A stretch of DNA of 64,000 bases from Podarcis liolepis (lineage: Eukaryota). A program made the translations under genes and the position numbers. Below, in pieces: positions 1 to 64,000 of this stretch. The DNA lies in NCBI GenBank assembly GCA_965112155.1, contig OZ218104.1. One strand, given 5' to 3'. Within the stretch, counting starts at the first letter, position 1; the number at the start of each line of letters is the position of its first letter. The notes beneath the pieces were generated by a model, which was not told where the DNA came from, ran no database searches, and worked only from the letters and a program-made list of their open reading frames with translations.

Positions 1-128
1 CCAGCACAGAAATCCAGCATCATCCCTGGCAGAGGCCTGGTCAGGCGGAGCAGGCTTTGGTTCTGCCCCACGCTCCCCTGTGTTCTCAGAAGGCAGTAGC
101 AGGCCTTTGCCTAAGTCCTCTGAAGTCT
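1..128 (-). CDS. ZFHX3: ZFHX3 start of large coding exon (exon 9 equivalent), runs off the window edge
   Basis: ctctttgtttctttctccacag|AGACTTCA; encodes (E)TSEDLGKGLLLPSENTGERGAEPKPAPPDQASARDDAGFLCW, cf. ZFHX3 ETSEDLGKNILPS...REDSGFICW. Confidence 0.94.
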
Positions 129-1078
129 CTGTGGAGAAAGAAACAAAGAGGAGACCATGAGAGCCGTTGTCAGCCATAGACACATCCTCTGGGCTATTTA
201 AGGATTCAACAGCTATATGCTATTCATCTGGACATGTTGGGACCTCTCACCAGACTCTTCTCAAATGGATCAAGGGTGAGCACCCCAACCTTCTCCTTTT
301 CTCACCAGAAGAACAAGATGCTCTCCTTCATGCTATCCTCTGTCTTGGCTCTGCCTTCACACGAACCTCTCTCTTCCCACTCAAAGCTCAGGCCTCACCT
401 ACTTCTGCTGCCTTTATGCACACACTATGAATGTGTGGTGCTTATTCAACAGCGTTTTATAACGCATGGCACCAAACTGGCAGAATGTAACACCTAGTAA
501 TATGTCAACCATACTGCAATTAAGACTGCTGGAAAGGGGCATGAGGGAGAAGGAGAGCAAGAAGGGCATTCCAGGTCATTTTTCATTGTGTGTGTGAAAA
601 CACAAATATGTTCCCGGTTAGATGATGGAGATCTGAATGCACTAAAAGCTCCCCTCCCAACATACACCCAGAGGCGACCTTCGCTAAACTTTCATAATAT
701 GGTGTTCTGTACAAGGCCAAAATTTGGTGCTCCCAAATGGAACCTCGATTTTGCACCCCCTAGGCTTGATGCCCTGTGCAGGGGAACCACCTGACCCCCT
801 AAATATGGCAATGATACACCCTTGGTCATGCACCAGACTCACAGAGTTCCGCCTGCCTTTGGCTCAAGCACCAGAAACTCAATTTGGGCCTGTAGACCAC
901 AGAAAGACTCGCCTCTGCTGCCAAACAGGCTAAGTATCATCACCCACTCAGAGTCCCAAAAAGAAGGTGCAGAATGCAGAAGAGCTCAAACATGCCAAGA
1001 GTCACTTCTAGACTCTGGAGCATCTGAAAGCCCTGAGGAAAAAGTGCCTCCAACTGAGCAATTAAAGTCGGTACTGAC

Positions 1079-1181
1079 CAGGCTGCTTGGCTGACTCATC
1101 CGTGCTGGTGTTCCCATCTCGATCTGGTGTTGCAGCTGGAAGAAACATACTGCTAGGCATCATAACCTCTGGGGTTGTCAC
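1079..1181 (-). CDS. ZFHX3: ZFHX3 coding exon (exon 8 equivalent, 103 nt)
   Basis: ctacag|GTGACA...CAGCCTG|gtcagt; encodes [34 protein letters not shown] (too short for the ORF track); phase 0-1. Confidence 0.95.
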
Positions 1182-2692
1182 CTGTAGATACCCAAAAGAG
1201 AAGCAGAGAGGCAAAAATGTCTTTAAAACTTTTAATATGTTGTCAGTCTTGAGCCCCTACACAGACTGGTGTTTAAATCAGCCCAAAATGTTCCCACTGT
1301 TACATTTTGGACATAATTAGGGGCACATTTTCAAAGAATAGTATTATTAATATTTTCCTTTATGCTCAGCTCAGTCTTTGATCATTGATAATGTTTTGTC
1401 ATAGCTGTGAAAGTTCTTACGCAACTGATTAGGTATGTTGAAAGGCCCATCTTTAGTGGCTGAAAAAGTAAGGAAGCTCTTAATTAAACCACATATTGGA
1501 AACCTCATTGCAGTTTTGAACCAGGAAGGGCTGTAGTAGCACTATTTTCAAAATGGCTTAATACAAAAAAAGGAGGAGCTAGAAAAGGAAAGAGAGATGT
1601 GTCAAGGGAGGCAGGAGAAAGATAAATGGAAGGGACAGCAGATTGTCTTTGGCAGGCAAAGAAGAAGCTTCAGCCTCCCTTTCTGCACATCAACAGAAAA
1701 AGCAGCAACAGCACAGCCCTCCTCTTCACTTGGGCTCAAAGAACAAGCAAGATCTCTTGATAGCAAAGGCCAGAAGGTCAACGTTGAGGAAAACACACAA
1801 CCATCCACATTTGTTATGGCTGAAAAGAATACAATGAACTGAATAGGCACCCATAAATGATGATAAAAAGGGTCTACGTTAGGAGCAAATGTAGGTCCCT
1901 ACACAGGCATGCAAAGATCATCATGTACTCTTGAAAATATTGGCTGTCGCATTCTGATGATGAAGTTGAGATCATAGCTGGGATGGCCACAATGGCTGCC
2001 TTCTGATGATGCACTTCTGCAGAAAGGAAGCTCTGCTAATTTCTAGCAGGAGCCATCTCCGGTTGTTTGGCGAACAGCAGTGCCTTTGCTGGGCCTGAGC
2101 CGGCAGCATCAGTGGCACACATACAAGACGGCACTCAAAAGCAAATGTTACCAGAATGGACAGCAGCCATTTTGCTCACTCAAACAAGAGTTCTGTAGGC
2201 TGCAGCAGTGATGGGAATAAGCAGATCCAGAGTTAGAAATCATTATATATGGGCTTGGAAAATAAAATAATAGGCACCATTATGCCATTAAATAAATCTA
2301 TGCTGCAACCATATTTAAAGTCACTATGTAAAGTTCTCCCCTGTCCAATGACATTTAGTGTTTATTTCATTTAGCAAAATTTTTATACTGCTTAATAAAA
2401 AACAATCTCCAAGTGGTTTATAGAAGCATGTAACGAAGTCAATAAAAATAGCAATTAAACCAACTTTAAAAGTAGAAGATAACAAAATTAATAAAATATA
2501 GGTAAAACCTTAGAGCTTTTAAAAACAAAACAAAACAAATGAACATAATTAAATTATATGTCGTTGTAGACTTGCTTAAAGGTGTTTTTTTTTTAACCAG
2601 TACAATCAAAGCACCTGGCTCAGATTAACATTGTAGGCTGACTCCAATAGATGATGATGATGATGACGACGACGACTATTCAGTATATTTAT

Positions 2693-3071
2693 TGTTGAAT
2701 GGTTTCTTTAAATGTAAAGGTTCATCATTGTTCCACTCCATGTGTATGTCTTTAAGGGGCCAGAGCAAGGGCCAGAGCAAGATAACGAGACCCAGCTTTA
2801 CAGCTGTGAAACATAGCAGGTGCTGCTGAGTTGTATTTGATTAAGGTGTGTCAGCATTTGGGTAGAGTATATAAGGAGCAGCATCTAGCTCTCCCATTAC
2901 CCTGGGGGATGGGTTGGTGGTTGGGTCTGGTTTGTTGATGTATTTAGTGTAAATGGAGTTTTTGTTTTTCTTATTAAAACCTTCTTTAAGTTATTTTTGA
3001 GTCCCTTCTTTTTAATGCATGGTCTCCCCAGCAAGCTCTCTGCAGCGTCACTATACTGCAAAAAGCCAACA
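2693..3071 (+). mobile_element. Probable solo LTR (~380 bp)
   Basis: TGTTG...CAACA termini, internal TATATAA (~2868) and ATTAAA (~2973) in LTR order; no clean TSD. Confidence 0.5.
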
Positions 3072-3635
3072 TCTTTATCTCGCCTTTCTTACAGAATATC
3101 AATTATAAAATAAAATACATAATAATATCATGGCTCGGAGAAGCAGAGTCTCTTTAAGGAAAGGCTGCTAAAGCGTTCAACTTTTTAGTTTTTTGGGGGG
3201 GAGATGACTAATCACAAGTGGCATGATAGGGGTAATGAATGATAGGGTGGGGAACCTCCCCCACACGCCAAAAAAATTCTAGAAATCTGGGTCATACTCT
3301 CAAGTTGATTGGCAATAGATCCAAAACTGACACCAATGAAGTATTTCTTCAAAGAACACCTACTGAGCTGAAGGAATTCACAGCCTCATGATGTGGCAAT
3401 GTTTCCTTCTTTGATGGCTTTTTAAAAAGCATTAAATGAATTCATGAGCGGGATGTGTCTGTATGTCTGTCCATGGTGGTGGTTGAGAGGCAGCAGCAAA
3501 CTAAAGGGTGGCAATGAACAAGGGGTGGCTGCTCCTACTCCCGAGGGTGCTTCAATGAGTATGAAAATGAGTATGAAAACTACAGGCAACTAGCTGGAAA
3601 AAGAATTATGGGAAGATGGCCGGTGTCCTGAACCC

Positions 3636-3819
3636 TTACAAGTGAGCAGAAACAAAGCTGATGTATGAAATTATTTAATATAAGGTATAAAGACAATTTA
3701 AAAACAGACAATATGTATTTATTTGTTTTCAAAGTAGAAACATACATATTGTCTCTTTTCATCTTTTGACCTTCTATTAAATCATTTCATACATCAGATT
3801 AGTTTTTCCTCATCTGTAA
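3636..3819. repeat. AT-rich imperfect palindrome (old MITE-like hairpin)
   Basis: CTGATGTATGAAATTATTTAATA pairs with TATTAAATCATTTCATACATCAG; AGACAATATGTAT pairs perfectly with ATACATATTGTCT; outer arms TTACAAGTGAG/CTCATCTGTAA also pair. Confidence 0.75.
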
Positions 3820-4989
3820 AATGTCTTTTTTTTCTATCATCCCAACTTTTTTCATCTTTGACCTGAATGCAAAAGTCCATTCTTGTCTTACTTTATGAAA
3901 CACACTCCCTCCTGCTCCAAACACACACAATTTGGAAAAGTGAGTATGAAAACTATTGGGAACAAGAAACTCCTTGTTTGCTTGAGCACAAAATAAAAGA
4001 CGGACACAAAACTGATCCAGTGGAAGGCTTTCCCTTCTTTTTGTGAAAAAGCAAGTACTCTGCTTTACAAAGACTGGCTGATGCCTCGGGGCTCTGACTT
4101 GGGCTACATAGGTTACATAGAGACACCCCACTTTTCATTCATTTGTAGAAAGGAGAAAGCTCTAATCCTTGTCTTCAGTGTTAGTTTTTGTCTCAAGTAC
4201 AATTGCCCTAAAGGCCAATATGCTCTCCCTCAAACTGGTTTCTGTATATTCCTATTGTAACTGTTCTGCCTATTTGGCTTTGACAACCACTGAAGGGCAC
4301 TACTAGTATCCACTGACTAGTTATACCCATGGCAAATTCACATAAGTAAATGCCCAGTGAGAAGGAGGAGGCCTGGAGTCAGTGGACCTGGGAAGCTGCA
4401 CAGAGGGCTTTTTCCAGGGATCCTGGCTACACACCATGTAGAGGCCATACAGGAATGAACAACTCCTGTCTCTGGAGGGAGATGAACCAGGAGGGACAAC
4501 AAGTCCCCTCCAGCATTCCTGTCCATTTTCAAGGCTGTACCATCCCCTATGGAGAGATGGGGCTCAGAGTAGCCCCGAGGGTAGGATTTGAGAGATGAAG
4601 GAAGTGGGAAGAGGAAAGACAACAGGAAGGAACAACAAGTGCCACTCTTAGCACTATCAACAGGACAGGCACTTTCTCTTCCTCTACAGAAATTATGAAA
4701 ATAATTCAAAAGAAAGTGTGGGGGAAAGGCCCAGCGGAGTAGAAAAAGAATAATGTTATCTAACCTAAGTTGCACATTATTACAGCAAATCATGGTCTTT
4801 CCCCACAAAACTAGGACGGTAGCCACCCCCACTACCAGACTCAGTACGATGGATCAGTAATTGTTTTCATACACTTTAATTAGAAAAACTGAGATGGCTA
4901 CGAATAATAATGGAAAGAGAGGCTTTTGCACTTGAAAGGTTGAAGTCAATCAAGTGTGAATGACGGCAAAACCAAAAAGAGAGGAGGGG

Positions 4990-5029
4990 GAGAGAGAGAG
5001 GGAGAGAGAAAGAGAGAGAGAGAGAGAGA
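4990..5029. repeat. (GA)n microsatellite
   Basis: Directly visible imperfect GA run. Confidence 0.9.
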
Positions 5030-6808
5030 CACCAATTCATCAAGCGTCTGTTGTCTTGCCGCGTCTTTAATCATAATTCCTGATTGGGATTCAAGAAGGC
5101 AGTAAGCAGCGATTCTTTGTCTGCCTTCACCTTCCGTCAATTAACTCTCCCTGAAATATAATCATCAACCTCACGTGCTCCTCTGCATTTCAATCTGCTG
5201 CTGCAAGCCAACCAGTTCTTCCTTTCTTCCCACCTTAGGTGTGCTTAACTCATTCCCTTTCTCTAGTGGCATACTGCCCACCCCCCAAGCATTTAAAGGC
5301 AGGAGGCTGAGATGGGGAGGGATGCTCCAAGGACCAAAGGGCCCTGTTAAGAAGTGACTTGAGCAACACCCCAGGTGTCATTTCAGCTCCCTCAAGGACA
5401 TGCTTCTCAGCAAGCAGTAGTCATGAGTGGAGAGCTACAGATCCTTTTAACAAGGAACACCAGTTCTGCTCAGAAGAGGTGACCAAAGCTGGCTTAACCT
5501 TATTTTGTTCACCAATGGTATCAAGGGATTTATGCCTGGAGGGAGCCAAGCTGGTGGAAAGCAAACCAGTGTGCAGCCCCTTCCTTGTTGCTTCCAAATG
5601 GCATGCAAGAGCCTTAATTTCTGCCCGTGGCCCACTTTTGCACTACAGATTGCAGCATTGTGGCATGTCCACCTGCCCCTTCTACTTGACAATGCCCTGT
5701 AGTTTAAGCTACCAGTGTGGGTCTGAGCATTGCAAGATCCCAAATGTCAGCTGATACCCAGCCCAGGTGTTCCCCTATGCCTTCTCCGAAAAGAGACACT
5801 ACCCTAGGCAGTGAGAGGAATGAAGAAAGAGAGGAATGAAGCCCATTCCTCTACTATCTTCTTGTATCAGACCCCATTGTCAGTTCAGGCACTCCCTGCC
5901 CCCTACAACGGCTGGAATCTAATTGGTCCAAAATGAAACCTCCAGCAAGAGTCTGACTGAGAAGACACATTAACATCTCCTCTGTCCGTGCAATGGGGGA
6001 GGGGGGAGTTGTACAAGACGAGGTTCCAGAGCCAGACAAAGGAGGCAATTTCCATTACAAAGAATGAGAGGGAGAGCGGGCAGGAGTGTGTGTGCTGGAG
6101 AGAAAAGCTTCATTAGGCTCAGAGAGGCAAAGCGATGGCACTATACCAAGGTCACTTCTAATTTAGACCATCTAATTGGCAAACATGGCTCCAAATGGCT
6201 ATCATCTCACAGGGCTCAGAATTAATGAAGGCCGATTATTTTCATTACCTTCATCCGAGATGGGGAATGAGACGGGGGGGGGGGGTGAGATGAGGGAGAA
6301 AAGAGGATGACCGAATGACAGTGGAAGGGAGAGAGAGACACACAATGGGGAGAGGAGAAGATGCAAGTAGGGAGAGAAACAGCACCAGAATGCAACTGGG
6401 GAGGAAAGACAGATGAATGATGGAAGGCAAGAAAGAAAAAGAGCTTTTTTACTGCCTTCAGCCCCTCTGATGATTCTGCCAAATCAACAGTCCTACGAAA
6501 AGTGAATCAGCCACAACACTAAAAGCTGGGGGATAAGTCAGTGCTGAGCATAGAGAAGGCAACACACCATCCCCAATCAGAACTGCAGCAGCAGTTTTGG
6601 TCTTCACAACCTCACCCCAACTCCAATCGCTGATCAGCTGGTGTACAACACCCCTCTCATAATTGCCCTTGCCCCACAGACAGTAGTGCAGCACAACAGG
6701 CCTCTGACGAAATGGGGAGAGGACTCCCCTGCTATTGTTGACAGGGAAAGAGGGGGGGCACTGTGGAATACCCAGATACACAGCACACCATGGTATCAGT
6801 AAGTAGCT

Positions 6809-6822
6809 GTTGCTATGGCAAC
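6809..6822. promoter_or_regulatory. RFX X-box motif GTTGCTATGGCAAC
   Basis: One base from the canonical palindrome GTTGCCATGGCAAC, extended by CT/AG flanks; function not shown. Confidence 0.5.
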
Positions 6823-7559
6823 AGTCATATTAAACATGGCAGGTTCCTGAAAGGCACATGATTAAGATTAACAGAAGCCTCTCCCAGCCCCAGTGCAAAG
6901 GCCAGAGAGGGGCCCTCACAAGAGCTCTGAAGGGACCCTGCCGTTCTAGGAGCAGCATCCTCTTGCCAATCTCTTGGGCAGACTGATGTCAGGAAAAACT
7001 CAAGACGACAAGTAGCTGGGGCAAAGATCAGAATGCGCTTTCAAGCAATCATGAGTGACATTCTGGGAGAGCCTTGGAAGCAAAAAGGCTCTTTCATGCC
7101 GAGGCTGGGTCAGCAGCAGCAGCTTATGGGACTGGGAGGAGAGCTCTTCTGCTGCCTAGGTAAGGTCGCCCTCAACTGTTTATAATAGTGCCATCAGTGG
7201 GCATGGCACCTAACGGTCACAAACGCAAAATGACAGGTTTAGAACGTGGATTTCAAGAGGGAATATGGAGGAATTTGGGGACAGAGTGGATGAAGACACA
7301 CAAAGACAGTCACATGTACTACTTGGGATTCCCTGTAGTGGTGTGTGCACAGTAAGGACTTAAGCCAAACGAGGGAAGAAAAGCCCTGGAGAGCTCTAAA
7401 GATAAAGGCAAGACACTTGTGCTGGATATGGTACTTTGCTGCTGGATTTTGAATAGAGATGAAAGAACTGGTGAGGAAAGGGAAGGCAAAGTCAAGGCAA
7501 AGGGCAATCAGAGCAGAATCACCAAAAGGGACTTAAGAGGAAGAGGCAAGTTTGTGCAA

Positions 7560-7915
7560 TAGAAAAACTTTGAACAAAAAATGTGTAGGCCATTTAGACA
7601 AGACAAAAGAAAGCACCTCATCAGATAATACATAATTAGCATGTGGAATTTCCTACCACAAGATGTGGTAACAAGTGGACACTAAGCTTAGATAGTTTTA
7701 AAAAGTGATAAATGCATGGAGGATGCATCTTCTATTAGGCATGTCAGCAGAATGGAATCCCTATGTTCAGAGGCAGTCTACCTCTGAATACCAGATCCGG
7801 ACAAAAGCTCCATGACCTTCTTGGAGGTTCCAGAGGCATCTGGGTGGTCAGTGTCAGAAAGTGGGCTTGGCAATAAAGGACCCCAGTCCTATCCATCAAA
7901 GCAGTTCTTCTGGCC
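7560..7915 (+). mobile_element. CR1 LINE 3' fragment (degenerate)
   Basis: tttagacaagacaaaagaaag...tggaatttcctaccacaagatgtggta...gaggcagtctacctctgaatacca resembles the CR1 3' end also at 49500-49845. Confidence 0.6.
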
Positions 7916-7949
7916 TCAGTCCTGTGGGACCAGCTCACTTGCCTGAGGA

Positions 7950-8110
7950 GCTTAGAAAGCTGCCTTATACCAAGTCACACCATTGGTCCACTGAGTTCAG
8001 TATTGTCTATACGAAGTAGCAGCAACAACACTCCAGGGTTTCAGGCAAGGAATATTCCCAGGGTTTGAACCTGGGATACCTTCTGCATGTAAGAAAATGT
8101 GTTCCCCTGG
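7950..8110 (-). mobile_element. Squam3-type tRNA-derived SINE (degenerate)
   Basis: Reverse complement matches the copy at 46055-46240 (gaaagctgccttatac...agttcagtattgtcta...gggtttgaacctggga). Confidence 0.65.
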
Positions 8111-8633
8111 CCGGTGATGTCACAATAAGCTTCAGCCTTGTCTCCCTGCTGCACCCTACTTGTAGCACACTGTGCTAAAGGAAGGCCCAATTCCTACTTT
8201 TGTATTGCTGGCCCAGGTCACTACTCAAGAGGTGGCATTTCAACAGTGCCTGGTATCTGCTTGCCTACTGGCAGGTGTGTTGAATGTGGGCAATTCACTG
8301 AAGAGGAGGAGCAGGATCAGGAGGAGGAAGGGAAGAAATAATGCAGGCAAGATAGGCCTTCTGGGGGCGGGGAACATTTTCCCCATTGAGGGCCACATTT
8401 TATTGGGGGTAATCTGTCACGTCCATCAGTGGGTGGGGTCACCCGCGTTTTCTGCCACCACCACTCTTCATTCTCCTACCTCCCCAGGTGATTGCCAGGG
8501 TGGGATGGGTTGGTTTTCCAAGAAGTCAAAACCAATTGCTCGCAGGGGACTTTATTTCCTCCTTGCCTCTTGCCCTCCCTTTCTTTGGCTGAGAGGTGCA
8601 GGCTGCCCACCCAGGCTGCCCATAGGGACTCAC

Positions 8634-8834
8634 CGTCAAAATGAGCTTCTCCACACAGTCCGGGGAGACGCTGTGGAGGTGAGTGAGGTGCAGCTGCAGG
8701 TGGATCTTGTTGCTGAGCATGTCCTGGCAGAGAGGGCACCGAAGCATTGGCTGGACCGAGTGCTGAGTCATGGCATGGACCCTCAACCGGTTGACATCGG
8801 TGTTACTGTACTTGCAATATGGGCACTGATATAC
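8634..8834 (-). CDS. ZFHX3: ZFHX3 coding exon (exon 7 equivalent, 201 nt), two C2H2 zinc fingers
   Basis: ctccag|GTATAT...TTGACG|gtgagt; encodes [67 protein letters not shown]; phase 0-0. Confidence 0.97.
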
Positions 8835-9032
8835 CTGGAGGACAAGAAGACATCACAAGCTTTGGCAGAATAAAGCCTTGATAAGGTCAGGCTGCAGGAC
8901 AGGTGTCTTCCTCCACCTTTTTAATACCCTTTGAAACACACTGCCCATTTCCACAGTAAGAATAATAAAAAAAACCAATTTCACTATGAACTGCCTTGTG
9001 GGCCCAAGTGGATTTAAAAGTTGAATATAAGG

Positions 9033-9068
9033 ATGGATGGATGGAAAGGAAGGAAGGAAGGAAGGAAG
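9033..9068. repeat. (GGAT)n(GGAA)n microsatellite in the 283-nt intron
   Basis: Directly visible. Confidence 0.85.
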
Positions 9069-9117
9069 TTGAGCCATGACTTCGCAGAAGCAAGTGCCAG
9101 TTGCTCCAGTGTCTCAC

Positions 9118-9248
9118 CTGCTCCAGCTTGGTCTCATCTGATGTTTTAGGCCATTTGGTGACAGGCGACTCAGAGCTTCTTGGAAAGGAGATACGTTTAG
9201 AGGATGCTGGGGACTCTGTCAGCTCCTTTTCAGCTGGGGTAACATGTG
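9118..9248 (-). CDS. ZFHX3: ZFHX3 coding exon (exon 6 equivalent, 131 nt)
   Basis: tttcag|CACATG...GAGCAG|gtgaga; encodes (A)[43 protein letters not shown], cf. ZFHX3 [24 protein letters not shown]; phase 1-0. Confidence 0.95.
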
Positions 9249-10294
9249 CTGAAACAAACAAACAAATAAACAAACAAATAAATAAATAAATGGGACAGAA
9301 ACAACTGCATGACTATGTGACACCTCAGCTCTGGAAGAACCTGGAGGCAAGAACGGCATCTATGAATTCCTCACAGATGGCCAAGCCTCCCATTCTGCAC
9401 TGCTCCTCAATTCCATTCCTTTACACAAACATGCTCTGAATCTTCATTCTGAATTACTTTTGAAGCGTTGGGATGCAAATCATCATCATCATCATCATCA
9501 AAATCGGGTCAGTGCCTGCATGCCAGATATGTGCTACAGCTGTGGAAAACCTGAAACCAGCATGCACTAGATTACCTCAAGATCCCTGAATAAACCTGTA
9601 TAAGCCCTTAGATCACCTGGGGAAATTCTACTTATGGTACCGCACCCTAGAGAGTATCATAGGGCAGTGATTCAAAAAGGGCCATTTGGCCCAGGCTTTC
9701 TAGGCACTTTTTTTTTACTTGAATCCCCTCAAATTCCTATTTTTGTACTACTGTTTTGTGAGTTTTATGTTGCGTTTTTAATGATATGGTTCATTGGAGA
9801 TTTTAAAATTATAAGTGCTTTGTAAATGCTTTTAAATAAATAAAATAAAATATGTGCTGGTTGGTGCTTTCTCCCTGCAATGCCCCTGCAACATTCTAAT
9901 CTCCCCACTGTTTTTTTAGGGGGAGGAAAATGTCTCAAAAAATGTCCCTTTCCATTTTGACTAAGAACCATTTTCCTTCCATGGACCAATGCAGCCAGAC
10001 TGTGGGTGAGCCCATCTGAGTCACACATGCTACAACTTTACTCTTCAGTCACCCCTGCATGCTTCATGTCAATAATCACTCTCCAAGCCTGATTCCAGGA
10101 TAACACTGATGTTCATTAGTGCTTTTGGAATTACTCCGGTGAATGAACACAGGCAGACAACATAGCAAAGCTAAAACTCGACATGGATTTCTAATGCAAT
10201 TTGAGTCAACAAAGGGAAGGGCACGGCAGACTCCCCATGTAGTTGGGATGGTGGGGGGATGGGACACACAAGACAATCACATCATCTACCTCAC

Positions 10295-10755
10295 ATTGCA
10301 TCAAACATGCACATAACACCAGTGCTCAAAAGCTTGCACCGGCTGCCCGCACGCTACTGGGCCAGCTTCAATGTTCTTGTGTCAGTTTACAAGGCCCATA
10401 ATAACTTGGGCCCAGGATACCCCAGGGACCACCTGATCCCTTATGTTCTCACTCAATCTCTGATGTCTTTGGGGGAGCCACATAACCCCCCATGGTGTGG
10501 ATGCATGGGTCATAACCACAAGGAGCAATGCATTCATTATTGTGGGTTCAATTATTGTGGGTTCAGTTTTGATATCACCATTGAGATCAGGCAGGCCCCT
10601 TCCACGTTGAACTTCCAGGACTTATGGAAGACTTTTCCCCCAGCAGGCTTGAATTCTTATTTTATAGTTTTTAACTCCTTTTTAGTCTCCTGTACACTGC
10701 TCAGAGAAGACTCTGATTACGCAGTATACAAATGGTTGAAATAAAAAATAAATAC
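10295..10755 (+). mobile_element. L2 LINE 3' fragment
   Basis: ORF 10259-10744 contains HITPVLKSLHRLP...YKAHNNLGPGY, the L2 ORF2 C-terminal motif; A-rich tail. Confidence 0.8.
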
Positions 10756-12039
10756 CTCCTGCTGCAATTTAGAGATAGGCATACAGGCTTTCATTGATGC
10801 CAAGATAAGCTCCCTCACCATTTCCTCTCTCTGTCTCTTTAAACATAGCAAAACTGGCCAGACTGGTCACACATACCCATAGAAACACCAGAAAGGCAGA
10901 ATGAACACCATTCTGGTGTGTTCCAGGAAGTTGATGCTCTTCCCAGAATGCCCGCCTTATGACCTTTGAACTCTGTACCCTGGAGCACATAAATCTGCAG
11001 GGCATCTATTATTTAAAAACTACAAGGACAAGCATATTACACCTAGCCCCCCTGAACACACACATTCAGAACAGTACTTTAATCTGTCTCGAATCGACTT
11101 CAAACCCATTTCACCCTTAATGGGAGTTATTCATTTTCACTTGAAAGGTAATATATGACAGCTGGATATTTAACATGATGGATTGGCTGCCGATTAACTA
11201 AGCGGTTTAACGCTTCTGGCTTGCTCCCCCCCCAGCCCCCCCTAAAGATGCAAGGAAGATTCTGATGGGGGAATTTGTTCAAAAGCCACAAAAGAGGACC
11301 CTGCACAAAGTTAAACAGGCCTGAAACCACGGCTCCCAGAGGCACCACTGATTCACCCCATTGCTCCTCCAACCAGATAAGGGAACTAGGGCTCCTCCAC
11401 AACTATGCCAACATTACACACACACACACACACGCCTGACTCCTACTGCCTTAACCACTATCACCATCCCTGTTAGCAAGGGAGGCAGGGTGAAGCCATT
11501 TGCAGAAGCAGGAGACCTTCGAGCTAAGGATAGGGGCAATAGAGGAACAAAGGTTACAGGCAGGAATATATCAGGATATACATTGCTGGGCTGTTACTGC
11601 TACAATAATTGCATATATTATAAAATACAGAGGTGCACACTATATTTCATTAGACTTCTGATGAGAAGTTATTTCATCAAGTCTACCCAGTCATATAGTT
11701 CTGCAATCTAGGTTGGTTTTAAAAGATTTACTGATTTTATCTGAGATTTTTTAAATCAATACTTAATTTTTTTTTTTTTTGCAATTTTAGATGTCTTATT
11801 GATAATGTTATCAATATTACATTTCTACTATTTATATTACAGAGTTTAGTGATTAAGTGATTTATAAATCTTTCTAAAAGGAAAGAAAGAAATGGGTTAT
11901 AATGTTTAACCGTGTTTTGTGTATTTTAATGACATGCTGTCTGTTAAGGGTATTGGAAAAGCTTTTGGGGTTATGATGCAACAAAAAGTGGTCTATGAGC
12001 ACAATAAATCAATAAATAATATGTAAGATCAGAGAGTTT

Positions 12040-12560
12040 GGGCACAGTAAGCCCAGTGCGTTTGTGGTAGATCTAGAAAAATGGAGGAAGCTAGGATGGT
12101 GGTGTAAGATGTATGTATGGCTGAACAAGTCTGTGCTCCAAGTTCTGGACAGAAGTAAAGTGAATAAAAGCTGAGACATGGCTGTTGTGACCAAGACAGG
12201 AGGTGACCATAGCATGAGCCAGAGTCAGATTTCTCGCCAAGAAGGCAGAGGAAAAGGGGCACATTTTTGTGATGTTGTAAACTGTGGAACAGATGTGACC
12301 TGACAACAGGCTGAAGAGGGAGGAGTCAAAGATCAAGCACATGTCAATGGATATGGAGTAGAGGAGGATGAGGAGAGGGTTTTTTGGGAGTGATGAGAAG
12401 TTAGGTTTGGGACAAAATGGGTTAAAGACAGTGATGAAGCATCCAAGCAGACCACAGGGGGACCTGGGGTAGAGAGGTAGAGCTGGGTGTTATTAGCCTA
12501 TGGATGGTACTGAATGGCATAGGATTGTACAAGATCAATCAGAGACTGTTTTGTATAAAG
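12040..12560 (-). mobile_element. Old L2 LINE fragment
   Basis: Purine-rich degenerate sequence; tagagctgggtgttattagccta is a decayed reverse complement of the YADDTQLY motif. Confidence 0.55.
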
Positions 12561-12884
12561 AGAGAATCACAGAGGAACAAGGGAAACCCCATTTGAGGAA
12601 GAGAAGAACATTGCCAGCGTCAAGCAGGAAGCAGAGTTCACCTGTAGATAGCAGCAGGGCTGGCATCAGGGACTGGCATGGTCAGGCACTTCCCCAGGGA
12701 CTCAGAAAGGCCCATTGCTGATCCTGCTGCCGATGAGACACCTGACCAGCGCCCCTGCTGCCATCAAAGGAACCCCTTATCCCTGATGTCAATCTTCACC
12801 CACCCACTCATCCCTAGTGGGGAGGGGGACACTATTTTGGGCTTTGCCTCAAGTGCCAAATGTATTGGGCTGGTCCTGATTAGG

Positions 12885-13080
12885 AACATAGGAAGTTGTT
12901 TTATACCAAGTCAGAATAATGGCCCATCTAACTCAGTTCTGTCTACTGTGATTGGCAGTGGCTCTCCAGGGGTTTATGCTACGAACCTTCCCAGCTGTAC
13001 CTGGAGACAATGGCGGGGATTAAACCTATGGCCTTCCTATATGCAAAGCATGTGTGCCCCTCCTAAGCTACAGTCCTTGC
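12885..13080 (-). mobile_element. Squam3-type SINE
   Basis: ataggaagttgttttataccaagtcag...ggcagtggctctccaggg...gggattaaaccta..tgcaaagcatgtg; reverse complement of 46055-46240. Confidence 0.7.
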
Positions 13081-13620
13081 CCATTGTGACTGCTTGTGGT
13101 TCTCATTCATTCACCTCATCCCCCTATTCTCTCTACAGATGCTTACCCAGCAGCGGCAGTACAGACTGTGGGAACTGAGCCAGGTCTTGACTCCATAATA
13201 TTATGGGGTACTCCAGACATCACATATTGGGGAATTTAAACATGTCAGCTGCCTGCTGCAACACAGAGGTAAATGCTGTCAACATTGGGTAAACATGTCT
13301 GTAGAGAGGAGGGGGTAAGCAGAGTTACTTTTCAGTTGTGGTTCCCTATATGCGGAAAGCTCTCCTTCCTGAGGGGACTTACCTTTTCCCCACTCTACTG
13401 ATGGACTGAGATTATGTTGTTTTGTTACTAGTGTGCTGCCAAAGCTTCCTGTGGCTTTTGTGGGGAGGGGGGCATTGTGTGTATATTTATTTTAATTAAT
13501 TGCAGCTGTTTTTCTGTATGAATTTGTTAATCAGATAATGTAATTATGTTTAGAAACATAAACATAAACCCTGGGGTAACAAGCAACTAACGAGTCTACA
13601 TAATATTAAATGGCAACAAC

Positions 13621-13741
13621 AGGGTGTATCCAATGCTAGTACTACTCTGAGGAGACCCACTGAAGTGAATGAACATGACTATCTTAGGTTCATTCATTTC
13701 AATGCGTCTGATTTGAGCAGGACTAGCACTGGATACAACCT
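13621..13741. mobile_element. Palindromic MITE (~120 bp)
   Basis: ggtgtatccaatgctagt...actagcactggatacaacc terminal inverted arms; internal tgaagtgaatgaac/gttcattcatttca stem. Confidence 0.7.
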
Positions 13742-13793
13742 AATAGCAACAACAGCAGACAGCCTGCAGACACACTATGAAGAGACTCTAATG

Positions 13794-13929
13794 CAGGCAT
13801 GGCCAAACTTGGCCCTCCAGATGTTTTGGGACTACAATTCCCATCATCCGTGACCACTGGTCCTGTTAGGGAGGAGTGATGGGAGTTGTAGCCCCAAAAC
13901 ACCTGGAGGGCCAAGTTTGGCCATGCCTG
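13794..13929. mobile_element. hAT-family MITE (136 bp) with 8-bp TSD
   Basis: TIR CAGGCATGGCCAAACTTGGCCCTCCAG at both ends; perfect TSD CTCTAATG at 13786-13793 and 13930-13937. Confidence 0.92.
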
Positions 13930-13949
13930 CTCTAATGGTAATGGCAGAG

Positions 13950-14700
13950 GCAGCTGCAATACCAGGTTGGCACTGGGCAGTAGTCATTGCGGTGTCATGC
14001 CATGAGCCCAATGAAATCTGGTCCTGAGTGGCAGAGTGGTCATGGACATTTGGCAGCAAGGAGAATACCAGTGAGCTTGGTATGGGCAGTTTCAGTGAAG
14101 GGCAGAATGAAGCCAGATTGTAAGTGGTCAAGAGAGAGAAGTTTAAAGAAAGAACGTAAAAAATGCAGGGGCTAGAATTACACTCCAGGAGTTTGGAGAC
14201 AAAGAATAGACAAGTACTCAGGCAGTATCTGGGAAATGAAACTTTATTAAGGGAGAGGTTTTAGAAGTTGGGGAAATGGCAACATGTCTGAATGCATCAA
14301 GGCAGAGGTGACAGAGAGGTTGGCTGTGTGGCTGAGAGATGTAATGATGGAAGGAGAGATGCCTATTAAGAGTCAGGAGTAAATAGTATCAATGGGATAC
14401 AAATGAGGGCAAAGTCAAGGACAGCAGACTGGTCAACTCATTAAGTGTGTTGGTGGATGGAACAGGAAAATATTGAAGGAGTAGAAGAGATACCATAGTG
14501 GAGAGTTCTGATTTTGCAGGAGATGAAGTCTTGAGGGTGGGACATTGCAGATCATATCTTATCAAAAGATAAAGAAGAGACATTGAGGATTCTTAGAGTT
14601 GGTGTGGATCATGGAACCAGGAATATGGTAGACAAGAAAGAGGAGAGGGTGGACTTATAATGCTGGCCGGTTCCTCAGAGGTATTCAGCTGTGTGAGAAC
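13950..14700 (-). mobile_element. Old L2-like LINE fragment
   Basis: Purine-rich degenerate stretch, same orientation and character as 12040-12560 (probably one element split by later insertions). Confidence 0.4.
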
Positions 14701-15129
14701 ATGAATGGATATTCAACTGTTTTCTTTTCCATTGAACGGAGATCATCTTTAGGCCAGGTGTTCCTGGCATCTCTGAGGAAAGACTCTGGCCAATATTTAT
14801 CTTTATATGGGTTGTTAGATATTTATCTAAGACGACTATAAAAGCATAGAAAATGAGGGCATTGCTAGTTATGTGGGGTACCCCAGTACATTGGAACTAC
14901 CTGGAGAATAATCCTTTCCTTGTGTTTTATAATCTTGGTGTGGCCAAATGTAGCCAGTGCTCTGGATTAAAGGCAACAGCTCCTGAAGTCATTCACTACC
15001 TCTTGGAGCTCGAGCTTTTAAACTTTCACGATCTGTCACTGACCTCAAAAGGCCCATGAAAACAAGAACTTAGCAAGTGTTCCTTCTGTTTTTAATGGGA
15101 CTTCTTGATAAAGTACTGGGAGACAGGTT

Positions 15130-16558
15130 GATCTTCTCTAGAAAGACATCTTTAGACCTGGCCAATATGACCAGCTATCGCCCAGTCGCAAATCTTCCAT
15201 TCTTGGGCAAGGTGATTGAGCGAGTGGTTGCTGAACAACTCCTGGCACGCCTGGAAGAAGTGGACCATTTGGATCCCTTCCAGTTGGGATTCAGGCCTCA
15301 TCATAGGACTGAAACTGTCTTGGTCGCACTGGTCGATCATCTCCGGGAGTGGGCTAGGGACAAAGGTGAGAGCTGTTTCCTAGTTCTGCTGGATCTCTCA
15401 GTGGCTTTTGATACCATTGACCATAACATCCTTCTGGACTGTCTAGAGGGGCTGGGAGCTGGGGGCACTGTTATACAGTGGTTCCGCTCCTTCCTCCTAG
15501 GCCGTGTTCAGAAAGTGGTGGTGGGGGATGAGTGTTCCGACCCCTGGGCTCTCACTTGTGGGGTGCCTCAGGGTTCTGTCTTCTCCCCCATGCTTTTCAA
15601 CATCTACATGCAGCCGCTGGGAGAGATCATCAGGGGGTTTGGGCTGGGTGTTCATCAGTATGCGGATGATACCCAGCTCTACCTCTCTTTCAAATCATAA
15701 CCAGTGAAGGCAGTGAAGATCCTGTGTGAGTGTCTGAAGGCAGCTGGAGGATGATGGCAGCTAACAGATTGAGGGTGAATCCTGACAATACAGAAGTACT
15801 GTTTTGGGGGGACAGGAGGAGGGCAGGTGTGGATGACTTCTTGGTCCTGAATGGGGTAATTGTGTCCCTGAAGGACCAGGTGTGCAGCCTGGGAGTCATT
15901 CTGGACTCACAGCTGTCCATGGATGCGCAGGTCAATTCTGTGTCCAGGGCAGCTGTTTACCAGCTCCATCTGGTACGCAGGCTGAGACCCTATCTGCCTG
16001 CGTACTGTCTTGCCAGAGTGGTGCATGTTCTAGTTATCTCTCACTTGGATTACTGAAATGCGCTCTATGTGGGGCAACCTTTGAAGGTGACCCAGAAACT
16101 ACAACTAATCCAGAATGCAGCAGCTAGACTGGTGACTGGGAGTGGCCACTGAGACCACATAACACCGGTCTTGAAAGATCTACATTGGCTCCCAGGACAT
16201 TTCCGAGGACAATTCCTAAATGGCCTCGGTCCAGTATACCTGAAGGAGCGTCTCCACCCCCATCATTCTGCCTGGACACTGAGGTCCAGCGCCGAGGGCC
16301 TTCTGGCGGTTCCCTCACTGCAAAAACCCAAGTTACAGGGAACCAGGCAGAGGGCCCCCGCCCTGTGGAATGCCCTCCCACCAGATGTCAAAGAGAACAA
16401 CAACTACCAGACTTTTAGTAGACATCTGAAGGCAGCCCTGTTTAGGGAAGCTTTTAATGTTTAACATACCATTGTATTTTAATATTTTTTTGGAAGCCAC
16501 CCAGAGTGGCTGGGAGTAATAATTATTATTATTACTATTACTATTACTACTATTATTA
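15130..16558 (+). mobile_element. 5'-truncated L2-clade LINE with decayed reverse transcriptase
   Basis: RT motifs YRPVANLPFLGKVIE, QLGFR, LLDLSVAFDTIDH, GVPQGS, YADDTQLY, later HITPVLKDLHWLP; stop at 15698-15700 and frameshifts; (TAT/TAC)n 3' tail. Confidence 0.95.
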
Positions 16559-19500
16559 ATGGAATAGCTGCTAAAGCACCGAAAGGAAAAGATAAGCAGC
16601 CAACTGATGGGAAACCATTTCCTGAAGCCCTATCATGTAAGAGACTATCAGGCGGAGTGGAAGCTAGCTGCCCTGCTTGCTCTGCACAAAGGTAATGTAC
16701 AGGAAGGAGGAGTGAATGACTGGGGATAGAGAGGGAAGATGATGAGGAGAAGGGATGTCCAAAGTAGCTGGCATTCCAGGGATATCTAAGGCATTATCAA
16801 CCCACTGTATCTGCCAGCTGCGATTCTCTGGCACCATCTCCAAGGGAATAAGTGTTGCTCTCTCACCATCCTGCTGCCTAGTCACAACAAGGCTGTTTCA
16901 GCTGCAAAGTCAATTTTGGGGAGCAGAGTCCTACCAGTTAACTCAAAAGAGAGAGAGAGAGAGGTTTCCTCAGCCACTCTGGGAGGCTTAAAGCCTTAAA
17001 GTGAAGGCTACACTCATACCAATACAATGAAATGACCCTGGAAATTGTTTTGTACCTTATGAAGTGCACTATGAATCCCTCACCTAAGAAATAGCTCACT
17101 GCAAGAGACAGTTTACTACCAAAAAAGTCTTCCTACTGCTTCAAATTTTCAACACTGAAAAAAGTGTCTCCTTCCATCCATGAGCTGTGAAAAGCAGCAT
17201 AGAGATGAAGCTCAAAGAGCCCAGCCCAGGGTAGGAGGACTGAGGAGGATGGACTCTACCTGACTAAAGACAGTTGCCTCTCCCCTGCCCCCAGTCATCA
17301 GTTTCTCTGAGCTAAAGCACCATTGACAGCCCCTTCATCTAAACTTCCATCTACTAATCCAGCAGCATAATGGAGGAGCCAATTAAATGATTATTAATTC
17401 ATGCTGCTTTCCGTAAAGCTGGGTTCTCATCTCTCTGCATTCCGTAAACCAACTCGCCACCTGCCCCAGAAATTTACAGCAGGACTCACTGACGTTTGCT
17501 CTCTCCATTGATCATACCAGCTCAGCAGCCGGCCAGCATCCCTGAAGCCCAGCTCTCCAACCAGGTAGGTCCTTCTGCTCCACCATGTGGCAATGCTGCA
17601 CCTCAGGTGGCTGATGGCATGACATGGGGTGGGCCTGCTTTGAAGACACCCTTCCTGGGTAAGCTGGAACCATGGAAAAGGAACTACACAGGGTGTGGTT
17701 TGGTCACTTGGACTCCTTGATGGAGGCCTTGTGATGAATGTTAAGCAGAAATGAGACTCAAGAGCTGCTGGTGCTGTTATGTGAGCCATGCTCACACCAG
17801 TGGACCATTGGGGTGATTTGCACAGCACCCCAAGGCTATATTGTGCCCCCTAAGACAGGCGCAGCCAATGAACCCACGAAGGCAGGAGAGGAAAACAGCC
17901 CAAGCAAGGGCTGGTGGAAATTCAAGTCTTGGAAACAGATGCCAAAGAGTGATTCAGCTATGGAAACAAGAAGGAATTATTGTGCCTCACCAACTTCCAT
18001 AAAGAAATGTGGACAAAGTGGGACAATCATCCTTCCTGAAAACAGAGGTCCAAGAGTAGCCACTAGTTTAGCATGAGGGCTGTGCTGGGCCCCAACAGCC
18101 CCTAAGGGAGGGTAAGCAGCAAGTTGCAGAGGCAGACTTGTTAAAAACAGGAAGATAAAAAGAATTAATAAACACTTCCTCTAGCTAATAAAGCTGCCTC
18201 CCCACTTTAATGCTGACCATGCTTTTGGCAAGGAGTAGGAGTTGGTATGCAGCACTTTGGGAAAGAGATATTGACTGGAGAGGAGCAGAATCATGGTGGG
18301 TCCAGTGCATCTTCAATTACCTAGACAATGGCATTGGCAGTTTACCAATAATACAAAATATGCAACCAATAGACTAATGTTCAGAATTATCCTAGTAAGC
18401 TGGAAAATGAAGCTAAAATGTAAATTCAACTAAGAGTTCTACACAACGCCCACAAAAAGCTGGCGAGGGAGTAATCTACAACTAGGCTACAGTGTCTTCT
18501 GAAAGGAAGAGAGCTATGAATCAGGAGCCAGAAAGAAGAAGAAAATAGCCAAAGTAGAGAATTTTAAAAGCAGGAAGATGTTACCCACCTTTTCCAAATA
18601 TCTAAAGAGATGCCAGAATGCCGCATGACTGGGAGGTGGACTGGAGCCATATTGGCTCTGTTCCACTTCTGATTCAATGGATTGGGGGATAAAGAGAGCT
18701 GTACCTCATGTCTTTCACAGAGGATACAGAGTGGGCAGGAAGAAATCATCAGCAACCCAAACCTATGGGCTTTAACAGACAAAGCTCCCCATGCCCTTCC
18801 CAGGCAACACTAATAAATTCAGTTTGTCCCTCATGCTCAGGCACTGAGAAGGTACAGTAGGTACAGATTCCAGGCACAGCTCACCCCAGACCTCCCCATC
18901 ACAGTATCCAGGGCATCTGATGAGACTTGGTTAAACATGACTTCCTGTGAAAATCAGGGGAAAGTTCAGTCAGGATGGCCTTGGCCTGGTTTTTTGGGGG
19001 GGAGGGAATTGCCCCCCCCTTTCCCTACTTTTGCAATTAGAAAGGCAGTGGGCCTGTAGGAATTATTCATAAACAGCAAGAGCTGTGCAGTAGCCATTTA
19101 TGTTAAACATGTCAAACCCAATTGCAATCATGCCTGCCAGCTCTTACTCCATAAACACACTTTTCTGCAACAATTTCCCAGCCCTTGGCAGCCCATTAAT
19201 ACCTCCCCTAATAGCAATCTGCCATGGGTGCGAATTACGGATGCTCTGTTGCACTGATTGCTGCGTTAGGTGAGCCCTGCCGATCTCTAAAAATGGGGAG
19301 CACTTAAAAGCTCTCTGAGCTGGTCTGCCACAACTACTGCTTACTTAATTCATTATCCCTCCCTGTTGTGAAGGCTGAGGGTGAGTTCCAGTGCTGCCAA
19401 ACACATGAAATGTTTCTGGACCAAGATTTTCTTTTGTCTTTTTAATCATTTAGTGACTTTGTGCATCACAGTTGTAAACTATTCACAAATCTTTTAACTT

Positions 19501-20297
19501 CCTACATAAAACCCCATACCACACCCCTTAGGAAAGCAGCCGTATCTGCTCTGGGACTAATTTGTCCAGACTAGAAGGAACAACACTTTCACCTTTGAAA
19601 GGCTCACTGTCTCCTTGTTTGAAAACAAAGTCTAAGAAATCTTTTTTCTTTCTGATACAACCCCTGCTTATCAAGTAAATCTTATTTCAAGGACTGATAA
19701 AATTTTGACAGCTATTATGACTTGAGATGGTCTTCTGCTGCTGGACAAATACAGACCCAAACTGTAGAGTATGGACTGATGCACCAGGCCAGCACAAGAA
19801 AAATTATTCGTAGGATTGGCTGGATAAAGGGTCAGACCTCTCTTTGTCTCTTCTGTCTCTGAATCAGCTCCATACAGAACTGGCCCAAGGATTTCTCTTG
19901 CCATAGTCTTCTGGTTCGTAGGAGGTAAACATCCACCTCAACTGTTCAGAGTGATTCACATTCAGGCTTAGGCAATTTTAGAATTTGCTCTAGATTTTGC
20001 ATTATTTCACAAAAATCCTTTCATCTTCAAAGTTCACTTGTCTTTTTTTTTTTTTTAAAGAAACAGAGCAAGTTCACTCTATATAACACCTCTTTCCTAA
20101 TATAAATATGTACTGCTGCTCTTACAAAACGGGATCAACAAGAGGATACAAAATGCAGACTGACTGGGGATATTCTGACTGAGAGAATGATTAAGACAAA
20201 ATTGAGAACAGCCTCCAAACCCACTGTAGGAAAACTTTCACTCGAGCAAAGTGTGTGAGAGAGAACCAGAGCTCGGCTTCCACTGACTATCACTCAC

Positions 20298-20411
20298 CTG
20301 CCGCCCATTTGCCCTCATCCTTTTCAACAGCAGTCTCTGCATCTTTAACAGGCTCTTCTGGATCGGCAGCTGCCTCACTAGGAGGCCCTTCTGCATCTTC
20401 AATCAACTCCT
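20298..20411 (-). CDS. ZFHX3: ZFHX3 coding exon (exon 5 equivalent, 114 nt), acidic linker
   Basis: Polypyrimidine tract plus tttcag|AGGAG...GCGGCAG|gtgagt; encodes (E)ELIEDAEGPPSEAAADPEEPVKDAETAVEKDEGKWAA, matching ZFHX3 [23 protein letters not shown]; phase 1-1. Confidence 0.93.
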
Positions 20412-21114
20412 CTGAAATGGGAGAAGAAAAAGAAGGAAAAGAAAGAGGTAAAAACTGCACTTGACACCTGCAGCAATGTTGCCTTAAGTCACTTCTTCTA
20501 CCTTCCCACATTTGCTCCTACAATGGACTCTGGGTTGTTTCCCATCTCATTTGGGAATCCTCAGGTGCAGCCCCAATACATGCTCCCTTTAACTCCAAGT
20601 CATAGCAGAAACTGAGCGGCTGAAAAGGGACCCAAAGGGGGTCCTGGTGGAGAAGCCTTAGCAATTGCATGGCAGGGAGGCATGCAGTAGGTGCTATAGG
20701 AGCAACAGAAGTTGTGGCCACTGCTTCTTACAAGCAGTGTTAGAAACTCAGATATATAACCTAATTGCCAAATGGCACCTTAAACCTAGGTTATGGTCAC
20801 CACAACGGTATGTCTAGGCACCATTTCCCCCCAATGGGATTTATTATTACACTCTGTTGCCTACCTGCTTAAGAAAGCTGGAGAGGCCAGCTAGATGGAG
20901 ATGTCAAGTCACCAACTTGGAATCCAGAGATCTCCATGTGCTCACAATTGAACCCACACCAGACACAAAACACACCTGGCACCTGGCTAATTTCTAACAC
21001 TGCTTACAAGCTCACTGGATACAAAGCTCAGGCTAGGAGTCTATGGATTCAATTTACATCTTTTTCCCTGGATAATCCCCTAAATCTCCTGGGAAGAGCT
21101 TTAGTTTGGCCTCC

Positions 21115-21600
21115 AAATTTATTTACCGTATTTCATTTGCATGCCACCTACACAACCAAATGCTCTGCATGGTTTGCAAACATTGAAAAACAGAATACAA
21201 TCCACAATTTTTCACAATAAAACAGTAAACCCAAAATAAAGTAAGTCAACGATAAACAAAAACAACCCCCCAAAAACCAACAAACTATGACTATAAATAC
21301 AAATGAATGAACATACACAGGAGCTAAACCAATTTAAAACTGTCAAGGGAATGTACATATTGTGGTTAAGTGTCCCGAGAGAAAAAGGTCTTTTCACCAG
21401 GCACTTAGCAGGGGTGCCAAAAGAGCCTCTCTAGGCAGCCCATTCCATAACTGGGGCTGCACCAACAAGGACCAGTCCCTAGCAACTACACACATCACTT
21501 CATTAGGCAGGGAAACCTGGAATCTCAGGGTCCATGCAGGTATATACAGGAGGTGGCAATCCTTGAAGTAACCTGGCCCCAAGCCATTTGTAGCTTTAAA
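21115..21600 (-). mobile_element. L2 LINE 3' fragment
   Basis: ORF 21394-21672 FKATNGLGPGYFKD...LWNGLPRE, the L2 C-terminus. Confidence 0.75.
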
Positions 21601-22904
21601 ACAGTGATGGATAACATTTTTTTTTAGCCTGGGGGATGTGTATTGTTCTGGGGAACTTTCCAGGGGCCACATGCCAGTGGTGGGCAGTGCTAGAAGCAGA
21701 AGTGGATGGAGAGGAGAACGCCATTTTCACCTTTGTACAGTAGGCTAATTTCTACGCAAACTCACACAACCCTCTATCCTCTATGCAGCTAAGATAGGGG
21801 CTCTGTCTGAGTTCAAGGACATATTCCAGCCAGGTAAAAACACTGCTGACAGGGCTGGTATGCAGCTGAAGGGAGGACAGAATCGGACCAGAGATTAGAA
21901 GGCAGGTAGAAAGCTCTGAAAACTGACAACCCATGCTAGTTACTGACCAAGGCTGTGGAGGGGAAGGTGACAAAGCTAACTTTCACCATATTAGAAAGCA
22001 ACCTGAATAAAGCATCAGCCAATCAGCTCACAAGCATTTGGAAACAAACAGGTAGTCATCATCAGTTAGTATACATCTGATAATTCCACTTGGCTCTTCA
22101 GTCCAACCAACCTAGTCAAGCAGATAAAATGGGTGTGATGTGTACCTTGGGGTCTGGCCATCAGCAGTGCTTTTGAAATGGCCCCACATTGTGGTCAGTC
22201 TGCACCCATGGGAGTGTCAGGTCTCAAACTTGCCTTGAAATCACACAGTATCCCCAAAGCCCTGTCCTCTGGGTCCTAGGTTTGGACAGTCTGTTTGGAC
22301 TGAATAGTGAGAGTAAGACATCCCATCTGTGCCTGAAGCAGTAAAGTAAACAGAACACCCAGGAAAGATAGTCACACCTGTTCTTTAGCACTAGGTAGCC
22401 ATCAAAAGCATTGTACCACACACACAGCACAACACCAGGGGCCAAACTGCTTTGTATTGATATCACATACTTTTGTGGGGTGGGGGAGTTCTATCAAAAC
22501 ACCCACTGAAGTATAAGTTGCAAAGTTCCTAAAAAGAGGAAGCTGCAGCAGTACTGTCCATTCTCGTGCCATTCACTGTCTGCACTCTGTGACCCTCACG
22601 TGAGAACTCAGCAAAATTTGTGTGTGCCTCAAGGATCCAATAGGCAGTGAAGCAACTAGTGATGAGAATTTAAGATTGGCCTCCTGGCAGGAGAAGAATC
22701 TCCTTCCTCGCTTTATCAGCAGAGAAAGCATAAAGCTAGTTGGGATGCAAAACACACTGATTGTGCATCTTCTATGGAAAGGAGAGGAGGAGATATAGTA
22801 ATGCTTAGTACGTCTATAAAATGCTTGAGTGTTAAAAGTACTTCATTGGCACATGGGCCAAGCCTGGAGCAGCTCCATGGCTTTGAATAAACCTTCCTCT
22901 AAAG

Positions 22905-24025
22905 AGATCTGCCCACTTATGAGGTAGACTAGGTTGAGGGACACCCAGTGAGCTTTGTGACCAAATGGTTATTTGAACCCATAGTGCTCTAGGGCAGTGT
23001 TTCCCAACCTTTTTTGGGCAAAGGCACACTTGTTTCATGAAAAAAATCTCGAGGCACACCACCATTACAGCCCCGTGACGTCAGCGCGCAGCGTCACGCC
23101 GGGAGGGACGCACGAAAGTGTAAGTTTCAATTTTTTCCCCTCCCCCTTGCCTTCCTTCTGTGCCAACCGCCAAAAAGCCAAGACTTTAGGGCAGCAGGTC
23201 GACACGGAAGAAGCTCCTACCTAAGGACAGGTGCGACGGCCGTGTCCTCTTCTGCCACACTTGGCAGCCCTGCCTCACGGTCGTGACTCCCACCCTGATT
23301 TCTCCCCGCAGGTCGAGCGGCACAGGCAGCCCAATGTGTCCAGCCCAGACACAAGCCCCGCTTCCCCACTCTAGATCCTGAATGCGACCAAGTGCTCTGG
23401 ACTCCCGAGCAGGGTGGGAAAGAGGACTCGCATCTGGTAGCCTCCGGGCTCCTCGCCTGCTCGAGGGATGGCATTGCAGGCAAGCTGCCGGCCGTCGCCA
23501 TCGCCGCCCCCTCATGCGAGTGGACCTGCCCGGAGTGGTGGGCCGGGGGAGGCTCGCTCTCTGTGGGGATGTGGCCCGCACGCGCGGCCCCGCTTCCTCC
23601 TGCCCAGGGCTGAGCTCCTTACCCGCGATCTCGGTCTCGCGCACGCGGATCCCACTTATTCTGAAGCTCGCGCCACTAGCCGGGGCTCTCACACCGTGCC
23701 AGGGCGAGGCGGCGCGGCCCACTGACGTCATCGCGGCTCGCCCCCGCCCTCGACTTCCCTGTTCCCTCCCCTCCCTCGGGTCGCCGTGGTTACCGAGGAC
23801 TGCAAGCTGCTCGGGCGAGCGTGGGGCATTAAGTGGGAGAAGGAAAATTAAAATTAAAACTCGCCTGAAGGCCGCCTCTCCGGATATGAAGCTATCTTTC
23901 GAATTTTTTAATTTTTCCCGCGGCACACCAGGCAACATCTCACGGCACACTAGTGTGCCGCGGAACAGTGGTTGGGAAACACTGCTCTAGGGAGCATCCA
24001 ACACACTAACCACTGTACCACACTG
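22905..24025 (-). mobile_element. MIR/CORE-like tRNA-derived SINE interrupted by the hAT element
   Basis: Removing 22995-23992 rejoins cagtgTGGTACAGTGGttagtgtgttgga...gGGTTCAAATaacc...aagctcactgggtg (Pol III box A and box B) on the minus strand. Confidence 0.65.
22995..23984. mobile_element. Non-autonomous hAT (Charlie-type) DNA transposon, 990 bp, CpG-rich interior
   Basis: Perfect 15-bp TIR CAGTGTTTCCCAACC; perfect 8-bp TSD CTCTAGGG (22987-22994, 23985-23992); subterminal GGCACAC repeats; no transposase motif. Confidence 0.95.
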
Positions 24026-24528
24026 CACTGCTGGAGGAAGAACATTCATGCCCTTACTTGCTCTTATTTAAACAAGCTTATAGAGGCTGAACTGGTGGTG
24101 AAGCCTGGAGGAACAATTTCCAGCTGCAGATGCTTTTACTAGATGGGTGGGGTATTATTCTTATTCTTATTATTCTTATTATTAATTACTGTTAAGACTG
24201 GTGGCTGTTTAATCTAGGGACTACTGGCTCCATCTAAGCTTTACCTTTAAGCAAGAAGAAAATGTGGGCCTCCTGAGCAGTCTTTCTCCTCCAGTCAAAT
24301 GTTGGAAAAAGCTCCTCAAAGGAAGAATAATGCCCACCAAGCAAGCCCCTTCTGGCCCAGCCATGCTGAAGGTCCCCTGCAGTCCCAGCAGCTACCTAGA
24401 GGTGTCACCCTCTCCAAAGCAAGCAAAGGATTGCTGGCCAGCCGCCTGGCTGCTAAGTTGCGACTGGACTGTCTGGGCTCCCCTTCGAAGCATGTGGAAA
24501 TAATATACGTCTTCCAGCAAACTGTCTG

Positions 24529-24660
24529 NNNNNNNNNNNNNNNNNNNNNNNNNNNNNNNNNNNNNNNNNNNNNNNNNNNNNNNNNNNNNNNNNNNNNNNN
24601 NNNNNNNNNNNNNNNNNNNNNNNNNNNNNNNNNNNNNNNNNNNNNNNNNNNNNNNNNNNN
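24529..24660. other. Assembly gap (132 N)
   Basis: Run of N. Confidence 1.
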
Positions 24661-27339
24661 GTGAGCTATGAATACCAATAAAGGTAGAAAAATGATTAAA
24701 AAACAAGGATACACACTGCAAATTTCTCTCCTCCGCTCTGCTGCCTTGTTTTATTGGCTAGCCCTGCAAAGGAGATACTGTCTCTCAAGAACCAACCTGC
24801 AAATGGGGGGCAGGGGGGGCGTAAGGAGGACAACACTGGTTATAACAGCAGAAGAAGCCCATTATTTGGGGTGGGAAGGGAAGGGTAGGGAAGCAGCTCA
24901 GCACTGACCTCAGGCACTCAAGAGCCCTTCTTTCTAGGATTCCCCAAAAACATTAAACAGTGGCAGCAGTGCCTTTCATGTGTAGCGGGAGAGAAGCCCC
25001 TCTGCCTCCTGCCAGCGCTCCACTGCAATTTCATTAGGGGAAATTCTTTTTTTAAAAGCAGCTACAAAGAGAGCATTAGGCATAGGCAACTACAGGGTGG
25101 TGGTGGATGACCACTGTGGCTGGGGACAGAGAATGGAAGGCAGAGTGTCACTAGTCTAGTCCCAACCTTTCCAACATAAAGTGAGCACACAAACACAGAC
25201 ACATAGCATTCTCCTAGAGCTGAGGTCCTTCCCCCAGCCCACACTGGGAACTCCCCCAACTAAAGAAAGAATAGCCCATGTGGTAAAGCTCCCGCCTTCA
25301 ATCCTTGGGCTCAGCTCATGCTTCAGCAGCAGCACCCAGAGTCTTTACCCCCTCCCCTTGTAGGCACCTCACCCAGGTGTCTTTTTCCAAATAAGCATTT
25401 CAAGGAGGCCACCAGCATTGAAAGGGAAGGGGGAGCATCACCTGGAGAGGGACTAATTCTGCTAGCTAGCAAGATGAGCCTAAGTCTCACAAGTTATGCT
25501 TAGGCCCTTACTGTAATGCCTTATCCCAGCCCCAAGTTACCGATGGAACACTTTTACTTTGGCCAGGAAGGACAAAAACCCCACAGACCTCTGAGGGGCA
25601 AGCAAAGGGTGAGCAAAGCTCTTGCAAGGTGTGCTGGGTCCCACATGGATGCCACAGGGCCTGTCTCTTCTGCTCCTACAAACTTGGCAGACAGGCCATG
25701 ACTTCCTGAGACAGGATATGTTCCTATGTCCCAAGCAAGGTCTGATCAGTGTGAACCAAAAAGAACAGATTGCAGGAGTTGTCTGGTAGAGACCAGCCAG
25801 GCGCCTCCCCAGACAACTGATGCACTTGCTGACCCCCCTGAATCATTCCTTAGCTGTGGGACTTGGAAATCCAAATAATTTCATGCTTGTCCTGCTCAAA
25901 GTTATCCACAAAGGAAGGCTCAAGTCAGAGGGGGTTTTTTGCCTCTGGTGAAACAAACGTTGTAGACAAACCCTATTTCTCAAGAGGAGGCATCTCCTCC
26001 CGGCCCTTGGTGAAGTGCACAGAATTTCCAATCTAAGCTTAGTCAAGAAAATAGGCCTCAGCCCCCACCTCCAATCAAAGGACAAAAGGCCCCACGACTC
26101 CTGCTCCTTCACACATCCTGACGGACAGCCTTAAAGCCCTGCATGGACAATCCACCCACTTCCATCTGGAAAATAGCCAGGCAAACAGAGCCTTTCCCCC
26201 CTCTCCATTCCCTTAACAAAATGACAGCCCCCTCGTCCAAACACTTCAAGGGCTTGCAGGGTCTGGGGTGGAAAAGGACAACAAGAAAGGAGGGAAGTAG
26301 AGCATGTTTGCCTCCCCACTCCCGCCCGTTCCAGTAGACTCAAGAGCCGAGAAACATTAGCTGTCACGAACCACAATCAAATCGGGTTTGAAATATTTAG
26401 CAGTGGCTTGGAAAATGCGATGGTGCAGCTCTGACAGGCGAGATGGGCACAGACACCCATTTTCCATTATAATGGAAATATCCAGCCTGTTCTGAATATG
26501 TATAACCCAGAAAAATGTATTGATTTTTCATTCAGCATAAAAAAAATTGAAATACCCTGCAGCTGTCAAAAGCCTTTTGTTAAAAGCTCATCTTCCTGGA
26601 ATGAGGTTTACCAGAAACAAGTTTTAATTGTACACAGGCTGCTTCTTTGAAACACAGAAGGATAACCCACCCACCCCCACCCACCCTGTTAGCAAGAAAA
26701 ATTCCTACTATGTCACCCCCCACTCCGCTGCCTCAACAAGAGACTGCTCCCATCATTGGACAGTAATAAGCAGGCTGCAGCCCTGGCATAAGGGTGTGTT
26801 GAATTTTTCAACTTTTAACTTCCAAAAATAAGGAGTGCTAAAAAGTTGTAACATGACTTGGGAATTCAAAATATATTTTGGTTAAACTAATATAATTAAA
26901 TTTTACTTGGTAAGTAAAATGTGTGTAAAATGGCACAGAAATCATTTTAAAAGAATGTCAAGTGCTTGCAGTTATATTACATATTAATATTCTTATTCTT
27001 ATTTATTGTTATTTCACAATACCTGACATATTCAGAAGATAAAATTAAAATCTTTTGGTTTTCCAAAAACAGTTTATGTGCTTCCTTATCAAATGTAGAC
27101 TTACCAAGCTAGGACTTACCACTGGACAATATTTTTGTCTAATCACAAAAATATTAGCAGATTTGAATTTCTTACCCCAAAACATATTTTCAAGACCCCT
27201 CACTGAAGAAATTTGCAAAAATTAGGTTTCACCCTCTAAAATGACACTGTCAGAAGCTGGAATGACACTGGGAACCTCCATGAGGAGAGCAGCAGTAGAG
27301 ACAAATAGCTTGAGACTGCCAGGTCATTGGCCCAGATAT

Positions 27340-27350
27340 GCACACACATA

Positions 27351-27395
<45 letters not shown>
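27340..27395. repeat. (CA)n microsatellite
   Basis: Directly visible. Confidence 0.95.
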
Positions 27396-27397
<2 letters not shown>

Positions 27398-28194
27398 ATC
27401 TTCAAAGAAACCCTAGCGCCAACTACTTCTGAGTGCACCTTGTCTGAAAAAGCCTGGATAGAAATGAAATGTCAGATATAAATACAGAAACTGGACAAGT
27501 CAACAAAGACAACTCTGAGCTGTGGTTTCATTTATTCCCGCAAAATAAATCAGCACTGAAGATGCTGTTTGCTCCAGGCTCTAACCTAGAGGACAGATGG
27601 AAGCCTTTCCTGTTAACAGTCAGGAAGGAGGGACAGTCCAAGAGTTATTCCAAGTTCTGAACAAATGGCCTATACTCCTTAAGCAGAGAAGATCAGCAGC
27701 TTCATTCAGACCAGGACTCCCTGAACATTGCTTCCAGCCAGACCCACTTCACACATGGCATTTCCTCAGCACGGAAGTCATCTCTGTCATGTTCAAAGTG
27801 GTGTACACTTTCTTTGTGAAAGTTGCTCAATCACATTTTCTGCATTATCAGTTTTATTGCCACCTAAATCGACAGTAGTGCACCTTGTGATCTACAAATG
27901 GGCCCCTGCTTCAAAGGGGGCATGGGCCAAACAAGAAAAAGAAACGCAGGGATAGTGGTGCGTATTTGCAGCAAAGTGCTGATTACCTCTGTCAAGAAAG
28001 CAGTGTCAGGTAGAAGGCAGGTAACACCAAGCCAGTCCTTACTTGCCAGATTGCCAGATTCACATACCAGGTGGTCAGACCTGTCTGGATCTTGCACAGG
28101 GCAGGAGACAAGAACTCTGCATCCATCTGGAGCAGCTGACACCACAGCACCCCTCCTCCTTACTCTGAACACCTAGGCTGGCCATCTAGAAGTC

Positions 28195-29565
28195 ATCTCA
28201 TCTCACAGACTGGCTACAATACCACCAATTGAACGCCATCTTCAAGGTAGATAAAAAAATTGGTTTTGCGATAGAAATATCGGAATAAGAGAAAGGTCTA
28301 TTAAAAAATAAAGACAAATTACTTTCCAAAATGTACAGACTACAGTGGTGCCCCGCAATACGAAAATCTCACTAGACGAAAGGGTTTTGCGGTTTTTGAG
28401 CTGCTTCACAAGACGAATTTCCCTATGGGCTTGCTTCGCAAGACAAAAACGTCTTGCAAGTTTGTTTCCTTTTTCTTAACACCGTTAATAAGTTGCGACT
28501 TGACTTCGAGGAGCAACTCATAGAACGCCGTGTGGTAGCCTTTTTTGAGGTTTTTGGTGATTTTTGAAGCTTTTCCAAAACTTTTCCGACACCATGCTTC
28601 GCAAGACGAAAAATTCGCTAGACGAAAAAACTCACGGAACGAATTAATTTCGTCTTGCGAGGCACCACTGTATTGCTAGACTGGGAAGTGAAAGAAGAAG
28701 TAAAATCAGTTATGGTGCGGTGGGTGAAGGACTTTGGATATAACATACAGGTGGTGGAATGGGAAAATTTATGGAGAAGGGAACTGAAATTTACAGCTTG
28801 TTTTACTATAAAAGAAAACTTTATGAAGATGCTATACAGATGGCACTTCACCCCCAGCAAATTGGCCAAAATGTACAAAATCAACTCAAATTTATGCTGG
28901 AGGTGTAGAGAGCTAGAGGGAACAATGTACCACATGTGGTGGGGTTGTAAAAAAATTAAGAGTTTTTGGGATTATTATTTTTTAACTGTTTAAAATAATG
29001 TTTATCAAAAAACCTGAAGCCTTCCTCTTAGGCATTATGGCATCAGACATCCCAAGAGAGAAAAGGAGGATTTTTTTGTTTGCAACAACGGCAGCGAGGA
29101 TGCTGATTGCCAAGGAGTGGAAAGGAGATAAAATTCCATCAAAAGAGGAGTGGCAAGTTAAACTGCTTGAATATATGGAACTAGCGATTATGACGGAAAA
29201 GATCAGGGATAGATCAACCCAAAAGTTTTAAAAGGAATGGGAGATTTTAGGCAATACCTAAAAAAAATTGTCCCCCACATTAAAACTTTAGAATGCTTTG
29301 AATAACTCTCGGAATTGCATAAGGTATAAATAAGATTTAATACAGGTTATGTTTATTGAAAAATAGGGGCAAGTAACAAGGAAACAAAGAACCCACCACA
29401 CCAAGGAGGTCGGAAGTCAATGGCTGAAATATTTTTGTTTTCGCGTTGTACTGTTTTCTTGTTTTTTCTTTTTTTGATTTGTAAGTTGTGTGCTGTGGGG
29501 TCCCCCTGCCCCCATGTGTATCTGTGTCATTTATAAACCAAATAAAGATGGAATTTTTTAAAAAA
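28195..29565 (+). mobile_element. 5'-truncated L1-clade LINE (ORF2 C-terminus plus 3' UTR)
   Basis: KENFMKMLYRWHFTP...CWRCRELEGTMYHMWWGC cysteine-rich CCHC motif, PEAFLLG, AARMLIAKEWK; AATAAA and A-rich tail; stops and frameshifts. Confidence 0.9.
28343..28670. mobile_element. Tc1/mariner (Tigger/pogo-like) MITE nested in the L1
   Basis: TIR CAGTGGTGCCCCGCAATACGAAA / TTTCGTCTTGCGAGGCACCACTG; TA TSD on both sides. Confidence 0.92.
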
Positions 29566-30029
29566 TAGAAATCAGAGCATCTATCCTTGGCTCACTATGC
29601 ATATGAGCGTAGGTGTGCAGAAGAGAGGCCTTATGTGAATTCTACAATAAACACAGTGTTTTGCTTCCCCTCCCCCCAATACAGGTCTCAGGCCAAGTAC
29701 AGATTGGCTACATGCCCAACACCAGTGAGCAACTCCTGAAGGAGAAGCCACCCAAAGGTTGGCTGGAATACCCAGAAGGTATTTATATCTTGATACTCTC
29801 AGGTAGTCCAAATGCAGCCACCAAAGACAACCTTCTAGAAGCCACAGGCTTATAAAGGGACAAGAACAGAAGAAAGGACATACAAAACCCCCATTCCACA
29901 AAGGCAGACTCAGTGCCACCCAAAAGTTTTGTTTAAGGGCAAGGTGCCAGCTGAATCCTTGCTAATGGGATTAAATCTGATAGTTTGTAGCCACATCCAG
30001 AGGAGTCCTAGTAACCCCAAGACATTCAT

Positions 30030-30195
30030 TGCTCGGGCGAGCGTGGGGCATTAAGCAGGAGAAGGAAAATTAAAATTAAAACTCGCCTGAAGGCCGCCTC
30101 TCCGGATATGAAGCTATCTTTCGAATTTTTTAATTTTTCCCGCGGCACACCAGGCAACATCTAGTGTGCCGCGGAACAGTGGTTGAAAAACACTG
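30030..30195. mobile_element. Right-end fragment of the same hAT family as 22995-23984
   Basis: Near-identical to 23808-23984 apart from an 11-bp deletion and a few substitutions; ends in GGTTGAAAAACACTG. Confidence 0.93.
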
Positions 30196-32809
30196 CCTTA
30201 GAGAACTAGAGGATGACATTCAACCTTGAACTGCTTCTAACGACCTCGTGCTGCTGGGTCTTTCTCTAAAGCAAATCCAGGTGGGGGGATGAGTTGCTCA
30301 GAGCATGGCCCAAGCACTTACTGTAATTTGGCAAAACAAGTAAAATTGCACTAACATGGGAGCCAGTAGCTATTGCTGCCAAATGGGTGGAGCAGTCATC
30401 TAGAAACCCTAGTGATAAACCCCAGCATCTGGTCTCTTTGGAGGGTGCCTGGAGATAGCAGAAGATTGAGCAACTTCATCACCAGCTTGGGCAGCAAAAC
30501 CAGCTAGATGCTTGTAATTGCTTTGGCAAAGGAGAATTCAGCTTCCTGAAGACCCTGTTGTTGGACTCTAAAGAAACGAGAGACAGAAAGTCCAAGCTCT
30601 ACTTTTCCACAGAGGGGGACCCTGCTGTGCCTTCCAAGAGATGTAGAACAGCATGTCAGGTGCCCTAGGACTAGCCACCCAAGCCCAACAGCTGACTCTA
30701 AAACACCTGCACTATGAATCTCATTCTCTCAATTATGTGCTCCTGCAGCCAGTGGCAGTTCATCAGCACAGCCAAGTTAATGAAAGGCTCTATAATGAAG
30801 CAATCAGATGCATGGGGCTTTCTTGAACCTACTGGCAACTCACATAGGGTGTGTGTGTCAAATGATGGTTATCCCTAGGCTGCCCATAGTGTGTGTTATT
30901 AAATTAAATTTCTATACAGCCCTTCATCAGAAAATCGCAGGGTAGTTTACAATATAAAATTACAAAAATATAAACAATAGTAACAAACAAAAACAATACC
31001 CCCTCATTTTAAAGACCATATATTGTTTAACTAGCCAAAGGCTAGGAAAAAAGAAGTGTTTCTGCCTGACACCTAAAGATATGTAATAAAGATATATAGT
31101 ACTGCATCCTACTGCAACTGACCCTCAAAGTCCTTCTTTAAAGAGTTTCACACCAGAAACTAGGATAACTGTTGCTTACCAACTTCCTCACTCAGGGAGC
31201 ATTGCTCAAAGGCTGCCAAGTCTTAAGCTGCTTCACATCTCATTGCCACCCTCCATCCACACCAAGCCCAACTGGTTCCCCTTTCTTCTTCTGCACTTAA
31301 AGACATCCCCAAATCATTAACTGCATGTGGAGTGCAGACTGAGGCGAAAGGAGGCACTTCCGCCGCAGCCTACAGAGAGTCCTATTGATCTGACACACAC
31401 TTGGTGCCTTCAAAGTTGTTTATGATCAATATGCAAATTGCTCATGGCATTGATCTAGTATTAATTTTCAATTAGGGAATCCACAAGGGGTCTCCTAGGG
31501 TCAATTCCTAACAATGCAAAGGAACTGCTGGCAACCAAGTATCGGGCTAGGCATTTGGAGGCACTGTTATTGCTTTATGTGCACCCTCCTCCATCTTCAT
31601 CATTCTGGGCCCTCTCAGGCCCTATACCCCTTCCAGACTAGCCATGTTATCGCATAAATGCTCTTTCTCTTTCTAACCCACAATATACTGTTTGGTTGCC
31701 CCTCCACATTTTACTGCCTTATTATGTGCTGGCTAAGGTTGGCAGAGAGCAGGTGGCCACCAGATTAACCCCATATTGTTATTATTTGTCCCCACCCATC
31801 TGACTGGGTTGCCCTAGCCCCAGCTATGCAATCTCTGGAAACTGTTGCTGTTTTTATGAGGGTTGGGGACTTAATGGTGGCACTGAGCAATCTCTCATAA
31901 AACTGATGTGGAGGGGCTGTGCTCATTTCTGGCAGGAAAAGCACAGTGGTTGTAACAGAAAACTGGCCCTTCCTGGCAGAGTCCTGCAGGTTTTCTTCAT
32001 GTCATCCCCTTCCTTGTGCATACAAGGCCACCAAATGAAATCATACAATGGTTTAGTGTTCAGCATTTTTTCTACTGATGATAAAACTTCAGTCCGCCTT
32101 TTTTCATCTGGCCCAAGTCTGCAGAGTCTGTGCTCACTCAGGGACTTGCCAAGACAAGGAAGTAGATGAGCCAAGTGAGGCTGAATCTAAATAAGACCAA
32201 AGTGGTAATGCCACACAGTCTTATGAACCGTGGCTAGGGAGGGAGGGGAGATGACAGGGACCCACAGAGGATGTGGTGTTTAGGCTTCACTGGTATCTCA
32301 GGTTCAGAATCTTAACAGGTTTGTAGGTTGACTGCTCTGCTTGAAACACCAGGAAGTAGCAATGACTATATATGCCTTTCATCAAGTCCCTCTAGCAAGG
32401 TGGCTGGAAGCATACTCCAAATCTGGTGACTGCAGCTACTTTGAAGCTAGATCTCTAAAATGTGCTTTCTGGAGGAGGAAGGGGGGCAACTGCCTGCAAA
32501 GACAGTCCTGGTAATAGGCCAGGGCTCAACTGAATTTTATAAATATGTTGATTTTTAAACAAAGTGTTAAGACAAGCATTAGACAGCCAGCTGGCACAGA
32601 AGATGATGGCCTACCTCCTGACAAGTGGGGTAGAGGTGCTGGAGAGTCAGCAATGTTCCCAAATCCTCTTAGCATAACCCCTCTCCCTAAACATAGCTTT
32701 ATGTTCCACCACATGGAGCACACAGGACAGGCATACAGAGGCACCACTGTAGCAACTAAACCACAATGAACTTCCTTCTACGAGCTGTGTTTCTAAGTTT
32801 AAGCCCTAA

Positions 32810-34030
32810 AGTGGTTCCATGAATACTCAAGACTTGTTTGTTCAGATCCATTCCAAAATGGGTTCAGGCCTAGCCACAGGACTGAGTTGGCCTTGGTCAC
32901 CCTGATGGCTGACCTTTGAGGAGAGCAAAACAGTGAGAGTATGACCTTATTCTTGCTTCTTGATTTCTTGTTGGCTTTTGATACCACTGGCCATGGCATC
33001 CTTCTAGACTGACTCCAGGGAATGGGGGCACTGTGTGATATCCTAACTTCAGGACTGAACCCAGACAGCAGCATTAAGAGAGTGCTTTGTGGCCCCTGGA
33101 GGCTTTGTTATGAGATGCCGAGGAAACTATCCTATCTCAAATGCTTTTCAATATTTCTATGAAGCCGCTGGGAATGGTCCTTAGGAGTTTTGGGGCAAAG
33201 TGTCAGCAGTGTGCTGATGTTACTCAGCTCTGTGTCTCCATATCAGAATCGGGAGAGGCTGTGCAGTCCCTGGACCAGTGCTTGGATGCAATGGTGAGAT
33301 GGATGAGAAGAAAAAGCTGAGCTTGAATCCTGGTGAGACAGAGGCACTGTGGACGAACAGTTCCTGTGTCTGAGAAATTGGTCAATTGCCTACCCTGGAT
33401 GGGGTTGTACTTGCTCTGAATAAGCAGGTTCACAGTCTGGGAAGTGCTTCTGAGTCCAGCTTTGTCACTGGAGGCCCAGGTCAGTCTCAGTGGTTAGAAA
33501 CACCTTTTCCCAGCTCTGACTGAACCACAGCTATGGTGTCAGGAACTGGCTGGCTGAAGATGAGTCATGGGAGGCACCAGACAAGGAACCCCCAAAGGAG
33601 GACAGCTCAGAGCCAGGGGATTGGTGGTGGGACACTGAGGAGAGATCAGAGGGAGAAGATTGGGAAGAGGGGCTGGATGTTGAAGAGGCAACAGGGTTTG
33701 GTGAGCAGGGAGAGCCAGTGACAGGGAGCAGTTCAGAGTCCAAGGCTGAAGCAGAGGAGGAGGGGCAAAAGACATTTACGACTTGGAATTCCCTGCCTGT
33801 TGACATTAGACAGGCACCTTTCCTGTATTCCTTTTGGTGGCTGTTAAACTTTTTTTGCTTAGACAAGCCTACCCAGATTTGTAGAAAGTTTATATGTGCT
33901 TTAATATATTTTTAACTTACTGTAGATTTTAATTATTGTTGGAATATTTTAAATTATTGTTTTTCACTATTTTTACTGATAATGTTATTGTTTTAGTCTT
34001 TTTGCAAACAACTTTGAAGTGTTTTACAAT
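32810..34030 (+). mobile_element. Degenerate L2 LINE, interrupted at 33537-33770
   Basis: gatccattccaaaatgggttcaggcc, ttcttgcttcttgatttcttgttggcttttgatacc and tgctgatgttactcagctct parallel the RT at 15270-15690; 3' part resumes at ~33775. Confidence 0.8.
33537..33770 (+). mobile_element. Truncated LTR-like insert
   Basis: Starts TGTCAGG; purine-rich and unrelated to the flanking L2; resembles a common lacertid LTR (recall, not verified). Confidence 0.5.
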
Positions 34031-36028
34031 CTATACATATTCAAGCACAGTACACCAAAATGCTGTCTGGTGTCGGAGGCAGTATGTCTCATATGTCAGC
34101 TGCTGGGAATCCCAAGTGGGAGAGAGTCCTGTTTGCAGGCTTCACTGAGGCATCTGCTTGGCCACTGTGAGAACAGCATGCTGAACTAGATGGTCCCCTT
34201 TGGCCTGTCGTAGCAGAAGGGCCGTTATTATCTTGTTATAATGGTGGCCTCCAGTGACTAGTAAAAAACTGACAGTTCTAAAATTAAACCAAAACCTGAG
34301 AACAGGACTTTCTGGGGAACAAAAAATGCTGGCTACTCCAATTTTCTTCCCCTCCAAAAGAATTTTGCAGCATCCCTGAAATACAACCAGCTGATTCTGA
34401 GATGGTCTTCATCAACTGGGTGCTGCTTAACAGGAAAGGGCCTTGAGGAGAGCCTCACAGTGGATTTTTCTGTACTTTGTCTTTCCCAAGTAATGTCCAC
34501 TGTTATTCCCGTTTCCTTCAAACCTGAACAGGTCTACTGTTCTCATGACTGCAGCTGATGCCCTCCTCCCCCAAATGTACCACAATCTGCCATTCACTGC
34601 ACTAACAAGCACATTAGCTACCCAGGCTAATTGGTTTATGGATAACATTAATTACCATGTTGCTCATTAATGGATGAAATCTTTATTGGTTTCATTGATC
34701 AGCAGGACTTGTTAGTTGGCCTAACCAATGGCAGATGTAACAAGCTCACTTATTGGCATATCAATTAATGTAATCAATTTCTGGCCAGCGGCTGCCATTC
34801 GCTTCCCTGTTTGTTAGAAGGTGGGAGTTCAAGGCAGAGCAAAGAAGCTTTCATTGCAAGGGTTTCTCATTCTTCTTAAGCCAGCTTCCCCACAGGCCCT
34901 CATTGGCCATGTGTGGGTCTGTAGGGCAAAACACCTCTTCTCCTGCACAATACACAACCTTTTCGTCGCACTCTTTCTCTATACACATGTGCATGAGAAA
35001 TCCATCAGTACAGGCATCCATAATCATGCAAGGCCTGTACTCTCAGAAAATATATTACCCCTCCTCTTACAGATGCATACTCAAGACTGCAACATCTTGT
35101 GGGTCTTTCTGAGTGCTGTATATGCAAGCCACTGTATATGCAGACATGAGAGCAACCTGCTGATAAATATGGGGAAATCCAGAAGCTCTACTTGTTTCAT
35201 TTACAATTCTAATGGGAAAAGGGGAGTTAGACCATGGGCAGTCAATGGGTACAAGGTATTCAATGACTTCAGCTGGGGATGGGGTAGAGATGGTGCTGTG
35301 ATGAGGCCACAAAACAAGATACACCAGAGGGTGGTGAGGAAAGGGAGAGAAATATGGTGGTGCTGATCTTTTTGAGGGAAGAAGTTCATATTTAAGGATG
35401 CAAATGTCACTTTTCATAGGCTAGAAGCAGCTCGAAAAGAAACTAGCAAATTATTTAATGAGGAAGTGAGGATTTATTCTAACAGGCTTTTGGGAACTGA
35501 ATGCTTTTAATGAAAGGGCTGGTGTTGTGCTGTTTTTGTTGTGTATGTTTTAATAGATCTTCTAGCTTTTAATTGTATTAATGTTTAATTGTTTTTAATG
35601 ATTTTTTAAAAAAATGTTTTTAGCTGTTCTTATTTTTTCCTGTAAGTCACCTTGAGTCCCTGTTGGGGGAAAAGGTGGGATATAAATAAATATATGATGA
35701 TGTGCTCAAAGTCCACATGCTACTCAAACCAGCCAATTGTGAGCAGCAGCAAAACTTTTGAGAAGCCCAGGACTGTCAGTATTCTAGTTGTGGTTTTACT
35801 CTTCCATAAGTGAATTACACACACTAGCTGCTGCAGCACACTGCTGGACTCAGAAAAGCGGGGGCAAAGAGAAAGGGAACCAGTTACCTTACAAACCCTA
35901 GGGCAGAAAACTTACAAACTTTATTGTGGGGGAACTCAGAGATATTGCTGAACTAGAACTCCCACCATGCCTGACCATTGGCCATTCTTGCTGAAGGGGA
36001 TGATGGATCAAAGGTTCCCCTCTGCTGG

Positions 36029-36830
36029 CTAGAATTTCCACCTCCTTTTCTTTGCATTATGGGAGACTTGGGGTATTTCCCCCATAGTATGTTGCCCTTT
36101 CCAGTTGGAGGGAGCAGCACAGTGTATGTCAAAGAGGCAGTTAAAGGAGCCCTTCCAAAAGGAAGAGTAATGGTTCTTTTGGCCCTTCCTCTTCACCTGC
36201 TTATTGGGGAGTGCCCTATTTCTGTCCCTAGTCTCTACCAGGGCATCCTCCAGCCCTTTCCTGAAGAGCTTGCTCCCTTTAAAGGGGTCATTGGCCAGGA
36301 TGGCCGTTGACTTAGCATCTGTATGCCATTGCTTAAGCCAGAGCTGCCTGTGCACTGCCAAGTCTGTTGTCGTGGCTTTCACAGAGAACTGTAAGGTATC
36401 TGCTGAGGCATCGACCATGTAGGACTATGGCTTGGAAAGTTTTGTTATTCCTTTATGTAGGTAGATGGCCTAGAGTGGGGCTCGTTTCAGCATGGCCTGA
36501 ACCCCAATGTAGGCAAGCTTTGGCCATGAATGAGGCTGCTTCTGAGACCCTAATGGCAAAGGCTGAGGCTTCATGCAAGCAAGACTTCTGCCCTCTTGTT
36601 CTTGGGGAAGTCATCCCCATCGCAGGACACCATAAACCCATGTGAAATTAAAAAGGGGGGCATGTACAAGTGGGACCTTGAACAACTCCAGGGCACACTT
36701 ATCAAAGGGATAGACAATTCATGACAGAGTGTGCTGCCTTGGAGACTCCAGGAATCTGCCATTCATTCAAAATGTTCTCTTCAAATTCTTCCGGGAAGGG
36801 TAAAACCCTCTTGATGGCCTTGTGCTTTGG
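36029..36830 (-). mobile_element. Decayed DIRS1-type retrotransposon gag (LAP2alpha-like domain)
   Basis: Across frameshifts: VLPFPEEFEENILNEWQIP, YPFDKCALELFKVPLVHAP, HEASAFAIRVSEAASFMAKACLHW, DASADTLQFSVKATTTDLAVHRQLWLKQWHTDAKSTAILANDPFKGSKLFRKGLEDALVETRD; the RRxLWL..W..D...PFxGxxLFG pattern is typical of DIRS gag. Confidence 0.78.
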
Positions 36831-39347
36831 GAAGGCCTTCAAACCATTGTCTGAGGCCTGAGGCTGTTTCTCAGCCTGCTGAACCTATTCAGGGAGGTTC
36901 ACTGTCACACTTACACACCTTCCCCAAGAGCTGTCTAATGTCTGGGCCCAGGAAAAGTATGCATGAATTATCTCCTTTCTCTCCTTGTCCGGCGACAACT
37001 CACCTCCCTCCCTATAAAAGGGGGTAGATCTGCACCTGGAAGCTGGCCTCTTGTCCTGGCAAAGATGCATCCTCCTGTTCCTGCCTCTGTGTCCACTGTG
37101 TGGGGCTCAGGAGCTCTCTCATCAAAGGAGGAGGATATGGAGAAGGGAGGAAAGGGGCTTGTCCTCCTCCTCCTCTGAGTATTTGGTTGCTACAGTTGCT
37201 ATCAGTCCTGTGGGGCTTTGCCTGCTGCTGCTCCGGTCTGGGGCACCCCTGGTGATGGGCTTGGTACCTCCTAGGTGGCTGCCCACCCACCCACCCATGC
37301 AGCAGTCTGGTGTCTAAATAGAAATAAAACACTTTGAGGGCAGTTGCTATCTTATTTTGGGTTCCTGGACAAGACAGAGTGTGAGGAGGAAAAGAAGCTG
37401 ATTTGAAGATCTGGGAAGGGTGGCTGGATCAGTCTCAGCCACTTCCCAGCTTTCTTCCTCAAAGGAACACAGTGCTTACAAGTTGTTTGGCCCAAGAACA
37501 ATTGAAATTGACTCCACACAAATACAGCAGGCTGAAGGTGTTGGAAGGGGTGCTGCCCCATGGCTGCCCTCAGCTTTGCAAGCAGACTGGACCTCCAGGG
37601 ATCTACAAGCCATCGACAAGATTTGATTTATCGGGGCTAAACTATAAAGGTGGGAAGACTCCAGTCATTTCCAACTCAGGAAATCACATCACAAAAGTAC
37701 TTTTTAAACTAATTACCCAGATTCCAAATTGCTGCCCTTAATGAGCCTTCTTTCTGCCCAGAACTTATGAGAGAAAAAGCTACCTTTGGAGCACAGTAAT
37801 TACCGCTTTCCCTTTCAAACTTCTAACTGGAGATCAATGCTGCATTTTAAGACTCATTGATTTACAATTAGCCTGGCTTTCCTGCTAAAGTGTTTTCAAG
37901 CAGAGTTTACTTTTATTTTATTCTGAAATCTCAGAGATCTGGTTCTTGGATTTCACATCCTCCTGAGACACGTGCTGGAAACTCAAAAAGGAAGAAACAC
38001 ATCTGAGGGAGGGATGTGGGCCACATTGAAGTGGCTGGTGGGGGGGGGAGAGGGGGGATAACAAAGCAGAAGCCTTGAACAAAGCTATGGGAGAAAGGAG
38101 AGGCAGTCAAGCCAGACAGAGCAGCCACAAATACCTGGCAGGAGCAGCAACAGCCTATCAACTCAAGGAGCTCTCAGCAAGTGCTTCCCTCCTGCTCTTC
38201 TGTGGCATCCGGGAGAGGGATGCTCTGCGCATCTTTACAAAACAAAGCACTGGTTAAAAATAGTGTAGAAGGCAAGGCCATGAGGGGCCAGCAGCTCCTG
38301 CATTTGCACAATCTATCCCACAAGGGGAATAGAAGTAAGCAAAGCAATTAAGAATTTCATGCTGATTGCTTCAAGCATTTTCTTCTCTGCCATAAATGTA
38401 ATTGCATAAAGAAGAGAGTCTCTCCTCCTTGACTCCATCTGGAGTCCTGCTCTCCATATAGGCAGAAGCCCAAGTGAGACATATAGATCCTTGGGCTCGG
38501 CTACCTCCTACAGCATTTGCCTGTGGTGAGCAATTCTCTACAAAGGAACAGCATGATGTGACAGAGGACCGCAAATCTGAGAACCCTCAGCTGCACAAAG
38601 AGAGGCTGCCGTACTCCTACGCTCATGTGATCTGACAACTGGCATCAAATCATGAAAATCTCGGCTTTCACTTGAAGAATCAAGCATGTGTTGCTGGACT
38701 TTTGTTTGTGGAAATACGTTTAAACAACAGGTAAGCAACTGCAAGCAAAAGGTCATAGTGTTCAAGGGCAGCGGCTCCAGTTGTGTCCTGAACAACTTAT
38801 GGCTCTCCACCACACCACCATTATTTCCCACTACTCCCCTACCACTCATCATTTATCCTAAATCTCCCTTTCTGCCCCACTGCTTTGTAACAAACAAACA
38901 AGCAAGCATATTCCCTTAATTCCTTTTTTAAAATTGGAGTTTGGAATAAAGTATCTGCACAGGGAACGTATATACAAGGTGTGGCACTACAGATTTGTTA
39001 CTGGTTTGAATGATTTATTTTGGACAGAAAGCCTAATTTTTTTATTGGCTTAAATATGCAATCCAACGCTAAACATTAAAATGTGACCCAGTTCATATGT
39101 AATACCAAGCCAAACCATGGTTAAGTGTGAACAAGTGAGTGTACTCAGAAGAAAAATCACAGCTACTTCCCTGGTCCTGCTGCCACTGTACTACCTGGAA
39201 GCAAGCCTTAGTTTGGCTTACTGTTATGTCTGAGCCTGGGCTCACAGGTTGTCTCTCCAAACCAAACTGAAAGCAGTAAGCCAAGAACAAACCTTGGCTA
39301 CAGCTCACGGTTGTGTAGTGAAGCAAATCAGGAGCTTGGAATTGGCT

Positions 39348-39400
<53 letters not shown>

Positions 39401-39458
39401 TTATTATTTATACCCCGCCCATCTGGCTGGGTTTCCCCAGCCACTCTGGGCGGCTTCC
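39348..39458 (-). mobile_element. (TAA)n microsatellite attached to an L2 3' tail
   Basis: Reverse complement gaagccgcccagagtggctgggg matches the 3' end of the L2 at ~16493-16515; about 17 TAA units. Confidence 0.85.
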
Positions 39459-39654
39459 AAAAGAATAATGCTAAGCCAAACCATTGCTTGGCTCTAAGTA
39501 GTACAGCAACAGAAAGACTGGGGGGAAAGTGAAGTAGCCACAAGATTCCTCCAAGCACCCACATGCTTGTTTACACTTAGCTACAATTTGCCTTAACATA
39601 TGTGCAAACCAGGCCTCTACCTGTGCAACTGACACATTTTTGTCAGATGATTAC

Positions 39655-39685
<31 letters not shown>

Positions 39686-42594
39686 CACACACACACGTAC
39701 GTACCAGGAATCTGTTAGTTATATATTCTCTGCAGTGTTCGAAATTTGCATACCTTTGGCATTGAACACCATCAGTAACTGCTTTAGTGATCTAGTTGGT
39801 GGCGTATGGAGAAAGGTTTGCCCCAGGCTAGGCTATGTGCACTGCCAGCCAGAGATTAGCACAGAGGAGTCAAAATAGCTGCTTAGTACCAAATTTAAAG
39901 AAAAATATCAAAAAGTTCAAAAAATGAAAGCTACCTTGAGGACAGCCTGCTCAAGTCTCAAAGATAATGTTTGGTCTATTTTTAAAACAGGTCTTTAACA
40001 CTTAGTAGGATCCTTCTCAGCAGCAAGCAATCCTAAAACACACTGCAAAATCAGGGGGAAACAAATAATTTAGGAAATCAAAATCCAAAGGGAAAAGAGG
40101 GTCAAGTGGCAACAAGCCCATCCGTAGCCTGTAGCAAAGGCATGAAGTGTGAGATGTGATGGGATAAGGAGCAGGGGTGCAGGGCTGTTGTGTCAGTTTG
40201 ACTGCCACTTTTCACTCCTGCCCATCCTCAGTTGTTATCCACAACTATTATTTTGCTATTTCCCCACACGCCACAGAAAAGGGCTTCTTCTGGCAGCCTG
40301 GCAGCCACCTCCATTAAACACCTAACAGGCCTGACAATAAACAAAGAGAGAGGCTGCTGTAACAAATGTCCTGCCCAGCCATACCCCCCAATCTGTAGTA
40401 CATGCTCATGAGCTCCATTCCAAGCCAGCAGGCTCAAGTAAGAGGGAAACAAGAGGCAAACAGCCTGCACTATGGCTGAGCAGCGGAGGCTGGGAGGGAA
40501 AGATGGCAGAGAGATGGAGCCATTTTATTAGATCAGGCAAATTCTAATTTATTCTGCAGAGAGGGAGGCGAGAAAATGGATTCACACTCAGCAGGCTGAC
40601 TGCAAAGCATCCAACCCCCATCATCCTCAGATTTTCAAACTCATTGTTTGCCTCTTTTGGCCATTCCTAGCAGCTGTAGAAAAATCAAGCTCCTCCTGAA
40701 GACAGGGGGTGGGTGGGGGGAGTGGGCGTCTTATATTTTAGCCCTCAAGGAAACAAATTGGTTGCAGGGTTTTGCTCTGCTGAGTACAGAATCGGAAACA
40801 GCCCCCGCCCCCCAGCTCATATTCAGTTTCATGTAATGCCAGACCCCACCCAGAAGGATTCACTGAAAAGGTGCCCAATTGCTCTTGGCACTACATACTT
40901 CTAACGGGGTGCTGCACTAATGGTCATGTGGGAAAATCCACGCTGCTCCCTCCTGCAAAAGGAGTCCAAGGCAGGAGATGTACAGTAAGGATAGCTATAC
41001 TTCAGCCACACTGGACACTGCAAGAGATGCAGGCACATGCATGTGTGTGCACACACACATTGGGAGAAACATACATGAACAAACACATACTAGGCATATA
41101 TGGGGGCTTGGAGCCTTGGCTGACTGAAGGTCTGCAGTGACTCCACTAAGCACTCCTTGCCCTCTCTCTGCTTCCTATTCATGTCCCACTTCAAAGAATT
41201 GGGAAACAGCTTGACATGATGAAACAAAACCAGCCAATCAGGAGTAATCTGTTTTTGAATAGTAAAGCCACCATCCATTGGAAAACAAGACTGGGGTCAA
41301 CCCCCCTTCCAAGAAGGATCAATTGAGTAGACATAGAAGCAGCAGACTCTGCAGGGTGAGGAAAGCAAAGCAACCACAAAGCAAAAAATTGCCATGAGCT
41401 GGGGCAAAAGCAGCCATCTTCGAGTCTGGGTGCAGTGGGCGAAGATCCCTTTTGCAGCAATTAGTAGCAGAGGCAATACTTCTTTTGCAACCAGTTCTAT
41501 GATGAGAGAGGCAGAGCTAATTCTGAGTCTTAGTTCATCTTTGATGAACAGAAGGGTTAATGTAAGAACCATTTCTTTGCAAGGGTAACTCAAGCGACAC
41601 TGATGTGAATCAATGTTCCTTTTGTGAACACATTACTTGGCAGAAACTGGCTTTTTGTATCCCCCTTAAACGAAGCCAGCAAAACAAAAAAAGGGGGAGG
41701 AATGTCCTTCAAACAAAAGGATGAGGTGAAAATAAAGAGAGACTCGCCTGCACTTTATTCTCTTTCATAGAAGCAAATGCATTTGGTGCTTTTTATACAT
41801 TAATCAATCAATATCACTGACTGTACATCAGCAGTGCAGCCAAGTTATGAACGACCTTTCTGGCAAAGAGGACACTTTTAATGCTCACAAGACTGCTCAG
41901 AGCTTTGCAACTTTCTGAATTTATGCCTGCATGATTACCCCTCAGAGGCAGAAGCCTGTTAGCAGAACACCAAGGATGACCAGATTAGAACTTGCCAATT
42001 TGCACAGGCTGGGTGGAGGGAGCTGCCGTGTACGTGCACAGCCATCAATTGGTCTGGGAAGGGCCCTGCCATATTCCAGGAAGCTTTTTTCCATTGGCCA
42101 AAGTGGACATACTGGGAGAAGCAACTAGGCTCCATCTGTCTGGCCAACAAGCCACGGCTTGTGAAGGATGACAACTCCACTTTTGTTGCTGGCTAGAGCC
42201 ACAGATTTGGCGTTCCCCACCTCACACACCTGCAGCCCTGAGCTGGCATCGAAGCCAAGGTTTCAAAAAATAAAATTGCTCTTGTCACCTGGCCTGAGGC
42301 AGCCTCTGAGCAGAAACAGGAGGAGCTCTCTTCTTTGGCAGGTATCTAAAACCACTTTGGGTTTCTCTGCACAGCCATCTTCCCAAACATAAACTTGAGG
42401 AAAAGCATTGCCTTGCACAAATTGGACAACTAACATTTTAACCTGCTCTTAAATCATTGGCAGAAATGGCATTTACACAGCCCAAGAAGTTCACAGCCAA
42501 GCTTTGCTAACAAAACAAAAACAGAGGAAAACCCAAATAGAAGCAGTTACACGTCTTGTGAAAAGGTAAATATGAGATGGTTAGATCTGATAGA

Positions 42595-42870
42595 AAGCTA
42601 CAACATGTGCTCCAGATTGGATTGTTGCAATGTGTTCTACGTGGGCTGACCTTGGAGAAAACTCAGGAAACTCCAACTGGTCCAACTTGCAGTGGGCAAG
42701 TTACCAGACAAGGTTCCATTTACAGCTCATATAACCAGTTTTAAAACAGCTTGTATGGATTTTCCCATCCAGGCCCAAATCAAGGTGCTCACATTGGTGG
42801 TTCAATGGCTTAAACAACTTAGGCCCAAAATATCTGAAAGACTCCCCCTCTCCCTACAGACTTTCTTGGG
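42595..42870 (+). mobile_element. L2 LINE fragment
   Basis: gattggattgttgcaatgtgttctacgtgggctgacct...aaactccaactggtcca parallels 16045-16115. Confidence 0.65.
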
Positions 42871-44074
42871 TTGGGCAGAGGATATGTCCTGAAGTGCAGG
42901 GGATGGCAGCCTAGGAGCCCACAGCAGTGTGTCTTGTACTCCTGTATTCTACAGCTTCCAATGTATGTTCTTTACTCTGGCCTTTGGCACCATTTTTTTT
43001 AAAGAACCCACCCCATTAATCTGATAATTAAAGCAAATTACAGTCAGATTTTGTTATTGTTGCAGCCCTGGAACAACACAAGCAGCAACAACACATTTCT
43101 ATTTCTATTATGATGAAAAGGAGTCACATGAATACATTTTTAGCATTTTAAAAACGGTAGAACAGAAACATGTTGCTTATACAGTGATGTCACTTTTTCA
43201 GAAAAATTGTAACTGGACATTTTAGTTGAAAATATTGCAATATCATAAATCAATTGGGATCTGATTTAGCATGACTGATGTCTATTCAGTAAGCAAGCTA
43301 AAAATGCACATTCTGTAATTTTTACATGCTGCACGAATCTCAAACATTTCCCCAATTGTTAAAATAATTTCAACTGAAATATTTTAGAGAGTAGGACCCA
43401 GAAAACACTTAACCCTTGTGTACCCTCAATACAGAGGGTTTGCTCTGTGACCCAAGAGAGAGTCCACAGCGTCTGTGAGAGTGCAGCACTTTCCACATCA
43501 ACTTTCATGGCAAGGATCTCCTAGACAACATCCAAGTCGTGCTGCAGCTAGGGCTGGACTTTGGAGCTGAAGTCTAGGGCCCCGTAGTTGAGGAAGCCAG
43601 TTGCACAACAACAACGAAGTCCAGTATCAGCAGCACCAGGCCAAGCAAGTGCTTAATAGGGCCCTACTGTGGTTGGTGACAAGGGTCACCGCAGCACCAT
43701 TTCGGTCTTTTGCTTTCTTTCTTTTTAAATCATTTTATAGTCAGCCACTGGCTGGGCATGTACATAGTTGGAGGGCTCATCTGGTGATTTTTACTTTAAA
43801 ATATATTATCCTTTTCTACCACAGTATGGTGCTGATTTCCAAGTAAATGTACTTGGCATCAGGGCAGCAAAAGGAAATTCCAATATATTCCTACAGTCAT
43901 GATGGTACTATTTAGTGAGTTTAAAATACAAAACTGAACATGGACAGATAATTTTTTTAAGAAAAAAAATCAGGCTTGGAAAACCTTTTAGTTTTAGTTT
44001 TTCTCTCACATCAGAGGAATATAGTAGTAGTCGTAATGTTCTGATTTACAAATGAAAGTATACACATAGCCACC

Positions 44075-44975
44075 TCACAGAATCATAGAGTTGGAAGGAA
44101 CCCTGAGGGTCATCAAGTCCAACCCCCTGCAATGCAGGAATCCCTGACAGATGGCCACCCAAACTCTGCTTAAAACCTCCAATGAAGAAAAGTCCACCAC
44201 CTTTCAAAGGAGTCTGTTCCACTGTTGAACAGCTCTTACTGTCAGAAAGGACTTCCTGATGTTTAGTCAGAATCTCCTTTCTTATGACCTGAAGCCATTG
44301 GTACAATTCCTATCATCCAGAGCAGAAGGAAACACGCTAACTCCATCTTCCATATGACAACCCTTTAGATATTGGAAGATGGTTATCATATCTGCTCTCA
44401 GTCTCCTCTTTTACAAGCGAAACATACCCAGCTCCCTCAACTGTTCCTCATAAGGCTTAGTTTCCAGACACCTGATCATCTTGGCTGCCCTCCTCTGCAC
44501 ACGTTCCAGCTTGTCAATATCCTTCTTAAATTGTGGTTTGCCCAGAATTGGACAAATTGGTGTGTTCTGACCAAGGCAGAATAGAGAGGTACTATGACTT
44601 CCCTTGATCTGGACACTAGACTTCTGTTGATGCAGTCTGAAATAGCATTAGTCTTTTTTCGCTGCTGCATCACACTGTTGACTCATGTTAAGCTTGTGGT
44701 CTACTAAAACCCCTAGATCCTTTTCAAATGTATTCCTGGCAAGCCAGCTAGTCTTCCCTGAGTAAGTGTAGAACCTGATATTTGTCCCAATTGAAATTAA
44801 TGGTGTTAGTGTTGGCCCCCTTCTCCAATCTGTTAAGGACAACTTGAATCCTGATTCTGTCTTCTGTGGCATTGGTTACTCCTCTCAGGTAGTGCTATCT
44901 GCAAATTTGATTAGCATTCCCTCAATACCTTCATCCAAGTCATTTATAACTACAATGGGCCAAGGACAGAATGCG
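44075..44975 (-). mobile_element. CR1 LINE 3' portion
   Basis: [24 protein letters not shown] and [23 protein letters not shown]; (ATTCTRTG)-type tail at 44075-44090. Confidence 0.92.
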
Positions 44976-46052
44976 AACACACACACCCTCCCATTATAAG
45001 GCCATTAAATGTTTAGGGTCTAAAATGACTTATTTGTACCTGTGCGAAGGGCACCCTCCCTACACCAGGTTTCAGAGAACTACTAGAGCAGCCAAACTAG
45101 CATGGTTGATTTGATTTTATAAGCTACGAATATGCCTATATCTTCTCTCCTCTCTCTCTCTCTCTCTCCCCCCAATCCTGGAATTCAAACAGTCACCTTT
45201 CCCCTTCCCCAGAATCCTTACACCAGGAATGAAGGAAGGAGGAAGGGCCCCTGGGAGGTGGCCTGGAAAGCAGAGGCAGCTGTACTAGTCAAGTGGAACA
45301 GACAGGCACTGCCTGCCTGCAAAGGCTGGAATTAATGCTATTGTCCTGCCACAAAGGCAGCAGCAAAGCAAGCAGTGGAGGGCAGAGGACAAACCCAGCC
45401 CAGCTACAAGCCAAAAGATGAAGGAGGAGGATGACAAGAAATTAGGGAGAATCTTCTTGGTTTGGTCTAGGGCAGGGTGGTAGTGCCTAGAAAGATATCA
45501 GCTTTTACCTAGAGAGCCCAGAGGTCAATCATACATGTTTCATGTGAATATGCTAATGTGCTAGAAGAGTATGTTCAGGACACTCATGGGCTGGAGCTTT
45601 CAGCTACAGAAGAAACAGGTATGGGTGTTGTATTCAGTCAGGCACCAGAAGGCAAAGCTAACCAATCTTTTAATTTATTGGCTTCTGGAAGTTTGGCCTG
45701 GTGTATCTAGTGAGCTACTCATTAGCCAGCATGATAAGGCCAGCATGCAACAGCCTGGAACTACAAGTGGCTAAAAATGTTTTCAGATGTCACTGGACTG
45801 CAAGGAGACTCACTTCAAAAGGATTTGCAAGCTGAAAGTGTAACCATGCCACATGCCAGAAACACTTGCTGAAAAAGAAATCTCAAATACAGGAGACAGA
45901 AAGAACACATCAAAGCCTGATGCCCCACCACCACCAGGCACACATGCCTCCAGCCCCAAACTTGAGAACAGGTGATGCATGAATTGCTTCCTGACTGGTA
46001 GCAGACCACAGAAGGAGCACAGAAGGAACCTATTTAACATGGGAAACTATTG

Positions 46053-46240
46053 GGAAGGGCCTGTGCTCAGTGGTGCAGCATCTGCCTTGCATATAGATGT
46101 TCCCAAGGTCAATCCCTGGCTCTCCAGGTAGGGCTGGCAGAGGCTCCTACCTGAAATCCTGGACAGCTGCTGCCCTCAGTGGAGACAATACTGAGCTAAA
46201 TGGACCAGTGGGCTGACTCAGTATAAGGTAGCTTCCTAAC
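46053..46240 (+). mobile_element. Squam3-type tRNA-derived SINE
   Basis: Box A-like gctcagtgg, decayed box B, body cctgaaatcctggacagctgctgcc...gacaatactgagcta...actcagtataagg..gcttccta. Confidence 0.8.
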
Positions 46241-46410
46241 TGCCTTATTCCAACTTAGACTATTTTTTCATCTGTCTGGCAGTGGCTCTCCTGTGTCTAA
46301 TGCAGTGAAGGTCTTTTCAGCCACCTGCTACAAGGTCCTTTTATTAAAGGGTTGGACCTGGAACCTTCTATGTGCCAAGCAGAGTCTATTACTGAGCGAC
46401 AACCTCTCCA
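46240..46410 (-). mobile_element. Second Squam3-type SINE, inverted and abutting the first
   Basis: ctgccttattcc...ctggcagtggctctcc...ggacctggaaccttctatgtgccaagcag...actgagc is the reverse complement of the family. Confidence 0.65.
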
Positions 46411-47499
46411 CATACTGAATCCGATCTCCCAAAGGTCTGAGCAAATTACAAAGCAGTAGGGGGAACTGATTCTGTATTTGAACACTGTCTATCAACCAAG
46501 GCTTTCAAACCCTGTGACCACCATGTGGGGTGCTGCCCTCTGTGCCCTGCAGTTTCTGCTGCAGGTTGGGAAGATGTATATGGGCCTGCGTTCCTTTGGC
46601 GAGTCATCCAACAGGGACAGGAGAGCTTTCAGAGGTTTTGCCTCTGCACAAAAGGGCAAGATAGCATCAGAGACCCAGCCAGGCCAAGTCTAACCTATGT
46701 TGTGGCTGGCTGCTAAGCACAACACGTGAAAAGAACCAGGCCTGTGCAGCAGCAGCAGCAGGAGGAGGAGGAGGAGGAGGGATGCCTTTAATGATGAGAA
46801 GCAGCCAGCAGAGGGACCCCAAATCACTGCCAAGCTTCCCAGCTCAGCAATCTGGCAGCTGGCTGCTCCTTGTGGGCTTAGGATGCAGCTGAACAAGGAA
46901 AACATTCTGGAACAAGTCAGCAGCTGGAGCTTCCTCTCTTGCTGCTTAATGAAAGCCATCAGCGGCTGATGACAAGTGTCTGGTGGAGCAAGCTGGAGGT
47001 TTATGAGATTCCTGCCACGTTTCAGAGCAACTGCAGCATGCCTTCACTCTGCCTGCCACAATCCTGCTAACCACTTCCTTCCTGCCAGGCGCTCCTGCTA
47101 GAGACTTTCATTAACCCAGTGCTTGGTGTGTGTGTATAAGTTTATACTACACCCTCAAGGGGCATGAGAAAGTGTTTCCTTGAGCAAAACAGAAAATGAA
47201 AATGATTAAGCTCTTCATATCCTTCATCATCACCTCCTCTACCCACTGGGCACAGCTGCCTCTCTTGCCTCCCAAATCACAAACACATGAGGACAAATGA
47301 AGTTCTTCTTCTGCCAAAACCTCAGCACCTAGAACCTGGTGTGAGATGTAAGTGGTGACATTTGACTTCAATAGAGGAAGCTACCCAAAAATGAGGGAAC
47401 TGATAAAAAGGAAGTTGAAAAGGAAAGTAAAGAGGGTCCAATGTTTCTAGAATGCTTGGGGATTGTACCAACACACTCTACTCTAACAGAAGTTAGCTA

Positions 47500-49845
47500 G
47501 AATGTATACTGGGAGTCAGGGCTAAGAGGATGCCAGTGTGGTTAACCAGGAAAATCAATAAATTATTAGGAGGCAAGAAGGCTTTCTTCAGAAAATAGAA
47601 GTCTTGCCCAAAGAATCACAAACTTTGGCAAAAGATATTCAAACAGACATTAAGTGATGCAAAAAAGAAAGAAAAGAAAGAATTTGAGGAGCACATTATG
47701 TTTTCAGCAAAGACCAGCTACATAAAAACTTTTAAAATACATTAAGAGAGGAGACAGGCTAACAAGGTAGTTGGACCTTTGGACAACAAGGAAGCCAAAG
47801 GTGTGCTAAAGATGGAAAAGGAGATTTCAGAGAAGGTGAATTCTTTGATCTGTCTTGACAGTGGAAGATGTAAGTCACATCCTTGGTGCCTGAACTAACT
47901 CTCAGGAAGGGGGTCTGAGGAACAAAGGTGAACAGTGGTAATAAGTCACAAGGTTCTAGGTCTTATTGACAAATTAAAAAGGGACAAATCACAGGGTTTG
48001 GATGCACCAGGCAATTTTTAAAAACACTTGAATGTTAAATTGCTAATTTTGTTAGAACCATGTAACTTGAAGGGTAAGGACTGTTGCTTAGAGCAACTGC
48101 CTTGCATACAGAAGGTCCCAGGTTCAATTCCAGATAGGGCTGGGAAAAGTTTTTGCCTGAAACCCTGGAGAGTCATTGCCAGTTAGAAAAGACAAGGCAG
48201 CTTCCTATGTCCGTACGGTTAGCCTCCAAGCCTGAGGAAAGTGGCCAACGTTACACCAATTTTTTTAGAAGGGATCAAGTGGAGATCTGAGAAAATACAA
48301 GTCAGTTAGCTTAATGCCTGCTCCAGGAAAACTGGTGGAAATCATTGCTAAAGATAGAATTACGAAGCATATGGAAGAACAAGCCTTGCCAAAGCAGAAC
48401 CAGCATGGCTTCTGGAAGCCTAATTTCTGTCTCACAACCCCTTAGAGTTATTTGAGTGTAAACAAGCATATAGACAGAGATGATCCAATTAATTTTGGTC
48501 ATTTGGTCATATCCATGCATTTAAAGCACACATGGCTTCCCCCAAAAAATGCTGGGAACTGTAGTCTACCTCTCACAGAGCCCCAATGCACAGCACCCTT
48601 AGCAAATTACAGTCCCTAGGATTCTTTGGGGAAAGCCATGTGTGCTTTAAATGTGTAGTGTCAATATGACCATTGTGTACTTAAACTTTCAAAAAGCTGT
48701 TGATAAAGTACCTCACCAAAGACTCCCGAGTTATCTTAGCAGTCAGATTCTCTTACGGACCAGAAATTGGTTAAAGAATAGGAAACAGAAGTGCCCTGCC
48801 CCCAAAGATCAGTATCAGGAACTGTGCTTTTTAACTTGTTCATAAATGGCCTGGAGTTCAGGGAAAGCAGTGAGGCGGTGCATGACAACCAGTATGTGGA
48901 CCTAACAAACTTGAACAGAAAGGGATTGCTAGGAGTTCCAAAATGAACTCTCCAAACTGGGTGAATGGCATTTAAATAGAAAATAAGATCCAACATAAGA
49001 AAGGGTAAAGTGATAGTCAATGGAGCAAAAAAAATATGTAACTTTACATATGCACTGATTAAGCCTCAACTGGCAGTGACTGATGAGGTTCTATGATGTC
49101 AACCCTGTGTGTGACAGTTATGAAAGGTAAATTCCATGTTAGGGATAATTAGGAATTAGGATAATTAGGAAAGTGGCAACAAAACTGATAATATCGTAAT
49201 ACCTTTATACAAATTTATAGTGTGACTGCGCTGTGTGCAGTTCTGGATGCTTCACCTTGAAATGGATTTTGCAGAGCTGGAAAGGGTTTAGAAAAGGGCA
49301 ACAAAATGACCAAGGGGTTGCAGCGCCTCTTCTACAAGGAAAGATTACAATATTTGAACTTTTTTTAGTTTTTTATATAAAAAAAACAATTAAGGGAGGA
49401 CATGACAAAGGTGTACAAAACTATACATGGTGTGGAGAAATAAGATAGAGAGGTGTTTCTCCAGAATACTAAAACCTTGGACCATCCAATGAGGCTGGAA
49501 GATTCAGGACAGACAATACAAAGCACATAACACGTACTTGAACTATGGAACTCACTCACACAATAGATTGTGATTGTCACCAACTTGGGATGACGTTAGA
49601 AGGGGTTTAGATAAATTCACTGAGAAAGCTGTTAAGGGCTACTAGTCATGATGGCTACTAGTTCTTCCTCCACTGTCAGAGGCAGAAATCCCCTGAATAC
49701 CAGTGGCTGGGAATCACAAGTGGGGAGAGTGCTGCTGTGCTCATCTCATCTTTGTGAGCTTCCCATAGGGTGGCCACTGTGAGAACAGGATGCTAGACTA
49801 GATGGGCCTTTGGTCTGACCCAGCAGGGTTATTCTTGCATTCTTA
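47500..49845 (+). mobile_element. Long degenerate CR1 LINE with nested SINE (~48075-48210) and MITE
   Basis: RT remnants (decayed YRPVSL, QHGF, VYLNFQKAVDKVPHQRL, CVQFW) and CR1 3' end ctagatgggcctttggtctgacccagcagg..ttcttatg. Confidence 0.88.
48510..48660. mobile_element. Palindromic MITE nested in CR1
   Basis: catttaaagcacacatggcttcccc / ggggaaagccatgtgtgctttaaatg inverted arms. Confidence 0.75.
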
Positions 49846-50170
49846 TGATTCAGGCTGTGATTAGAAGTGGTGCTGAAATAATTATATTCACCACAATGAA
49901 TTTGCTGTTGTTTGCTGTCAAATGAAGGGACTGCTGCCATCCCTCCTAGCAGAGCCTTGGAGGAAATCAGGGAGACTATTTATGGTTGGCTAGGACGAAA
50001 TGGACAGGCCCTTCTGCATAAGGCAGCATTCTGTGACACCGGAGAATGGCACTTAACTGAGCCAAAGAAGGCAGGGAGTAGGGAAGCCTACAAAGGCAAA
50101 GGCAAATGCAAAGGAGGCCTCAGAAGTCGAGCAAAGGGAAGATACATTTGATTCTCCTTAATTTGGGCCA

Positions 50171-50527
50171 GGATGCAGGTGACACTGTGGTCTAAACCAC
50201 AGGGCCTGGGGCTTGCTGATCAGAAGGTCGGCGGTTCGAATCCCCGCAACGGGGTGAGCTCCCATTGCTCGGTCCCTGCTCCTGCCAACCTAGCAGTTCA
50301 AAAGCACGTCAAGTGCAAGTAGATAAATAGGTACAACTCTGGCGGGAAGGTAAATGGTGTTTCTGTGTGCTGCTCTGGTTCACCAGAAGCAGCTTAGTCA
50401 TGCTGGCCACATGACCAGGAAGCTGTCTGCGGACAAACACCGGCTCCCTAGGCCAGTTAAGCGAGATGAGCGCTGCAACCCCAGAGTCATCCATGACTGG
50501 ACCTAACGGTCAGGGGTATCTTTACTT
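50171..50527 (+). mobile_element. Sauria SINE (full length)
   Basis: tRNA head with box B GGTTCGAATCCC, body gtgcaagtagataaataggtac...gtcatgctggccacatgacc, ACCTTT-like tail; flanking TSD ttaattt(g/c)ggcca. Confidence 0.93.
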
Positions 50528-50594
50528 TTAATTTCGGCCAAGATGCTGGAGAAAACTTCTTGAAAAATTCCTATGATATACCTGATAGCCCTTT

Positions 50595-51260
50595 ACAAAT
50601 AGGAACAAAAGAATAGCCCTGCTGGATCTGGCCAGTGGCTCATCTAGTCCAGCTAGTGGCTAACCAGATGCCCTAATGGGAAGAACACAAGCAGGATCTG
50701 AGCACAAGAGCACGCTCCCCTCCCGCAGCTTCCAACAACTGGTATTCAGAAGCACAAAGCCTCCAACAGTGAAGGTAGAACATAGGCATTATAACTAATA
50801 ACCATCAATAGTCTTATCCAACATGAATTTGTCTAATCTTCTTTTAAAGCTGTCCAAGTTGGTGGCTATCACTGCCTCTTGTGGGAGCAAATACCATAGT
50901 TTAACTTTGAACTGTGTAAAGAGGTACTTTCTTTTGTCCGTCTTGAATCTTCTAACATTTCTGCTTCATTAGATGGCTATGAATCCAAGCAGTATGAAAA
51001 AGATAGAAAAATATATCTCTCATTACTTTCTCTACTTCATGCATAATTTTATACATTTCTCTACTCATCCTTTTGTTCTAAACTAAAAAACTCCAAACAC
51101 TGCAACCCTTCTTCCTGTATGAGGAGCATTCTAGTTGGCCTTCTCTCTTTCTAGTCAACAATATCCTCCTTGAGGTTAGGCAACCAGTACTATCTATACA
51201 CAGTAATCACATGGCATTTGCACTTTTCACGGCTGCTGCACACTGGATCTGTTTTCTGCC
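50595..51260 (-). mobile_element. CR1 LINE 3' fragment
   Basis: Reverse complement parallels 49230-49845. Confidence 0.8.
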
Positions 51261-52392
51261 ACTCTCTCTCTCTCTTAGGTTCGCATTGAACCTAAGCAAA
51301 TCTGATTTGAAAACTTTATTTTATTTTAGAAAACAAATGCACCAACAAACAAATTGGAGGATAGGCCAGTTTGAATTGGAAGGGGCTTCTTCCACACTTC
51401 TATAGCATTAACCTAACCCACCCTCCTATCATTAATGCCCCTGCACAAAACATACTACAAGGAGTTCAGTCTTCTCTACCACGTTAGATGGGGGCTGGGT
51501 ATGGGGCCAATACATTGCCTCCAGTGGTGTAGCGTGTTTTGCCAGCCCCAGGGGTGTGCGCATGCGCATGTGCACCAGGAACAGTTGGACGCAGAGTGTG
51601 AACAGAGTCTGCTGCGCCAGCCCAGCCCTCACCACCAATGTGACCCTACCTCCACCAGAGCCAAGAAGGGCAGCGTTGCATCGCCTTCCCCTGGATCATC
51701 CCAGCCTTGAAAAGTGGCTTGGGGCTGGCAGGGCGCCCTTCGATCCCAGCCTCACAAAGTGAATCATTCAGATCAGATTCCAGCTTTGCAACGCAGGACG
51801 GAGTGAGGAGCCAAATGCGCAGAGTCCCTCAGAAAAATGCACCCAAGGCCATCACCCTGACAGCCCTCCACGCTACGCCTCTGCCTCCTTCCCTTGCCAC
51901 CCCCACTGCCTGCAAATAATCCTTACTTCCTGGAACCTGCCAGGGTATGGCACAGGAGGGTTGGTGCTAATGTAATCTCAAAGGAAAAGGAGCAGACAGC
52001 AGGCGATAAAGCAGTCTCTATAGATCATAAAACAACTCATGAAGGCCAGCTGGATGCTTTCCTTACAACAGGAGAATGAAATGCAAGTAAGATTTCTACA
52101 ACACTAGTCGCACACATCCACTTCAAGGCAACTTGGCTGATGTTGGTCCCACCAAGCAAGCAGAAAGTCAGTGCAAACTGTTATTCAGCTAGACAAGTGT
52201 CTGAGTGCTGGGCCAAAATTCCAGTCACAATCCCAGTGCTGCCTTCCCAACTGCAGTCATGAACGGAGGCCAACTTGTTCCTCACCTTCTGAAATTGAGA
52301 GAGCAACACCCTGGTGTCACTGAAGTAGACACATTTCACTGTAATGGCAGAAAGAAGAGCTACACTTTGCTCGTGTGAGAAATACCACTCAC

Positions 52393-52624
52393 CAGCATCA
52401 GGGGCGGAGCACTTCTGGATGGTGAAGATCTGGCCCAGGTCCTCCTCTTCTTCGGGAAGGCCCTTCTGTAGGCGCTGCAGCTTACGCAGACTCTCACTCC
52501 GTTGGTGCTTCATGGAGCGAACATGCTGAATGAGATTTAGTTTGGCCTTGGTGGAGTAGTTACATAGGACACAGTGGTAGAAGCAGCTTTCCCCATCAAC
52601 TCCACTCTCATGATGCTGAAGGTG
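52393..52624 (-). CDS. ZFHX3: ZFHX3 coding exon (human exon 4 equivalent, 232 nt), C2H2/matrin-type zinc finger
   Basis: Minus strand tttctgcag|CACCTT...GATGCTG|gtgagt; translates [77 protein letters not shown], near-identical to recalled ZFHX3 sequence; phase 0 in, phase 1 out. Confidence 0.97.
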
Positions 52625-53052
52625 CTGCAGAAAGGAAATGAGAGCAAAAGGTCAGCAATGAGGACCAACTTACACAAACTCCAGGGCAAAACTGAGCGTG
52701 TCAAAATCCTGGGGACCTCAAAAGGCCAAGTGGGGGCAGGAGAAGGCAGACTTTCCCACACACTCTTCATTTCAATCATAAGAAGCATCTTTTAAAAATC
52801 TGAATTTCAAAGACATACTCATCGTTTGTCACCTAAAAGACTAAAAATGACTTGCCTTTAAAGGATCCCCTTTTTATTCAGGAGTTTCTCTTGCTAAAAA
52901 CATAATTAAAACTCATGTTGAAGTTAAGCATGTATTAATACACACACACTCCTCTCAAAAAGCTAGGAAGGCATACCAGACCGTTAGCCATGTCAGCCTG
53001 TTCAGCGAGTGCAATAGTCTTTTAGTGTGTTAAGGCTAAAAGATGTATTCTG

Positions 53053-53458
53053 TTGTTGTTTTTTTAATGATATTTATTAAAGTTTCAAAGAAAAGAATTA
53101 CATGAATTAAAAAAGAAGAAAAAGAAAGACAAAAATAAAAATAGAAAAAAAATACAAAATACAAAAAAGATAAAAAACACTTTAAAAAAATACATCAGTC
53201 TTTCCATACCTTACATTCATTTCCTTGTTTCCCTGACCTCTTCATGCCTCCCTTTTTTGTATTCCAATTCAGTTAGTTAATTCAGCAATTTCTTTCCCTC
53301 TTTGTTTTTATCTTAGTCCTTTAACATAATATATTATAACTTTGGATTCTCACCTGTTTACAATCCATTTTTACATACACCTTTATAACATTGCTGCTTA
53401 AACCACTTAACTTCATTCTGACATCTTTCTAACATTCATTAATTTTGCAATATTTCTG
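53053..53458 (-). mobile_element. L1-family 3' UTR fragment with 22-bp TSD
   Basis: Reverse complement resembles 60390-60830; flanked by taaggctaaaagatgtattctg (53031-53052) and taaggctaaaaaatttattctg (53459-53480). Confidence 0.82.
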
Positions 53459-53549
53459 TAAGGCTAAAAAATTTATTCTGGCATATGTTTTTCCAGACCA
53501 GAGTTCACTTTGCATGCCTGATGAAGAAAGCAATTCATATCAGAATGTA

Positions 53550-54490
53550 AGAGCCCTGTAGCAGAATCAGGCCCATCTAGTCCAGCACTCTGTTCTCATA
53601 GTGGGCAACTAGAGGCACCAATGGGAAGCCCACAAGCAGTACCCTGAATACAACAGCATTTTCTCTACCTGCAATTTTCAGCAACTGTTAAAAATGCATG
53701 TTGGTTTAGGAACTCTCTGCAGAACCAGTGGAAAACTGGGCTTTAATCAATCCACCTAACAAGCAACCCTATCACTCTTGAAGAAAGAAGTGCCTCTTGC
53801 AAGAAAACAAGCTAAATTCCAAACTAAATCCCCAATCGGGTGGGAAGGGGGTTGCCACAGAAAGATGCATGTAGATTCGTCTGCAGCCTGTCTGCCCCCT
53901 GGAACACCTCCCTGACACTTAAAGTGAATGTGTAACACAGCCTCTGAGAAGAATAGGCAATCAAAAACTGTGTCTCTCTGGGTGATTGCCCACACCTCTG
54001 AAGGTGCATGACACAGGGAGTTATAGGATCGGTCCAAAGACCCATCTAGTCCAGAACCTTTTTATCACACTAGCCAACCGGATGCCCTAATGGGACACCT
54101 GAAAAACAAGAGCACTCTCTCCACTTGCAGTCATCACTGCAGCCTCACTGGAGTCATCATGACCTTTTTTCCTAAACTAAATGTTCCCAAATGATGTAAC
54201 TTTCCTCAGGGGGCGTCTTCTAGTCAGACGGTCATTTTGGCTGCTCTTTTCTTAACCTTTTTGAGTTCTACAATGTCCTTTTTCAGCTGAGTTGCCCAGA
54301 ACTGTACAAAGTATATTCCTGTATATGTAAAATTGGGGGAGGGTTGGGTTTTTTTTGCCTCAATGTGCACTGCTTTGCACTTGCTTACAATGAATCACGT
54401 TTGCCATTTAACACACATTTATCCAGTTTGAAGAGCTCCTCACATTCCCTTTTTTTTGTTTTTAATACTCTGAAAAAATGGGTGTCATTA
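53550..54490 (-). mobile_element. CR1 3' fragments (two pieces, ~53550-53690 and ~54015-54490)
   Basis: cccatctagtccagc..ttctca motif twice; cccagaactgtacaaagtatattc. Confidence 0.65.
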
Positions 54491-54764
54491 GTCTGCCCTT
54501 CCAACACTGCAACAAACACAGAAAGAAACCAAATTGGATCATCTATGGCCAGCTTCACAGCAACCCACTCCTCTTCACTCATGGACAGTAATCACAGTTT
54601 GCACCTCCCTTCACAAGACTGCTGAATTCAATTCATTACGGAAAAAAGTATGTGAGAATTAAATGCTAGTAGAGCCCCTAGTGCAGACTGCCCCTTAATG
54701 GAGTTGAGCTAGACCAAAAAAGAAACTTATAATTCTCAGGGATAATAGGCAGAACCACAAAGAA

Positions 54765-54940
54765 ATATTGAAAGCTGTCTTAAATCAAGAGAGATGACTG
54801 GTCCACATAGCTCAGCATTGTCTACACTGATGAGCTGTGATTCTCCAGATTTTCAGATAGGGGTCTCTCCCAGCCCTACCTGGGGATGCCAGGGATTAAA
54901 CCTGGGACCTTCTACATACATAGCATGTGCTCTACTCAAA
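54765..54940 (-). mobile_element. Squam3-type SINE
   Basis: tagctcagcattgtctacactga...ccagccctacctggggatgccagggattaaacctgggaccttct. Confidence 0.75.
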
Positions 54941-55424
54941 GCTCATCCATACAGAATATGAAAAGGAAGAGCTAAACAAGAAGTCTCACTAGGAAGTAAT
55001 TTCTTCTAAAGAATATAGGCTTTTACTAGCTACTAAGAAAAGCCAACCAACTTCTGCCAGGGTATATTGATCAATTCCATAATATGGAGGGGCACAACAG
55101 CTTTCCCCTCCCCTTTACCAACAACAGGAAGCTTCTAACATCAGGTTCTTCACGCATGGAATGCAAAATATTGATCATGGTTAGTCAAAGCTTCACTTTT
55201 AAAGCAGAAACACACTGAAGTACATTTGATAAAAACCCTCACAAGTGAAATTTCCCAAAGGATTAGAACTTGCTGGAAAATGAGGGCATTCCTCAGTCCA
55301 GTGAGGACCATTTGTTAGAAAAGAGATAGTCAACACTGTGCCCTCCTGATGTTGTGGACTACAACACCCACCAGCCGCAGACAGAATGACAGGAGTTACA
55401 GTCCACAAGAGCTGGAGGGTATTA

Positions 55425-56360
55425 CTCTGACTACAAATAAGCTGAGCTTAGATCCTGGAAAGACAGAGGCCCCGTGGGTGTGTGGTTCCCATGCCTAAGA
55501 AATTGGTCAACTGCCTGCCCTGGACAGGGCTGCACTTTCTGAAGGAGCAGGTATCCAGTCCAGGGGTGCTTCTGGATCCAGCTCTGTCAGTGGAGGTGCA
55601 AGTAGCCTCAGTGACTAGAAGCACCTTTTACAACCTTTGACTGGTGTGACAGCTACAACTGCTCCTGGACCAGAAGCCTTGACCACAGTAGTTGAGACAC
55701 TGCTGAATGTAATATTGGGTTACTGCAACACACTCTATGTGGGGCATCCCTTGTACTTTATGCAGAAACTGCAGTTAGTTTTAGCAGCTTGGTTGCTGAC
55801 AGCAGTGAGACCCTGTCTGTATGCAACCCTCTGCTCAGAGATCTGCACTGGTTTTAATTTTATTTAATAAAATTTATATATCTCTTGATTGGTAAGAAAA
55901 CCTCTAAGCAGTTTACAAAAATATAAAACGAAACATTAAAATATGTTTTAAGCAGATTGTCTATCTGCTACAGGGCCAAGATAATCAAGGTGTTACTATT
56001 AGTATGCCCTTAACAGTTAAAGACCAGTTTACTTGCAGGATCGCCTTACCCCATATAGGCCCACTCAGTTGCTTCAGTCTATGGAACTGGCACTGTTATG
56101 AGTTCCACATAATACTTGTAGGGAATTGATCTTTTAGTGTGGTAGCATTCACACTTTGAAACTTCCTGCCTGTTAATATCAGGCAGGACCTTTGCTAGCT
56201 TAAAACATTTTTCTTTAGGCAAACCTATCCAGAAACTGGATGTGTTTTATTTCATTTTAGCTTTGCTGATTTTAAACTTTAGAATACTTTTAAACACCTG
56301 TTTTATAATTATTTTTATTGAGAGTTTTAATGTCTTATTTTATATTTTTGTATGCCACTT
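55425..56360 (+). mobile_element. Degenerate L2 LINE
   Basis: LGYCNTLYVGHPL..QKLQLV..AAWLLT motif in ORF 55637-55867; similar to 33300-34030. Confidence 0.75.
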
Positions 56361-56362
56361 AA

Positions 56363-56720
56363 GGGGGATGTGAGTGGTGTGGTCTAAACCACGAAGCTTC
56401 TTGGGCTTGCCAACTAGAAGGTCGGTGGTTCAAATCTCCGTGATGGCGTGAACTCTTGTTGCTCAGTTCCAGCCCCTGCCAACCTAGCAGTTCGAAAGCA
56501 CGTCAAAGTGCAAGTAGATAAATAGGTACCGCTCTGGCGGGAAGGTAAATGGCATTTCTGTGTGCTGCTCTGGTTTCGCCAGAAGCGTGTTAGTCATGCT
56601 GGCCACATGACCTGGAAAAACTGTTGGCAGACAAACGTCGGCTCCCTCGGCCAGTAAAACGAGATGAGCGCCCCAACCCCAGAGTCATATGCGACTGGAC
56701 TTAACTGTCAGGGGTCCTTT
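56363..56720 (+). mobile_element. Sauria SINE (full length)
   Basis: Closely similar to 50171-50527 throughout. Confidence 0.92.
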
Positions 56721-57111
56721 AGCTGGCATATAAATCCTCACCACACAGAACTTCAGCAATCTGCAACCAGGGTGGTACCCAACAGGCTTATTTGGACTGC
56801 TGCTGCCCAGAAAGGACCAGCCTGCTGAGAGACTGAGGGCCCACTCCTGCCTCTCTCCACCTGACCCAGGCTTCAAAAGGACTGATGCTGTTAAATTGCT
56901 TTTAAGATGTTTTTTAAAAAATATTTTTGTAATTGCTTTTTAGTGTTTTAACTGTTTTTAACCCACATCCTATGCCCTTTTAAAATGTGTTGGGGGTGGT
57001 TATTGGGTTGTTGTTGTTTTTAATTTGATTATGTACTTTGTAGTTTTACATTCTGATTTTATCCTGTGAGCCATCCTGAGGCCTGTAGGTATAGGGTGGT
57101 ATATAAATTCA

Positions 57112-57112
57112 A

Positions 57113-57156
<44 letters not shown>
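57112..57156. repeat. (TTA)n microsatellite
   Basis: Directly visible; lies between two oppositely oriented L2-type tails. Confidence 0.95.
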
Positions 57157-57965
57157 GGATTTCTTGCCCACCCTTCACCATATAGTCCCAGGTTACATTT
57201 ATAACTGTATAATTTTAAAGCCAAATAAAATATTTCTAAAATGAAAATAGATAAAATAAATATACACCAGACAAGAAAGCAGGTCCCACAGAAATCTTAA
57301 CTGCCAAAGGTCAGGGGAAAGAGGTGTGTTTTCCAGATAAGAAGATATAGCAAAGGTGATAGATGCACCTCTGTGAGGAGGGAGTTTCATGGTTTAGGGG
57401 CTACCGTGGAGTATGTCCACCCCAGGCTGCCAGCCTCTGAACTTCTGACGTCAACGAAACTACCAAGAGGGCCTCTTCTGTTTATCTGGGAGATTTGTAG
57501 GGAAGGAGGTGGCCTTTCAGATATCTGGGGTTTAGGGCTTTGAGCACCTTAAATCAGGGCTAGAAAACAAACAGCAACCAGTAGAGTTGTCTTAAAATAG
57601 GGGTTATATGAGCTCTAAATAGAACCTTGACTAGTAAAGCTGGCTGTTGCATTTTGGACCAGTTGAAATTTCCAAATAGTTATCAAGGGAAACACTATGT
57701 AGATCACATTACAATCATCTAAGTTAGACATCACCAGACCAAGGGTACAGTGGCCAAGTCATCTCTGTCTGGAAGGGGCTGTTGCTGGAAACTGGCACTC
57801 CTATCCACTGAGACTACTTGAGCCTCCAGTAACAGTGCTGGATTCAGGGGAACTCCCAAGCTATAGACCTACTTCATCTCCCCAGCTCCTGTATACCAGA
57901 ACTCAGAATACATTTTCTTTATGGGATCCTCTTTACTGACCCACATCTAGTCCATGACCACCTCC
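57157..57965 (-). mobile_element. Degenerate L2 LINE
   Basis: gctggctgttgcattttggaccagttgaaatt is the reverse complement of the LQLVQNA motif; tail adjoins the TTA repeat. Confidence 0.65.
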
Positions 57966-58571
57966 AAGCATCAATCTAGCATCAGATTGTCTCTCCCAAT
58001 TCAAATGGGGGGGACGGGACGTATGCATCATTCACATATTTCAGTCCAAAATTCCTGATAACAGATCCCAGCGGCACTTCAAAAAGGGCAAATGGAAGAA
58101 TGAGTCCTTTGTACTGGTGGGCTTCAAGGTTTCTTAGAGCTGCAGCTGGGGAAGACTCTGGGCTCATCCACACTTCCTCTTGTCCTGCTGCTATCCCCCA
58201 GGGAAAACAGCTCCTCACTTAGTACTCTATTGGAGCAGCAATTTGGGTTTTCTACAGATTGATGTTTTCTCTGATTTAGCTCCAAAGATTGGGGTTTTCC
58301 CTGGGAAAGGAGCAAGGAAAGGGGAAAATTGCTTGGACCCATGCCTAGAAAGTGTGGGTCAAGTGGAGAAATGCTCAGACCTGTGTTTTCTAGGCATGGG
58401 AGATGCAGAAGTGTGGATGAGCCCTCTGTCCAAACAATCCACAAATGTATGTTCAAGACCCATGGACAGTTCCCCGTGTTTAGTTGCTAACGGACAGGTT
58501 GCTATACAGTTATGGACAGAAAATGACTGAGAAAGAGAAATTTTAAGAAAGCTCTGATGGTGTCAGAGAAG

Positions 58572-60830
58572 GACTTTTTCCTGTGGACAATTTGACTCTA
58601 AAGTAATTACCCGTGAGTAGAGCTGAATCGGGAAGAACTGGATTTTTAAACGTTTAATCTGGCATCGAAACGGGGAGGTTCAATACAGGAAGTCCGCCTC
58701 CCCCTTTTGTAGATAAACTGAAGCAAGGAGGCTGCAAGCTAAAGTCTTGGAAAGCCTTTTGTAAAAGACTAAAATTCCATAGGTAAAGAACTAACCCCCC
58801 CCCCCTTTGGAGACAGGAGAAGAGGAACAGGAAGTGGTGGACTGAATATGCCTGTAGGAGAGAGTTAAGAGAGTTAAAATACCCTGGAAACGGGCTGCTA
58901 GCAGGATTGATGTTTTTTGGAACGTCCATTGACAGCATTTAGAACATTCATTGACAGGTAGCTAAACAAGAGAATACCGTATTTTTTGCACCATAACACT
59001 CACTTTTTTCCTCCTAAAAAGTAAGGGGAAATGTCTGTGCATGTTATGGAGGGAATGCCTACGGGTGGCATGCCTACGGATTTTCCTCCTCTAAAAACTA
59101 CGTGCGTTTTATGGTCGGGTGTGTGTTATAGAGCGAAAAATACGGTACATTGTTTCTACTGTCTCTGGTTGTTTTCAAAAAAAGGAGGAAAGTAACTGAA
59201 GATTGAAACTAACTTTGGATTATTGAAACTGTGTTTAAAAGAGGACATACTGACCGATACAAATAGAAACTGTTTTACCCTTGTGGAAGCTTTTGAAATT
59301 GGTTACTTTACAGGAGCTGGGCTAGGGGAATTTCCAGCTGCAAGACAAAAAAGTGTGAGACTTTGGAATTGACCTTGAATCTCTTAAGTGTTATGGCAAA
59401 CGGAAAGGAAAAAACAGATGGGATGTCGACAGAAGAGGCCTTAGTGGCTGCATTATTGAAAATAAACGATTCGCTGGAACAACTTCACAAGAAAACAGAC
59501 ATGATAAATGTGAAAATGGATGCTGCAAATATTGAAATTGACTTAATCGTAGAAAGTTTAAATAACTTGGGACAAAAGGTGAATACCAATTCAGAAACCA
59601 CCCAGAAACTGACACAGGAATCTACTCTGATACGGCAAACTGCAGATGAAGTCAGGGAAAAAACCCTTGCTGCTGAATCTAAAGCAATACAACTGGAGAG
59701 GAAAGTCCCATCCATACAAAGACAACCTGATGAACATAAGCTGACATTCGTTATGATTGAACTTAAAGAAGAACAGATGAATTTGAGGACCAGAGCCCTA
59801 TCTGAACTGGAAAAGGAAAGCTTGACAGAGTTTCAGGAGGCGACAGGACTAACATCGGTTGAGAAAGAGAGGTATTTGGGGGTTAGTATGACCGCCAAAA
59901 ATGTGAATCTGTTTAAGGATAACTGTGAAGGATGTTGGATTGAAGAGAAGGGGGATTTGGAAATATGGACAAATCAGAAGTTGTTACTGTTGGGCCGAGT
60001 TACTGTGGTGGGGATGAGGGCTGCTGTGTTGCTGGGGATGTTGCTTTTGTTTCAAACATTGCAAGCTTTGGATGGGATGGATTGTTGTGGCAGAGGTGGC
60101 AGAGGGATGTTTTTAGAGTTGTTTGGCAGGGCAGGAAGCCTCGAGTAAAACTTAAGATATTGATGGATGCCAAAGAAGGAGGTGGACCTGCCCTGCCAGA
60201 CCTTTAAATTTCATTGTGAACCATCTGCTTTTTGCTGGTTGAGAGAAGGGCTGCTTCTTGAAAACACTGAAGTGTTGGACAATGGCAGACGAAGTTGATG
60301 GACTATATGGAATTGGCAGAAATGACTGGCAAGATCCAAGACCAGGGAGAAGAGTCGGTGGAAGAAGATTGGAAAAAGTTTAAAGACTATTTATAGAAAT
60401 ATTGTAAAATTAAGGAATGTTAGAAAAATGTTGGAATGAAGTTATATGGCTTTAGTAGAAATGTCATAAGGAATTAAGTCTAAATAGATTAATAGAAAAT
60501 TAAAGGAAAAATAAGGCAAGAATGTGTTAAGATAATTATAGGATAGAAAACAGAGTAAGATGGAAAGGAATTGCTGAAACAATTAATAGAAGTGGAATAC
60601 AAAAAGGGAGGTGTGAGGAGGTCGCTGGAAATAAGTGAATGAAATGTAAGATATTGAAAATGTTTGAGGTGTTTTTAAATTGTTTTTGTTGGTTTTTGCT
60701 TTGTTTTGTTAGTCCATGTAGCGTTTTTGTATTGTATTTGTATTGTTTTTTCTCTTTTCTTTTTTGTTTGTAGTGTTGTGTTGAAAATGTTGAAAAAGTA
60801 ATAAATATCATTTTTTTAAAAAAAAAAACA
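58572..60830 (+). mobile_element. Internally deleted L1-clade element with 5' UTR, ORF1/ORF2 fusion, 3' UTR and poly(A)
   Basis: TSD TGTCAGAGAAG at 58561-58571 and 60831-60841; coiled-coil ORF1-like region fused to RYLGV...LLLLGRVTVV; then WQGRKPRVKLKILMDAKEGGGPALPDL and LMDYMELAEMTGKI; AATAAA and A tail. Confidence 0.87.
58977..59145. mobile_element. Tc1/mariner MITE (169 bp) nested in the L1 5' UTR
   Basis: TIR CCGTATTTTTTGCACCATAACAC / GTGTTATAGAGCGAAAAATACGG; TA TSD. Confidence 0.9.
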
Positions 60831-61199
60831 TGTCAGAGAAGAAAGCCCCAAAGGGGCTAACCAAGCAAATGGCTGTGGAAAAAACTGCACACAACTTAAA
60901 GTTCAGGAGGGGAAGGTGAAAGCAGCACTTATAAGGCTGATGTAGAACAAAGTAAGACACAGGGGTTGAAGTCAAGGAGAAAGCAGGTCTAGAGGATGCT
61001 GGGCTGGGTGTGGGCAAGACCAAAACTATTTTGGGCTGCTAGGTGTGTGGGTATTGTCTGCCAGTTGTGGCCTCTATTGCGATTGGTGCACTGTGAACTG
61101 GTAAATCTACAGAAGGAAGCAATGAAGGCTAAAGGCAATGGATAATGACAGAATTATACATACTGATTTGAACTGAAAAGCCAGTTCCTTGACTATGAT

Positions 61200-61325
61200 T
61201 CTGGTTTCCCAGGACTGGCCCTCCAGAAGTTGTTGGACACCAACTCCCATTAATCTCAGTCAGCATGGTCAATGGATGGTCAATGATGATGGAAGCTGGA
61301 GGGCCACAGGCTCCCCAACTCTAGC
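61200..61325. mobile_element. Degenerate hAT MITE related to 13794-13929
   Basis: tggccctccagaagttgttggacaccaactcccat...ctggagggcca; similar relics at ~35935-36010 and ~55335-55420. Confidence 0.6.
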
Positions 61326-62365
61326 TTATCATGAGGAAAGTAGACAAAGAGGGCAGGTGAGAAGCTTTGGGTTCAACCTATAGCAGTAAAATCACTCAGT
61401 AGGTTCTGTGAAGGTCATATATTGGGCCCAGATACCTTCATGTTGCCAAAATTTTAGGACAACTGCATAGAGACAAGTGAAGGTAGGCTACACACAGTTG
61501 TTTCAAGGGGGAGTTGCATCTTCAACTTTGCATGCAGTAGAGTCAGACATGCCCCTGTACATTGAAGGACATCTCCGCTCTTCTGGGCCAAGAAAATTCT
61601 CACATGGTGCCCTCAGCTTTTCCCAAATGTAGCCACTCTCAGGCCTCTGTGGTTTCTCCATCATTAAGGTATACATTAAAAGTCAACAAAAAGGTGGCTC
61701 AAGGAACTAAGCATAATTCATGCAAAGCAGTTTTAGAGAAAGGGAACAGAGGTCTCCGCAGCAAGTGCCAGAAACTATTGATTAACTGAACACCACAATT
61801 AAGACACATAAAACCAGGACTTAAAAATGAACTCACTTTTATGCTTCTTCTACCCCAACACTGCACGGATCCTAGCTGACATAGTCATACATGGCTTGTT
61901 CACGTCACTGTTACAGAAGGCTTCTGCGTTTTATAAATAGTTAAACTCCCTTTTATATCTCAGGGCAGATTAGAAATTGCAACTGTCACTGCAGCAAGCA
62001 GTAGTCAACCATCTCCCCATGGACAACTGCTCTGTGAAGCCTGTGCTAAGAGTGGCAGAAGCAAGCAAAGGTGCTGCTGTTGCTGGGACTTCTAAACCCT
62101 TCTTCTGCCCCTTCCACAGAACCAAAAGGCAAATCTATTTTAGGGCAGTATTTCAGATTGCTCACCCCTTTGCTTTCCCCCATCCATTCCAATACAGAAA
62201 TGGCTGGCCGGCCCAAGGTTTGTTCCTCTACCAACACCTACATGCAATGGAGTCTCTGTCAGGATCCCCCATAAACAACAGAAACACACGGCCGGCAGGT
62301 GGATTTTTGCTCCACCCTTGAAGCCTCATTAAAAGCCAATATTGCTCAGCCTAAAGATGGAGAGC

Positions 62366-62745
62366 NNNNNNNNNNNNNNNNNNNNNNNNNNNNNNNNNNN
62401 NNNNNNNNNNNNNNNNNNNNNNNNNNNNNNNNNNNNNNNNNNNNNNNNNNNNNNNNNNNNNNNNNNNNNNNNNNNNNNNNNNNNNNNNNNNNNNNNNNNN
62501 NNNNNNNNNNNNNNNNNNNNNNNNNNNNNNNNNNNNNNNNNNNNNNNNNNNNNNNNNNNNNNNNNNNNNNNNNNNNNNNNNNNNNNNNNNNNNNNNNNNN
62601 NNNNNNNNNNNNNNNNNNNNNNNNNNNNNNNNNNNNNNNNNNNNNNNNNNNNNNNNNNNNNNNNNNNNNNNNNNNNNNNNNNNNNNNNNNNNNNNNNNNN
62701 NNNNNNNNNNNNNNNNNNNNNNNNNNNNNNNNNNNNNNNNNNNNN
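62366..62745. other. Assembly gap (380 N)
   Basis: Run of N. Confidence 1.
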
Positions 62746-64000
62746 ATAGCCCCAACTGGCTTAATGAGGAGGGGCTAAAGCCCAGAGGGAGGCAAGAGCC
62801 CGGCTGCAGCACAAGCCAGCTAAACAGATCAGTCCTTAACGAGGCTGCTCTGCATGCAGGTTTCAGAGAGCAACACGGCCTCCTCCCCAGGGACAGGTGG
62901 ACACGCAGCAGTAGAGATGGGACCAAGCAAGTCTTCCCCAATTGCACAGCAGGCCACAGAATCCTAATTAATCACTCACTACAGCCATTCCGAAAGACAG
63001 AAGACTGTTGGGCTGCGGGGCCCTTAGGCTGCACAGTGGAAAGACCAGAAGCCAGCAGCAGCAACAAGATCAAGAGGCCTAGAAGCAGAAACCATCCCTT
63101 TCAGGTGTGCACATGCCAGCCTCCTTGCAGAATAATGGTATGGAACTATGAACACGCTAGAAGGGGGCAAAGAATGTATGCAGAAGGTACCTTGAACCTG
63201 ACCATTTCTTTGGTGAGGGCTTCCACAGCTCTTTGGCCACAATGAGAGAAGGCAGGAAAACAAATGTTCGGATAAATCTCCTCAATTCCTAAGCATAAAA
63301 ATGTGACTGTCTTCTCAGAAGTTACAAATCCTTACATCAGGTTGGTTCACCTAAATGATCACACTATGTTTATGAGCAAGGCTGAACTGATGGGGAGTAC
63401 ACATTTTATGAAAAAAACATGCCTCTTATAAAGTTCCCATCCCTACCACCGTTATCCAATTTTTCTGGAAGCCTGCAAAATAGGCTAAAATATCCAGCAA
63501 GAGATGCAGGAAGCATTGCCCTCACTCTGATTTGGCTTCATGAAGTCACCTGATTGGCTAGGTGGTATTACTAGGCAGTCCATTTAGAGTGAAGGCAATG
63601 CTTCCTGCCCTTACTCTGATTTTGCTCTGTGACAATACAAATATGACTGGTTGCATTATGACTTTGTATCATTATTTTTGTCTATGTGATCCCAAACTAC
63701 CTAGCTTGTAAATTGACATAGAACCAAGAAGCTTCTAACAAGCTGCAAACAGCACATCTAAAATATTTTTAGATGTTCTTAATATTTTAATTATATTGCT
63801 TTGCTACTTTACCATACCACCTTTGGGAGGAAGGATGGGGTAGAAATTTAATAATTAATAAAAGTAGTTTTTAAAGAAAGGTATTGGGGGATGAAGCTTA
63901 ACCTGACACTTTTTGTTGGTGAAAATTCAGCATACATTTTAGCTCCACAAACTAGTGTAGTAGCTCTGGAAGATGGACACACTCACTTGGAAGTTAACAG

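Follow-up and report, generated by a model that had tools for sequence, protein, structure and literature searches.

Pack-MULEs are plant cut-and-paste elements of the Mutator family that carry fragments of host genes. They are mentioned in work on bat Helitrons, for which the capture of a promoter and its spread by a vertebrate DNA transposon have been documented (PMC4778049). HelibatN3, one of these Helitrons, can truncate host genes; its cargo is a promoter captured from NUBPL together with six codons and a donor site (PMC4778049). Among hAT elements, Mar of Drosophila willistoni is a Buster MITE with short TIRs, a TSD of the nnnTAnnn type, no coding capacity and many copies; it arose by internal deletion, and the interiors of MITEs are often AT-rich (PMC3517528). 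The autonomous Buster elements AnBT and TcBuster are 2.5–3.0 kb long with one ORF (PMC12637253). ZFHX3 has a native short form in mammals, ATBF1-B, which lacks 914 aa and can oppose the long form (PMC9727999).

The element described here lies in an intron of ZFHX3. Like HelibatN3, it is a non-autonomous DNA transposon in which promoter-like motifs, an ATG and a splice donor stand between the transposon ends and are common to copies, and a sense intronic copy could give an N-terminally truncated host protein. Unlike HelibatN3, it has the TIRs and 8-bp TSD of a cut-and-paste hAT, and both the capture and the use of its promoter are putative readings of the sequence. It resembles Mar in its short TIRs, nnnTAnnn TSD, lack of coding sequence and many copies, but its interior is a transposase-free CpG island. 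Its ends are of the same type as those of AnBT, TcBuster (PMC12637253), the metagenomic locus L006 and the P0010/P0013 transposase group, whereas its 990 bp hold a cassette instead of a transposase ORF. If the putative capture is correct, it would be, like a Pack-MULE, a cut-and-paste carrier of a host fragment. The hypothetical product would be an N-terminally shortened ZFHX3 like ATBF1-B but would come from an insertion that is likely unfixed, and by human numbering it would presumably lack about 1150 aa. A search of an open-access library found no case of promoter capture by a hAT element or in a squamate and no mention of the present family or insertion. The main object of worth is the family-wide cassette together with the likely segregating copy in ZFHX3.

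The element and its host intron

The window, the whole stretch of 64,000 nt that was analysed, contains four minus-strand ZFHX3 exons that form a single reading frame with zinc fingers (Table 1). From human exon sizes we take them to be exons 4–7, with 52393..52624 as exon 4 and 20298..20411 as exon 5. The intron carrying the element is 31,981 nt long and of phase 1, and an acceptor AG stands directly before position 20411. The 114-nt exon contains an internal near-repeat (GAAGATGCAGA / AAAGATGCAGA), and its human counterpart is presumably shorter, at 81 nt.

Table 1 Coordinates of the element, its motifs, a second copy and the surrounding ZFHX3 exons
Feature	Position	Strand	Remarks
Non-autonomous Buster-type hAT element	22995..23984	-	990 bp, same sense as ZFHX3, without transposase remnant
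5' TIR	23970..23984	-	15 bp
3' TIR	22995..23009	+	15 bp, identical to 5' TIR
TSD CTCTAGGG	22987..22994	+	8 bp, nnnTAnnn type
TSD CTCTAGGG	23985..23992	+	8 bp, second side of element
Upstream ATG, frame of candidate exon	23936..23938	-	105 codons to donor
RFX X-box-like motif GTAACCACGGCGAC	23780..23793	-	0 differences in family deep contig
GC box AGGGCGGGGG	23741..23750	-	family-shared core GGGCGG; base 23743 differs in ZFHX3 copy
CRE palindrome TGACGTCA	23723..23730	.	with preceding A spells candidate ATG
Candidate first exon, ATG to donor	23623..23731	-	109 nt, phase 1
5' splice-site motif CGG|GTAAGG	23617..23625	-	best sense-strand donor of element
Second CRE	23076..23083	.	within 19-bp repeat, 84% identical to first
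Second family copy, 5' end only	30030..30195	-	91.5% BLAST identity, 11-bp gap, preceded by CTCTAAGG
ZFHX3 exon, 5' of host intron	52393..52624	-	232 nt, ends phase 1
ZFHX3 exon, 3' of element	20298..20411	-	114 nt, phase 1/1
Following ZFHX3 exon	9118..9248	-	131 nt
ZFHX3 zinc-finger exon	8634..8834	-	201 nt; first in-frame AUG if element ATG untranscribed

The TSD consensus of Buster elements is nnnTAnnn (PMC3517528), and their TIRs are short, at 5–27 bp. The element combines an 8-bp TSD of this type with short TIRs, ends related to those of L006, a multicopy family and a non-coding interior, as expected of a non-autonomous Buster-type hAT. Sites of the same type are found beside the second, truncated copy, which lies 6 kb away in the same orientation (CTCTAAGG), in reads (TCCTAGAC) and beside L006 (GGGTAGAC), in addition to CTCTAGGG at the element itself. 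Helitrons are TIR-less with rolling-circle ends, whereas the element has TIRs and an 8-bp TSD.

L006 (positions 1–2539 of a metagenome contig) is a near-complete autonomous hAT with an intact, intronless ORF of 620 aa, and it matches the element at both ends with 79% identity over 43 and 70 bp. Because both ends align to this autonomous relative, the element can be oriented in the sense of ZFHX3. The closest relatives of the L006 protein carry the names ZBED5-like or SCAND3-like, which we take to denote the Buster clade, a class assignment by names and ends that is tree-free. The non-coding ends of L006, about 250 and 430 bp long, are AT-rich and cassette-free. Its transposase gave no match to solved structures and a single Pfam match, to a zinc finger, below the cut-off. 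Intact relatives of this transposase occur in Podarcis muralis, and the Buster-type group P0010, P0013 and P0129–P0142 shows 84–97% identity to the P. muralis model P0013 in 8 pairs. The hosts of this group are lacertids including P. muralis, Xenopus tropicalis, a gecko, a garter snake, a caecilian and a spider, to which the cluster adds a newt and more frogs; for the frog, gecko, snake and spider the identity is 88–97%. This pattern suggests that the group may have spread by horizontal transfer. The L006 contig also contains an intact LINE ORF of 1265 aa on the opposite strand.

No trace of a transposase was detected in the element among 138 proteins (120 matches of the L006 protein and 18 cluster members; best E value 0.057), and four element frames gave no Pfam family. 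Rfam returned a single sub-threshold match over 19000–27000, outside the element. DNA patterns of the element ends had no match in viral contigs; in metagenome contigs they gave none at first and then six loci with the 3'-end pattern, five of which align over only 22–42 bp at one end, L006 being the exception. A role of the candidate exon as first exon of the family transposase was rejected, as six N-terminal extensions, including one of 48 aa from four P. muralis models, matched the element no better than shuffles. When the flanks of the element are rejoined (22930–24040, minus strand), A-box-like and B-box-like motifs that the insertion has split come together, presumably resembling the head of a tRNA-derived SINE; BLAST found no second copy of such an older SINE within the window.

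The promoter-like interior and the candidate first exon

CpG islands are conventionally longer than 200 bp, with a GC content above 50% and a CpG observed/expected ratio (o/e) above 0.6. The element, at 990 bp, 62% GC and 79 CpGs, has an o/e of 0.85 against 0.19 for the window as a whole, and the ratio falls from 1.18 over the motifs and the candidate exon to 0.68 and then 0.58 past the donor. The GC box at 23741–23750, the X-box-like motif at 23780–23793 and the CRE overlapping the ATG, all reported in the initial annotation, were recovered in place, the X-box being judged by its consensus. In CpG-rich DNA, promoter strength depends strongly on CREB and RFX motifs, and motifs of the CRE, RFX and GC kind act as promoters in reporter assays (PMC4971761); Sp1 and CRE count as cardinal elements of the proximal kind (PMC3820735). 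As judged from these motifs, the interior likely has promoter potential.

Among 2000 dinucleotide shuffles of the element, one CRE appeared in 0.65% and two, as in the element, in none. The GGGCGG core was present in 69%, and the X-box has no valid null in this comparison because its strict pattern misses the real site.

The sequence of the candidate exon was also confirmed: as annotated, the ATG at 23731–23729 (context GCCGCG-ATG-A) opens 36 stop-free codons plus one base, exactly 109 nt, up to 23623. The claimed phase-1 match to the acceptor at 20411 holds as well, the join reading in the ZFHX3 frame (…TEIA-E-ELIEDAEG…), as expected of a transposon-derived first exon, and the fusion frame stays open through three ZFHX3 exons. 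Upstream, no stop interrupts the frame as far as the TIR; a further ATG in this frame stands at 23938 and one out of frame at 23829, and between the candidate ATG and the donor there is no further ATG. By a simple matrix of donor-site base frequencies, the donor CGG|GTAAGG, present as claimed, scores 9.2 bits, close to the 9.4–12.0 bits of the four native ZFHX3 donors. The sense strand of the intron has seven equally strong donors, two of which have an upstream phase-1 ATG, and a frame of at least 30 codons is found at the candidate alone. In the shuffles, an equally strong donor occurred in 22.7% and a donor with a phase-1 ATG frame of at least 30 codons in 2.7%.

The position of the ATG relative to the motifs bears on whether it would be transcribed. 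In human cells, the distribution of functional promoter motifs has its maximum at -50, and that of SP1 near -60 (PMC13017510). With such spacing, RNA would be expected to start near 23700–23680, downstream of the ATG. The ATG is moreover part of the CRE, its letters being the first of A-TGACGTCA. CpG-island promoters initiate over a broad zone, and some starts could take in the ATG. Starts above 23731 would yield a product with the 36-residue N terminus. Otherwise nine out-of-frame AUGs, each followed by a stop, precede the first in-frame ZFHX3 AUG two exons on, and for that reason little protein would be expected and the RNA would likely be decay-prone. The predicted short product would keep the nuclear signal and the homeodomains, the latter presumably C-terminal to the loss. 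The nuclear signal of ZFHX3 is KRK at 2615–2617, and deletion of aa 1–1311 leaves nuclear entry intact (PMC3961433).

On the opposite strand, at 23076–23125 (+), the second CRE is succeeded by GC-rich sequence and AGT|GTAAGT, a donor-like site (6.8 bits) directed inward and antisense to ZFHX3. The plus strand also has two acceptor-like tracts ending near 23311 and 23607.

Family copies, alleles and RNA

Reads over 20150–24300 were examined in four of the 24 listed runs: X1 and X11 (DNA), X15 and X23. Six runs guessed as RNA share 0.22–0.27 of words with the locus; none is recorded as RNA, and one of the six was examined; X15 is treated as RNA by guess only. In X1, single interior contigs have depths of 4672–5460 against 38 for the unique flank (122–142 times), and in X11, from a relative, an interior contig has a depth of 4543 against 11.5–18.3 (250–400 times). 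These ratios are approximate, as they come from single contig records, and summed depth does not equal copy number. The deep interior contigs of both runs show 0–1 substitutions and one 12-bp indel, and the element is likely present in more than 100 near-identical copies. The copy in ZFHX3 differs from family contigs at about 2 substitutions in about 670 bp.

The cassette is shared across the family. The X-box and donor are unaltered in the deep contigs, and a 772-nt contig of X15 with six listed differences retains the ATG, donor, CRE and X-box. P0001, a protein encoded by another copy in the unspliced frame, retains the ATG and donor, and both of its amino-acid differences lie at codons with a CpG (CCG, P>L; GCG, A>V). 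Over 52 residues, the element frame shares 96% identity with a gene model of P. muralis, so that the window probably derives from a related lacertid. The sole motif base particular to the ZFHX3 copy is 23743, in the GC box. Because the motifs, ATG and donor are common to other copies, the phase match tells little about ZFHX3; the same match would arise for any sense insertion into a phase-1 intron, and it is expected at several loci per genome. Much shorter sister subfamilies with the same ends are also visible in the reads, as a joint 23017–23919 that skips 901 bases and as loose ends at 23067, 23127 and 23916, and some of them carry other GC-rich interiors. X1 further contains a joint from 23985 back to 22995, as in a tandem pair or a circle.

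In both DNA runs, the flank contigs end exactly at 22994 and resume exactly at 23983. Simulated 31-mer graphs gave these breaks in six of six cases when both alleles were present, breaks at 23013–23017 and 23962–23967 in six of six with the filled allele alone, and an unbroken path in six of six with the empty allele alone. The observed breakpoints match the both-allele case. Hence both individuals, which belong to two species, likely carry filled and empty alleles, judged by the breakpoints, the empty-site joint being outside those listed. The ZFHX3 insertion is likely unfixed. The flanks of the X1 and X11 organisms differ at 28 of 2206 bases (1.3%), and for more than 2 kb the X1 flank contigs are identical to the window, an agreement hard to square with a polymorphism that is old and shared, unless both assemblies picked the same alleles. 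The two-species pattern may stem from shared ancestry, from introgression, from more than one insertion at a favoured site or from recurrent precise loss; comparison of copy divergence with the species split (P = 0.20) gives no date.

X23 is raw RNA from a relative, sampled at about 12% of the run. Across the interior there are about 3 to 10 plus-strand first mates for each minus one. An excess of this kind denotes element-sense RNA in the usual stranded protocol. The depth of these mates is 42.8 upstream, 47 over the exon, 59.8 at the donor and 54.9 beyond it, and no pile-up of starts was found across the element in X23 reads. The reads carry 23695T in 38 of 47 and 23743G in 48 of 50, and the ZFHX3 copy differs at both positions. 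Reads leaving both TIRs share the TSD TCCTAGAC, which points to read-through of a copy elsewhere inside a host transcript; this copy possibly belongs to a shorter subfamily. The family RNA of the relative is unspliced across the motifs and donor and comes mostly from other copies, one of which dominates. A copy in a last exon would stay unspliced despite a good donor. Neither a joint nor a loose end at 23623 is present among those listed for X23, where the listing shows 15 of 31 joints and leaves out 687 loose ends. The depth of the acceptor exon (20411) is zero in X23 and X15 and even in the DNA run X1, in line with the filter of the tool, and X23 has no unique intron reads, so that this look at the junction is without a positive control. 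In X15, the contig spans the donor unbroken at a depth of 306, and two unique intron contigs with depths of 2.1 and 5.4 may be pre-mRNA or DNA.

Fusion of the 36-aa peptide to other sequence was seen in none of 15 candidate proteins of 318–2000 aa, the range covered; among seven proteins of 99–317 aa the peptide occurs in one, P0001, in the unspliced frame and without fusion. Protein searches found no homologue of the peptide elsewhere. P0003, among three representative-protein matches, is a repetitive algal protein with 25% identity and was dismissed as a chance match.

Proposed cassette function and its possible consequences

The locus is probably explained by a young, multicopy, non-autonomous Buster-type hAT element with a portable promoter-plus-first-exon cassette, whose frame match to ZFHX3 is coincidental and whose short ZFHX3 product is rare or absent. 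A Buster transposase acting in trans would insert the element at a TA-centred site, and the interior, if unmethylated, would start RNA mostly around 23700–23680, below the ATG. Translation of the spliced product would encounter out-of-frame AUGs before any in-frame one and so yield little ZFHX3 protein, and the element would most likely be removed with the intron from full-length ZFHX3 pre-mRNA. An island of 800 bp is hard to derive by simple deletion because autonomous Buster elements are 2.5–3.0 kb long with one ORF and the L006 ends are AT-rich. The chances are about even that the interior is a captured host promoter with exon 1 and the start of intron 1, which is the preferred origin; it may instead be a promoter of the element's own lineage.

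The initial annotation proposed that the ZFHX3 copy could supply an internal promoter; in this model RNA starts above 23731, splices from 23623 to 20411 and encodes 36 new residues that replace the N-terminal third of the protein. Its anatomical part stood: a frame open across three ZFHX3 exons, a donor of near-native strength in a configuration seen in few shuffles and with the sole long phase-1 frame among the seven donors, a CpG island in the sense of ZFHX3 that holds the CRE, X-box and GC box, and a filled allele apparently in both DNA runs. HelibatN3 provides a precedent (PMC4778049), mammals have the N-terminally shorter ATBF1-B (PMC9727999), and the loss of aa 1–1311 is compatible with nuclear entry (PMC3961433). 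The proposed activity in ZFHX3 fared worse, as the motifs are family-wide, the ATG lies within the CRE and likely upstream of most starts, the RNA of the relative passes the donor unspliced, with neither a fall in depth nor a listed joint, and the predicted fusion protein is absent at 99–2000 aa. An active internal promoter of this kind is improbable, and a truncated ZFHX3 protein from the element is just as doubtful. It is similarly hard to credit the full scenario in which a lizard hAT captured a CpG-island promoter, spread as hundreds of live exon traps and, through a ZFHX3 copy that segregates in at least two species, yields a truncated homeodomain isoform in carriers.

Two milder alternatives are both unlikely, if somewhat less so. 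RNA may start below the ATG, or the interior may serve as a CpG island or enhancer within the gene, the result being spliced RNA that is non-coding or prone to decay, or an altered ZFHX3 level, and no new protein. The motif spacing (PMC13017510) and the nine out-of-frame AUGs are consistent with this, the three bona fide bat NUBPL-driven transcripts mostly acquired a new 5' UTR (PMC4778049), and CREB and RFX motifs act as both enhancer and promoter (PMC4971761). However, RNA specific to the locus is unseen, the two intron contigs of X15 being possibly pre-mRNA or DNA. Alternatively, the interior may be inert, CpG-rich through youth and methylated after insertion, with its motifs unused. In line with this, a nearby mariner-like element also has a high o/e (1.36), young elements here being CpG-rich anyway, the changes in P0001 at CpG codons are as methylation-driven decay predicts, and the RNA is accounted for by read-through. 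Against inertness stand the two perfect CREs, unmatched in the shuffles, the order of X-box, GC box, CRE and donor with a drop in o/e from 1.18 to 0.58 that mimics a real promoter, and the few substitutions relative to family contigs.

With the portable cassette as the preferred reading, 100–400 near-identical promoter-like copies would place several in-frame exon traps in each genome, or about eight per 130 copies on the assumption that 40% lie in introns, that half of these are sense insertions and that 30% of introns have phase 1. If the insertion is heterozygous as proposed, one animal serves as its own control, and allele-specific RNA would be directly informative. If, as in the improbable full scenario, the copy in ZFHX3 is live, its presence or absence would decide whether an animal makes a new isoform of this regulator of development and circadian rhythm.

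The window has N runs (assembly gaps) at about 24530–24660 and 62360–62750, the first about 550 bases upstream of the element. A broken LINE reverse transcriptase lies at 15074–16464 (+) in a ZFHX3 intron (Pfam RVT_1, E value 5.8e-28). A 283-aa open frame at 59297–60148 (+), rich in coiled-coil-like residues and with no Pfam match, is possibly a remnant of a retroelement ORF1. About 4 kb from the hAT, a 331-bp element at 28341–28672 with TA-flanked inverted ends (CAGTGGTGCC), which we take to be a Tc1/mariner-like MITE, sits inside an antisense LINE-like fragment.
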